The position numbers and the translations under genes are program-made. 64,000 nt of DNA, taken from positions 97,219,984-97,283,983 of the forward strand of contig JAUZTB010000001.1 of assembly GCA_034780895.1 (NCBI GenBank), written 5' to 3'. This stretch comes from Rhynchobatus australiae (lineage: Eukaryota). Positions 1 to 64,000 of this stretch are shown here, in pieces. The stretch's first letter is position 1; each line of letters starts with the position of its first letter. The notes beneath the pieces were generated by a model. The model ran no database searches, was not told the DNA's origin, and saw only the letters and a list, made by a program, of their open reading frames with translations.

Positions 1-74
1 CCTGATCCATATCCCTCCATATTCATATTCATGTGTCTATCTAAAAGACTCTTAAACACTTCTTATTAGTGCTC

Positions 75-590
75 ATTGAGAATGTAACAAGCAGGGTGGC
101 TAAAAGGGAACCAATCAGTACAGTGGATTGCATTTTCAGAAGGCATTCAGTGAGGTACCAGATGAAAAAATACTGTTCCGGAGCTCATGGAAGGAATATA
201 TTAATGTGGACATTGGAATGGCTGACTCACTGAAAGCAGAGAGTTGGGATAAATGGATTCTTTTCAAATTGTCAAACTAACTTTTGGGGTACAATGGGAA
301 TTGGTGCTGGGATCTCAACTATTTACAATCTATATGACTGACTTGGATGAAGAGCGCGTGGGTCTTTAGCTGCATTTGCTGATGATACAAAGGTGGGAAG
401 GAAAACAAGTTGTGAGGCAGATATAAAGAATTAACAGATGAAATATATAGGTTAACTGAGAGGGCAATAATTTGGCAATAACGTGGGAAAATATGAGCTT
501 ATCCACCCTGATAGGAAGAACATAAGAGTAGAATGTTGCTTAATTGTAGGGCAGCTACAGAATGCTGCAGCACAATTCTCATGAATCTTT
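75..590 (+). mobile_element. Decayed CR1-type LINE ORF2 (RT) fragment
   Basis: Remnants of DF.KAF, GS.LGP.LF.IY..DL and tttgctgatgatacaaag (FADDTK) near 375-392, with frameshifts. Confidence 0.8.
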
Positions 591-769
591 AAGCCAAAGA
601 ACTAGCATATTAAATCATTAAGTATATTGGAATCAGAGAGAAATACATCATGGAAACAGCCTCTTCAGCCTGCCATCCATGCTGACCATCAAGCACCCAT
701 TTTAACAATAACCCATTTTATTGTCTCCACAATCACACCACCTCTCCCTTGCCTCCTTCCATATCCCAG

Positions 770-970
770 AGATGTGTCAGTTGTTAGATTAATTGGCCAC
801 TACAAATTGCCCAGTTATGTGGGCTAGTGATAGAATCTGTGGGGAGTTAATGGAAGTCTGGGAGAATGAGATAGGTTGGGTGCAGGATTAGTGTAAATGA
901 TTGCCTGAAGATTAGCATAGACTTGGACTTGGTGGGCTGATGGGCCTGTTTCCGTGTTGTGCAATTCTCT
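770..970 (+). mobile_element. 3' half of an HE1/V-SINE-like SINE with CR1-type tail
   Basis: ttaattggccac..aaattgccc...ggattagtgtaaatg...ggtgggctgatgggcctgtttccgtgttgt; body resembles the SINE at 13830, tail resembles the CR1 tails in this window. Confidence 0.65.
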
Positions 971-1304
971 ATCAGAAGTCACCAGACATTCTGAGTAGAA
1001 ATTCTACTCCAGTGACTGAAAGATTTTAATCTGTGGTGGTGAAGTTCCAATGCTTTAACACTAATTATGACAACATTATTTGAAGTTGTAAGTTCATAAT
1101 ATTTAAATCAAACACACACTGGTAGAGTTTATGAAGCAAGATTTCAACTGTGTTTTGGTAAATTTGTAAATTGTCCCTCACTTTAAAGTATAATGAAAGG
1201 CCAGTCACTAAGTGATGTGAGGATGCAGGATATTCAACAAATGACAGTGATACAACTGCAAATAAACATTGTTTTCTGTTCAGATATAGTCACCTATGTG
1301 TGAT

Positions 1305-1540
1305 ATCAGGAACATAAGAATTAGGGGAGGGATTTGGCCATCCAGCCACTTGAGCTTGTATTGCTATCCAATAAGACTGTGCCTAATCTGATTGTTGTCT
1401 TTAAACCCTCTTTTCTGCCCGATCCTCTTAACCCTTAATTCCCACATTGTACAAAGCTCTATCAATCTCACTTAATTGCCCATCATCTAAAGATCTTTAA
1501 ACCTTGACGAAATTGATCCTCACCACTCTTAAATAAGCAA
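1305..1540 (-). mobile_element. CR1 3' end remnant
   Basis: gaacataagaattagg...ggccatccagccacttgagc is the reverse complement of a CR1-type tail such as 6410-6490. Confidence 0.6.
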
Positions 1541-2459
1541 TATGGGATACTTAGGGATAGATTATGTGAAGTAATATTCTATTATTTTAGATTTATTAAA
1601 ATGTGCAAGTCAATAATTGAAAATAGTATATTATGTGTCAGGTGGGAAAAATAGTAATTAATAGCAACAATTATTGATTTAATGTACAGATAAACACCAA
1701 ACAAGGTGTTTTATAAGGATGCTCGGTTGGGCATTTTTTGCATGGAAAATCTTTATCTTTCAATCTACGAGCAGTGCACTAAAATTAGCATTGCAATTTG
1801 TATGACATGCAAATGTACTTTTATTACACATTTCACCAGGCAAACTGAGAATTTTAAACTAGATAATAATTTGAACAACTGCTTTATCAAAGCCAGTGTC
1901 CAGAATTTGCTTCCTTATCTGTTAACACACTTAAGTTTATTGAACAAAAGCAGTTTTTCAAATATTCTCAGAATATATTCTGTTACCTCACTTGCATTTC
2001 ATTTAACTTTAACATCGAGAAAAGTGCTTGTAATGTAACAGAAAACAAGAATTTTATCCTGTATCAATTCCAAAGGACTTGTGTTAAACTGGCCAAAATA
2101 AATGCCAAATAAGTGAGTGATAGAAAGTATTTCAGTATATGAGATTTTTAAAAGTTAAGTTTTGCAGCATTTTTTTTAACAAGAACAAGTCCGTTTATCT
2201 CATTTATTTGGTAGAATTCCCTTGATCTCTCAATAATAAATATTGGTTGGTGCAAAGAATAATCCCAAGGGCCAAGTTACAGCAAAGCACTTTGCAAAGA
2301 GGATACCCTCCCAAATATTACTATTTTAAAAACTTAATTCGCCTAAATTAGCTTCAGTTGTTTGATATTTTCATATTTAGCTGATGTATATTTCCAGAAA
2401 CTTGTAATATTGGACAAGGCTTAAAACCACTTCAGAAAAACTTCCAGATATTAAAAAAA

Positions 2460-2575
2460 AACTACAGGTGTTATAAATCTGAAATAAAAATAATGAATGC
2501 GAGAAACACTTGATAGGTCAGGCAGCATATGTAGTAAGAATTTTTTTTTGCAGATGCTGCCTGATCTGTTGGCTG
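2460..2575. mobile_element. Short palindromic Penelope-end insertion
   Basis: aaatctgaaataaaa...aggtcaggcagcatatg followed by the inverted arm cagatgctgcctgatct. Confidence 0.6.
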
Positions 2576-4387
2576 CTGTTACTATTAACAGCTGTGAGAT
2601 TCCCAGACCACCACTCACCCAATAGACTCACTTCATGTTTGGTGTTCTTCGTTCTTGTGATAAATCCCTTTCTTCACATGTCACAGACTGACCATGCAGA
2701 CAAGCAAACACACATACGTACACACACCTACCTATTACATCATGTATAAAGAAACCACACATTGCACACAGGGCTATTCGTATCAGCTCTCCAAACAATG
2801 AAGAAATTCTTTCCCCTGTCAATGAGTTCATGACTATTTTTTTCTCATTTTGACGATGAATGAGTGGAAAATTCCAATTATAGTTTTTACAACAAGGGAT
2901 TTTGAACAGCTTGCTTTGTTTGTAAATGTTCCTAAAGTTATACAAATATGTTTAGTGACATTTATTTGATACATAAAATTAAATTGCTCCTTAATATGAT
3001 GGAGAAAGCCTGCTTATTTAATGTATATAATTTTGGCCCAAGGGACATGTTCACAATTAACAAAATAAAGCCCTTTTTAACTACATTATAGTATTTTTTG
3101 AGACAAATAAGGTGGATTTATTTCAAAAATACTATTTGGGCAATATATTTACATTGCACCAGATGCATCATTTCCCAGTTAAAACTTGTGGGTTTAATTG
3201 AAACAAGTTACAAAGGACAAACAGAATATTCCACTCCTCACCCAACTGCCCGACCTTATGCAAGAGATCCAATGAGAAAGTGCATTGATTTTGTTTTAAC
3301 GATTCAGAAAGAGTGAAAACCCATCTGATTAATAATGGAATTAAAAGTTAGGTTGCTGTGGATGTAAGCATTCCAGTTGCTGTGGCTGGACAAAACAAAC
3401 CTATGTTGCAGTTCTCTGCAACAAAGCAGAAAAGAGTTAGTTAGGGCATATGTTTTGGCAACCGAGTATTTTTCTGATCTTCTCTGTGATTCATGGTGTT
3501 ACGAATGCTAAATTTCAATTTGATGTAGATTGTTATGTGGAAGAAGCAGGCTTGATGTTGCTGAAAGAACATCCTTCATTCCAACTTTTCTCAATTCCTT
3601 TTACCTATTGTCACTGGCTGTACTGCCACATCTCATTCATTGCCACAATTTACAGCCATTTCACATCTATCTTACAAAGGATTTCCCTTGAAGTAATTTA
3701 TGTGTTTATCCAAAATGTACTTTATCCAGCCAGGAAAATTATCATTTCAGATTGAAGTCATGTCATGCTTCCTAACTCCAATTAAAATCCCCTGTGTAGC
3801 AAACACAATATTAACAGATATCTCTCCGGAGTGTCCGAACTCGATCACTTGAATGGAAGTAGTTTCTTAAACAGAAGCCCCAAAGCACTTTTAATTGTAA
3901 TTTCTCTTTCTCTTCCATACTCCAGTGTGTTTCTTTCAGGGGGTGAACCATCGTGATTTCAGTGTTGATGTTACATTATTCTGGGAAACTGCACATCCAC
4001 TTTGCAAACTTTGGAAAATGTCATTAAAACAAGAATCAGAAAGGTTTCAGAATGCATTTACAATGGGCAGCCACATGTGTGTGCTCTGTATTTTGGAGGA
4101 AAATGAGCAGGAGCTTGTTATTAAAGTTGGGAGAATCATTAGGAAAATGCCAGGTCCTCAAGTCAATTGCAACAAGCGACACAGTGGTTATTGTCCTTTT
4201 TATTCAGTTGTAGGACATGGGCAATTCCATCATTTATTTCCTCTCCCTAATTGACCTTGGGAAAGTGGCAGATCTGCCAGCAAAACATAAATAAGACTGA
4301 GCCACTTCAAAGCCAACAAAAGTCCTTGGATAAACAAGAGTGGGGTGTGATCAGATGGAGAAGAGCGGATAAGTGCCCACTTTATTA

Positions 4388-4535
4388 CATAGAACATAGA
4401 GCAGTACAGCAAAGAAACTCATCTTTTGGCCCACCATGTCTGTGCTGACCATGATAAAAAAAATCCCATCTGCCTGCACGTGGTCTGTATCCTCTCTTCC
4501 CTGCCTGTTCATGTGTCTGTCTAAATGGCTGTCAA
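4388..4535 (-). mobile_element. CR1 3' tail remnant
   Basis: catagaacatagagcagtacagc...ttggcccaccatgtctgtgctgacc, a reversed CR1-type tail. Confidence 0.6.
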
Positions 4536-5036
4536 GCATTCCTGCAGTTGAGTGTTGAACAGATGTTATTTGCCTTATTTGTGTATGCAAAAAAATTGAT
4601 TGCCTGTTTTAGGTGAATGTGCTAAATGCCATGCATTGGCCTTTATCAATGTGGTGGATGGTGCAAACCTGACTCATAATAATTACACACTTTTGCCTGT
4701 CATATTAGTACATTGGAAAGTCAATCAATTACCCAAAAAATGGGTGCTGTCAATAAATTTCTGCTTGCATGTTTCAAATTGCACATAATTTTATTTTGAG
4801 TTGGCCTGCTATCTTAAATGACTTATTGAGATTAGAGTTTAGATTCAGCCTCACAGCTTTCTGAGTGAAACTATATATAAGTTTCCATAAACGTTTGTGT
4901 TGTAGCTTAGTTTTTTTATTTGTGTTTTCAGCTACTACGTTTGTGAAATGTTCATGTTAAAGCAATGCATCTTTCTTATAGGTTGGACACTCTAAATCCA
5001 GTGTGTCATAAATAATTACTTACTTTATTGTTATAG

Positions 5037-5187
5037 AGATGCTGAAGTGTCAACAATTTGGGAATCATTGGAAGAACCTTGTATCCAAGATGCTGAAAAA
5101 TTTGAAGAACTCTTCTCTAAAGCAGCAATAAAGGAAAGAAAGAAGCCTTTATCAGACACCTATCAAAAGACAAACAAAACAAAAAAG
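5037..5187 (+). CDS. FMN1: Formin-1-like internal coding exon 1 of 7 in window (FH2 lasso/linker region)
   Basis: Acceptor tttattgttatag ends at 5036, donor AAG|gttaga. 151 nt; after 1 nt reads [50 protein letters not shown], the W..LEEP...FE.LFSK pattern of FMN1/FMN2 FH2. Joins in phase 0 to the next exon. Confidence 0.93.
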
Positions 5188-5611
5188 GTTAGATAACTCT
5201 TCATAGTATAGAATGGGTTCTTTAACATCCTTAACAGCAAGTACAGATCTAGATGATAATCAACTTTTTAAATTATAACGAAAATATTTTAGGATTGCAG
5301 TGGCATGAAACTATTTAGAATCCCATTAATTTCACTTTTTGAGTTAACATATCTCCATGCTCATTTTTCATAATGTTATTCCACTTCATGAATTTTTCAT
5401 CTTTAAATTTATATTTCTAGTTGAAACTTCATGTTCTTTCAGGAAGTTATGCCACTGGATATAAATGAAACATTCTGTCACTTTGGACTTGCTGCCAAGT
5501 GAGAACATATCAGAAATTAAACACAGGCAAGAAAAGTCATTCACTGTGCTTAAACAAGGCATCCTAACCCCAGTCTCCAAACAGTAGCCTCAACAATGAA
5601 AATTAGCCTTA

Positions 5612-6580
5612 AATGTAACAGATAATGCAGAAAATACTCAGCAAATTAAGCAGCATCTGTTGAGAGAGATACTTTCTTCTCTGGAGACTAAAAGAATGAG
5701 GGATGACCTTATTCAAACATAAGATCCTAAGGGTGTTTGACAGGGTAGATGTTGAGCTAAAATAAGAGCAAACGGGAGGGCATGCAAAGAAGCANNNNNN
5801 NNNNNNNNNNNNNNNNNNNNNNNNNNNNNNNNNNNNNNNNNNNNNNNNNNNNNNNNNNNNNNNNNNNNNNNNNNNNNNNNNNNNNNNNNNNNNNAATCTT
5901 AGAATTAGAGGGTACTGGTTTAAAACAGAGATGAGGAGAAATTTCTTTAGCCAGAGGGTAGTGAATTTATGAAATTCATTGCCATGTATTAGCAGTGGAG
6001 GCCCGATCATTGGAGGCGTTTAAGGAGGAGATAGATAGATATCTAGTTAGTCAAGGTATCAAGGGATATGGGGATAAGGCGGGAAATTGGAGCTAGAAAG
6101 GAATAGTTTTTTTTATCTTTAGCTCATGGAGCAGACTCGATGGGCTGAATGGCCTACTTCTGCTCCCTTGTCTTGTCATTTTGTGATGTGTTTTCACTAG
6201 TGGGAGAGTCACAAACAAGGAGACAAAATTACAAGTCAAGAGGCTGGTGCGTAGAAATTTCATCTCCCATAGTGAATCTCTGGAATTCTCTGGCCCCAAC
6301 AGTGCTTGAGTCTGGATCGAGATATATTTAAGGTAGAAATAAAATGTTTGAAAGATTGAGGAATGAAAGATGATGGAGAATTGGCACAGAAGAGGAGTTG
6401 GGGCCAGCATAGATCAGCCATGATCATGTTGAATGACAGAGTAGTCTTGAGAGGCCTGGTGGCCAACTCCTACTCCTGCTTTCTTATCTTAGCCTGAGGT
6501 AATGTTTCAGGGTGATGACTTTACATGAAAAGTTTGACCTACTCACATCATTTTCCTGCTCTTTCCAGTGATTTGCAACC
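5612..6580. mobile_element. Nested cluster: Penelope-end element split by an older CR1 3' end (about 5675-6490), itself split by a younger CR1 3' end (about 5757-6185)
   Basis: gacagggtagatgttgag (to 5756) resumes as atgtgttttcactagtgggagagtc (6186). Two separate CR1 tails (gggctgaatggcctacttctgctcc near 6142; ggccaactcctactcctgct near 6461). The Penelope end cagcatctgttgagagaga (5651) resumes as aatgtttcagg (6501). Confidence 0.7.
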
Positions 6581-6889
6581 TATCATCTCTAGCGAGAGTT
6601 AAATAGTTAAATTCATTCTCAAAAAGACATGCAGAGAAAAACTGTCAGCATATTAATCTGTGTTGGATGCAATCTTAGACTCTCTCCTAACCTCTGAATA
6701 TGCTGAACATTCTTTCTAAAGTTGAACAATTGAAAATCAAGTACATCTGATAATTTCTAGAATAAGTATGGCTATAAATGTAGATAACAGATACAGATAT
6801 ATTTGCTTCTGCTGATTATATGAACCTTTCAATACATAATTCAATAAAGAGCCTTCACTTCAATTTCCAGCATCTTCAAAAAAGAAGCC

Positions 6890-7022
6890 AGATCTGATGA
6901 AACTTCATTGACTTGAAGTGCTAATAGTGCTTCTCTTTCCACAGATGCTGCCTGATGTACTGAGTATTTCCAGCAATTTTTGTTTTTATTTCAGATTTCC
7001 AGTGCCTGCAGTTTTTGGCTTT
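6890..7022 (+). mobile_element. Penelope 3'-end (pLTR) fragment with decayed hammerhead core
   Basis: ctgatga at 6894-6900, then ttctctttccacagatgctgcctgatgtactgagtatttccagc...atttcagatttccag. Confidence 0.7.
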
Positions 7023-9243
7023 TCAAGAATCTTTACTTAATTGATGTATTGACAGATAACCATCTTGTATCCTCCAGAAATGACTTGGAAAGTCTGTTGC
7101 AACTGCAGATTTTTATTGAGTAATATGCCAACAAAAAAAGTAATAAAACTTAAAACAATCTAAAATTACAAAATAATAACATCTGCACTTTTAATAACAT
7201 TGTGATGTTGGAATATGAAGAGCAATATTACACTGCACGTGGAATTTCACTCCATAAATCCAAAGCTACATTTCATATTCAACAGATGAAACCAATCCAT
7301 TGCATTAGGTTTTAAATTGGATCAAGATGAATCTTATTGTCTCATCTTGGATTGTGATAATGTAACTGAATAAGTTTACTTTTAATCTGTATTAGCTTGT
7401 TGTGGGTGGAAACTGCATGAAAGTGGCAGAGCAGGGAGAAATACAGTGGATAGGAATTTTAGCCCTCTGACCCACAGTTGATCCTGATTTTAGGGCAAGA
7501 GTCATGCCTGTTCTTTAAATCTTTGGGACTGACATCTGTATCTCCAATGAACACAGTGGCCAATGAAGGAGATACAGCTTGGATGGCAGCTATCTGTAGT
7601 GATCCAAAGAAAGAGGGACCAGCAAAAGTTCAGTGATTGTGTTAAATGATTTCTCTGGGATTGGCTAACCTCGATTTCTGTTTTTTCTGCTATATTCATT
7701 AAAATCGACAATAGAATCAATCCTTATTAAACAGAATTTTGCAACTAAGAAATACATTTTAAAGTCTTTCATTTTTATTCTATCGGGCGCCTATTTGCTT
7801 CACACAAGATCACCCATGAGGAGATTTTCTGATTTGTCCTATCCTATGTTAGAAATTCTCAGGAGCAGATGTGAAAATCCCAGTGAAGATACTCCTGGAT
7901 GCAGTTATTGTGGAAGAGAAGAAGTAACACAGGAAATTCTTAGAGCATTTATTAAGTGAGACATCACAGCACATGCATCACTTAAGTCATTGCTTTGACG
8001 GAACACATCTACCTGTGATACCACAGCCCCAAATTCTCTTCCCCCTTCTTATAACATAGACACTTCTTCAAGTTCCCAACCTTCTCCCAGAAAACCAGAC
8101 AACTTTCTTTCCTCTCCATAATTATACGATTATCATCACTTGAATGTATTAGAACCATTTCAGTGCGCACTTCATTTACTCATTCTAATCTTCTGCAAAA
8201 AAAACCCAGCATGTCATGGTTCTGACTACTGGCCCTCGATTTGGCTCCTTAGATGCCTTGTTGTACAGTACATAGATTCCATGCTGGACTGATTGCATAA
8301 TGACACTCACCTGAGCCCCATCAGGGGCCTAGCATAAATACCTGGGTTTCTNNNNNNNNNNNNNNNNNNNNNNNNNNNNNNNNNNNNNNNNNNNNNNNNN
8401 NNNNNNNNNNNNNNNNNNNNNNNNNNNNNNNNACAGAGAAAGAGAGTTAGTGGTTAAGGTTGCTGACCCTTCTTTAGATCTTTCTTAACATTACTCTACC
8501 CCTTGTTGTCAAATAACCAAATGTTATGCTTTCCTAGCCATAATTTCATGAGACTATTAGTTCCTCATGCTTTATATAATATAATTTGTGAGACTTGCAT
8601 GGCTCCCAAGTCATTTGCTCCAGGAAAGGAATCAATACTGGTTGCATATCTTATGTCTGCTACTATACAGCCAGGTTCATCTCCCTTATTCTGCTTCTGT
8701 GGTGGTCTGATGGGAGCCTCCTGCATAAGTTTGTTCTCCTCCTCTGGCCAAGGTTCTACTTCCTCCTGTGCCAAACACTTGCCTTTGCTACAGGAATCAT
8801 GGGGAGAAGGTAAAGGTAGCTAAGCATCACCCTGTTGGAATTGAGTGAGAATAGTGGGGAAGGAAAGATTCTTCTGTGTGATTCCATTGCTATTGCTAAG
8901 ACACTAATCGGCTTCTGACAAGATGCCCACAGTCTAGCCACCTCCCATGCAGGAGCTAAGTAAGAAATTTGAGCATTAACATTAGCCTTAACATTAAAGT
9001 ATGTAAGGAGTTAAACATATACAGTCATAGAGTAATACAGCACTGTCTACGATACCACCTATTTTAGTGTCATCTGCAAACTTACTAAGCCTTGTGCAAC
9101 TAACAAAGCCTCTCAAGTGCTAAGTGTGCCTCTCATCAAAATTGTTTATATATATGATGAAAACAATGAGCCCAGCAGCGATCCCTGTGGCATACCACAA
9201 GACACAAGCCTCCAATCCCACAAACAACCTTCCACCATCAACC

Positions 9244-10231
9244 TCAGCCCTCTACTCTACTTCCTATATACTGCTGACTGAGTGTCCAGATTCTGCTCTA
9301 ACTCCATCTACAAGTTTGCAGATGATACCTCCGTAGTGGGCCAAATCTCAATTAATGATGAGTCAGAGTACAGGAAGAAGATAGAGAGCTTAGTGACATG
9401 GTGTCATGACGACAACCTTTCCCTCAATGTCAGCAAGATAAAAGAGCTGGTCATTGACTTCAGGAAAGGGGGCGGTGCTGAGGTCGGGAGGGTTGAGAGC
9501 TTCAAGTTCTGAGGAGTGAACATCACCAATGACGTGTCCTGGTCCAACCATGAAGATGCCNNNNNNNNNNNNNNNNNNNNNNNNNNNNNNNNNNNNNNNN
9601 NNNNNNNNNNNNNNNNNNNNNNNNNNNNNNNNNNNNNNNNNNNNNNNNNNNNNNNNNNNNNNNNNNNNNNNNNNNNNNNNNNNNNNNNNNNNNNNNNNNN
9701 NNNNNNNNNNNNNNNNNNNNNNNNNNNNNNNNNNNNNNNNNNNNNNNNNNNNNNNNNNNNNNNNNNNNNNNNNNNNNNNNNNNNNNNNNNNNNNNNNNNN
9801 NNNNNNNNNNNNNNNNNNNNNNNNNNNNNNNNNNNNNNNNNNNNNNNNNNNNNNNNNNNNNNNNNNNNNNNNNNNNNNNNNNNNNNNNNNNNNNNNNNNN
9901 NNNNNNNNNNNNNNNNNNNNNNNNNNNNNNNNNNNNNNNNNNNNNNNNNNNNNNNNNNNNNNNNNNNNNNNNNNNNNNNNNNNNNNNNNNNNNNNNNNNN
10001 NNNNNNNNNNNNNNNNNNNNNNNCCTCACAATCTACCTTGTTTGACTTTGCACCTTATTGTTTACCTGCAATGCACTTCCCTGTAACTGTGACACTACTC
10101 GGTATTATGTTATTGTTTTTATCCTGTACTACCTCAATGCACTGTGTAATGCATTGTTCTGTATGAACAGTGTGCAAGACAAGTTTTTCACTATACCTTG
10201 GAACAAGAGACAATAATAAACCAATACCAAT
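9244..10231 (+). mobile_element. 5'-truncated Rex1/Babar-type LINE (partly N)
   Basis: ORF 9282..9512 IYKFADDTSVVGQISINDESEYRKKIESLVTWCHDDNLSLNVSKIKELVIDFRK; 3' end aataaaccaataccaata near 10215-10232. Confidence 0.82.
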
Positions 10232-10789
10232 AACATCAAGCCAAGTATGTATCCATGTATCCACTAGCTAGCTCTCCCTGGATCCCATGTGATCTAACCT
10301 TCCAGAGAAGCCTTCCATGCGGGATTTTGTCAAAGGCCTTACTAAAGTCCACATAGGCAATATCCACAGCCTTGTCCTCATCAGTCCTCTTGGTTACCCC
10401 TTTGGAAAAACTTGAACAGATTTCTGAGACACAATTTCCCTGGCAGAAAGCCGTGCTAATGATCCCTAATCAGTCCTTGTCTATCCAAGTGCTGATTGAT
10501 CCTGTACCTCAGATTCCCCTCCAGTAACTTACCCACCTCTGATGTCAGGCTCACTAGCTTGTAGTTCCCTGACTTGTTTTTGCTGTCCTTCTGAAATAAT
10601 GGTACAAGTTTAGACACTCTCCAGTCTTCCACAACTTCATTACTGACTATAGGTAATGCAAATATCTGCAAAAGCCTCTGCAATTTCTTCCCTCTCTCCC
10701 CACAAAGTCCGGGGATGCACTTGGTCAGACCCTGGGGATTTATCCACCTTAATGTGCTTTAACACTGCCAATACCTCGTCTTTGGAAAT

Positions 10790-11715
10790 TTGTAAATTGA
10801 TAAATTAGTTTATTATTGTCACATGAAACGAGGTACAGTGAAAGAATTGACTTGCATACCATCCATACAGATCATTTCATTACAACAGTGCATTGAGGTA
10901 GTACAAGGTAAAACAGTAAAAGAAAGCAAAATAAACAGTTACAGTTACAGAGAAAGTGCAGAGCAGATAGACAATAAGGTGCAAGGCCATAAACAAGGTA
11001 GTTTGTGAGGTCAAGCATCAATCTTATCGTACTAGGGGACCATTCAGTAGTCTTATAACAGCGGGATAAAAACTGTCCTTGACCCTGGTGGTACGTGCTT
11101 TCAGGCTTTTGTATCTTCTGCCTGATGGNNNNNNNNNNNNNNNNNNNNNNNNNNNNNNNNNNNNNNNNNNNNNNNNNNNNNNNNNNNNNNNNNNNNNNNN
11201 NNNNNNNNNNNNNNNNNNNNNNNNNNNNNNNNNNNNNNNNNNNNNNNNNNNNNNNNNNNNNNNNNNNNNNNNNNNNNNNNNNNNNNNNNNNNNNNNNNNN
11301 NNNNNNNNNNNNNNNNNNNNNNNNNNNNNNNNNNNNNNNNNNNNNNNNNNNNNNNNNNNNNCTATGGTGCATTGATAAAAATTGGTGAGTGTCAAAGGGG
11401 ACATGTCAAATTTCTTTAGCCTCCTGAGGAAGTAGAGGTGCTGGTGAGCTTTCTAGTGGTTGGACCAGGACAGGCTATTGGTGATGTTCACTCCTAGGAA
11501 CTAGAAGCTTTCAACCCTCTTCACCTTACATCATTGAGGTAGATAGAAATATGTGCACTGCCCTCCTTCCTGAAGTCAATGACCAGCTCTTTTGTTTTGC
11601 TGACATTGAGGGAAAAGTTGTTGTCATGACACTATGTCACAAATCTCTCTATCTCCTTGTACACCAGCGCTATTTGAAATTTGGCCCACTTTGGTGGTAT
11701 CATCTGCAATCTTGC
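10790..11715 (-). mobile_element. Second Rex1/Babar-type LINE, opposite orientation (partly N)
   Basis: ORF 11024..11404(-) TLTNFYQCTI...PSGRRYKSLKARTTRVKDSFYPAVIRLLN; its 3' UTR (10810-11010) is homologous to the reverse complement of 10025-10220. Confidence 0.82.
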
Positions 11716-12860
11716 AGATGGATTTGTTTATGGTCCAAGGCATCACAACTCATTTGCCTCAATTCCTTAGCTCCCATGATATTTGCTGCAGTAAATCTGA
11801 TGGGAAATAGTCATTAAAAGTCTCACCCATCTCCTGTGGCTCCCCACATAGACTTCCATGCTGGTCTTTAAGAGTCCTATTCTGTTTCTTCCTGTAAGTT
11901 TATATTTCTAACAGAATAGAGTCTAAATAGTTTCACCAAATTTAGGTTAATGAATGAATTGGCAAACTTGGATAATGTTCTTGTGTGGGCCTCTTCCAAA
12001 TATGATTAAAAGCATTTGCAAAAATCAATTTGTGCCACATTGTGTCATAATGCTGAAGCATTAAAGAATTTTGAGGATATCATTAGCTTTGTAAGGCCAT
12101 CTGATTTTATTTTCTCCTTTTAAAATCATTTTTTCTATTAATTTTACTGTTAACAGACATTACCAGCAATGTAAATGTGCTTACATAGCCTGCGACATTT
12201 TGGGAGCAATCCAAACTTCTAACTAATATTTCAGCAGTGATTAGATGCTGTCTTTCATTGCTACTTCTGTAGTTTATAGAATAGTGTCCTTTCTGAAGGA
12301 CATGATTCTTATCTCTGCCAGCCTCATGGTGCCAGTGCACTCCCACACCAACTTGACTGGATCGATCTTGGTGGCCTCTTTATAAACGAGTTCCAAAAGC
12401 CCCACTAGTTACTTTAATTCAATGCATTTGAATTATGTTATTATGTTATCAGATTGATGCAAACTTTGAATCATGCTGATTCTACTTAAAGTTAATATGA
12501 GATGCATGTAAAGACATAGCTAGCTAGGCTTGTTTTATTATGATATCACATCTTTCTAAAACATTGAACAGACTGGAATCCTGATCTATGTAATTTGTAG
12601 TGCAAATTGATGATAGTGCATTGAGAGAAACAAGACATCTGGCGCCTGAGTAAACAGTGCAAAGACATTTAAGAACCATTTAAGGATTGGGAAATAAATG
12701 CAGGAAAGATTGAAACAGAGAGTGAATTAAAGGGACAAATTCAATATCTAATCAGGTGGAGAGAAAGAAAAAAGATTGACTAAAAGAATGAATGGAAATG
12801 CAACAAAACTTAAAGTTTAATTTTTTAAAAATTCTCTCTGGAAAGTTTGATACTGGAAGG

Positions 12861-13049
12861 CACAAGAGATTCTGCGGGTGCTGGGCTCTGGAGCAATACA
12901 CACAAAATGCTGGAGGAACTCAGCAGGTCAGGCAGTATCTGTGGAGGGAAATAGTTGGTGTTTCTGGTTGAGACCCTTCATCAGTCCTGTTTATTTCCCT
13001 CCTTATGTGCTGCCTAACCTGCTCAGTTCCTCCAGCATTTTGGGTGTAC
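12861..13049. mobile_element. 189-bp fold-back Penelope-end insertion with 13-bp TSD and hammerhead core in the loop
   Basis: TSD tgatactggaagg (12848-12860) / tgatacaggaagg (13050-13062); inverted arms about 12900-12953 and 12992-13048. Confidence 0.8.
12951..12990 (-). ncRNA. Minimal hammerhead ribozyme-like motif, probably decayed
   Basis: Minus strand: acagga CTGATGA agggtctcaacca GAAA caccaac. Both conserved boxes are intact; stems II and III are mutated. Confidence 0.55.
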
Positions 13050-13829
13050 TGATACAGGAAGGGATGTGATTCCATATTTACAATAGTGCCTGAGTGATTG
13101 TTTGGCAGTAATTAACAATTACTGTACAATATTTTTAAAAAGCTCCAATAGTTTGTAACGCAAGACTTAGCTTTCTGTTGTGGGTTTTAAAGGACAGATA
13201 CATCAAGTTCTGACAAAACAGGAAGGCTGAGTATGATGCCTTTTTCACATATAGCCAAAGTGTGTCAACGGTTAGCTGCCAGTTTCCACTTCATGATGCC
13301 CCTGACTTCTGCATGTCTAGAAGCCAGAGGCATCATGCTGTAAGTTGGATGCCATGCATTCATTTGACCATCCACTCTGCTGCAAGCCTGAACTGAATCA
13401 ATCATTTGAATGGGATAATCTACCCTGTGGAATAGGTGCTATGATAATGTATATGAGTGCTTTAGTTGTTTACTTTATCTTAAAGCTTTTTTCATTCATT
13501 TATTAGTGATATAATGTACTTTTAATTTTTAATTAAATTCTGAAATTATTTACGACTAAATAGTTCTGAAATTTCCTTCACTATCAGATAAATTTAAAGA
13601 AATATTAGAAAAGAATTTGACTTCTGGGGAACCATCAAAGGCAATCGGGATGGCACCTCATATTACATTGCTTGAGACATGCTTGTTGTCCAGAGCTTCC
13701 AGTGCCTCAGCAGGAACCTGGGGACTGTGGACAGCATGTCCAGGTAGTAGACTGAGTCTGGGAAGATCCACCCCAGAATGAAATATAAAGTAATTTAATC
13801 TGAAGATCAAATTTTGGATAGTTGCAACT

Positions 13830-14095
13830 GGAGTGGCACAGTGGTGTAACTGGTAGAGCCGCTGCCCCACAGCAACAGACACCCGGGTTTAATCCTGACC
13901 TTGGGTGTTGTCTGTGTGGAGTTTGTGCGTTCTCCCACATCCTCAAGACGTTAGTAAGTTAATCAGCCAGTTAAGTTTCTCATAGAGTGTAGATGAGTGG
14001 TTGAATGTGGGAGAAGCTGATAAGAATGTGGAAAGAATTTTCTCAAAAAATGGATTAATGTAGGATTAGTGTAACTGGGTGGTTGATGGTTGATG
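13830..14095 (+). mobile_element. tRNA-derived SINE (HE1/V-SINE-like) with internal deletion
   Basis: A box tggtgtaactgg (13842-13853), B box ggtttaatcc (13886-13895), then gtctgtgtggagtttg..cgttctccc core. Confidence 0.8.
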
Positions 14096-14584
14096 TCTTG
14101 CTATCATCACAGTGGTAGTATTTTAAAAATATAGATAATTAAGACAGAGAAAAATTAAATGTGAGTGCTGCTCACATTTTGAAATAAAATTTTATTGTGT
14201 AAAACTAAGCTATTCCAGCATTGAAAACATTGCTTTGGATTGATTGAAAATCCAAACAACTCTTAGATTAATCACAGGCCCATCAAACCAATTTTGTCAG
14301 CTTTTAATAAATATGAGTCCAATTAAGTAATAATAAATCAAACCAATTTGTTTGGCAAGCAGTGAGATACATCTTAAAACATTGATGTTGTCGAAAAATA
14401 TGCAGCTATGAGTTTATTATTGCTTTCAGATGATTCCACAGTTTTAATAAATTTGTCCATATAGATCTCTGTATTGTTTAGAATTTTATTTTAGAATATT
14501 ATTTTTTCTATTTAATTTTGCTTTATTGTTTTTGAGTATTTATCTCCTCCTATCCTGAAAGTGGAGACACAGAGAAGGTTATTT

Positions 14585-15170
14585 AGGGACAGGGAGAAAA
14601 ACAGCCATTAAGGCCCTCAACACTTTCTATTACTAGTTTAGATCATGGCTCATTGGTCCTCCAACAACATTTACCTACCATTTGATCCATAACCATTGAT
14701 TTCAAGTCAAATTATTGTCTTCATCTTGAAAATTTCAATTGAGCCAACATTCACAGATTTTCCTATCTTTGTGTGAAGACATTCTTCCTGCTTGAAAGGC
14801 CCCTTCTTAATTTTGTGGCCCTGGATTTCCTTGTCAGAAGTGTCTTGTCTTTTCTGTTTCTACTATATGACATCTTATATATTACACGTATGAATCTCAA
14901 TTTAGATCACCCAATAAGCAATATTTCCATTTTATATTAACATTTTGAGACCCGGTTTCATTTTGATGTAGCCATGCTGCATGCCAAGAGAAGAATGTGG
15001 TTCCAGAGGTGAGGCAGCAACCCAGATTGATCTAGCCAAGTCTCCAGATATTTAAAGCATAATTTCTTCACATTTGTATTCCCAAGTGTCCTCCAATCCA
15101 TTACGTTTTCATTGACTTTGTACCTGATGCTTCACTGACAGTTGCATCTTCGCAGTTCCTTGCTCAAATG
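14585..15170 (-). mobile_element. Old CR1 3' remnant
   Basis: agccattaaggccctcaa...gatcatggct reversed tail, followed by degraded reversed ORF2 C-terminal sequence. Confidence 0.5.
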
Positions 15171-18100
15171 CTTCTTAATCAGAATTAGAAATCTCGCTCT
15201 TCTACGTGTTTGGCGGGGTAGTGGGTAAGTGATTCCTATCAACACACCCAGCCCGAATTTTGAACTTGTGCCACACTCCCTATTCTCCTTGCAATACGTA
15301 AGTCTGCGCAAGCAGTACTGATTAATCATCAACTGTGACATTGTTGCCCATAATTTTCCATTTTCCCTGTTGCATAGACACTGACACTGCTGTATAACCA
15401 AACCTGAGATTAGTAACCCAGCATTGGCAGGTGGTGACCAATGAAACCTCTTTGTTTTAATGGGTCTGGTAACACTGAATCATGTTCAGTTGAAGCTGGT
15501 GGATGAATATAACTATTTGACTCTTTATTTAACCATCTGAGCAAATCCTAACATCCTTCCAGCCCATCCATTGTCACCATTCAATATTTTTATTTGAAGA
15601 TTCCTAGACTTGTGCCCCCACCGCACTATCCTAGTACTATCCTCAACTTATTCTGCACATTAAAAAGACTTTAGGGTTGATTTTAACTTTCTGTTGGCTG
15701 GCTGGCAGTCCATCTTCTGGTGGTGAAGGGACCATTTCTAGTTTGAGACCCAGGTATGTTTTACATCAGACTAGAGAGTTCTAGGGTGCCAGGATGTTCC
15801 AATATACCTAGTAAGTTCATGGCAATTAATGTGGGGCAATCAGGAAGCTGAATGGTTGGTAGTAATTATGTCCAGGAGACAGAGGCATGGGGAATTTATT
15901 AATAGGATGAGATCAAACAAAATTATTTTATGAGGCACACTTGTCCCTTTTCTCTTGACAAAACAAAATATAATTTCTTGTATAGGACATCTTGGAATCT
16001 GTGGTACCAGCAAAATCAGTTAGAGAACTGCTGTTGCCCATCCAGCCATCTCGTAAAGGCAAGATTGCTCCTTATGGAGTTCTTTATTCATTATCTGTCC
16101 TTCACCACATGTTGCCGTCTTTCTTTCTCCATTCTCCTCTCTTCCTAGATCCCCTGGCTCTAGGTAACTCTTTCACGCCGGTGCCCCACTTAGTGCTGCC
16201 CGATAGAGGGCTGATTATTAACAGCATTCCCACCCCTCCAGTCCAGTCACTCATAGGTTGAATGAGCGCTCTGGTGTTGGGAACCTGGCCTGAATCCCTC
16301 CCTCCAAAGGCCTGCAGCAAGCAGTGCAGCTGCTCATTGCTGTGATGTGGGTGCACCTTGGCTGGCATGTTTGGGATAGTTGCTGACATTAACAAGGGGA
16401 GAGGTGATATTCCATTTACTAATGAGTAATAATCCAGATTTACCAACAACCCAATGGTGCATGAACTTTTGTAATGATCTTTATATGATCAAGTTCAGTA
16501 GGTAGGACTGAGGAAACATTTATTAAGTGGTGTGCTGCATCAAGGGATATTGTAGATTATTGGCATTCTCTTGTAACTTTTCTCTTTCTTCATTTTGCTG
16601 ATAAAGTCACCACTTGGTATTTTTCTCCCTTGTGGTAGTAACCAGAGACACATTTCAAATATAACTCTGTGGAGGCATAAAATATAAAGAAGAATGTAAT
16701 CTTCCTTAAACTGGCAATGGAACATGTCACAGTTTATATTGCTATCTATTTTCTACTCTTCCAGTGGAGGCATCATTCTGTTTATCTGAAATGGGTCAGT
16801 GCCTTTCAGCATTATTACACTTCCTTCTATGTGCTTTTGTTATGAACAATTTTCTGTTCCAGAATTCCATGGTCAACATTTTTGGCTGTGCTTCTGACAA
16901 TATTTATCCTAGTCTTTCACATGTAGCATGTCTGTATGTCTGCTGATTTTCATTCCCTATTTATATGAGTTTACCCCTTTTTATGCTATCAGATCTGATC
17001 CTGGAATTCTCCATGAAATGTGATTAAAGTATGGAGCAAATTGTCCAGTGGTCATGCCTCTCCCTTGTGGGTGGGTGACTCTGAGCTGGAGAGATTGAAT
17101 GCTATTGCAGATGTGTTTGCTTGGAGAGTCTTGATGGCTGCAAACTTCCACAGATGGCAGTGAAAACACATAATCTGCTCTATTATCTCTGAGCCTATGT
17201 TATTTATATCTACCTTTTGGTCTCATGTAAGTTTTTTTTATGCTAACTTTTATAGAGGATTAAACACTGGAGAAACGTTGAAATATCTACTAGTTCAAGC
17301 TCCCAGTGACACTAAAAATAATGAATACATATATTAATGGGGATTGAAAGTCCTCTGTGACTGTACCAAGAAAATTTTCAGTCTTGAAATGCCTGTGTAT
17401 AATGCATATGATATATGTGTAGGAGCAGGAAAGTTCTACTATTCTTTTTTTCATGAAGGAGACCAGGAATTTAATTTGTCTCATGTTTATTATTCACTTG
17501 CATGGTAAGAGTACAAACAAAAACATTCCATCAGAAACACCCCAATGCATTATTCATATGGGTTATTTTATTCATTACCAGGGAATCATTAGGCAGTGCC
17601 AGTGAATTTAAACAGCACAGCTTAATGGAAACATTAAAATAAGCAATGGTGCACTGAAATGTACAAAGCTATATTAAGTTACTTGTTAAATTTGAAGTGC
17701 GGAAGGGATTAAGTTGGCTCCAGGATTACTTGGAGTTTAATTTGCAGACAGTGTGTAAATATTATGCATCTTTGTTTTTAGAGGGGAGATGTCTGTGGTC
17801 CACATGAACCCAGAAGCTGACTGTGAACCTGGGAATTTGAGGAACTGAAGGCTGAGCCATTCTTAATGTCCTGACCATAATTTTGACCACAGTCTGAGTC
17901 CAGACCAGATTGGGCCAGCAGACTGGAGACTGCATTTGGTATGCTATGGTATAGCTCCTTGCATTCAGGCATGTTGTAACATACAAGGGTCTGGGAGGTT
18001 GTCCATTAGAAATGAAAGGTTGTCTATCAGAATATTAATTGATTGAGAGAGAAGGCACTTTCAACAAGTAGAGTGAAGTCAACTCAACTGCCCAATTTGT

Positions 18101-19599
18101 GGCTATACATGTAATTTAAATTTGTAAAGAGATAACAACAGCATAGTTTCTGATNNNNNNNNNNNNNNNNNNNNNNNNNNNNNNNNNNNNNNNNNNNNNN
18201 NNNNNNNNNNNNNNNNNNNNNNNNNNNNNNNNNNNNNNNNNNNNNNNNNNNNNNNNNNNNNNNNNNNNNNNNNNNNNNNNNNNNNNNNNNNNNNNNNNNN
18301 NNNNNNNNNNNNNNNNNNNNNNNNNNNNNNNNNNNNNNNNNNNNNNNNNNNNNNNNNNNNNNNNNNNNNNNNNNNNNNNNNNNNNNNNNNNNNNNNNNNN
18401 NNNNNNNNNNNNNNNNNNNNNNNNNNNNNNNNNNNNNNNNNNNNNNNNNNNNNNNNNNNNNNNNNNNNNNNNNNNNNNNNNNNNNNNNNNNNNNNNNNNN
18501 NNNNNNNNNNNNNNNNNNNNNNNNNAAAAGAGGCAAGCTAAGTGGCTCAGCTTTTGCTGAAGGCGATTCACTATCCACATTCGCCATTTGAAGTTCTCCT
18601 TTCCATTCACCTTCCTGATGTTTTTTTTTCTGGAGGCCAAATTCCCCAACTAATAGTATCCTGAACCAAACTGGTCACCAGGACCTCGTGCAACATAATT
18701 GGATCAATTCAGTGGGCCCAAGCAACACCTACCCACGAACTGATGCAGAAACCTTTGGCACACAGCAAGACCATTACAAAGCCATGCCCTGAACTTTGCC
18801 ACTTATCAAAGCTGTCAATTTTTGGAATGCTTCTGCCTGCCCTTCAGCATATTCATGAACATTCCAAAACACTACTAAAAAGAAATAATCAAACATTTTA
18901 AAACTTTTTACACTTTTTTTAAAGGTCACTGAAAATTAGAAGCAAAATTGCAAACTCATAATGTTTTTAAAAATTAAACTTAATCTTAATTTTCTTCCTT
19001 TGTAGCTGTAAAATCTCCAATTTAGTGAATAGCCTGATGGACCCTGTACCAGGTTAGACCTGGCACAGTATCATTGACCAGGTTCTCCAGTATAACTGCT
19101 GGGGAATCTTAGCAGTTTCATGCTCCGCCTTGGGACTCCATGTGGACGAACACACTGACGGAATCACTGGCTGGAATATGTCAGCTAGTTCGGGACTTAA
19201 ACATATAGATTAGCATGCGCCAGGCTCACAAGCATTTACCTGAGTACTTGTCAGCAGTCTGCTACAAAACTGCTAGCATTTACCCACAAATTTTGGCCCA
19301 TTATTGCAATGATAAAAATATGTATAGATGTGGTTTTTGAAATANNNNNNNNNNNNNNNNNNNNNNNNNNNNNNNNNNNNNNNNNNNNNNNNNNNNNNNN
19401 NNNNNNNNNNNNNNNNNNNNNNNNNNNNNNNNNNNNNNNNNNNNGCTTAGCTCTATCACGATTTATTTCATCACTTTAATCAATGAAATAATTAAACTAA
19501 TTGGAGGGATGAAATAAATCTACTAATGCACAAAGTAATAGACAAGGTAACTACATGTTGCTATTTCTGTGAATAATAACCTACTAAAGTGAAATATTT

Positions 19600-20060
19600 C
19601 CCGTAGACCTCGTGAAGAAGAACACAAGACACTGAAGTGGCCGTAAGCCATGTGGGCGTCTGTACCTATTCCACCGTAGATAACCAGTTACCACTTTCAT
19701 TTAAATGACTAAAATATGATCAAAGCCCACAACAGATTGTAATGAAGGAGAGGCATTTCTCTGTAAATCGAGATTTGTCAAGTAAGCAAACTTCCTAAAT
19801 ACGATTACATTGCCAATTTAAGGTGGTGTTACGTACCTAACCATGCGAAATCTGTATTTTGGATTAGATTTTAATTAATTATGGGGAAGAGGCCAATCAA
19901 TGGCTTCTAGTTGTTCTGTTTGTTTCCCTTCTTTTGTCGTGGTTTTCGTTTGTCACTGCTCACCGACTCATTGCTTTCACGAGAAAAAGGAAAATTTGGA
20001 TTTGAATATCTTAGCAGAACAACCACCATTAGCGGTAGTGGATAATGCAGAGAAAACAGG
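19600..20060. promoter_or_regulatory. Candidate intronic promoter/enhancer (CpG-retaining patch)
   Basis: 14 CpGs counted in 19601-20040 despite AT-rich composition; GGCCAATCA at 19891-19899, second CCAAT at 19813, ATCAAAG at 19719, TTAATTAATTA at 19871; no repeat recognised. Confidence 0.35.
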
Positions 20061-21624
20061 TTTATCAAGTTTAGTATAAGTACAAATTTCAATAAAATGC
20101 CTTAAGTAATTAATAACATCTGTTTTTATTTAAAGTCTAATGTAAGTGGTGCTCTTTCAAGAGGTAATCTTTAAAGGTTAGTTTAGCAATGTAAAATAGA
20201 AAAGTTGTACATGTCACTGCATTTTCTTTTTGAATCATAGAACAAAACCTTATACTTAACATGCATACTTTTAAAGTATTATGAACCAGACTTTAATGCA
20301 TTTCACGAGAACCATGGTCAAAACAGAAAGTGAAATAGAATGGAAAACTACATATGAAGTATAACTTTTGCCATTTGTTCTTCAGTTTTATGTTTCCAGA
20401 GTTGCACTGTTCATGGAAAGAAAATTTTAATATTACTATGCTTTTTAATGAGGAAATTACTTAAGTCAGAAATTTAACTGAGCTAAATGTTTTTACTCTG
20501 CAAAGTTTTAGTTATAGATGATTACTTGCAAGATGCATTAATTCATTCTTTCTCTTCCAATTTATTAACTATTATAATGTTTTAATAGTTGAGTTTTACA
20601 TCTGACGCCCGTGACAGACTGATACAGCACTTGAAATAATTTTAAGCTTTACTGATGTTATGCTTTTGAGAATGAGAACAACAGTGCTTAACATCCAGGG
20701 TACTTCAATACAATGTGATTTTTGGGCTTATTGGTTTCCAAAATATGATTCTGTCAGAATTCAAGAGGTAACTTTAAACAAAATGATCCACCACACATTT
20801 TCTACAGTTATTGTAGCAGCACTTTAACTTAACATGTGAAGCAAAATACCTAACTGTTTTGTTACAATGATTATAACACTTTTTTTCTGAATAAATTATA
20901 ACTCTGTAAAATCCTGGCCTCAAGCCAAGTGTACCTATAGAGATTATGGCAGTTTATGTATTTGCCCCAGAATAAGGTCAATTGGAAGGTCATTGAAAGC
21001 TGTACAAATTAGATACAGTCAAAGACTGCAATTATCCCTGTTGGAACTTATTCCACCTCCAAGTATTGAAGTTCAGCAGGCATATGTGTAGTTTTGAGAG
21101 ATGACTGTTTGAATTTGTGGTTACTGTGAAACAAGACTGAACTTATTAGTAAAGGTACCAGATAAAGTTTGGGTCAAGATGTGTATTCTTTTGAAGTATG
21201 TACCAGAAGAAGTTGTAGTTCCCAGTTACCACAAAGTTTTGGTTATGAATTCTTATGCCTACCATCTTTGAAATATGGATTTAATTTTGGTAAGCATTAT
21301 TTCATTCAAAGGAGATGACTTTTAAACCGATGAATTTGTTCAGAACTTGTGAGTTTTATAATACCTAATTTAATCCTAGCAGGGATCAAAGTTGAATTTG
21401 TACTGACCAGATTTCCTTTAATAAATCTATCTCAATCTTCACCAAACGCAGAGAACGCTGTGTAGATTCCATATTTGATGAATCTAATGAAAAGTTTGCA
21501 CCCAAACATTAATGATTTTGCTGTGTGAATTCAGACATAATTGTAAAAACTGAAACTATTAAGTATAAAAAGGAACAGCAAGGAAACAAAAAGTGTCATT
21601 AGGTGCAATATGAGTATGAATTTC

Positions 21625-22100
21625 TTTTTTTTTCTTTTTTTTTGGGCTCTGGGTCTTGCCAGCAATGATTATTTATCCCTAATTGTCTTTGAGAAGATGG
21701 TGAGCTGCCTTCTTAAACCACTTCTGGCGAAGGTATCCCATAGGTAGGGAGTTTCAGAACATTATGAAGGACTGGTGATTATGAAGGACTGGTGATAGAT
21801 TTCCAACTCAGGATAGCCTGCAATTTGGAAGGGATCCTGCAGATCATGGTGTTCCCATGTGTCTATTGTCATTGTCCTTCTTGGTAATNNNNNNNNNNNN
21901 NNNNNNNNNNNNNNNNNNNNNNNNNNNNNNNNNNNNNNNNNNNNNNNNNNNNNNNNNNNNNNNNNNNNNNNNNNNNNNNNNNNNNNNNNNNNNNNNNNNN
22001 NNNNNNNNNNNNNNNNNNNNNNNNNNNNNNNNNNNNNNNNNNNNNNNNNNCAAACTTCTTGAATGTTATTGAAGCTGCATTCGTATAGGTTACTCTACAA
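21625..22100 (-). mobile_element. 3' end of a second LINE family (same family as 39305-40900 and 53600-53770)
   Basis: Poly-T then atccctaattgtctttgagaagatggtgagctgccttctt, shared with 39370-39415 and 53620-53660; contains a 17-bp tandem duplication at 21761-21794. Confidence 0.6.
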
Positions 22101-22249
22101 CATTCCAAATGACTGGTGGTTGGCATAATTTTTGAAATCAAAAGATAATCAAATCAATGAAATCACTTGAAGTCCAAGGAAGCCATCTTCTAATTAGGAA
22201 TGAAGAAATTGCACTGATAATATGTATTTTGCCTCAGTCTTTACAGAGA

Positions 22250-23820
22250 AAGGAAAAATTGTTGGCACAACAATCTGCTGAAGGAACTCAGCAGGTCAAG
22301 TAGCTTTTGTGGGGGAGAAAGGAATTGTTGGTGTAGATAGGTGGATGATAGGTTGAGGCAGACCAAAAAATAAGGCAGATGGAGCCAGGTGGGCGGAGGG
22401 GAGTGTGAAGGTATGGTTAGATAGGAGGGTAATAAGCAGGAATAAGTGCTGGGCCCCCGCTATTGATGTCCAGGATTTATACATCTCTATCCCTTATCAG
22501 GAAGGTCTTAAGTCCCTCCATTTCTTTGTGCAACAATGATTCAATTAGCTAACTGGGCAACACAGTCGGCATGGATGAGTTGGGCCAAAGGGCCTGCTTC
22601 CATGCTCTATGACTCTATGACTCTAAAACCAGTTCTCCTCCACCAACACTCTCATCCACGTGGCAAAACGTGTTCTTAGCCTGAACAACTGTTCTTTTGA
22701 CTCCTGTCACTTCCTACAGATCAAATGTGTAGCCATGGGCCCTAACTACGTGGAACTTTTCATTGGCTATGTGGAACAATCCTTGTTCCAAACATTCTCT
22801 GGTACCACTTCCCAACTCCTCCATTACATTGACAACTACATTGGTGATGCTTCATGCACCCCAGCAAAACTGATCAATTTTATTACCTCTGTTACTAACC
22901 CACCCTAGTCTCAAATTTGCAACAGCAATTTCTAATACTTCTCTCTATTTTCTAGATTCTGTTTCCATCTCAGGAGACAAACTATCCACTGACATTTACT
23001 GCGAGCCCACAGACTCCCATAGCTAACTAGACTATGTCTCTTTCCACCCTGTCCCTTGTAAGGATGCCATCCCTTTCTTCTGCTACATCTGCTCTCAAGA
23101 TGACGTCTTCAATTCCAGAACATCTGAAATGTCCTGCTTTTTCAGGAAACATGGCTTCTCTTCTGCTGTGGTTGATTGAGCTCTCTCTAGCATTCCCTCT
23201 GTTTCTTGGACTTCTGCTCTCACCCCAGAGCAGAGATAGAGCTCCCGTAGTCCTCACCTTTCACCCGACTAACCTCCGCATCCTTCGTCATTTCTGCCAG
23301 CTGCAACGAGATCCCACCACTTGTCACATCTTCTTCTCCCCGCTCTGCCTCCTGCAAGGACCGCTTCCTCCATGACTCCAAGGTCTGCTCTTCCCTCCCC
23401 ACCCACCTGTCCATGACCCTGGCACTTTCCCCTGCAGTGACAGGAGGCACAAAAATTGTTCTTGCACCTTCTCTGTCACTACAATCCAGGGACTTAAACA
23501 GCCCTTCCAGGTGAGGCATAGATTCACATGCACCTCCTCCAACCTTGTCTACTGCCCAGTGCTCCCGATGTGGCCTCCTTGCAGAGTACCTGTGTTCTGT
23601 CTGCAACAGCCATTCCAAGCTCCTGGTTACATGTCATTTCAGCTCCCCTTCACATTCCCACACCGACTTGTCTGTCCTTGGCCTTCTCAACTGCCAGGAT
23701 AAGGTCCAATGCAAACTAGAGGAACAACACCTCAAATTCTACATGGGTAGTGTACAACCCAATGACATGAATGTTGTATTTTCCAATCTCAGGTAACCCT
23801 TGCCTCCTCTCTCCCCCCCC
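22250..23820 (+). mobile_element. Penelope-like retroelement remnant: inverted pLTR piece (about 22250-22440), then RT and GIY-YIG endonuclease, frameshifted
   Basis: ORF 22660..22908 LNNCSFDSCHFLQIKCVAMG...LLHYIDNYIG (GVAMG and YIDD motifs). 23511-23796 FTCTSSNLVYC / CSRCGLL...HFSSPSHS...KLEEQHL...QPNDMN is a PLE-type GIY-YIG domain. A CR1-type tail is inserted at about 22545-22625. Confidence 0.85.
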
Positions 23821-23924
23821 ANNNNNNNNNNNNNNNNNNNNNNNNNNNNNNNNNNNNNNNNNNNNNNNNNNNNNNNNNNNNNNNNNNNNNNNNNNNNNNN
23901 NNNNNNNNNNNNNNNNNNNNNNAA

Positions 23925-24140
23925 TATAATCATGGTTGATCTACCCCAGACCGCAGATCTGCTTCTGTGCCAGTTTCCCACAGCCCTCAACTCCCTGATC
24001 TTTCAGGTATCTTTCTATTTCCTCTTTAAGTTAGCATCAATGATCTAACCTCCACAACTGCCTGGGGTAAAGAATTCCAGAGATTCAGCAGCCTCTGAGT
24101 TCTTGCACATCTCAATTTTAAATGACCATGCCTAATCTTT
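23925..24140 (-). mobile_element. CR1 3' end remnant
   Basis: atcatggttgatct...cctccacaactgcctggggtaaagaattccagagattca, a reversed CR1 3' region. Confidence 0.65.
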
Positions 24141-24566
24141 TTTCATTAGTCCATCAAAAAGCCAACTTGTAGTTCTAGAGCTGCTTATAACCTCTCATTC
24201 TCCAGTGAAATTTTCTTTTATTATAATCTATTCAGCACTGCCTAATTTTGTTAGTGTCTGTCAAATTGTTTTCAATTGTTGGAATATTGTTCATTTTTGG
24301 CTCTCTTAGTTGGTATTTTTCTCATCAAAGAGGTCTTTTTGTCAAAGACCTCTTTTTGTCAACTGTGTCAATTTCTTGATATTTAAGAAATTCATTGGAT
24401 AATTTATTCTTAAGGTAAATTTGATGTCATTTTAAATGAATGAGTAATCAGTAGGGTGTACAGCAAGTTGACTTTGACTTACATTCTAATGTAGCCTGAT
24501 GGAGTCAAATCAGGGGATTTGCTTTGCCCTTGGTGCTAATGATGTGGCACTTTCAGATTACTATAT

Positions 24567-24673
24567 TGTTACAAACCAGCAACAAAAGAAACACACCGGG
24601 TCATATACAAGTGTTAAAAACAATGTTATTAATAACTACTTATGATAATAAGAAAAATAAAAGTAAAACTGTT
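24567..24673. mobile_element. LTR terminus, running into an N gap
   Basis: tgttacaaaccagcaacaaaagaaacacaccg... closely matches 25165-25271; preceded by ATAT. Confidence 0.7.
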
Positions 24674-24773
24674 NNNNNNNNNNNNNNNNNNNNNNNNNNN
24701 NNNNNNNNNNNNNNNNNNNNNNNNNNNNNNNNNNNNNNNNNNNNNNNNNNNNNNNNNNNNNNNNNNNNNNNNN

Positions 24774-25164
24774 CTGACCAGTATCACCACCCCTCCTCCT
24801 CTTCTCGCCCCCTCCCTATCCCCTTTAAAACACTGAAAACCAGTAATATTCAATATCCATTCCTGCCCTGATGTCAGCCACGTCTCTGTAATAGCCACAA
24901 TATCGTAGTCCCCCATACTTCTCCAAGCTCTCAGTTCATCTCCCTTATTCCTGATGCTTCTTACATTTAAATAGATGCACTTTAGCCCATCCACCTTACT
25001 ACTTTTATAGCCTGTACTCTGCTTCTCCTTCCTCAAAGCCTCTCTATCTGTCAGATCTGACTTTTCCCCATCCCCTTCTTCCTCTGACCTACTCCTCCGG
25101 TTCCCTCCCCCCTCGCAATCCAGTTTAAACCCTCTCGAACCACCCCAGCAAACCTGGCTGCAGG
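24774..25164 (-). mobile_element. CR1 ORF2 N-terminal APE endonuclease fragment
   Basis: ORF 24629..25192(-) LKCIYLNVRSIRNKGDEL...YDIVAITETWL...DREGARRGGGVVILV. Confidence 0.85.
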
Positions 25165-26001
25165 TGTTACGAACCAGCAACAAAAGAAACACACCGAGTC
25201 ATGTAAAAGTGTTAAAAGCTACTTTATTAATAACTTTTTATGATAATAAGGAAAATAAAAGTAAAAATGTTAGTGCTAGAAGTAAAAATGTTAAATCTTA
25301 AACATTAACCCCAAAATCTAAACTCGTAGTGTGTGTGTGGCAAACTCCCAAACTCCAGGAATAGTTCTTGAAGTTCAGTTCAGCAAGCCCTAAGGTGAAA
25401 CGTGAGCAAAGGCTTCTTCAACAACCACCATTGACTGAAGACAAAACGTAGATGTAGAGAGAGAAAACAGAGATATTACGAAATCCAAATGTTCCACTTT
25501 GGAACCCATGCGACACCTCAGTGTCTACTCAGCAGTGACTACTCCACCGCATCTGCCTCACCTGAGAGGCACTCGAATCATGGCCGTCCACACAAATACC
25601 TGCTTCCTTCTATAGGCCAACAACAAAGTGAACTCCACCGCTCTGTTCTGAAATATCTGCCACCCTGAAAAGCATCCGAGATGTGGCCGTCCACACAAAC
25701 ATCTGTTTCCCTCTACAGGTTAATGACAAAGTGGACTCCACCGGATTACTCCAAAAATCCATATGTGGATTGTAGTGACAGACACAGTTACTGTTTTTCA
25801 TCCATCAATAGAGACTGGCAGGCTGGCGTCTCTCTCACTCTCTCCTCCTCTCTCCTCTGACTGATTCCAACTGCTTCAAAAACATCATTACATCCTTCAG
25901 CTTCTGTTAACGTAAGCACGCCCCACACACACGCACACGCACACACACGCCACTGCTTTATCTTAAAGGGACATTCACCAATAGCAACCTAGTCCGTAAC
26001 A
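25165..26001 (-). mobile_element. Complete LTR of about 837 bp (Gypsy-like, no internal genes)
   Basis: TG...CA ends with terminal inverted repeat TGTTACG / CGTAACA; tttatt near 25222 gives AATAAA on the minus strand; internal repeat of about 95-100 bp x2 at 25543-25745; followed by ATAT. Confidence 0.75.
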
Positions 26002-27269
26002 ATATTTATTGGAGCTTATTTGATAATTGTCAGAGTGTGCACTTGGAATGAAATTTTATTACTCAGAAGTTAACCTCCACATCGTGGATTTACGAACTAA
26101 GGAAATCTGATCCACAAGCCAGGTAGATAACTTGCATTTACTTGGCTTATAGATCAATGTTGTTAAAGTCCACAGCACCAAGAGAACTCTAATATAAATT
26201 TATTTCTGTAGTTTGAATCTATTCTGCTAAAATGTATGTCATATATATGTGCTGTTCTTAAGCCCTTCATTATTTTATTATTTAAAAAGCAGGCAATATC
26301 AACTAATTAGCAACACAGCAGAATTTTGAAGACGTAAGTAATATAATGATACAGGTTCTAGACTCATGTTGAGAAGTGCCATGTTTTAGAACTTGTATAA
26401 GTATTTAATATTTCCAAGCAGTGCACACTGTGTTAATAACTGAATAAAATCATAAAAATTGATTTTAAAAATCACAATTTATAGATAACAGTTGACTTTT
26501 ATTGTCAAACAAATGTTATGCTTCAATTTTCATTGATGTTGGCAATGATCCACATAATCTTATGTACAAAAATGTCTTGTTTCTTACGTAGACTGAATTG
26601 GCCACATCCACAGAAGTTAGGAACACATTATTAACACATTAACACTCCTATGCATGTCAATGGATGCTTTGCCAAAATTGAACTGTGGAAGCAATGTCTG
26701 CACTGATTCTTAAGCCCATCCAGTAATTCTTGGTTCCAGAATTCAGGTGGCAGTCTGCTGTAAAGTTATATGAAGAGAATTAGCTGTGGTTAACCACTAC
26801 CACTAGTTGGTATTTTTAATGAGTTTGCTTTGCTCACGTTGGTAGTTTTAGTTGTCTGGAAAATATTTGGAGATACAGGAATATTTTTGTGCAGAGGCAT
26901 TAATCCTAGAGGGTAGAAATTCATCCTCAGTTGCTTGCTGTATACATACATATATTAAAGTTGCTGTAGTCAATAGAACTGAATTTTGAAAGCAGAATAT
27001 CCTTTGTAGCCCCTAATTTATATGCACATTAATCGCAAGCAATTAATCACATATTTTGTTCATATAATTTCAGAAATTATGATTGTGCTGGTTAAACTTC
27101 CTGTGGGACTAGAGCAAAAAAGAAAGAAAGGACAGTAAGAAAGGAAGCAGAGAGTTGCTGGTAAAAGAGAGTGAAGAAGGAGAGGAAGCAGAAGGCTTTA
27201 TATTATACAGGTCTTCACAACTGATAATCTTATACTGCGCCGTAGGTTCTGATTGCTAGGGAAAGTATG

Positions 27270-27570
27270 AGCAAGTACATCAGCTCCAAGGACAAAACTA
27301 GTAGTAGTCAAAGCATAAAGTGCTCATAAATCCAATAAAGTATTCAGGAGAAACTCTGTCAGCTAGAGGTTGGTTTAGAATGTGGTAATTGCTACCAAAT
27401 GAAATAATTAAGGTGAATAGCAGGGATGTTTTATATATGTACGTGAGGGAGAAAGTGGTTGAATAATATGTCCTCTGGATTAGATGATCCAAGGTGATGG
27501 GAAGTGCGAATGAGCATTTATATCAGCGTCAACCTTTTGGACCAAGTGAAGTGTTTTGTTCTGTAAATTC
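27270..27570 (+). mobile_element. Old CR1 3' remnant
   Basis: agaggttggtttagaatgtggtaattgctacca...aaggtgaatagcagggatgtttta resembles the CR1 ORF2 end (RVV..WN.LP). Confidence 0.5.
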
Positions 27571-28344
27571 ATTGTAACTACAACACAAATGTCCTTGTCT
27601 GTGGTGATAAAAGTTACCATGGCTCTGAATGTTTGTGCCTCAGGATGACTCCAGATGATATTAGCATCATTTTGCAGTCCACTGCTGACTGCTGTTACAG
27701 CCTACTTTGCTGGACTGAATAAAAATTGTCNNNNNNNNNNNNNNNNNNNNNNNNNNNNNNNNNNNNNNNNNNNNNNNNNNNNNNNNNNNNNNNNNNNNNN
27801 NNNNNNNNNNNNNNNNNNNNNNNNNNNNNNGTCCTGTTTGCGAAGGAGATGGTAAACAAGTAGAAAGTGCTTAATTGCTGGAATTGCAAAGTGTCTTCAG
27901 CTGTAGTTTACACATTCCAGATGATAAGCCTAACCTTTTTGTAAGCAAATGGAGTTTCTTGAAATGTACAGCTTGTGTTAGACTGCAAGCTTGTCTGATT
28001 TCCTGGTAGTTTGCAAGGTGTGTTTAATCTGCACCAGTCCTCAACTGCCCTTCCTCTTTCCATAGATACTATTAGGCTGCAGACAATTTAGCTCATAACT
28101 CACCAGCACTAAGTCATTTTACAATTGATCTTCAGAACCAGGGTTCCATTGTCTCATTGTGTTTGAAGATGTATTTTGTGATTGTCAGAGAGTTTCTAGA
28201 ATCCACCCGGTAGAAGTCGATCCTTTGAGCCACTGCAGGTGGAAGAATTGGAGGTACAGGACACCTTATCCTTCAATTAGCCACCTTCATCCTCATGTTC
28301 CTGTCTAGTGCTCCAGGTGTGCTCTCATCTGCGATAGTTTCTTC

Positions 28345-28640
28345 AGGTAATAGATGGGTCATAAAGGTTTGGTTTCGATGTGTAAAAAGAGTTTGATAGA
28401 AAAAGAAGAAAAGTGGGTAATCAGAAACCATAGATTTAAATAATTAGCAAAAGAGATAGAGTGGGAGAATGAGGAGAAATGCTTTCATGCAGTGAGTCAA
28501 TATGATCTGAAAGGCATTACCTAAAAGCTTGGTAGAAGCAGATTTCACAGGAAGTTTCCAAATGATACAAGAAGAGGCTTGATTTACAAGGTTATGAACA
28601 ACAAGTCAGGGTATAGGACTAAATTGGACTGCTCTGTCAA
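28345..28640 (+). mobile_element. Old CR1 3' remnant
   Basis: atgaggagaaatgctttcatgcagtgagtc...attacctaaaagcttggtagaagcagatt, CR1 ORF2 end. Confidence 0.55.
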
Positions 28641-28644
28641 AGGT

Positions 28645-28880
28645 ATAAAATCAAAATATCAGCAGTTGTTGGAAACTTGAAAGAAAAACAAACATTTTTG
28701 GAAATATTCAGCAGATTTGTTAACATTTGTCGAGAGAGAAGCACAGCCAATGTTTCAGTCACTTTTCTTCAGACCTTTTATCTGATAAAAGATCTTCAAA
28801 CTAAAACATTAACTTTGTATCTCACTCCACAAATGCTGTCTGACCTGCTGGGTGTTTCCAGTAATTTTAATTTTTATCCT
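28645..28880. mobile_element. Palindromic Penelope-end insertion with two diverging hammerhead remnants
   Basis: Left arm ggaaatattcagcagattt...gagagagaagcacag; right arm ctccacaaatgctgtctgacctgctgggtgtttccag. Centre has minus-strand CTGAAGA aaagtgact GAAA (28753-28772) and plus-strand ctgataa...aaaacattaac (28782-28813). Confidence 0.65.
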
Positions 28881-29691
28881 AGCTCTTTCAGAGACTTGAC
28901 AAATAGGACAGACAGAATCACCTTACCTTACACTAGTAACATTCCCTAGTTCCTATGGTACAACATGATCAAATTCCTAACACTTGTTCCATTATCTCAT
29001 TTGAATTATTGCTGCACCAGGGAAGATTTGTTAATATTTCTAACTGAAAATCTCTCACCCTGCTGCTTGATCTCACAATTTTTCACAAGGACAAACCAAT
29101 CTTTTGAAGTAGAGAAAGAATGTCAGTCCCAGAAAGTCACAAGTTAGCTGGAACTGCACTCTGATTGGCCTATGCACCCAGGGATGAAAGTAAATTAAAT
29201 TTCTTACTGGTACAGTTGTTATCACTAATGTTGCTGACTTAACCCATTTGTACTGATTGTACCAGCTACTTTCTTAACAATATGCCATGCCAGACTGTCC
29301 TGACTTACTTTTACCTCCCTCTGCCGCTTATAAACAGTTGTAGTTTCCTGGCTTTACCCGGTCAAGAAGCATTCAAGGTATAGTGATAGGTCACAGTGAT
29401 GCTTCAGATCTAAAAATACAGCATTGCCATGGGGACCGCTTTGAAATATATCACATATGCATTGGTCACATTTTCCTTTCAGAATTACCTATGTGTGAGA
29501 TTAGTCATCAACTTTAAACTTTGTTATGTCTTTTAAGTTTAAAGAAGTTGTGACAGATAACCAATTCCCATGAAAGTGGGCCAAGAGTTAAACAAATGCA
29601 ACCTACTGTGAAGTAACTTGCATTTTTGAGATGTGTTTGAAGCTATATCAAATGCAATCTTTCATTCTTCATTCCCATACATTCCCCCTAT

Positions 29692-29860
29692 GGGCGGCAC
29701 AGTGGTGCAGCTAGTGGAACAATCCGATTAGAACCTGGGGGAGGGGGGGATCTGATGGGAATGTGGGGAGGATAAAATGGGATTGATGTAAGTAGATGCT
29801 TAATGATCATCATGGACACAGTGAGCTATAGGGCTTGTTTCCATGCTGTATGACTCTATC
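29692..29860 (+). mobile_element. Internally deleted tRNA-derived SINE
   Basis: gggcggcacagtggtgcagctagt head joined to the 3' body and the tail gggcttgtttccatgctgtatgactctat. Confidence 0.7.
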
Positions 29861-32413
29861 ATTGTAGATGTCACTCTTCTCCCTCATCTTTATTACCTCA
29901 AGTGAGAGAGGCACAGAACTGATCACATCTGGTGTATAGCTGCTCTTGTCATCCATTGCCAGTTTACAATTGACCACCTCTGCCAAATCCACCCATTTTT
30001 TTCATGATCATCCTTGATAAGCAGGGCTTCTTGTTTTTGCAATTATTTACCTCCTTAAACTGTTCTTCCCTATCTCTCCCCTTTTAGCTCCAGCAATGTG
30101 GGTAATTCATTGATCCTTTTGTTTCCAGAATAGTGAAAACTGCCTTCAGTTTGGCTTCCTTGACCATTCTCTCCAGCTGGAATCATTGACTGACCAATCA
30201 TGCCATTCACTTCTCAGCTTGCCAAACTTGTTCTTCCCATGAGCGTTGCCACTCTTCTGTAATCCACTCCTATCCTATTCTTGACCGCTGAACTACTCCT
30301 CTTGACCCATGCTAGCTAACACTTACAATAATTCCCTGTCCATGGGACACCATCCTTATCAATTACCAATGCCAACAAAATGTTTTTTCTTGATTGTGTT
30401 GCCCTTCTCATTTACTGCCTATTTCATTCTTACTTTCAGTTGACAATTCTCCCGCAACAGCAATAAAAGTAGTCCCAAACAGGACACACTGTTTTCCAAC
30501 AAACTCATGGATTGCATAGATTTCTAACTCTGCAACAGACTAGCCTGAATTTTCCAGTTGTAATAACAATGAAATTGTAAGTATTTAATATCATTGAAAC
30601 AGGAAATTTTCTGTAACTTCAGGATATCTGCACTGGAAACTCATGAAGTTACAGTCAACTCTCTTCCAAAGGGTGTGTTGTTCAGCAGCGGTCTTCACTG
30701 CTGGCAACGGAAATCAGTTGAAGTGACAAAAAATATCCAACTGTAAAATAACTTGAAATGTTACACATTGCTGTATGAGGTCTCAGTGAGTCTTTTTTTA
30801 ACCCATAATTACAATGTAACAAGCTTCCTGACCCCAAAAATATCTAATTTTGTGCATGTGGATTGTAATTTCCATACATGTTTCAAAATATAATAGATGT
30901 TAAGTTAATAAAATTATTTATCCTGTTCACTTTTACTATTTTGCCTTCTTTCTCAATCTTAAATGTATATTCCAATATTTATTAAACATTCTGTAAACTA
31001 CATAAAATAGCAGCTAAAAATTGTGCCTTTTCCTTCCTGGTTTGCTATGTCTAAAAATTCTTTACTGGTATTCGCTCTTTAGCCAGTGTGATGCTGTCAC
31101 AGCTGTGGAACCTGGTGTCTCTTAGCAACCAATGTCAAAAAACTGGAGTTCACACTGCAAAGCTGGCTAAATTTTTGTGAACACTGTTACTTAACCCTGG
31201 CTCATAAAATAAACTATTAATTTTTAAATCTCTAAATTCCTGATGTCATTGTCAGCAGCTTTGTCCAGCCTTATACATTTCAGCATCTGAATATCTTCTT
31301 TCTGCAATGCCATTATATTTTGCTCACCCCTCTATCTCCACAACACACCCACCCACCACTACCAATCCAACTGACCACTGAACCCTTTCCTGTCTCAACA
31401 TCAGGCTTTGTGCTGCCCAAACTTTACCAGCTGGAATTTTATCCTTAAATCTTTCTACACTGCAGTTCTTTCACCTCCTATGAAAACATCCTCAAAAACA
31501 TGTGACACCTTTTTTATTGTCCACCCATATTAATCTTTCAATTTCTGGCTTGGCATCTATACAATTTTCTTGCAGTGATATTTTTTTTAAACAGAAGATG
31601 ATAACTCAATGGAACCTGTAGATTTGTCAACTGTAAGTTAGATATATATCAATACATTCACAGGATTCACTCTTAAGTATGATGTATATAAATACTATAA
31701 AATGTTAACCATAAGAATAGTTACTGTAAATCATTATTTGAATTGGTAAATGTAATTACAAGGCATAGATTATTATTGTCTATTTAAGAAATTTAATTCT
31801 GGTTCATGGACACAATCAATATCTCACATAAGTGATTANNNNNNNNNNNNNNNNNNNNNNNNNNNNNNNNNNNNNNNNNNNNNNNNNNNNNNNNNNNNNN
31901 NNNNNNNNNNNNNNNNNNNNNNNNNNNNNNNNNNNNNNNNNNNNNNNCCACCAGATTTTATTTATTCCTCATTCTAAAGACATTTGGTGTATGTATAGCA
32001 CCTTCACTGTTGTTCTTATTGAAGTTATCCCAACTGGTTAGACCATCTCCCTTATATCTTTATTGAACTTTATATATTGATATACTGTCAAATATCAGAC
32101 CACTAACACGTTTCATTTTCATTTTTATGCATTTAAGCAGTGAAATTCTATAAATGCGATAATTCATGGGAAGCATCAATAAACAACCACAAAAGCTGTT
32201 GGGTTGCTGCTTATTGACACCCTTTGAGGAAAGAATATCACTCTAGATTGGTCTCCATTACCACATAATAGTCAACTCTTAATGCACTTGTTGCAACTCA
32301 AAATATGGAACTAGTAATTGTTTTACCACCTTTACTCACCTCCCAGGAATGTCTTCTTTGGAGTTCTTCTGTGCCAAATATTATACGTTCATGAAATTCT
32401 ATTTTAATTACAG

Positions 32414-32501
32414 ATTGTAAAGTTACTGGATGGCAAACGCTCTCAAGCAGTGGGAATTCTGATATCAAGTCTGCATCTAGAAATGAAAGATATACAGCAA
32501 G
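32414..32501 (+). CDS. FMN1: Formin-1-like coding exon 2 of 7 (FH2 knob)
   Basis: ttacag|ATT...CAAG|gtaagt, 88 nt: [29 protein letters not shown] plus 1 nt. LLDGKRS and [15 protein letters not shown] are FMN1-type as I recall them (FMN2: LLSNKRS, ILMSSLHLDMKDIQH). Confidence 0.96.
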
Positions 32502-32549
32502 GTAAGTTTTGTATGTTTGAGCAATATAGAAAAATTCATTTTTTTTACT

Positions 32550-32762
32550 TAGTCATAGGGTCATATAGCACAGAAACTGGCCCTTCAGCCCAACTCATCC
32601 ATGCTGACTCTGTTGCCCAGTGAGTTAGTCCCATATGTCCACATTTGGCCCATAGCCATTAAACCTCTCCTATCCATGTACTTATCCACTATTTTTGGCA
32701 GCTCATTCCAAATACACATCACCCTTTACATGAAAAAGCTGCCCCTGATGTACCTTTTAAAT
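32550..32762 (-). mobile_element. CR1 3' tail about 50 nt downstream of exon 2
   Basis: agtcatagggtcatatagcacagaaactggcccttcagcccaactcatccatgctgac, reverse complement of the tail seen at 22565-22625. Confidence 0.7.
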
Positions 32763-34269
32763 GCAAAACAATAAGAATGTATCAATATTTTGTGTTTAAA
32801 AATGTAAGTTCAGTGCAGTTTTCTAAGCTTTCTGCTCAAGTTTAAAAATGCAGTCATTCACTTTAACAACATTGCTAGGAATTACATAAGCCTTTATATC
32901 CCATTTCTGAGGAGATTTGACTTGTGGCTTCAGGTTTGTGTTCATTTTAATTTCTAAATTGGTCTGAATTACAATGGTTTAGATGTATTAAAAAATTAAC
33001 ATTTTGCACTAGATACTCCTGTCTTCAAGAAATGTTGCATGAACAATGCATCAGTTTGCTATTTTTGTCCATTTTGCACAATTTTCTTGCCACTTTTAAA
33101 CATCCATCGATATTTCATGTACAATCCTATTTTGTAGGATTAAGTAAGGCAACATTTGATAGATTGATCAGTTTAAATTGTTTCCATTNNNNNNNNNNTT
33201 TTATAAACATGTAGCCATGTATCTAACCTGTCTCATTAACCTAATTTCTAAATTGATATTCTAAGCCTCAAAGATTCTGCAAAGTTTATATCACACAAAT
33301 TGTGTTCAGACGAATGTATAGGGTAATTAAGGGCATGTGACCCACAATTTTACATTCAGCTCAATGGTATTCAAAAAGCAAAATAGAAGTGTTTAACTCT
33401 CAGTTCTATTTAGCTATCACAAGTGAAAAAGTAGACTTTGAGGCCTGGCAATAGAGCACCTCACAAATTTTTTCCAATGTGTCATTACTAGTTTAACAGG
33501 ACCCTGATGTTTGTGTGCTGCCTAACTACTCTTCAAATCCAGTTGGTGGTATCTGTTAATAGCAAAGTCTAACTGTCATCTTATGTCATTTAAGACAAGT
33601 GAGTGATCTATTTATGATGTTTGAGTCCTTGTGTCACAAGGGGTTACCCAACTATAGTGCCCAGTTTCTCTACCTTCCTAAATGGGTTTATGTGCATCAA
33701 AATCCCGTGGCTGTCAAAATGATCCGTGATTTCCTTTGCAGTCTCTGAATACCACATCTGCATTTACTTTTTGAGAATCTTAAATTGAAGAAGTCTAACA
33801 TCCAAATCCTGCATGCTTAACCCTACCTTTCCATTTTCTTTATTTCTACCCCTATTGTTGTTGTTCAATTTTTGAATTTAAAATAAGCATGATGCTCAGC
33901 AGCATTTTTTTGTTTGGATCTGTTCAGCTACTGAAGCTATTGGATTACTTTATTCAAAGTTTGATGTATAATTTACCTAATCCAAATGATGATTTGTCAT
34001 TTCAACAATTTTTGCCTCTTCAGCAATATATTAATAAAATTAAACTTCTGAAAACTTCTAATTTGCATTGTATTATTATATCCATAAATGTGTCTGCTAT
34101 TATGATTAATTGCTGAGGAATTAAACTACAATCCAAGATTCCTTATGAACATAGTTCGTAGCAGCACGGAACATGTTTCTGCATGTGTTCTTTCCTAATG
34201 ATAATATTAATGAATATGAAATCAGTGTTATTTCTTACTCAAAATGTTCCCACCTCAAATATAGAAGCA

Positions 34270-35070
34270 GAAGGAGGATATGCACTAATGTAGAACATGG
34301 AAAGGGAGGCATTCTGTGCATCCTGTCCATGCTGACTAAGTAAAAGCCATTCAGGTTTATCCCATTTCCTAGCTTTTGGTCTGTAACTCAAATTAAATCT
34401 CCCTCCTTTCCATTGCTCCAAGGAAAATAACTGGCATCCAGCTATTTTCTCATCATTACTAAAATTTTGCAGCCATGAAAGCATCTTTTAAAATTTTCCT
34501 TGTGTCCTCCCTCCTGTTCTCACAGTTTCCTGTGGGGTGGTGGCCAGAAATGTTCACATTACGGTAGATGCAGCCCAGTTTCTTTCTTTGTACCGTTCTA
34601 ATATGATCACTCTGTTTTTATATTTTATGCCTTAGCCAATAAAAACCAGTATCCTGTCTGTCTCTTCACCCCCATATCTATCTATCCATTACTTCAAGAA
34701 TCTAGCCCAAGATCCTGTAAGTATCCTAATATTCCCAGAGTATTCCCTTGACTTGTTTACCCCCTACCCCACAAGTATACTTTGCACTTCTCCAAAAATA
34801 ATTCCATTTGCCACTTTGTGACCACCTAACCTGTATGTTTGTGTCTTCCTATGGGCTATAACATTTTTCTTCACTGTCAAGCACACTAGCAATCTTGGCA
34901 TCACCTGCAGACTTCTTAACTGTAGTCCTCAAAGTTCAAATCATTGATACAGTCCACAAAAACCATTAGACCTGTTACTGAGCCCTGTAGAATCCCACAG
35001 CCTTAAAACTTCCATTAACCATTAGTTTTTGCTTTCTCCCAGTGAACCAACAGAAATCCAAGTAGTCAGT
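34270..35070 (-). mobile_element. Old CR1 ORF2 3' remnant
   Basis: Reversed tail near 34290-34340 and ggcatcacctgcagactt (reversed, decayed KFADD) near 34897-34915. Confidence 0.55.
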
Positions 35071-37186
35071 CTCCTTTCTACTAAACTATTCAAAAGACCA
35101 GATAACGGTGACTGAAAAAACCAAAGTATTAAAAATACATTAAAAAATAAGGTCCAATGCCCTGTTTAGTATGAATGAGAAGACAACCTAATTTCTACTG
35201 TTTAATAAATCACACCAAGATATGTGAATGCTTTTTATTCCTAACCTTGCATTGACTATTGAAAAATACTGTTTTAACTTCTGTGTTAACTTAGCCCATG
35301 TTATCAACTGTTGGTGAGAGAGGATTGTTTCATGCCCAGCAGAAACACTAGACGTGTTTATTGTGTTTGGACAGCTGAGCTGTAATGATTGCACACTGGG
35401 TAGAATCTAAATAACATATTAAAGTTAAAAACGTCTCTGTGCTAGTTTACATTTCAGGCCTCAAACCATTGTGTGTGATNNNNNNNNNNNNNNNNACAGA
35501 TTTCTGAGCAAATCTAGAGGTTTAGAAAATATTTTCTTTGTTCTGATTAACTTGTAACATGTGTTCTTTTGAATTTGTCTCAAAGATCAAGGGGTTTAGT
35601 CTGATGAACCTAGGCCAAAACTGGTGCCAGAACAATTTTGCTCATGAATTTTTGGGGCATAAGGGCTCTGCTACTCTCTCAACTGCATGTCAATCCTATC
35701 ACAATTCTCTGCATCATAAATCACACAGTTATTGTGGTATGACAAAGTCAGTCAGACCAGAGGCATCCTCCAGGGAGTGCTCTGTGGATAGTTGACATGT
35801 CTGTTAAAAACTGGCACAACAGACAGGTCACAAAGTTAAGCCCAGAGGGATTTTATCACTGTGCTCATATTCCTCTGGCGAACTGCCTTGGTGACAGTCT
35901 CTGCTGAACTTTACAAATGAAATCTAATTTTGCTTTTCTCTTTTTCCATAAGAAGTATAATCCTTCAGAAAACTTTCCAACTAGACTAATGTAAGCTACG
36001 TTTGACTGGTCCCAGAAAGTCTGAGATGAGTGAGTTTAGTGTAGTTAAAATTATTTTTCCAAGGTCTTTAAATCAATATAGAATGACTTGACAAAGGGGA
36101 GAAAATCAGATTTTCTTTGCTAAATACTGGAAGAAATAATAAACAAAAGAAGTGCTGCTTTGCTGCAGCTACCTGTGGAAAACGTCTTTAAAAAAGTTTC
36201 CATGAGAATCTGCGTTGAATACAGCAGGATGACATATGAGCTTTTATGGATGTGCTAGGCTAAATGTCGTTCGAAAATAATTAAGTTTGTCTTCAGGTTC
36301 AGGACAGCATAAGCTCACACAATTGGTAAATTAATACAACCAAACCAAGAACATGTGGATTCCAAATACTCCATTCATTTTATGTGTCACAGTACATGAA
36401 TTTAGTTAGAAAGTGTTTTAATGTGTGTGCCTGCTAGTTTGTTAAGTGCATGATGCTGATCTGTTTTTTGTCGTCAGTGACGGTTATTATAACCAAATGG
36501 GCACAATGCTACACTAATGATCTTTCTGTATATAAATTCTTGCTTTTGTGAGCGGACACCATAGTGCCACAGGAAAATGTTGCCTTAATTTACCTCAAAA
36601 TAGATTTCAAAAGCCAGACTTGGCTGAGCAACAGTTTTTCTAGTTATAAGAATCCAATAAAATTACCAGCTCTTCACAGCATGTGTCTGCTTCCTTTCTG
36701 TTTATCTCAAAGTTTCAATAAAGTGGAAAATTTGAGCAGACAATATGTGCTTAGATCTCTAATAAGGATTTGTTATCCTTTAGAAAGCTATCAGTCTACA
36801 GTGTAATTGAACAGCATTTTGTGGAAGCAACATATTAATTTATCTTGGAAAACATATAACATTTTCAGTGCCAGGGACAACTTTTACGGTTAGTTTCCAT
36901 GTCTTAGAAGATTAGACCAATATGATTTACAATGACAATTAAGAGAAATGCATTATTTTAATCGTACTTGAGTTACTAATTCTGATATATCAGTAACGGT
37001 CTTTTAAAATGTTGGTGCATTCTATGAACCATGGCCTGTGACATTAAAATAGTGAAAAATTAATTGTCTTGTTTATATGAGATATATGTAGGATTCCAGT
37101 GAATAAGCAGTACTAGTGCAATGTGACAGTACGTTGAGCATTGCCAATAAATTTGATTTAATGTGCTATTTAATGTGTAATTTCAG

Positions 37187-37248
37187 CTATTTTAAATCTG
37201 GACAACTCAGTAGTGGATTTGGAGACCCTTCAGGCCTTGTACGACAAT
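37187..37248 (+). CDS. FMN1: Formin-1-like coding exon 3 of 7
   Basis: tttcag|CT...AAT|gtaagt, 62 nt: (A)ILNLDNSVVDLETLQALYDN; phase matches the previous exon (G+CT = Ala). Confidence 0.95.
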
Positions 37249-39304
37249 GTAAGTACTGATGCCACTGAAATAATAAATGCATTATAGTCTCTGAAAATGT
37301 AATGCAGAAAATAATTGAATCCACTTGGCATATTAGTATTTAATTATTTTTAGCTTGGTGTTGGATACAGTATAATAGGCAATTACATTTTCATCAGTGA
37401 AGGCAAGGGAAGAGAGATTTTACTTGCTTTTAAATGCATGGAATCAGTAAACTAAGAATTTCAGTTAAAAAAATTCAGTACATTTTACTTTGGGCCCAAA
37501 TTTTCATCATTGTGTTATTGGTAATAAAATGGAAATTTCACTTTTTGAGCTCAGTAAAATGAGATGTATCGACATTTCTGCTGGTTTTAATTTACACCTG
37601 TANNNNNNNNNNNNNNTGGTTGCTCTATTGACCAGAAGGGATTTTGATATTCAGTCACCAATTTGACTATATTATTCAAGGCATTCCACTTAATTGTCAT
37701 TCCATTTAATAGGATAGGCTGCAAAAAAGCTGTCATCTTCCATCCCAAACTTTTGCATAATTTATAAATGTTGCCCTAGCCACGTACAACAAAAACATGG
37801 CTTTGCTGCTGAGCAATGTGCACACTAATAATGTCTGGAGCTTATTGTAATAAATACATATGGATGAGCTGAAACCCAAGATTTACACTCCTATAGCACA
37901 ATGGATAACTAAATGAGGCAAAAGGGGTGCCTTTGGCAGCATCAGCTAATGTGGATGAAATCGAGATGGCCATAGCCCCTTTGAAGACTGACGAGCATGG
38001 AATGATTTATGAGTGGATACTCACCAGGAAGACTCCTCAATGATAGCTGCAAAAAACATTGGAAATCTAAAAGCAATGAACTATTCTTTTCTAGGTTTAT
38101 ATTTCCCTTTGGAGCTGCTGTCATTACTCCCATTCCTCTGCCTTAAGAAATCAGACAATTTTCTTAGACCTTTATGCATCCCAGAATCTCACAGCCCTCA
38201 TCTGCTTCAGTTGGACCATTAAAGTTTTCATATTGTTCATGAGTACATAAACATGCAAGGTTTATTGCAGCTGCTTATAATGCATCAGCCATTCTTTCTT
38301 TCTTCATCCCATGCTTCACCCAAGTTGTCTAAATGAGCACATTAATCTCCTATTCTAACGTTTTTTTGAGGTAGGCCCTGCAGGCCAGTGATCTCGGAAG
38401 TCACTAGTTGAATTATGCTCCACAGAACTCGAATGCCTGTGCTGACCACCTTCATACAGAAGTCTTCTACTTGATTAATTTTGCCTTGCCTCCAATGTCC
38501 CATCTAAGTGGTACTTGAAAGGGATAATCTTTTGCCTAGGATATGCTTCAGAAACTGAAACCTTGTGCTGGTTGATTTCAGTCAAAACCATTCTGTTTTA
38601 TATTGTGTCTGTTTGAAGAATAGAAGATCTAGTGACTTCTTTTAGTTTCTAAATATATTGAGAAACAGCTCAAAGCACCCAAAAGTCTGCAGACAGCGTT
38701 CTTCATAATCTTTACTGTTCTCAGGTAGGCAATTTGTATTTCTATGGAAACAGAGGAATTCAATGATCCTGGGTCATTCCTGAGATAAAGGACTTCTAGA
38801 ACACCATCTATGTACCTCCAATGCTTTAAAATTGTAAATAAAGTTGTACATCTCAAGGATACACATGTCAGTTGCTCCACATTCACAGAGACTAACCTAA
38901 AGTGCGTGATATTTTGAAACATACTTCTTTTCAGATGAGTCTTGCTAAAGTCTGAATCCCATAAACTCCAAAGGTTTTCCTGAACCTCTCAAGGACACTT
39001 ACTCAACCCTTCTCCCCCCCCCCCCCATTTTTCTCCTTGTTGAATGCGACATCTTGACTTAAATTAACATTTCCACTAGTTTCAATACCTGAGTAGGGAC
39101 ATGAGAATGCAATAAAATTATTGAGGTAAAACTGAGGGAAGCACTAGATGGGGAGAACCAGGCTAGTGCCTTTTATCAGCAGCTCTTGTGGCTTGGTCAT
39201 GATTATCCTTATTATCAGCACCATCAGCATTTGCCAAAATGAAATTTCTTCATACTCTTACCCATCATCATTATTATTGTCATCTTATCTTCATCCACCA
39301 ACTT

Positions 39305-40900
39305 TTTTTTAATCTTATTTATTTTTTTAGGATCTGGGCATCATTGGTAAGGCCACCATTTATTGACCAAAGCTAATTACCCTTGAGAAGGTGATGGTGA
39401 GCCACTCTTTTGAACTACCTTAATTCTCTGATGAAGGTACTCTTACAATGCTTTTGGGAAGGAATATCCAGGATTCAATCCAGTGACAAGGAAGGACTGC
39501 TGATGTATTTCCAAAATCTATTTCCAGTTCCAGAATTTTGTGTTCACATCTTGCTGCTAGTAATCTAAAATTAACAGCTAGTCTTAGCAATAAACTTCTC
39601 AAAAACTCTGGATTGCTGTACAAAACCCCCACCGCTCTTCAGGGCATGAAATCTGCCATCGTTATATAGTGTGGCCAATCTTTGACTCCAGATCCTTCCC
39701 CTTCCTAAATGTCGTCTGAAAGGGCTAAACAAGCCAGTCAGTTTAAGAGTAATTAGGGATGGGCAATAAATGCCAGCCTTTCCAGTAAATAAAATCTTGA
39801 AAAATGAATTAAACAAAAATCAGGATGATACATGACTTGGAAGGGGACCTGCAAGTAATGGGATCCTGTTGCACCTACTTCCCTTGCCATCTTGGTGGTG
39901 GAGGTGTTGCTGGAATAGCCAAAACAAGTAATTGCAGTATGTAGCACAGGCAAAGAATGATTACAATGATGGATGGAATACTATTTAAGAATGTCGCTTT
40001 ATCCTGGATGGAGAATAATACAAACCTGAGCAATTTTCCATGTTGTCTAATAGGTGCCAGTGTTGTAAACAATGCTGGAACACCTTGGCTTGGAGGTCTG
40101 GCCTGTCATTTATGCTCATCAGAATTCAGCCGATGGTGGTGCTACCATGCCACTCTTAATGATGGATATTGAAGTCTCCCATCCAACTATGTTCTGCATC
40201 TTTCCTACTTTCAGTGCTTCTTCCAAGTGTTGTTCAACATGGAACAGCACTAATTCATCAGCTGAGATAGAGCAATAGATGGTAATCAGCACATTTTCTT
40301 GTCCATGTTGATCTGATGCCTTGAGAGTTCAGTTTCTGGAGTCAGTGTTAAGAATTCTCTTGCACCTGTTATAATAATGGGATGAGCATAAGCAGTAGGA
40401 ACAGAAATAGGCCTTCTGGCCCTTAAGCCTGTTCTGTCAATCATCAGTGCCCTTTTCCAGCACTATCATTATAGCCTTGATTCTATTAACATTTAGAAAT
40501 CTGTTGATCTCTCTTCTGAATGAACAGATGCCATGATATTGGATATACCCAGAAAATGTGATTAAAAAGGCTGGCACACTACATGGTATGTTTTTGTGAG
40601 TAGGATTAGGCCAGACTGTTGCTTTACTAGTCTATGAAACACCTCTCTCAGTTTAGACATTGGTGATAAGGGCTTTTCAGAGTCAAATGAACTTTATTGT
40701 CTCCAAAAATGCTGCAAGATAGTCTGTCCAGTTTTATCCTTTCTCTGTTTGAATGAAGCAGTTAAGGATACAACTGAGTGGTTTGCTAATCCATTTAAAA
40801 ATCAAGCACATGATGTGGGCCTGGAGTCACACAAAGGCCAAAGTTGTTACCAATTGCTTCATTGCCATTGCTGATTTTGGGAACTGCATCACTAATCTCA
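39305..40900 (-). mobile_element. Decayed LINE (family of 21625) interrupted by a + strand SINE (39519-39815) and a CR1 tail (about 40385-40525)
   Basis: gatgtatttccaaaatc (to 39518) resumes as aaaatcaggatg...gacttggaaggggacctgca (39816), collinear with the uninterrupted copy at 21795-21845. Confidence 0.6.
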
Positions 40901-42274
40901 GCCTGTGTAGTCCCACTAACTTCCTGTGGCTAATGGCATCCGGCTCCCAACCTGGAGCCTTTTTTCCAGGTATCCTCTCTCAAGTCTGGAATATCTCGTC
41001 TGATCTACAGTTTTTGCACAATTGTCCACAAACTTCTCCCGTAACAATTACGTTTTTACTATCCGTTGCAGGGGGTGTTAAAATTAAAATTAGACAGCTA
41101 TTATGACAGACCATTTGATGTTTTACAGTACTCCTTGCAAGAAGTTGTGAGAGGACAGAACTGTAAAGTACAGATTTTTTGAATCCTGTATGCGTAATGC
41201 AGTGTGAAGGATAATGTGTGTGTTATTCATATTAGGGAAGGAAAATATGTTGGTATCCATGATGCACACAAAAAGATGGCCAGTGGCCAGTCTGCTGCTC
41301 TTTCTGCCATGTCAGGTCATTAAAACTTTTTCTGGCAATGGTCTGCAATAATAGGGGTGAAAAAAAATCAGCACAGAGCTATTTCCATGCGAAGGCTGCA
41401 TGAGCTGCTTTTCTAAGCTATCCGCTCCTTTCATCCAAATCTTGGATTAAAATTTTGGGATTTCTGTCTCCTTCCTGTCCTGTGCTTTCTCCTTTGGCTG
41501 CTTCTGCCTGTCCTTCCACTGGAAGATATTCTTTAGAAGCGACACAAAATCTGCCATGAATCATCCATTATGATATCTTGTAATTAACTTGCTCTCGGAA
41601 AATATCTGCAGCTGACACTGACACGCACCAGGCTGCTGCCGAAATCTTCAGCTTTTCCAGGCTTTTTTAAAGCTCCACTGTATGTGTTCAACACTCAGAT
41701 CTCAGTCCTCTGTGTCACAGCAGAGATACAGAATTAGCATTCAAGTGGGACAAACTCCAGGGCCTTTATTGTCCTAAAATGAGGAAAAATAAAATACTGG
41801 ATTAAACATTAATTCTAATTTATTTGCAAGCCAAAGCTGAGCAACTATGTATACCACCATTTATTGATTGTTTTTGGGTGAAAACAGAAGCATTGGTTAT
41901 ATATGAATACAGTAAAGTATATATGGGCAAGTTCTCATGATAGTTAAAGCTAAGGAACTGTTGAACAAGCTGACATTACAATGTCACCAACTCAAATATA
42001 AGAATATAAATTAAATTTAAGAATTATGCAAAAATAATATCCTTCATTTGTTCAATTGCAGAATTAGATTTGATCTATTTGCATAATTGAAGAGTTTTGA
42101 AATATAAGGTTTTGTCCAAGTATTGACAGTACTGTAACTTCAGAATGTTTGGCAGCTATTTACAAGATAAATTAGCTTTGTTTATTTTTCAATTGAGTAT
42201 TTCTAGTTTGCCATATTGAGAGTTAATCATTGGGCAGGACATGGCAGAACCTCTTGACTTTACTTTGAGTAACC

Positions 42275-43145
42275 TTTCATCTTACTGTATTGCTTGAAAT
42301 TGAGTGTTATAGTAGCACTAAATGTTACAAAACTGGACTGAGGTCTTCCCTCACTTTCCCATCCCAATCTCTATTCCATGACTTACCTCTGTAGAAAATG
42401 CCAGTTCCGTTTGGGCTGCAGACATTGTATCCTGCACAGTGGTCCTGCTACCTCACTGACAAAACAGTTTAATATCTCTTTTGAAAGATAGTACCTCAAA
42501 CAAAAAAAAATCAGCCATAATAAAACTAAATGCTGGAAATACCAAGCATATGTGAAGACAGTTACAGATTTAATGCCTCAGGTTTGATGACCTATCATCA
42601 GAACTGGGTGTTTGTCATATGCATTAAAAGTGAAGTTCTCCTTTGAAAAATGTTTTATGATTTTAAAGAAATCTAGTTTTTATATTACTTAGCAGTATAC
42701 ATGCAATTTTCAATCCAGCACTCTTCATCCTTGTACTTCAATGTCTTTGATTTCATTTTCATTGCTGAGGCACCCTAGAGGTTTGACACATTAAATTATA
42801 AATTATCCTTAACATTTTTGCAGCTTTTATCCATGTTTATACCTGTAAGTTGATCACAAATAATTCAGACAAGTATCTAACTATAAAGATGCTTTCTTCG
42901 GAAAGTGCCCTGTGTAAAATGATCAAGACGATCAGGAGCACTTTGCAGTGGATTTTCATCTTACTGTATTGCTTGAGATTGAGCATTATAGTAGCACTAA
43001 ATGTTACAAAACTGGACTGAGGTCTTCCCTCACTTTCCCATCCTAATCTCTATTCCATGACTTAACTCTGTAGAAAATGCCAGTTCTGTTTGGGCTGCAG
43101 ACTTTGTATCGTACACACTGGTCCTTCTATATCACTGACAAAACA
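42275..43145 (+). repeat. Spaced direct duplication: 42275-42466 and 42954-43145 (192 bp each)
   Basis: Ungapped manual alignment gives 13 mismatches in 192 bp (about 93% identity); 487-bp spacer. Confidence 0.92.
42520..42608 (-). mobile_element. Short Penelope-end fragment with hammerhead remnant
   Basis: aaatgctggaaatacc...; minus strand cagttCTGATGAtaggtcatcaaacctGAGGcattaa at about 42570-42606. Confidence 0.55.
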
Positions 43146-43334
43146 TTCTCAAACAATTGAACCCCAGCCCAGGAACGTGGATTGGGTTATGGAAGGGTTA
43201 TAAAGTTTTATTGAATGTTATCCTATCAAGAAGATCCAATCCATTATATTAGAAAAAAAGGAGTTTGAAATTTTCATTGCAATATCTGTTTATTTTCATG
43301 TCTTTCCCAACAAAAGGTATTGTATGAAAATCAA

Positions 43335-43500
43335 ATAAACTGTTGGAAGTCTGAAATGAAAACAGAAAGTGCTGGAAACAGCAAGTCCAACAGCACTTGT
43401 GGATAAAAAAAACAGTTATTATTTCAGAAACATTAACTGTTTCTCCCTTCTCAGATGCTGCCTCACCTGCTGAGTGTTTCCAACATTTTCCGTTTCTATT
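43335..43500. mobile_element. Palindromic Penelope-end insertion (centre deleted)
   Basis: tctgaaatgaaaacagaaagtgctggaaaca...aacagtta / taactgtttctccc...cagatgctgcctcacctgctgagtgtttccaacattttc. Confidence 0.65.
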
Positions 43501-43589
43501 GTGATTTAATTGGCAAGTTACTCTTGTAAGAGGTCTACTTCAACAAACTAATATTTATCAACAGGGCAATTTTCTAATTCTTTAATGAA

Positions 43590-44935
43590 CACAGGGCTTT
43601 CGTAAGACCACCCATGAAGTACTGTGTGCAGTCTTGGTTTCCCTATCTAGGACAGGATATATTTATCTTGGANNNNNNNNNNGATCTAGATTCTTTAGAT
43701 TGAAGGATGTAGGCATTGTTCATTGAGGAAAGATTAAGATTTGTCTATTTTCACTGGTGTTTAGGAGAATGTCAGCTAATCTCATTGAAGCATAAGAATC
43801 TGAAAAGAACTGACAGAGTAGGTGCTGAGAGGTTGTTTCCTTAGGTTGGATAGTGATGTTATTTGACTTGTCAGATGTGTAATTTAATTGAGGGTACAAA
43901 AATAGGCAAAAAATTAGAAACCAATTTTAGGACAATGGAGAATATTATACATTAAACTTGCAGGTTGATTGATAATGAACAGTTTAGGAGACAATGGGTT
44001 GAATTGTGCTGGCAGTGGCTACAGCTTTGGACTGACCAGGATTCAGCTGTTCCCACATAACTCTGAGACTTGCACAGACTGCTATAACTCATGGACTTAC
44101 CAAGTGAACAGGTGCTGCTACATTTGTCACTCTGCTCCAAAGCGAACTCCACATTGATTCCATGCTCAAGAGTTCTGTCTTGATTGAACTTCCCAGCATT
44201 GTGCTGGCGAATCTGCCTCACTGATCTTATGCTGAGTCAGACTGGTGTGGGATCCAAAACCTGCATATTTCATTCAGGATTATTGGCTTTGAGAATGTAA
44301 AAAAATCATTTCATGCTAGTCTAATTTTAATTTGTTTGATTATCGTTATTTACCTGAATATCAAAGAGATTTAAGAACTATAATATTATTCCACAAGTTT
44401 TGACAGGAAACAAAGTTCTTCCCCCAACTTGGCCTCCTGTCAAAGGCTGTCAGCAGCATCCTCACTGCACCTCACAAGTAATACTCTAGATACAGAGCCA
44501 AGCGAATGAATGTTGTGGAAAGTGAACCTGAATAGTAGTCTGGGTCCAGCAGGATTTGGCCCATTGTCTCAGGGTGGAAGGAGTCAGTCATTTAGCACTG
44601 ATGACAAGGAAGTTATTTCCTCAAATAGTAAATCTTCAAAATTTTCTAGCTCAGATTATATTCCAAAATTAAATTGGTATGTTTAGGGACAATGGGGAAT
44701 CAAGAGGTATGAGAATCAGTTGTGAAAAGAAGACTTGGAAGTATTGGTTTGGCTGTTATGTCAAAGCTGGCTTGACAGGTGAATGGGTTATTCCTGATTC
44801 CTTGTTGCTCNNNNNNNNNNNNNNNNNNNNNNNNNNNNNNNNNNNNNNNNNNNNNNNNNNNNNNNNNNNNNNNNNNNNNNNNNNNNNNNNNNNNNNNNNN
44901 NNNNNNNNNNGATTCCTTGTTGCTCTATTTCTTAC
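43590..44935 (+). mobile_element. Old CR1 3' end in two pieces (about 43590-43850 and 44550-44935)
   Basis: gtaagaccacccatgaagtactgtgtgcagtcttgg (VRPH.EYCVQ.W-like) and a later 3' UTR tail gaatgggttattcctgattcc. Confidence 0.5.
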
Positions 44936-46883
44936 TGCAGAGGTTACTTCAAACCAATACTGGATTCAAATCAATACATCCTGGATATTCCTTGTATTCA
45001 CAAGTGTTACCTAATTTCTATGAGAATTGTATTTCGACGTGATTATGGTATATATGCAATGAACTGCAACTGTCAAAAATAGACAAGTGGTAATTGTATC
45101 AGAGACGAAGTTATTCTGGAACGTGAACTAACCCACTTACAGTTTTAAATGGAGGAAGGGTGAGGAACAGGAAACCAATCTGTTTGTGTGGGAACTGGTT
45201 CTTCATCTAAGTGATATAATGAAGCTACCTGCTATTGTATAAGCCACAAGTCACTGGGTTTCCTTGTCCTCAGGGAAGTCAGCAGCTGAAGATAACCTAT
45301 TCGTGCTGAATCCAAGAGGAAGTAAAATGCCTCTGTCGTGCTGGAAATAGAATGGGAAGAGTAGAACTGGTTCTTCTCAGACCAACAAGCTACCCTGATA
45401 TCCCATCCACTATCAGAACCCCTCCCATTGAACCACCCTCTATGATTGGATCAATTCCCTACCAACCTAACCACCACTGTTAGTATGTGAATATTTCCAA
45501 AATGTTGGTCCTGCTCTTTGCCTTTTCCTTCCATTCTTCTGCAACTTAAACCTGTTCATCAGCTCTCCATTCAACATAATTTTAAATCCTTGCAGATGCT
45601 AGCTGATCATTTAACCTGTCACAGTGATACACACTCCTTACACCTGGACCAATCTGCATGAAATTATGTGGGCGCACCTAAGCTGGCAAATGAGAGTACT
45701 CCAGTGCAGTCCTGCTGGTAGTGTGTCAAGACCAGAATTTATTATTAGACGTGAGAGATTCATATATTGTTGCAGGAATGAGAATGTGATTAGAAGTCTT
45801 TGAACAACCCAATGAAAATATCTGTTAACTTCACACTGATTTAATTAAAGAATAAAGTTTAATCAGAAGTTTTGCAAGTCATTCATAAACAATTGTTATT
45901 ACTGACAATATCGTAGAGAAATAAACTGAAATGATGACTGAATTCTGGGCCACTTACTATTTCATACATAACCTAAAGCAAAAATGAACAATGGAATGCA
46001 AGTTTTACTTTGTAACCGGGATAGCATTGCTTAGAAGCTGCGTGTGGTACATTCGAATAGCTGGTTTTGATGTTTGTGATAAGATTCTATCAGCAAGGGA
46101 CCAAAGTTGTTATGGTTACCAATAGAAGGAAATCTTTGTCCTCCTTACTGGAAAAGAACAACTAACACTAGTTGAACCAGCACAGTCTGATGTATTCCAT
46201 GATNNNNNNNNNNNNNNNNNNNNNNNNNNNNNNNNNNNNNNNNNNNNNNGAAACCTTATTTAAAAAAAAGTGATTCGGAGATCCGCACAACTCTTTCATT
46301 TCGTTGGACATCTTTAGGCTAAAAAAATGTGGATATAAAAATATTACAGGCAAGATAAGATCAACCAAACTATTCCTTCCGTTATACACAAAATGGTGTT
46401 TTATAGATTGCAGATGATACTTTATTGCTAAAAGGGAACATGTATAACTTTACAGTTTGTGCCCTAATTACTGCTGTACAAAGGAAGAAACTATAAGGGC
46501 AAATCTGGTTGATTTAAAACTTACCACTGAAATTACTTTGTGAATTGTAATCATCATTCAGAAAATTAAATTGAATGAATCACTTGACTAAACCCAAAGG
46601 TCACATTAGGACATAACAAATGCACGCCCATCTCGGTCATCCCTGCCTAGACCTTCCTGCTAATGTCTGGGGCAAGTTGTCTAACAGAATAAATGAGCCA
46701 CAGCTTGAAATAGTAGTATTTGCCACAGATGTTAGCAGGAAGGAAAGCCTCTTTTATGCAAAGAGTGGCAGAAGGTAGTATCTTCACTCTCTGTGTTTAA
46801 ATAAAACTCACCCCTAACATTACCAACAATCTACCTCATTATGACCTTGCACCCAATTGTCTACCTGCACTGCACTTTCTNNN

Positions 46884-46954
<71 letters not shown>
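46884..46954. repeat. (TC)n microsatellite, about 35 units
   Basis: Read directly; next to a 3-N gap. Source of the spurious SLSL and RERE ORFs. Confidence 0.95.
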
Positions 46955-46959
<5 letters not shown>

Positions 46960-47114
46960 TGGTGTTTGTCTCTCCTTCAGACTAACTCCGACTGGTTGTT
47001 TCAAAAACAGCGTCATGACGTTCTTTATCTCCTGTTGATGTAAGCATGCCACACACACACACACACACACACACAATCTTAAAGTAACCTTACTAATAGT
47101 CCTAGTCCGTAACA
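46955..47114 (-). mobile_element. Partial LTR of the same family as 25165-26001
   Basis: ttcaaaaaca...gtaagcatgcc(ac)n...atcttaaag...cctagtccgtaaca matches 25860-26001, including the terminal CGTAACA. Confidence 0.75.
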
Positions 47115-49230
47115 GTCTCATAATTTTAAAAACCTCTAGAGGGTCTCCCCTCAGCCTCCAACGCTCTAAGAACAACCCAAATTTGTCCAAACTTTCCTAC
47201 TTTCCTTATAGCTCATGCCCTCTAATCCAGGCAGCATCCTGGTAAACCTCTTCTACACCCTCTCCACAGTCTCCACATCCTTCCAATAATGGGACAGCCA
47301 GAAATGCATGCAATACCCTGGGTGCAGTCTGACTAAAGTTTTATATAAGTGCAGCATGACTTCCTTACTCTCACACTCAACACCCCTACCAATGAAGGCA
47401 CATATTCCATACACCTTCTTTACCACCTTATCCACTTGCATAGCCACTTTCATTGAACGATGGACTTGGACCCCAGGATCCCTCTGTACCTTAATGCTAT
47501 TAAGGAGCCTACCATTAACTGTATACTTTCTCTTTTCATTTGACCTCCCAAAGTGCAAAACCTTGCACTTGCCTGGGTTAAACTCCTTCTGCCACTGCTC
47601 CGTCCATTTCTCTAACTGATCTACATCCTGCTGTATTCTTTGATAATCTTTCATATGTTCACAACTCCACTAATCTTGGTGTCATCTGTAAACTTGCTAA
47701 TCCACCATCTACCTTTTCAACCAAATCATTGATATATATCACAAACAACTGAGGTCCCAGCACTGATCCTTATGGAACACCACTGGTCACGGACCTCCAG
47801 CCAGAATAACAGCCTTCCACCCCTACTCTCTCTCTTCTAAGGGCAAGCCAGTTCTGAATCCAAACTTGCAATTTATGCTGGATCCCATGTATATTTATCT
47901 TCTGAATCAACAAATCATGAAGGACTTTGTCAAATGCCTCACTAAAGTCTATGTAGATAATGCCCACTGCCTTACCCTCATCACGCAGCTTTGTCACCTC
48001 CTCAAAAAACTCAATCCAGTTAGTAAGACGTGACCTGTCCCCCACAAAGCCATGCTGACTGTCCCTGAGCAGGCCATGCTTTTCCAACTGTGCATAAATC
48101 CTATCCCTCAGTACCCTCGCCAATAGCTTCCCTACCACTGACCTGAGGCTCACTGGCCTATAATTACCTGGATTATTCCTACTTCCATTCTCGAACAAAG
48201 GCACAACATTTGCTACTCTCCAGTCCTCCAGGACCTTGTATGTTGCTAGTGAAGATGAAAATATCTTTGTCAAAGCCCCAGCAATCTCCTTACTTACTCC
48301 GTTCAGTATTCTGGGATATATTCCATCAGGCCTCGGGGACTTATCCAGAGAAGACACAGCACTACCTCCTCCTTCATCTCAAAATATCCCAGCACATTAG
48401 CATGTCCCACTCTGTTTTCACTATCCTCCAACTTCTTCTCCTCAGTAAATACCGATGCAAGGTACTCATTTACTGCCTCAGCCACTTGCTCTGACACTAA
48501 GCACAAATTCCCTCCTTTATCCTTGAGTGGACCTACTTTCTCCTTAGTTATCCGCTTTTCCTTAATATAAATATAAAATTCCTTGGGATTATACTTGACC
48601 CTGCTCGCTAAGGACATTTCATGGCCTCTTCTGGCCTTCCTAATCACCTGCTTGAGCACTTTCATGCTACCTTTATATTCCACCCGGGCCCAGTCTGATT
48701 TTAGCTTCCTAAACCTTCTGTAGGCGTCCTTCTTCTTCCCCTGAGGACCTCTCAGGTCATCCACGGTTCCCTTACCTTACCATCCTTGTCCTTACTCCTT
48801 CCTGGAACATGCTGATCCTGAACTCTGATCAGCTGGTCTTTAAACAACTCCCACACGTCAGACATGGACTTGTCCAACAGCAGCTGCTTCCAATCAATGC
48901 CCCTTGGCTCCAACCTTATTCTGTTGTAATTTTCCCTTATCCAGTTTAGTACATTTCCGCAAGATCCAATTTTAGCCTTATTCGTAACTATCTTAAAACA
49001 TAATAAATTGTGGTCATTATTCCCACCATAAGGTGTGTCACCTGGACTGGTTCATTTCCCAAAACAAAGTCCAGTCATCTAGCTGGACTCTCCACACATG
49101 GTTTCAAGAACCCCTCTTGGATGCACTGAAGAAAGGCTGTCCCATCTAAGCTCCTTGTATTAAGGGAGTTTCAATCAATCCTCGGGAAGTTAAGGTCCCC
49201 CACTATGACAACCAATTGTTCTTGCCAATC
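47115..49230 (-). mobile_element. CR1 LINE ORF2 remnant of about 2.1 kb, frameshifted
   Basis: ORFs 48303..48764, 47770..48357 (KSPRPDGIYPRIL, DWRVANVVPLF, NYRPVSL, QHGF, YIDFSEAFDKV, VTSGVP) and 47253..47654 (W...FNPGKCKVLHFG) are consecutive pieces of CR1 RT. Confidence 0.92.
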
Positions 49231-49437
49231 TACCTGTCACAGAGCAGCATTGGTGAATGTGGCAATTCCACAGTCTGCAGAGAATAATTTCAGGCTCCAC
49301 TCTGTGGACACCATCCACTGTGTCATATTATCATTGTGAAAGATAGGATAGATGAGGATCAGATCTAACTGCTCAAAACAGTGCATCTATGAGCACCTGT
49401 GATCCATCATTAGCAACAGAACTATATGTATCACTGA

Positions 49438-49568
49438 GACACAAGTGATTGTAAAGGCTGGACTCTGGAGCAACAAACAATCTGCTGGAGGAACTCGTAG
49501 CATCAAGCAGCATCTGTGGGAGGGAAAGGAATTGATGACGGTTTGGGTCGAGACCCTGCATCAGGACT
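49438..49568 (-). mobile_element. Penelope 3'-end insertion with hammerhead remnant
   Basis: Clearly homologous to 54036-54167; minus strand agtcCTGATGCa gggtctcgaccc AAACCGTC. Confidence 0.7.
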
Positions 49569-52261
49569 ATATCACAATCTGCAATGTGTTGGGCCAGCAT
49601 ACTCTTCATCCTTCCTTTACCATTGAGACAGATGATTTACCCTGGTTCAAGGAAGGATATAAAAGAGTATGTGAGAATGGCACTACATGTACTTGGTGAG
49701 GGGACAGTGGAACTGTTCTATGGCTGGAGTCTAATCTGTTACAAGGGAATATAATTTTTAAGAGAAAGGGAGAAGAGTTGAGAGTGAAAAGGGAAAAGAA
49801 GCAGATTAAGTTGGATCTTGCCGGCTATTAGCAGTGACTTCACATGGAGTCAGGTGGTGGAGCACAATTTTGCTGAAATTTCCCAGGATTACAAAAGATA
49901 ATGATCTCTCAGAACCGATGCTGGATCCATTGATTTAATGGAGATTGATGGGCAAAGCTTCAGGAGACCAATTAATTGAGTCATTTTGGACATTTTAATA
50001 ATGCAGTAGTTTTGATGAGTTGTAATTTCCCAAGAGAGTTGAACATTTTAACAGTAATATTATAACAATCACGTGCTATTTCCCTTTGCAACATTAATGT
50101 GTTAGAGTAAGTTTTTAATTTTTTAATTTACTTCAAGTTTAATAGTTTTCATTTTCTAAGCACCAGAGACACTTAACGTAAAAATTACTTGCAACTAGTA
50201 AAATGTAATATCACAAAAACTGACACTCGTTGAATTTCAAAACCAACTGATTAGCTCTTTTGTTTTGCTGACATTTAGAAACGATAAATGCCTCTTAACT
50301 TGAGAAAGAAGTTTTAATTGCTAACAGTAACAATTCAGAGGAAGAGTAAGAGAAACTCACAACAGAGTGGAAAAAGTAACAGTTGGTTTTCTCATTCCAT
50401 GTTAAATGATTTTTAAAAATGCTATCTTTTTATTTGAAGGGAATTAAAAGGAGCTTTGAGGGAAATGGACCAAACAGCCAAGAAAGGGAAAGAGGGAAAT
50501 AGGATCAGGGTGACAGGGATTTGAGATTAAAGAAGAAGTGAATGATAAAAGGACAAATAGAATGTCACGGAGTCATGAATAGGAACAGAAGAAGGCCTTT
50601 CGGCCCACTGTGTCCATGCTGACCATCAACTATCGAATTTTACTGATGATGTACTGTACTACCACCTTTGCTAATGGTATGGCCTAAAGAATGGTAGGAA
50701 GTAATGTGGTTAGTGAAATAGTTTAATGAGGAATAGATTAAGATTGTGATGTCTGTTAGGGCCTGGAGGGAAGATGTTTCCAATTGTGGTCAAGAAATTG
50801 GCTTGCAGAGCACCAAGTTTTGGTGCATTGAAAGATTCAATTTTGTTGAAAAATAAAACATGGAAGGAAAGCGAGGACTTAATGATGAGTTGTGCAATGT
50901 TCACAGATTTCCTTCTGGGTTCTCCATTTGTTTGGCACAACAGCACACAGAGGAATAGTGGCAAGAACTGCATCCCTAAATGTTATTCCCAGAATTTTCA
51001 TTAATGCAAAGATGATCTGCTGTTGGGACAGGCAAATCATGCAGAAAGGCATTCACTCTGCTTCTAAGATCTGCAAGTGTATTATCAAATGTAAACCTGC
51101 TTCATTGTTTTCTACAAACCCAGAGCCAGTGGCTCCACCATGACCACTTGTCTCCAGAATTCATTATGCCCTTGATCAACATAGATCAATAAATTTGAGA
51201 GTGAACTAAGGAAAACCTGAAGCATGGCTGGAATTTAACCATGTACAAGGAATTAAATTATAGACATGACAGAAGTGAGGAATCACAGGTGACGGGGGAT
51301 GGAATAAGAGTGACCCAAGAAATCAATGAACATGGCTTTGTACCTGTAGAAAATAAAATATATTTTATAAATTGCTTTGGGATATAAATTTATAAATAAT
51401 TAGACATTATTATAATTATTCAAACATATCTGTATTCCATCTGAAGCATCTGAATTCCAGTATCTCTGAACCAGATGAATTGAAAGTTACATTTTCTAAC
51501 ACAACAGATTTAGTTGTTCAGAATGTCCTTCAAAGCAGATCAGCAATGTATCTGAAACTTCCACTATTTGTCTTCAAGTACTTAAACTAAATTAGAACTC
51601 AATGTAACATTGCCCCTTTGCTGTTTTAGTATCATTCAGATAGCACAGTACAATTGTTATGCTACAATGCTGTTAAAATATTCAAATCCTCTGGGATATT
51701 TTAGTATTTTGAAACTGTGGTCCATTAGAATCTGCTCCACTCTGAAACAGTTCACCCCTTTTGACTATTTCTTGAGATCTGAGTCAAGTAGGTACAAGAA
51801 ATGATAATAAGGAGCTGTGAAATGCTGAAGCAAGCCATGACCAACTGTGGAGAGATTGTTGGATGATGGAAGTAATGTCATTATCCCTGTTTTATGGAAC
51901 AACATTATATCATGACAAATGTACAATTTAACAATTATTAGACTTGGCTGTTTAAATACACAAATAATAATATCATAAGAAGTATGTTACTCCTTGAAGC
52001 TCAGACTGATCAGCTGATATCACACGACACAAGAGGCTGGCTAGAAATATAATATTGGAATCACTAGAGGTTAGTTCATGGTTCAGAGGTAAGCACTGCA
52101 GAATGTTATCATATCATTGGATATATATTTATTACTGATACCTTCTGGAATACCTGACAGTTTTAAGGGGATGTTTGACTACAGGCCAGGTTTGAACATT
52201 ACCTTTAATTGATTTTTAGTGTTGTGCTGAAATTAACATTTAATTGTTCTCTGAATTTCAG

Positions 52262-52350
52262 AAAGCACAACCAGAAGAGCTGCTGAAGATATCCAAATAT
52301 TACGAAAAGTCAAAAGAGGAAGAGATAAAGTTACTGGATAAGCCAGAACA
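52262..52350 (+). CDS. FMN1: Formin-1-like coding exon 4 of 7
   Basis: tttcag|AAA...CA|gtaagg, 89 nt: KAQPEELLKISKYYEKSKEEEIKLLDKPE(Q). KYYE.SKEEE.KLLDKPEQ is FMN1-type. Confidence 0.95.
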
Positions 52351-53599
52351 GTAAGGATTTACTTTTGTTGTACAGGTTAAAGTGGTAAAAGGGAGGGTCT
52401 GAACTTCCAGTTGGGAGCTGCATTTGCAGGAGAGAGGGTCACAGAGTGGGGGAAAAAAACATAACCTTAGCCTTATTTCCTTTCTGTGTTTCCCATTGAA
52501 CTTTACTTTTTATCCAAGTTCCACACAAGCATAAAATCCCACTGGAATTACAGAATCTCATCTTGTACATGATCACTGACAGTAATGTTGAAATATAAGA
52601 ATGAGTTTGTGGTTTTCTGATTTCACGTTGTCCAGTAAAGTAAAAATATACTTACCTGAATGTTACAAACATTTTTAGTCATTTGATGCTTTATAGGTTT
52701 AAGCATTATCTAATTTCTGTCAGAAACCACATCTTTTGTGGTTTAATAATAGTCCTACATTCATTAGGTCAGTTTGACAGGATGACTCTTGTCTTTAGAA
52801 CTATCACAAATAGAGACTAACTTACCATTCTTGGATATGTAATGACTATTTAACCATTATTGTTAAAATTAATCATTTAACAAGTTGACGACACCCCTTC
52901 AAAAACCAAATGTATCCCTAGTTTTAATTTTAACCATCTATTGTATTACCCTACCTGATTGAAAATAACTTGGTATGATTGTGTTGCCCATGGTATGTGC
53001 AGGGAAGATTATTTTGTTCCGTGAGAGTGACAAATGTGCAAATAGTGTTAGCCTTAACTGTGATATCTAAAAAAATAACTTAATTCTCATTTCATGAGCC
53101 AAAGTATTTGTTTTCCTTTAGTTTCAATGTGTAAATTTGATCTTGATTTTCCTGTGTAACTTTATTCGACCCTGTGAAAATTTAACAAAGCCACTGCTTT
53201 CCTCAGTTGTGAATTGAAGAATGAGGCATATGGAGGATTAATCGTTGCCTGATACATATGGCAGGGAAGTTGAATAATATTTAACAAAAGAACGACAAAA
53301 ATATGAATTGAAAAGTGCAGATATAAATAAGGGAATCTAACAAATAATATCAGAACAAATGATTTTGGAGTTTTCTTAAATTTCTTTATTGAATAGAATT
53401 GTATTCATAGTGTCATTTATGAATATAATAATAATAATTCAAGTTAAGTAGGAAGCTCTACCCTATAATCAGTATGTTCTTCATCTTTCACACTGAGAAG
53501 ACTGACCAAATCTTTCCCTTGTTCTGATTTCCCAATATCTTTCCCTTTCCAAATCTCTGTGCCTCTGATGTTTGTCCACTGATGATCCTTTGTTTTTAA

Positions 53600-53770
53600 A
53601 AAAAATCATCTTTGGTGTGTTGCTTGAGAAGATGAAGTGAGTCCCATTCCTGAACAACTGCAGTCCTTCCAGTGAAGGTGCTCCCAGCGCCCCAGGGGAG
53701 AGAGTTTCAGGATTTAGTCCCAGTGACAATGAAGAACCAATGATATATTTTCATGTCAGCATCCTGTTCC
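53600..53770 (-). mobile_element. LINE 3' fragment (family of 21625 / 39305)
   Basis: ttgagaagatgaagtgagtcccattcctgaacaactgcagtcc...agtttcaggatttagtcccagtgacaatgaag. Confidence 0.6.
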
Positions 53771-54035
53771 TTGATCTATGTCTTTCTCTCCATGTTTGCT
53801 TTGTCTCTGTATCTATGGATGCTTCATATCTGTGCTTTATGATCTGCTGAGGTTTAGGCTCAAAGCATTGGCAAAGGCATTGAGCAGGGAAGAAGATGGT
53901 GGTACAGTGGGAACATTAGGATTAATGACCCAGGTTGGGGCCCAAGTTTGGGGTCAAAGTGTAAATTTGTTTTTAAAGAGGAACAGAGAGATTCCAGGGT
54001 AACTGGCAAGGTCACAAAAACAGATGTGGATTGGT

Positions 54036-54180
54036 GACACAAGAGACTGCAGAAAATGGAATCTGGAGCAACAAACAGTCTACTGAAAGAACTCAGTGGG
54101 TCAAGCAGCATCTGTGAGAGGAAAGGAATTATCAACGTTTTGGGTCGAAACCCTGCATCAGGACTGTGTGGGTTGCGGTT
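54036..54180 (-). mobile_element. Penelope 3'-end insertion with 17-bp TSD and hammerhead remnant
   Basis: TSD aacagatgtggattggt (54019-54035) / aacagatgtgggttggt (54181-54197); minus strand cagtcCTGATGCa gggtttcgaccc AAAACGTT gat. Confidence 0.8.
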
Positions 54181-56953
54181 AACAGATGTGGGTTGGTAGT
54201 GGGATTCTGGCAGAAGGGGTGAGGTAGGGGATGAGAGAAATGACTAGTTCAGAGGAGGCAGGAATAAAAATGTAAAAATTGACCCCCAGAGTGTGGCCAG
54301 AAATATGTGGAACCAATAGCCTAAAAGAAGGTTAAATTTAAATCCATTGAGTTGTAACAGGAAAAGTCAACAGAAGGCCAAATGATACAATATAAATATC
54401 TATGTAATATAACAGGCTGAAACAGACAAACATTTTGGAATTTGCAGCAAGGAGTGTTTGCTGATCCTGACACCAATGCTTACATGCCTCAAATGTGGTG
54501 GGTCTCACTAGTCCTCTTCACTCTGGTGTGCAGCAGGGTAATTAGGTATTTTTAATTTTCTTTTAACAGTACCTCTAACATTCAAGGAGATTGGGGAAAA
54601 ACTAGTAAAATTGAAATAAATATTTTCTTAATAAATTGAAACAGGGTGTAGTTAACTAAAAGCATCTAAAATACACACAGTCAAAATCATACAAGTGAAA
54701 TCATTCCTTCCTAAAGTCAAGTTAACTTCCCCTCTGCCTCCTCATGTTTTCCCCCCGAAGATTCTTCTTTAAAATCACTGGATTCAATGACAGGGCTGAT
54801 ATGACAGGATCAGAGTGGCAATTTCACAGAGTAATGTTGTGAAATCACAGCAAGAATGGACGACACTGGTGGACTCTATAGAAAATCCAGCAGTGGAGCA
54901 AACCCAGTTAGTTCAGCCTTCTGAATCCATCAGTTAATCCCAGACTTACATTTGGCATTACATCTGCAGCCATCCAGGGCTCACTACAGCTTAAATAGTT
55001 GAATTCCAGCAGTTCCCAAAGATCCAGCCAGCTCATATTTTATGCGTCAGTGTTGTGGTGGATAATGTTGCCAGTCCTCCAGCATTGCCCATATATCTCT
55101 GGAAATTAATCATTATTCATCTGACCACAAGGAGCATTTTTTTATTCATTTCATGTTCTATAAACACTTGAATTATTGTGGAAGTTTGTCAAGTTGGGGC
55201 AGCTGAAGGGAAAAGTCATGGGATGAAACTCCAGTGTTCTGAGGAAAAGTACTAAGTGAGTGGTTTGGATGCTGGGGTATTGGTGGCATTTCCAATCATC
55301 ACTTTCAAAAGGGAGCTGGAAAGAATGGACTTGTAGGGTATGGGGAGAGGGTGGGGGTATGGGACCAGTTGGATTGCTCTTGCGCAAATCTGGTAGGTAT
55401 TCAACAGGCCAAGCGTGCAAGATGGGTGAAGTGATAATCGCCAGGGCACCTCGCCCCTCTGAAAGAACAGCAAAATCAAAATAGGGAGGGGAAAGCTGGG
55501 TCAATAAGAGGGCAATCTTACATTTGATATAAAGCTCGAGTGGAGCAGTCCTCATCAATGACAACTTTTTAAATCTGTAATGGAGTTCTCTGTTTAGACA
55601 AATTCTTGTGGAACAGCTGCATTCAGGGAGTAGAGGTTGGAGCTGTGTTGGGAGGTTTGCCTCAGTAAGAAATTGCAGGAAATTTTTCAATTGTCTAAAG
55701 GAACGATATATTATAATGTAGCATTTCCTATTGAAATCCATTTACCACAGTTTTGCTCAATGCTTAATCTATTAATGTCTTTGTAATTTATTGCTTCCAT
55801 CTACAGTCACTACACTGCCTATCTTATGCCATTGGTAGACTTGATACTGAGAGTGCAGGGCAACTTGCAGCTGATATGCATGGAATTAATAGTGTAAATC
55901 AGGGACTTGCTAGGAAGCCACTGTTTATCCAGAAGCTACAAGATATTTGCTTTAAACCAGACTGGATTCTGATAGTGTGCAGTGATGGCGTGCTGGGACC
56001 AAGATTCCCTTGGACTGAACCAAGTAGTGTACATCAGATAGGTGGCATGGACTGATCACATGACACACAGTTCTCCTTGCAGAACCAGTTTCACTTTATG
56101 CTGAGATACAGTGTTAAATCTAGGATTGGGATAAGTGGGTGGCAATCCAGGAGGACTGGTTGGCAACATTCTTTTGTGCTCCTGCTTCTTCTGATAATAA
56201 ACCTTGATTATGATTGGCTATCAGTGGTCTTTAGTTGGGCTGCTGAAGATCCAGAGGTACAAAAGGTCACAAACTCAGACTAGGGCCGGCAAATTTACCA
56301 TATCCAGTGACCACAGGAAAGGCACTTGAATATTGAAATAAGGTTTCTATTTTTTTCAAGAGGGCTCCAGGACAATCTAAGTAAAAGGCCACAACTGCAG
56401 GCTTGAACAACCATTTCAATCTGTCCTGCTAAATTGATTGTATGTGTGACCATTTGGGTCCATTAAGCAGGTACAACAGTGTTACATTTAGTGCTCTTTC
56501 AATGATCAATCAAGAACAACACAGGGTTGGATATGAAATTCCCAATATAATAGCTAATATAAAACTTGACTTTTAGCTACTAGTTCTACTAATAGAGCAG
56601 CTTGAATTAATTAGAGTGCTGGCTGTTACCTTGTAGTTTAATTATCACTCCATCTCTACCCTGCTGGATCATTTATCGTAGCTTTTTAAGACATATAATG
56701 AACCTACTGGAAGTCGAATCAGAAGTGTTCTGTTAATATCCTCGAGAAAATATTACTGCCATTGCTTGTACCTGTAATGATTTTAAATTAATCGGTTTAC
56801 TTATTTGAAATGCATTAAAATGGTTATATCNNNNNNNNNNNNNNNNNNNNNNNNNNNNNNNNNNNNNNNNNNNNNNNNNNNNNNNNNNNNNNNNNNNNNN
56901 NNNNNNNNNNNNNNNNNNNNNNNNNNNNNNAATTAACTTTCCTTTTTCAAAAG

Positions 56954-57083
56954 GTTCTTATACGAATTATCACAGATTCCTAACTTCACTGAACGTACAA
57001 ATTGTATTATATTCCATTCTGCTTTTATGGAAGGAATCTCCACAGTACGCCGCAAAGCAGAGAATGTTCTCCGCTTAAGCAAG
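56954..57083 (+). CDS. FMN1: Formin-1-like coding exon 5 of 7
   Basis: ttcctttttcaaaag|G...AAG|gtctga, 130 nt: (Q)FLYELSQIPNFTERTNCIIFHSAFMEGISTVRRKAENVLRLSK; phase matches (CA+G = Gln). Confidence 0.94.
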
Positions 57084-57564
57084 GTCTGATTCATTATATA
57101 TTGCAGTTATGGTAGAATCCAAAAATATCTCAACACCTGTCATAGTCTGCTGAGATGTATTTTATTTGATATTGGTGTTGGGAAGATGTTGACAATGGCA
57201 GATCTAGATTTATTTTCATCTGTATTTGCAATGGAACGAGCTCAGTTCATACCATCTCCTGTCCTGCAGACCTTATTCCAACTGTCATCTTTACAAATGA
57301 TCAATGAATGATTCATTTAATTGGTTTAATACCATCTTTATGAATATATTCTAGAAAATCCAGTTTTATATTTAAAATGAGTTGAATTTACTCCAAAGTA
57401 TATTAACAATCATAAAGTTTATCTCTACTCTCAAAGAGTTCCAGTTTGGTTCCTTGACTAACCAGGAATGAAAATTGCAATATTGTTGGTTAACTGCCTA
57501 ACAATCTGTTACCTGAATGTTTAAAAAGAGATTTACTCATTAACCAAGATATTTTTTTGTGCAG

Positions 57565-57711
57565 GGTTTAAAAGACCAAGAAAGTGTGAAGATTGTGCTT
57601 GGGCTCATCCTAGCCTTTGGAAATCACATGAATGGTGGGAATAGGACTCGTGGCCAAGCAGATGGATTTGGCTTAGAAATTCTTCCAAAGTTAAAGGATG
57701 TCAAAAGCAGA
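57565..57711 (+). CDS. FMN1: Formin-1-like coding exon 6 of 7 (FH2 post, GNxMN motif)
   Basis: tttttttgtgcag|GGT...AGA|gtatgt, 147 nt: [49 protein letters not shown], the FH2 signature. Confidence 0.97.
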
Positions 57712-60700
57712 GTATGTTATATCTAAATTCCATCTGTTATCAATGATGAATAATTGCCTGCTTACAAAGTCTGTAAGGAAGCATATGAGAACAGGTAGCT
57801 GGAAACATTGTAATATCCCTGCAAAGCATAATACAGTATTAGTTTCTTATGATATCATTGGTACTACTACAATGAGCTCAGGCAGGTCCAACGAGTAGAG
57901 TGGCACAACTTCTGCAACAGTTCGCTGCCTTTTGTCAAGTAGCATAATTGACTTTATCTGTAGTCTTGCTGTCTTGCTGCATGTAGTCAGAAATTAATCC
58001 CTGAAACAAAGTTCATATAATATTTAATAAACTCATTACCTTGTTTTCATACCTAGTGATATTAGCGAATGTTCTGATCATGCCTCTCTCTTAATGCAGC
58101 CTGTGAGTTGTCTATAGGATGTCTACAATCACTCCCCCCCCCCACTTAAGCTCACCTGCCAGATCTTGATTAGATAGTTTCAGTAAATAGCAAAATTAAA
58201 ATAATTCCTTATTTTGTAATGACATACCCTTACTCAAGTTTGAGCGATTACTGTAACCTTAATGTGATGACACAAGGAAATCCTCACAAATGTCCCAGGG
58301 ATCAATCTACTGATGACCCAATGATTGGCTTCTAGTGACTGAACAGAACATTCTTCCCATCTGTAGTATCTCCGTGGCTGGCAGAACATAATTTTAATGT
58401 AAAACCCTTCCTGCCATGAACAACCAAAGGTACAGCTTTCGCTTTGATCTAACACTCCCCTTGCCTCCTGAACTGAGCAAATGGGGCTTAGTTCTTTCCA
58501 CCTCCTATCTGCTATCTGTATCAGATGTTTGATACAAATTTTAGAATTTATGAAGTCACAAATCTGAATTACATTCCAGGTGGTCAAATAAATTTCAATA
58601 GTCACATCTGGGTTACCCTACTTCAATGGGGTTTCAAGAGGGAAGCTAGTTTGAATAGAATTACATTTGCACAGTGGAGTTGCATTTTAGATGGGAATAC
58701 AAAATTTAAAAACTTAATAACTCTTGCCGTCTAAATAAGTGAAATAAATAAGTACTTAAGCATTCTTTCTAAGGACCTTTAACTAACATAGTAGTTTTTG
58801 ACTTTCAGCATTTCTATGCCTTCCAGGGCAGAACTACAGGCTGGATATTTCAGCCCTATGGGTCAGTGAGAAAATAAACTGATGAACAATCAAATCACAC
58901 CCCTCTCTTTCTGTCTCTTGTTCTCTCTGTATTCTCACAACTTGCACATCCACAGGGCCCTGGTTCTCTCAGGATGTGTTCAGATATGTGGGCCATAAAC
59001 TGCCTCTTACTGTGGTGTCATCCAGCCCTGTAATGTAGATGCAGTTAGTCATTCTTCCTACAGGTTTTCCTATATGCCTTGTCCTTAATTTTTGATTTCT
59101 TCTAAAGTATGTCTCCAATGGAAATAATAAATGGGCCTTCTGCCTTTAAGACTTTCTTGGCAATGGTTGCAATTAAAGTAGCCATTTACCTCCAATATTG
59201 TTTAACTAGATGGATCCACATTTAATTCTGTTGTTAATCTTTGGGGACAGAAGTAAGGTCTGGGGAATATTTTCTCCATTGGCTACCTCACGATGCAATT
59301 TGGAGAATACATAGTTTTCACAAGAATGAACAAGTTCTCTCCCAAAATACTCTTGCACATCATTAACCCGACAATTGTTTCTGGACTATTGTAACAGAGA
59401 TTTGCAGAACTTTTGAACTGCACCATTTGAGACCTAAATCTGACTCTAATGGGAATTCGGTCTCTGTTTGTAATCTGTTACATAATAAAATGCTTGCAGA
59501 AGCAGGGTGCACATGAACTCTGTAGTGGGATAGAATCCCTCAAAGGTTGATACTGCCTCAACACTTTTTAGACACTGTGATCCTTGTTTAACTTGGCCTG
59601 TTACAATGCTTGTCATACAATTTTGTCACCTTGTCAAAGCACAGTGATTATAGCAAAAGATATGTACTAGTCCACCAGCATTTAGGTGCAATAGTATTAA
59701 AACATTGTTTTCAGTAGTAAAATTTGACATTGCTAATAAATGTCAAGACTTGCTGAATCAATATATTGAAATTTTAATGGCAAAGTAAAAGAATAAAAGT
59801 GGAAACTTCTTGAAATGGTATTTAAGTTAGGAAGAGATTTCAAAAGCTCTTTTACATTTTATATTAAATGATTTCGTGAACTAGGAAACAGCATATTCTT
59901 TGGCTGAGATGTTCATTTCAGCCTATAGTAACAGTATAAATTGAATATCAGATGCAATGTGATTGACTTAAAAACCTTGGAAATGACTTAAAAAGTAATT
60001 TATTGAATAAAATTATAGGACCAAGAGTATAAAGATGTTTCTGAAGTGCAAAACACAGAACTAATAAAAGTAAAGGTCAATGCAAGATGCTTTGGCAGAC
60101 CATTCCAATCTGACTGCAGTGGGATTTGAAAGAACCTTTTGAAATGATTTATAAGTCTTTTTATGACTTTTACAAAAGATTAAATTTAACAAGAATGCCA
60201 GAGATGTGTTTAAATGGTTTTGATCATATTTAAACTACTTTTAATATAAATAATTTTGTAAGTATGCAGTTTACTTATGTTGAGAAAGCTTGCCAGCACT
60301 AACAAAAGGCTGTTTTTTGAAAGGTTTTGTTCATTCCATACAGAGATATAAAAGACCAATGCCAAGTTATAATTAATTGCATTCATAGTTTTGTGAACTG
60401 ACATATGGTTCAAAACAAAAATGATAATATTGTAATTTGTTTGTCATAGTTGGCTAAAATGAAGAAATCCAATAGTTTGCTCAAATGCAAATCAGCTTTT
60501 ATAGAAGTTAAAGAAAGCAAAGATTTTTTTTTCTTCATTAATACTTTCATCAAATTTTAGTAAGACAAGCAAGTTATTGGTCAACTGTTCCAGGACTGCA
60601 AATGCTCAAACAGTTTGAGATTTTGTTTCATTTCATTGGTGAAGTTTAAAGGTTGTAAAATTCAGTCAAACAGACCAATTACACAGAGCCTCACTTGTGA

Positions 60701-62050
60701 TGGGTAAGATTTAAGACACAAGCCACATAGCTTCGTAAACGGGATTGTTGTGCACTTCAGTTGTGACTTGCAATTTATTGAGTCAGAGGAACCTTCAATG
60801 TGGAAACGTTTAAACCTGTTTTCTGAGTGATCTCTGCGCATATAATGGTAATCCTAAAATTTGGGCTGCTCAAATTCAGGGAAATTTCTGCTTCTTAATT
60901 GTCACAATTTTTTTCATATATTTTAATGTTTACAATTAGATTTTAGTGCACTATTTCTCAGTGTTTTTGTTCTTTCTGATGTGCAGACTGAATTTTCAGC
61001 TTTTTATTTGCCAATGCTTTCCTAATTATTCTCCATTTAAATTGCACCACTCTAAGCCATGAGGATAAACATTGCTCATTGGGGTCTAACCACACTGCAC
61101 GATTTAGAAGAGGAATAGGAATTCATGAGGAAAGGATGAATGTTTTGTCAATATTTCATATTGTTATTTCTGCTTTTAACCGAAGGTATTAAGCAATTTA
61201 TTTTAAACACGGTTGACCCTGAATGTTGATTAATGTTGTTCTGGATACTTGCCATAACTTTGGCAGATTTCTGTCTAGATAGCCAGAAGACCAGGGTGGG
61301 AGGTTGATAAGCTGCCATTTCACCCAAATATTCAGGATGCCCTTCAGAAGACAAAGTTCATTGTAAATCCAAAAAACTAAGACTGGGACCAGAGATGGGA
61401 TGGTGAAGTTTGGTACTTTAAAACATGTTATGTCACTAGCCCAGATACCTAGATTAAACTGTGCAAACTGACTACCCACTAGTCGTTGTGAAACCCACCC
61501 ATGAACCTGAAGTTAAGTCAAGACTTGGCTACCTGGAGATTCGGCAAGCATTTTAAATTTTTTCATGTGAGCCTCATTGCTGCAAGGAATTGGATGATCC
61601 TTCAGAACACACTGAGGGAGGAGGTGCAAAGTGCTCCTAGCCCAATGAAGCCATTTAAGTCATGGATTTCTGGCCCCAAGAACTTTAGGAAGATCCATGG
61701 CAGAGATCTGTAAACTGTCTTCATAGTTTTCGGAACTATTAATTCCTTTCCTGAATTTATAGAGAGGAATTTCAGATAAACATAGGCATTTCACATGATC
61801 TCAGTTTCTATGGTAGTTTATATTTTGTTAAATGGAAAAGTAGAGTAATTAAAATCTGAAGGAACTATTTATACCGGCGCCAGTTAAAAAGAAATATTGG
61901 GTTATTTCCTCTTTGGTGTTTCAAGCCTAGAATGAAATATATCTAGTAGTCATACAATAGACAACAGAAAGTTATAAGAGTGCACAGATGCTTTATTTTG
62001 TATTTAATATTCACAGTAATAGTTTACAGTATTTTCATTTACTGTTTTAG

Positions 62051-62110
62051 GATAATCAAATCAGTCTTGTGGATTTTGTTGCATCCTATTATTTGCACCA
62101 TTTTGACAAG
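62051..62110 (+). CDS. FMN1: Formin-1-like coding exon 7 of 7; gene continues beyond the window
   Basis: tgttttag|GAT...AAG|gtaatt, 60 nt: DNQISLVDFVASYYLHHFDK, continuing KSR|DN as in FMN-family formins. Confidence 0.93.
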
Positions 62111-63019
62111 GTAATTAATGGTCTTTTATTTGAATTTCTGTTACACAAACTTGCAAATCTAAGTTAAAGTAGTTATTCAAATTGGCTTCCATCGGAATTT
62201 AACTTATTTTCTACCATATTTTGTTTATATACTCTTGATAAAATTATCTATAATATTAACATCTATCAGAAAGGAATTTTCATAAATATCAGATTATCTC
62301 AAATGTAAATTTAAAAGGAGTTTAAACTGTTTTGATATAATTGTCATTATGAAATAGTTTTAATTTCTTTTGGGTTGATTTTTGTTTAAACATTCATGAC
62401 AAAGATCTTCCTCTCTTAGTGCATTTGCCTCCAGAATGTCTACATTCTTTTATGAACAAACTTAAAAGATATCTGTAGCAGAATTTTCTCAATCAGTTTT
62501 TTTAACAATTAACTTGGTTGCATATTTGGAGGGAACTAGAAGATAAGATGGTGGTAAAGCAGTACATTTGCAGGTGAATCAAATTTGAAAAATTATGACA
62601 ATTCAAAGAGAATAGATAAATCTGAGTCTTCAGACAATATCAAATACCATTTCGATCCATTGTCATCCTGTAGGTACAGAGGGTAAGAATAAAAAATGAA
62701 GGGAAGGGAAACCTAAATCCAGGCATGAATCTGAAAGCAATTAATTGGGTAGCACTTGTTCATTGGCTGTTGATATGAAGGGTGAGGAGCTTGAGATAGT
62801 TGCTTCATGTTACAGTCCCTGTGGGTCGACATTGCAGTGTGTCTATAAGGAAGTGCAGTTATGCTTCAGTTAATAGTCAAATGCCACTGTATTAACCAGC
62901 TCCATTATAGAAGATAATTGATTCTAGTTGACTTAATCATCATGAAGCAGTTGTGCAGGCATGTGGACCTAGCAGTGTGTCTATTTGAACAAAACAACTT
63001 TGATCACCCTTGAAAATCA

Positions 63020-63215
63020 AAAGAACTGCAGCTGCTAGAAATCTGAAATAAAAACAGGAAATGCTGGAAAAACTCAGCAGGTCAAGCAGCCTCTACGGAA
63101 AGAGAAACAGAGTTAACATTTCAGGTTGGAGATCCTTTGTCTGACAAATGGTCTCTCCCTCTCCTTCACAAATAATTACAGACCTGAGTGCCTCTAGCAT
63201 TGTCTGTTTTTATTT
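63020..63215. mobile_element. Palindromic Penelope-end insertion
   Basis: ctgcagctgctagaaatctgaaataaaaacaggaaatgctggaaaaactcagcaggtcaagcagc...gttaacatttcaggt, then a decayed inverted arm gacctgagtgcctctagcattgtctgtttttattt. Confidence 0.7.
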
Positions 63216-63694
63216 TGGTCACCCTGGCATGTTGGCTTCCATGAAAAGCTGCTGGAGAAATAACAAAAATTATGGTCAGTGCTTCTGGGGAAGGAGCTAA
63301 TGCAGCTAGTCAGGTATTCATGCCTTAAATCATCAACACTGCTCTTGATGATGCAAGAGTGAACAAATATTAGAATTGCCCAAGTGCCCACATCCACATG
63401 TTCTAACACAACTGCCTCATCATGAGCATGGAGAATTGACTTTTCAGTGTATTAATCGACAGATAAATAGAGTTATTTTCATCCCTGAGGATCTGAGTGT
63501 GCATTACTGTTGGCGCCTAGACTATAAAGAAGGGGATTGCTCAGTAAGAAACTGAATCATTCCACTTGTGATGCTAGAGGAAAATAAATCACATCAGTTA
63601 CCACAACAAATTATTAGAATATAAGTGCCAACAGGAGAAAATAAAATAAAGGAAAACTGTTTAATAAATGTCTGAATCCTAATTAAATAACCCT

Positions 63695-63975
63695 ATAATA
63701 AAACACAGAAAACACTGGAAAAACTCAGCAGGTNNNNNNNNNNNNNNNNNNNNNNNNNNNNNNNNNNNNNNNNNNNNNNNNNNNNNNNNNNNNNNNNNNN
63801 NNNNNNNNNNNNNNNNNNNNNNNNNNNNNNNNNGGCAGCATCTGTGGAAAGAGAAACGGTTAACATTTCAGGTTTAGGACCCTTTATCAGAACTGAGAAG
63901 GGGAGAGAGAGAGGGAGAAGCAAGCTAGCCTAGGTAGCAGAGAAGTAGAGGAGAGCGATGGGTGGAACAAAGGAA
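63695..63975 (-). mobile_element. Penelope pLTR fragment with hammerhead remnant, split by a 100-N gap
   Basis: aaactcagcaggt[N100]ggcagcatctgtggaaagagaaac; minus strand cagttCTGATAAagggtcctaaacctGAAATGTTaaccg at 63857-63895. Confidence 0.7.
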
Positions 63976-64000
63976 ATTTTAAATTTTAAATTAAATTTTA

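What the first reader, a model, noticed from the sequence alone, without database searches (positions are those of the whole stretch)
12861..13049. Dispersed family of Penelope-end mini-insertions carrying a minimal hammerhead ribozyme
Seen: about 12 related 100-280 bp pieces (near 2.5, 5.6/6.5, 6.9, 12.9, 22.3, 28.7, 42.6, 43.4, 49.5, 54.1, 63.1 and 63.8 kb). Overlaying the copies that keep the motif gives roughly cagtc-CTGATGA-a-gggtctcgaccc-GAAA-cgtY-gactg. That is stem I, the CUGANGA box, a hairpin stem II, GAAA and a loopless palindromic ACGT stem III. Different copies keep different parts (both boxes at 12.96 kb, a perfect stem II at 49.55 kb, ACGT at 54.13 kb, stem I at 63.87 kb); no single copy is intact. 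Established: minimal hammerheads with palindromic stem III, proposed to act as dimers, occur in the pLTRs of Penelope-like elements. Inference: this is a very abundant ribozyme-bearing family mobilised by the kind of PLE seen at 22.3-23.8 kb. The class is known; whether this family is described I cannot tell.
Basis: partly seen in the sequence, partly recalled or inferred. Interest (0 to 1): 0.7.

Follow-up and report, generated by a model that had tools for sequence, protein, structure and literature searches.

The report
Penelope retroelement stubs carrying decayed hammerheads
These short repeats are real, extremely numerous stubs of a known kind of jumping gene (Penelope-like elements) that carry a miniature self-cutting RNA motif, broken in every copy in this stretch, and their ends suggest that the copied RNA likely began right at the motif and was not cut by it.

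Summary
Observation confirmed. The named sites are remnants of one region of a Penelope-like element (PLE, Neptune-type linker) in a shark or ray genome, about 190 insertions per Mb. The focal 189-bp insertion (12861-13049) is two head-to-head arms between a 13-bp target-site duplication. Its hammerhead core is broken, as in every window copy, but 7,503 genomic sites keep both boxes plus ACGT (169 in the control). It is not one family moved in trans: at least six subfamilies exist, five found about 270-390 nt behind a PLE stop codon. Stem covariation was not significant; cleavage is untested. The class is published (Cervera 2014; Frangieh 2024). The scan has noted this family in this genome before, and the 5' pile-up in other shark genomes.

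The parts
12861..13049 (.). Focal insertion: two head-to-head arms of the PLE end region (subfamily A1)
12848..12860 (+). Left copy of a 13-bp target-site duplication
   Evidence: one mismatch to the right copy
13050..13062 (+). Right copy of the target-site duplication
12861..12984 (-). Long arm: hammerhead core through the far start site (about +100), including the roughly 35-nt 'tail'
12952..12989 (-). Minimal hammerhead remnant; CUGAUGA and GAAA kept, but U16.1, G16.2 and the 10.1-11.1 pair are broken; predicted dead
   Evidence: probability of stem I and of the 10.1-11.1 pair both 0.0
12982..13049 (+). Short arm: first 8 nt of the element joined through a shared CTG to +5, ending near +65-73, without tail
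2475..2571 (.). Old subfamily C inverted pair without core
5617..5672 (-). Subfamily C arm; a possible displaced core half at about 6496-6511 is not significant alone
6888..7014 (+). Subfamily C single arm with decayed core
22269..22328 (-). Subfamily B1 arm without core, inverted in front of the PLE ORF remnant
22459..23796 (+). 5'-truncated, frameshifted PLE ORF: RT, Cys linker, C-terminal endonuclease region; its own 3' end is lost in the N gap at 23822
28672..28875 (.). Subfamily C inverted pair
42516..42608 (-). Subfamily C arm with CUGAUGA
43337..43507 (.). Subfamily C inverted pair joined at about -9
49436..49568 (-). Subfamily B1 single long arm starting at -32; A9C core
54032..54166 (-). 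Subfamily B1 single long arm starting at -33; A9C core
63018..63217 (.). Subfamily C inverted pair
63697..63898 (-). Subfamily C arm split by the N gap 63734-63833

Best explanation
The pieces are short, decaying insertions of the hammerhead-bearing end region of several endonuclease-bearing Penelope-like element subfamilies, likely written into the genome from uncut element RNA whose 5' end probably lies at the first bases of hammerhead stem I. Shown: the motif follows a PLE ORF; copies have target-site duplications; 3' ends fall at two sites (about +60-73 and +96-107 from the predicted cut); 5' ends pile up at -33 to -31; inverted pairs combine one long and one short arm. Inferred: the element's RT-endonuclease cuts both target strands and starts copying inside the RNA at the two sites, as shown in vitro for an anole PLE (PMC11167929). 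It runs off the RNA 5' end at an initiator-like A about 30 nt behind a TATA-like island. When both strands are extended, the two cDNAs join head to head through short homologies such as CAG/CTG, which gives the focal palindrome. Longer copies would come from read-through transcripts. Cleavage is probably not needed for spreading, since lineages with A9C or U4A reached high copy numbers. Individual copies are neutral fossils.
For: PLE contiguity in loci L045, L048, L275, L052, L121, L322, L311 and L132. RT Pfam hit, E 1.3e-8 in 1 of 4 proteins; 2 were weak and 1 had none. Nearest named proteins are from rays and sharks. 5' ends: of 124 core-anchored copies, 60 start at -43 or later, 12 between -44 and -100, 52 further up. 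In 37 short non-inverted copies the match to the element rises 9, 13, 24, 31 of 37 at -34, -33, -32, -31. Unselected single arms: 18 of 53 start at -36..-27 and 1 of 53 at -3..+3 (p=0.0006). The short fraction is about half in all five subfamilies, including B1 and B2 with only a 3-bp stem I. TAT[A/T] occurs 40 times at -31..-27 from the A in 61 long copies. TSD score >=8 in 26 of 55 pairs and 8 of 32 singles, against 1.5% and 1.2% of mismatched-flank controls. Long+short arms in 28 of 30 classifiable pairs, against about 49% expected. A9C 1,996 (spacer of 12 or 13) against 231 for A9G+A9U (spacer of 12); U4A 1,872 against 356 for U4C+U4G. PMC11167929: ribozyme mutants do not affect insertion in vitro, and uncut RNA is the dominant substrate.
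Against: No RNA 5' end was measured. The same CAG|TC with a pyrimidine tract and an A about 29 nt upstream also reads as a splice acceptor with branch point. In D. virilis transcription starts 46 bp before the intron (PMC2377424), whose 3' end maps to helix I (PMC4209133), so there the RNA does not begin at the ribozyme. TTTATA is the reverse complement of TATAAA, so the island may face the other way. No extra G from a cap was seen at -33 (8 of 37). 13 of 53 unselected single arms start inside or behind the ribozyme away from both peaks. Covariation is not significant. Alignment ends are fuzzy by a few bases at 85-93% identity. The TATA-like hits are inherited, so they count as five lineages and not 40 events.
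Confidence: 0.7

Rival explanations
1. Same origin, but the 5' pile-up is a structural or protein roadblock (cDNA fold-back through stem I, the CAG/CTG quasi-palindrome, or factors bound at a 3' splice site) and not an RNA start.
For: Pairs are centred on the CAG-NN-CTG octamer; the reversed form precedes the core in 17 cases against 117 normal. Stem I and II fold with probability 0.93 and 1.0 in an intact A copy. The ORF ends in a donor-like GTAA and the motif begins at an acceptor-like CAG. PMC3846280 proposes self-priming at palindromic junctions.
Against: Subfamilies with a 3-bp stem I show the same short fraction. Non-inverted copies share the same start. A spliced-junction pattern found 3 sites against 1 control, none with ORF sequence upstream.
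Confidence: 0.17
2. One reading: a non-autonomous, ribozyme-active short element family (SINE- or retrozyme-like) copied as a unit in trans, perhaps through dimer cleavage and RNA circles.
For: Short copies share a sharp start and two ends. Intact cores number in the thousands. One tandem pair of D cores 76 bp apart was seen (L151). Tandem retrozymes are reported for one chondrichthyan (bioRxiv 10.64898/2026.07.22.740005).
Against: Junctions of pairs differ copy by copy. Short and long copies share subfamily letters. Copies are dispersed monomers. The core decays like the tail, mostly at CpG. Short copies lack the upstream TATA-like island. Core-mutant lineages spread widely.
Confidence: 0.1
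3. The motif is a hammerhead look-alike: promoter or start-codon sequence of the element that no longer cuts in any lineage.
For: Covariation score 0.151 against 0.148 in shuffles (199 of 500). The active dimer fold (-19.3) is less stable than a mispaired dimer (-34.9) for an intact A copy. Core changes are fixed in three subfamilies.
Against: All canonical core letters, the extra A, G10.1-C11.1 and ACGT match the published minimal motif in A1 and D. The inner stem I pair changes C-G to U-A in subfamily C (35 of 61 copies). The anole homologue cuts when the element's protein is present (PMC11167929).
Confidence: 0.03

Closest known systems
Minimal hammerheads (min-HHR) in pLTRs of metazoan Penelope-like elements (Cervera and De la Pena 2014, PMC4209133; read parts 1-2 of 4, supplements not seen)
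   Same: Type I, no helix III, extra base between 9 and 10.1, G10.1-C11.1, palindromic 15.2-16.2, mostly single dispersed motifs from truncated PLEs, some opposite-strand pairs, several consensus families per genome.
   Different: That text names fishes, coelacanth (about 4,000) and Xenopus (about 9,000) but no cartilaginous fish in the parts read. Here there are 7,503 canonical plus about 3,900 variant exact cores among roughly 350,000 remnants. Its core variant was U3-A8; A9C and U4A lineages are not in the parts read.
Poseidon element of Anolis carolinensis, PAc (Frangieh et al. 2024, PMC11167929; read parts 1-2 of 4)
   Same: Hammerhead at the pLTR-ORF junction, two internal RT start sites that define the tail, both strands extended, uncut RNA used, ribozyme dispensable in vitro.
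   Different: The element here has a Cys linker of Neptune type. A likely start codon lies 22 nt behind the cut (untested). A 5' pile-up and one-long-one-short pairing are not reported in the parts read.
EN+ PLE insertion architecture: inverted pLTR, 30-40 bp tail at one end, TSD (Arkhipova et al. 2013, PMC3846280; Craig et al. 2021, PMC8557442; passages read)
   Same: Head-to-head inverted copies, one-sided tail, TATA followed by an Inr-like sequence in the pLTR, TSDs.
   Different: TSDs here are mostly 10-16 bp (25 of 31 pair calls) against 8-10 bp in A. vaga; most units here are bare stubs without ORF.
Non-LTR retrozymes (bioRxiv 10.64898/2026.07.22.740005; part 1 of 5 and passages read, supplements closed)
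   Same: PLE-derived, type I hammerhead.
   Different: Those are tandem arrays; these are dispersed single or inverted stubs.

Membership tests
PLE minimal hammerhead | CUGANGA and GAAA boxes around stem II | tested here: met
   7,503 genomic hits against 169; met in A1, D and C, not in B1/B2 (A9C) or most A2 (U4A)
PLE minimal hammerhead | Palindromic ACGU, no loop III, cleavable base 17 | tested here: met
   ACG are majority or CpG-decayed letters and T is 87-92% in all six subfamilies; base 17 is C or U. Broken in the focal copy.
PLE minimal hammerhead | Extra base after A9 and a G10.1-C11.1 pair | tested here: met
   subfamily C often has A-U or G-U at this pair
PLE minimal hammerhead | Stem covariation | tested here: inconclusive
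   Not above shuffles on 33 copies; one clear two-sided change at the inner stem I pair
PLE minimal hammerhead | Location in a PLE pLTR | tested here: met
   About 270-390 nt behind the ORF end in five subfamilies; not shown for C
PLE minimal hammerhead | Self-cleavage (as dimer or with protein) | not testable with these tools
   Only folding energies were computed
EN+ Penelope-like element | RT followed by a C-terminal GIY-YIG endonuclease | tested here: met
   The window remnant aligns along proteins annotated RT + PF01541; Pfam on the window fragments alone found no relevant family
EN+ Penelope-like element | Inverted truncated copy, one-sided tail, TSD | tested here: met
Neptune clade | CX2-5CxxC linker between RT and endonuclease | tested here: inconclusive
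   A Cys linker is present in the window remnant and its homologues; no tree was built
Non-LTR retrozyme | Tandem units each with a hammerhead | tested here: not met
   Window and random loci hold single or inverted copies; one tandem pair in L151
Described Dfam/Repbase family | Match to a library entry | not testable with these tools

The most novel reading that the evidence does not exclude
The stubs are a fossil record of Penelope chemistry in vivo. The element RNA starts at the first base of its hammerhead, so cutting would remove the cap and act as an off-switch rather than a step of mobilisation. Lineages that broke the core (A9C, U4A) spread as well as those that kept it. A protein dimer primes the two target strands at the two different start sites, which gives one long and one short arm in nearly every pair.
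Probability: 0.3. Interest if true: 0.6.

Novelty: new member of a known kind. Interest (0 to 1): 0.35.

Why it matters
The class is known, so as a discovery it is ordinary. Its value is statistical. The role of the PLE hammerhead is stated to be unclear (PMC8557442, passage), and this genome holds hundreds of thousands of insertions whose ends record which RNA was copied. They point to uncut RNA, a fixed 5' end at stem I, and natural core-mutant lineages, each directly testable. For annotation, about 2.5% of the sampled bases are these stubs (16,528 of 655,918), and they should not be counted as active ribozymes.

Tried and rejected
Rfam scan of the window: 6 weak unrelated matches, no hammerhead. 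Pfam on 4 window ORF fragments: nothing relevant. Sequencing-run search: no RNA holder listed; all 24 runs were contigs. Laying 4 of those runs (other organisms, RNA status guessed) on an ORF-end-to-tail stretch showed many related contigs but no listed donor-to-acceptor joint and no ends; 117 joints were not shown and contigs cannot show starts. Spliced retrocopies: 3 hits against 1 control, none real. Cap-derived extra G: not seen. Selection on individual copies: core against tail 0.94/0.96 (A1), 0.97/0.95 (D), 0.91/0.89 (B1), 0.90/0.86 (B2), 0.87/0.83 (C). Tail as ORF start: open frame from +22 in 5 of 6 subfamily profiles, but no match among 120 homologous proteins, which mostly lack N-termini; left open. 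MITE or DNA-transposon reading rejected: the arms are unequal, TSD lengths vary, and the sequence is contiguous with an RT. Paper searches listed no paper whose title or abstract start describes this family in sharks or rays, or an A9C hammerhead. The library lacks most subscription papers, and figures and supplements of PMC4209133 and PMC3088659, which may list these, were not seen.

Full report
Numbering. Positions are counted from the predicted cut (0 = first base behind it); stem I begins at -33. Core numbering (U4, A9 and so on) and the labels initiator, TATA and splice site are standard knowledge, recalled. Subfamily names are mine.

1. Observation. The focal region matches about a dozen other window sites. 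A profile built from 30 genomic copies gave 18 hits at E<=1 in the window, against 1 weak hit in 5 shuffles and none in the reversed window. All named sites pass a per-site shuffle test except 6.5 kb. The focal insertion spans 12861-13049 between 13-bp repeats with one mismatch. It folds back on itself. The minus arm carries both boxes and the long end. The plus arm starts with the element's first 8 bases, jumps through a shared CTG to +5 and ends short. Its core is broken at U16.1, G16.2 and 10.1-11.1.

2. Abundance. The genome has 2.23 Gb. Exact counts: 465 for one 25-nt core (0 control); 7,503 for both boxes plus ACGT (169 control); 9,036 for a 28-nt tail stretch (0 control). In 80 ten-kb stretches taken at round coordinates of large contigs (655,918 non-N bases) I found 152 arms, 27 of them paired, so 125 insertions, or 191 per Mb (bootstrap 157-224; 18 of 80 stretches had none). 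That extrapolates to roughly 350,000. The window is typical.

3. What it belongs to. Clustering 355 of 462 hits (those covering at least 75 columns) gave six groups: A1, A2, B1, B2, D and old C. Mean identity to their profiles is 93% (D) to 83% (C). Five have their own C-rich upstream region, which leads back about 270-390 nt to the last codons of an ORF. That ORF has an RT. Its best named relatives are from rays and sharks, and several relatives carry RT plus GIY-YIG. The window's 22459-23796 remnant aligns along such proteins, including a Cys linker; PMC8557442 names this linker for Neptune and Nematis. Its nearest genomic relatives end in B1-type ribozymes. So the stubs are ends of PLEs themselves.

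4. The ribozyme. A1 and D fit the minimal hammerhead of PMC4209133. An intact A copy folds stems I and II with probability 0.93 and 1.0, but the active dimer is less stable than a mispaired one. Formal covariation on 33 copies was not above shuffles (199 of 500). The inner stem I pair is U-A in 35 of 61 C copies and C-G elsewhere. Among 162 core-spanning copies not selected on the core, 9 are intact (A1 3/34, D 5/12, C 1/61, A2 0/15, B1 0/25, B2 0/15). Decay is mainly at CpG. A9C is fixed in B1 and B2 (24 of 25 and 14 of 15) and U4A is the majority in A2. Genome counts are 1,996 and 1,872, against 231 and 356 for the other two letters at those positions (the A9C pattern allowed two spacer lengths, its control one). 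PMC3088659 states that core changes usually lower activity but that some natural variants stay active (its figure was not visible), so inactivity of these lineages is inferred.

5. Ends. 3' ends cluster at +60-73 and +96-107. This matches the two internal RT start sites that define the tail in the anole element (PMC11167929). For 5' ends I used 147 core-anchored loci (150 fetched, 3 duplicates dropped), then dropped 7 of subfamily C (upstream profile unreliable) and 16 beside gaps. Of 124, 60 start at -43 or later, 12 at -44..-100 and 52 further up. The step lies at -32/-31. In sets not selected on the core, 18 of 53 single arms start at -36..-27 and 1 at the cut (38 non-C arms from random loci and the window, plus 15 of 30 tail-anchored loci; 9 beside gaps and 6 paired were left out). 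A TATA-like island lies 29-31 nt before the A at -32 in all five profiles; PMC3846280 describes a TATA plus Inr-like pair in a rotifer pLTR. Spliced copies were not found.

6. Pairs. Of 59 non-C pairs, 46 join a long and a short arm, 3 two long, 2 two short, and 8 were unclassifiable. Without those picked by the focal query, 28 of 30 classifiable (37 examined) are long+short, against about 49% if independent. TSDs pass score 8 in 26 of 55 pairs (one locus counted twice) and 8 of 32 singles, against under 2% of controls; most are 10-16 bp. Junctions vary from copy to copy.

7. Mechanism. Shown: anatomy, linkage, end distributions, decay. Taken from the literature: two-strand cutting, internal starts, uncut template (PMC11167929). 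Inferred: RNA start at stem I, joining of two cDNAs, dispensable cleavage. Against: no RNA data here; the same letters read as a splice acceptor; the D. virilis start lies upstream of its intron (PMC2377424; PMC4209133).

8. Known and new. Class, architecture and two start sites are published. Seven paper searches listed no description of this family in cartilaginous fish; I judged this from titles and abstract starts, and Dfam/Repbase could not be checked. Also read: PMC6155905 (passages) and bioRxiv 10.64898/2026.07.22.740005 (part 1 of 5 and passages). Earlier scan notes report the family three times in this genome and the 5' pile-up in other shark or ray genomes. I had noted the pile-up and the initiator idea before reading them, and they are not independent evidence. 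Verdict: real, a new member of a known kind, interest 0.35.

Noticed in passing
window 42275-42466 and 42954-43145: A 192-bp direct repeat at 93% identity flanks the 42.5-kb subfamily C copy; a local duplication, unexplained.
   Followed up: no
window 22546-22622: A short insert inside the PLE ORF remnant, 84% like 32551-32627; a younger repeat landed in the dead element.
   Followed up: no
window 9300-11725, 24629-25198, 47253-48776: Fragments of other LINE-like repeats, partly in inverted arrangement; CR1/L2-like by recall only.
   Followed up: no
L151:1500-1602: Two intact subfamily D cores in tandem, 76 bp apart; a natural candidate for dimer cleavage.
   Followed up: no
L045, L275, L322, L132 at the ORF end: The stop codon is preceded by G and followed by C (GTAAC, donor-like) in several subfamilies, and the ribozyme starts at an acceptor-like CAG; the C-rich region may be an intron retained in all copies.
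   Followed up: partly
proteins P0005, P0006, P0017: Skate and ray gene models named as host-gene isoforms contain this PLE's RT region; either annotation read-through or exon capture.
   Followed up: no
window 12982-12989 and many loci: The octamer at the element start appears reversed in 17 cores against 117 normal, a junction signature of head-to-head pairs.
   Followed up: partly
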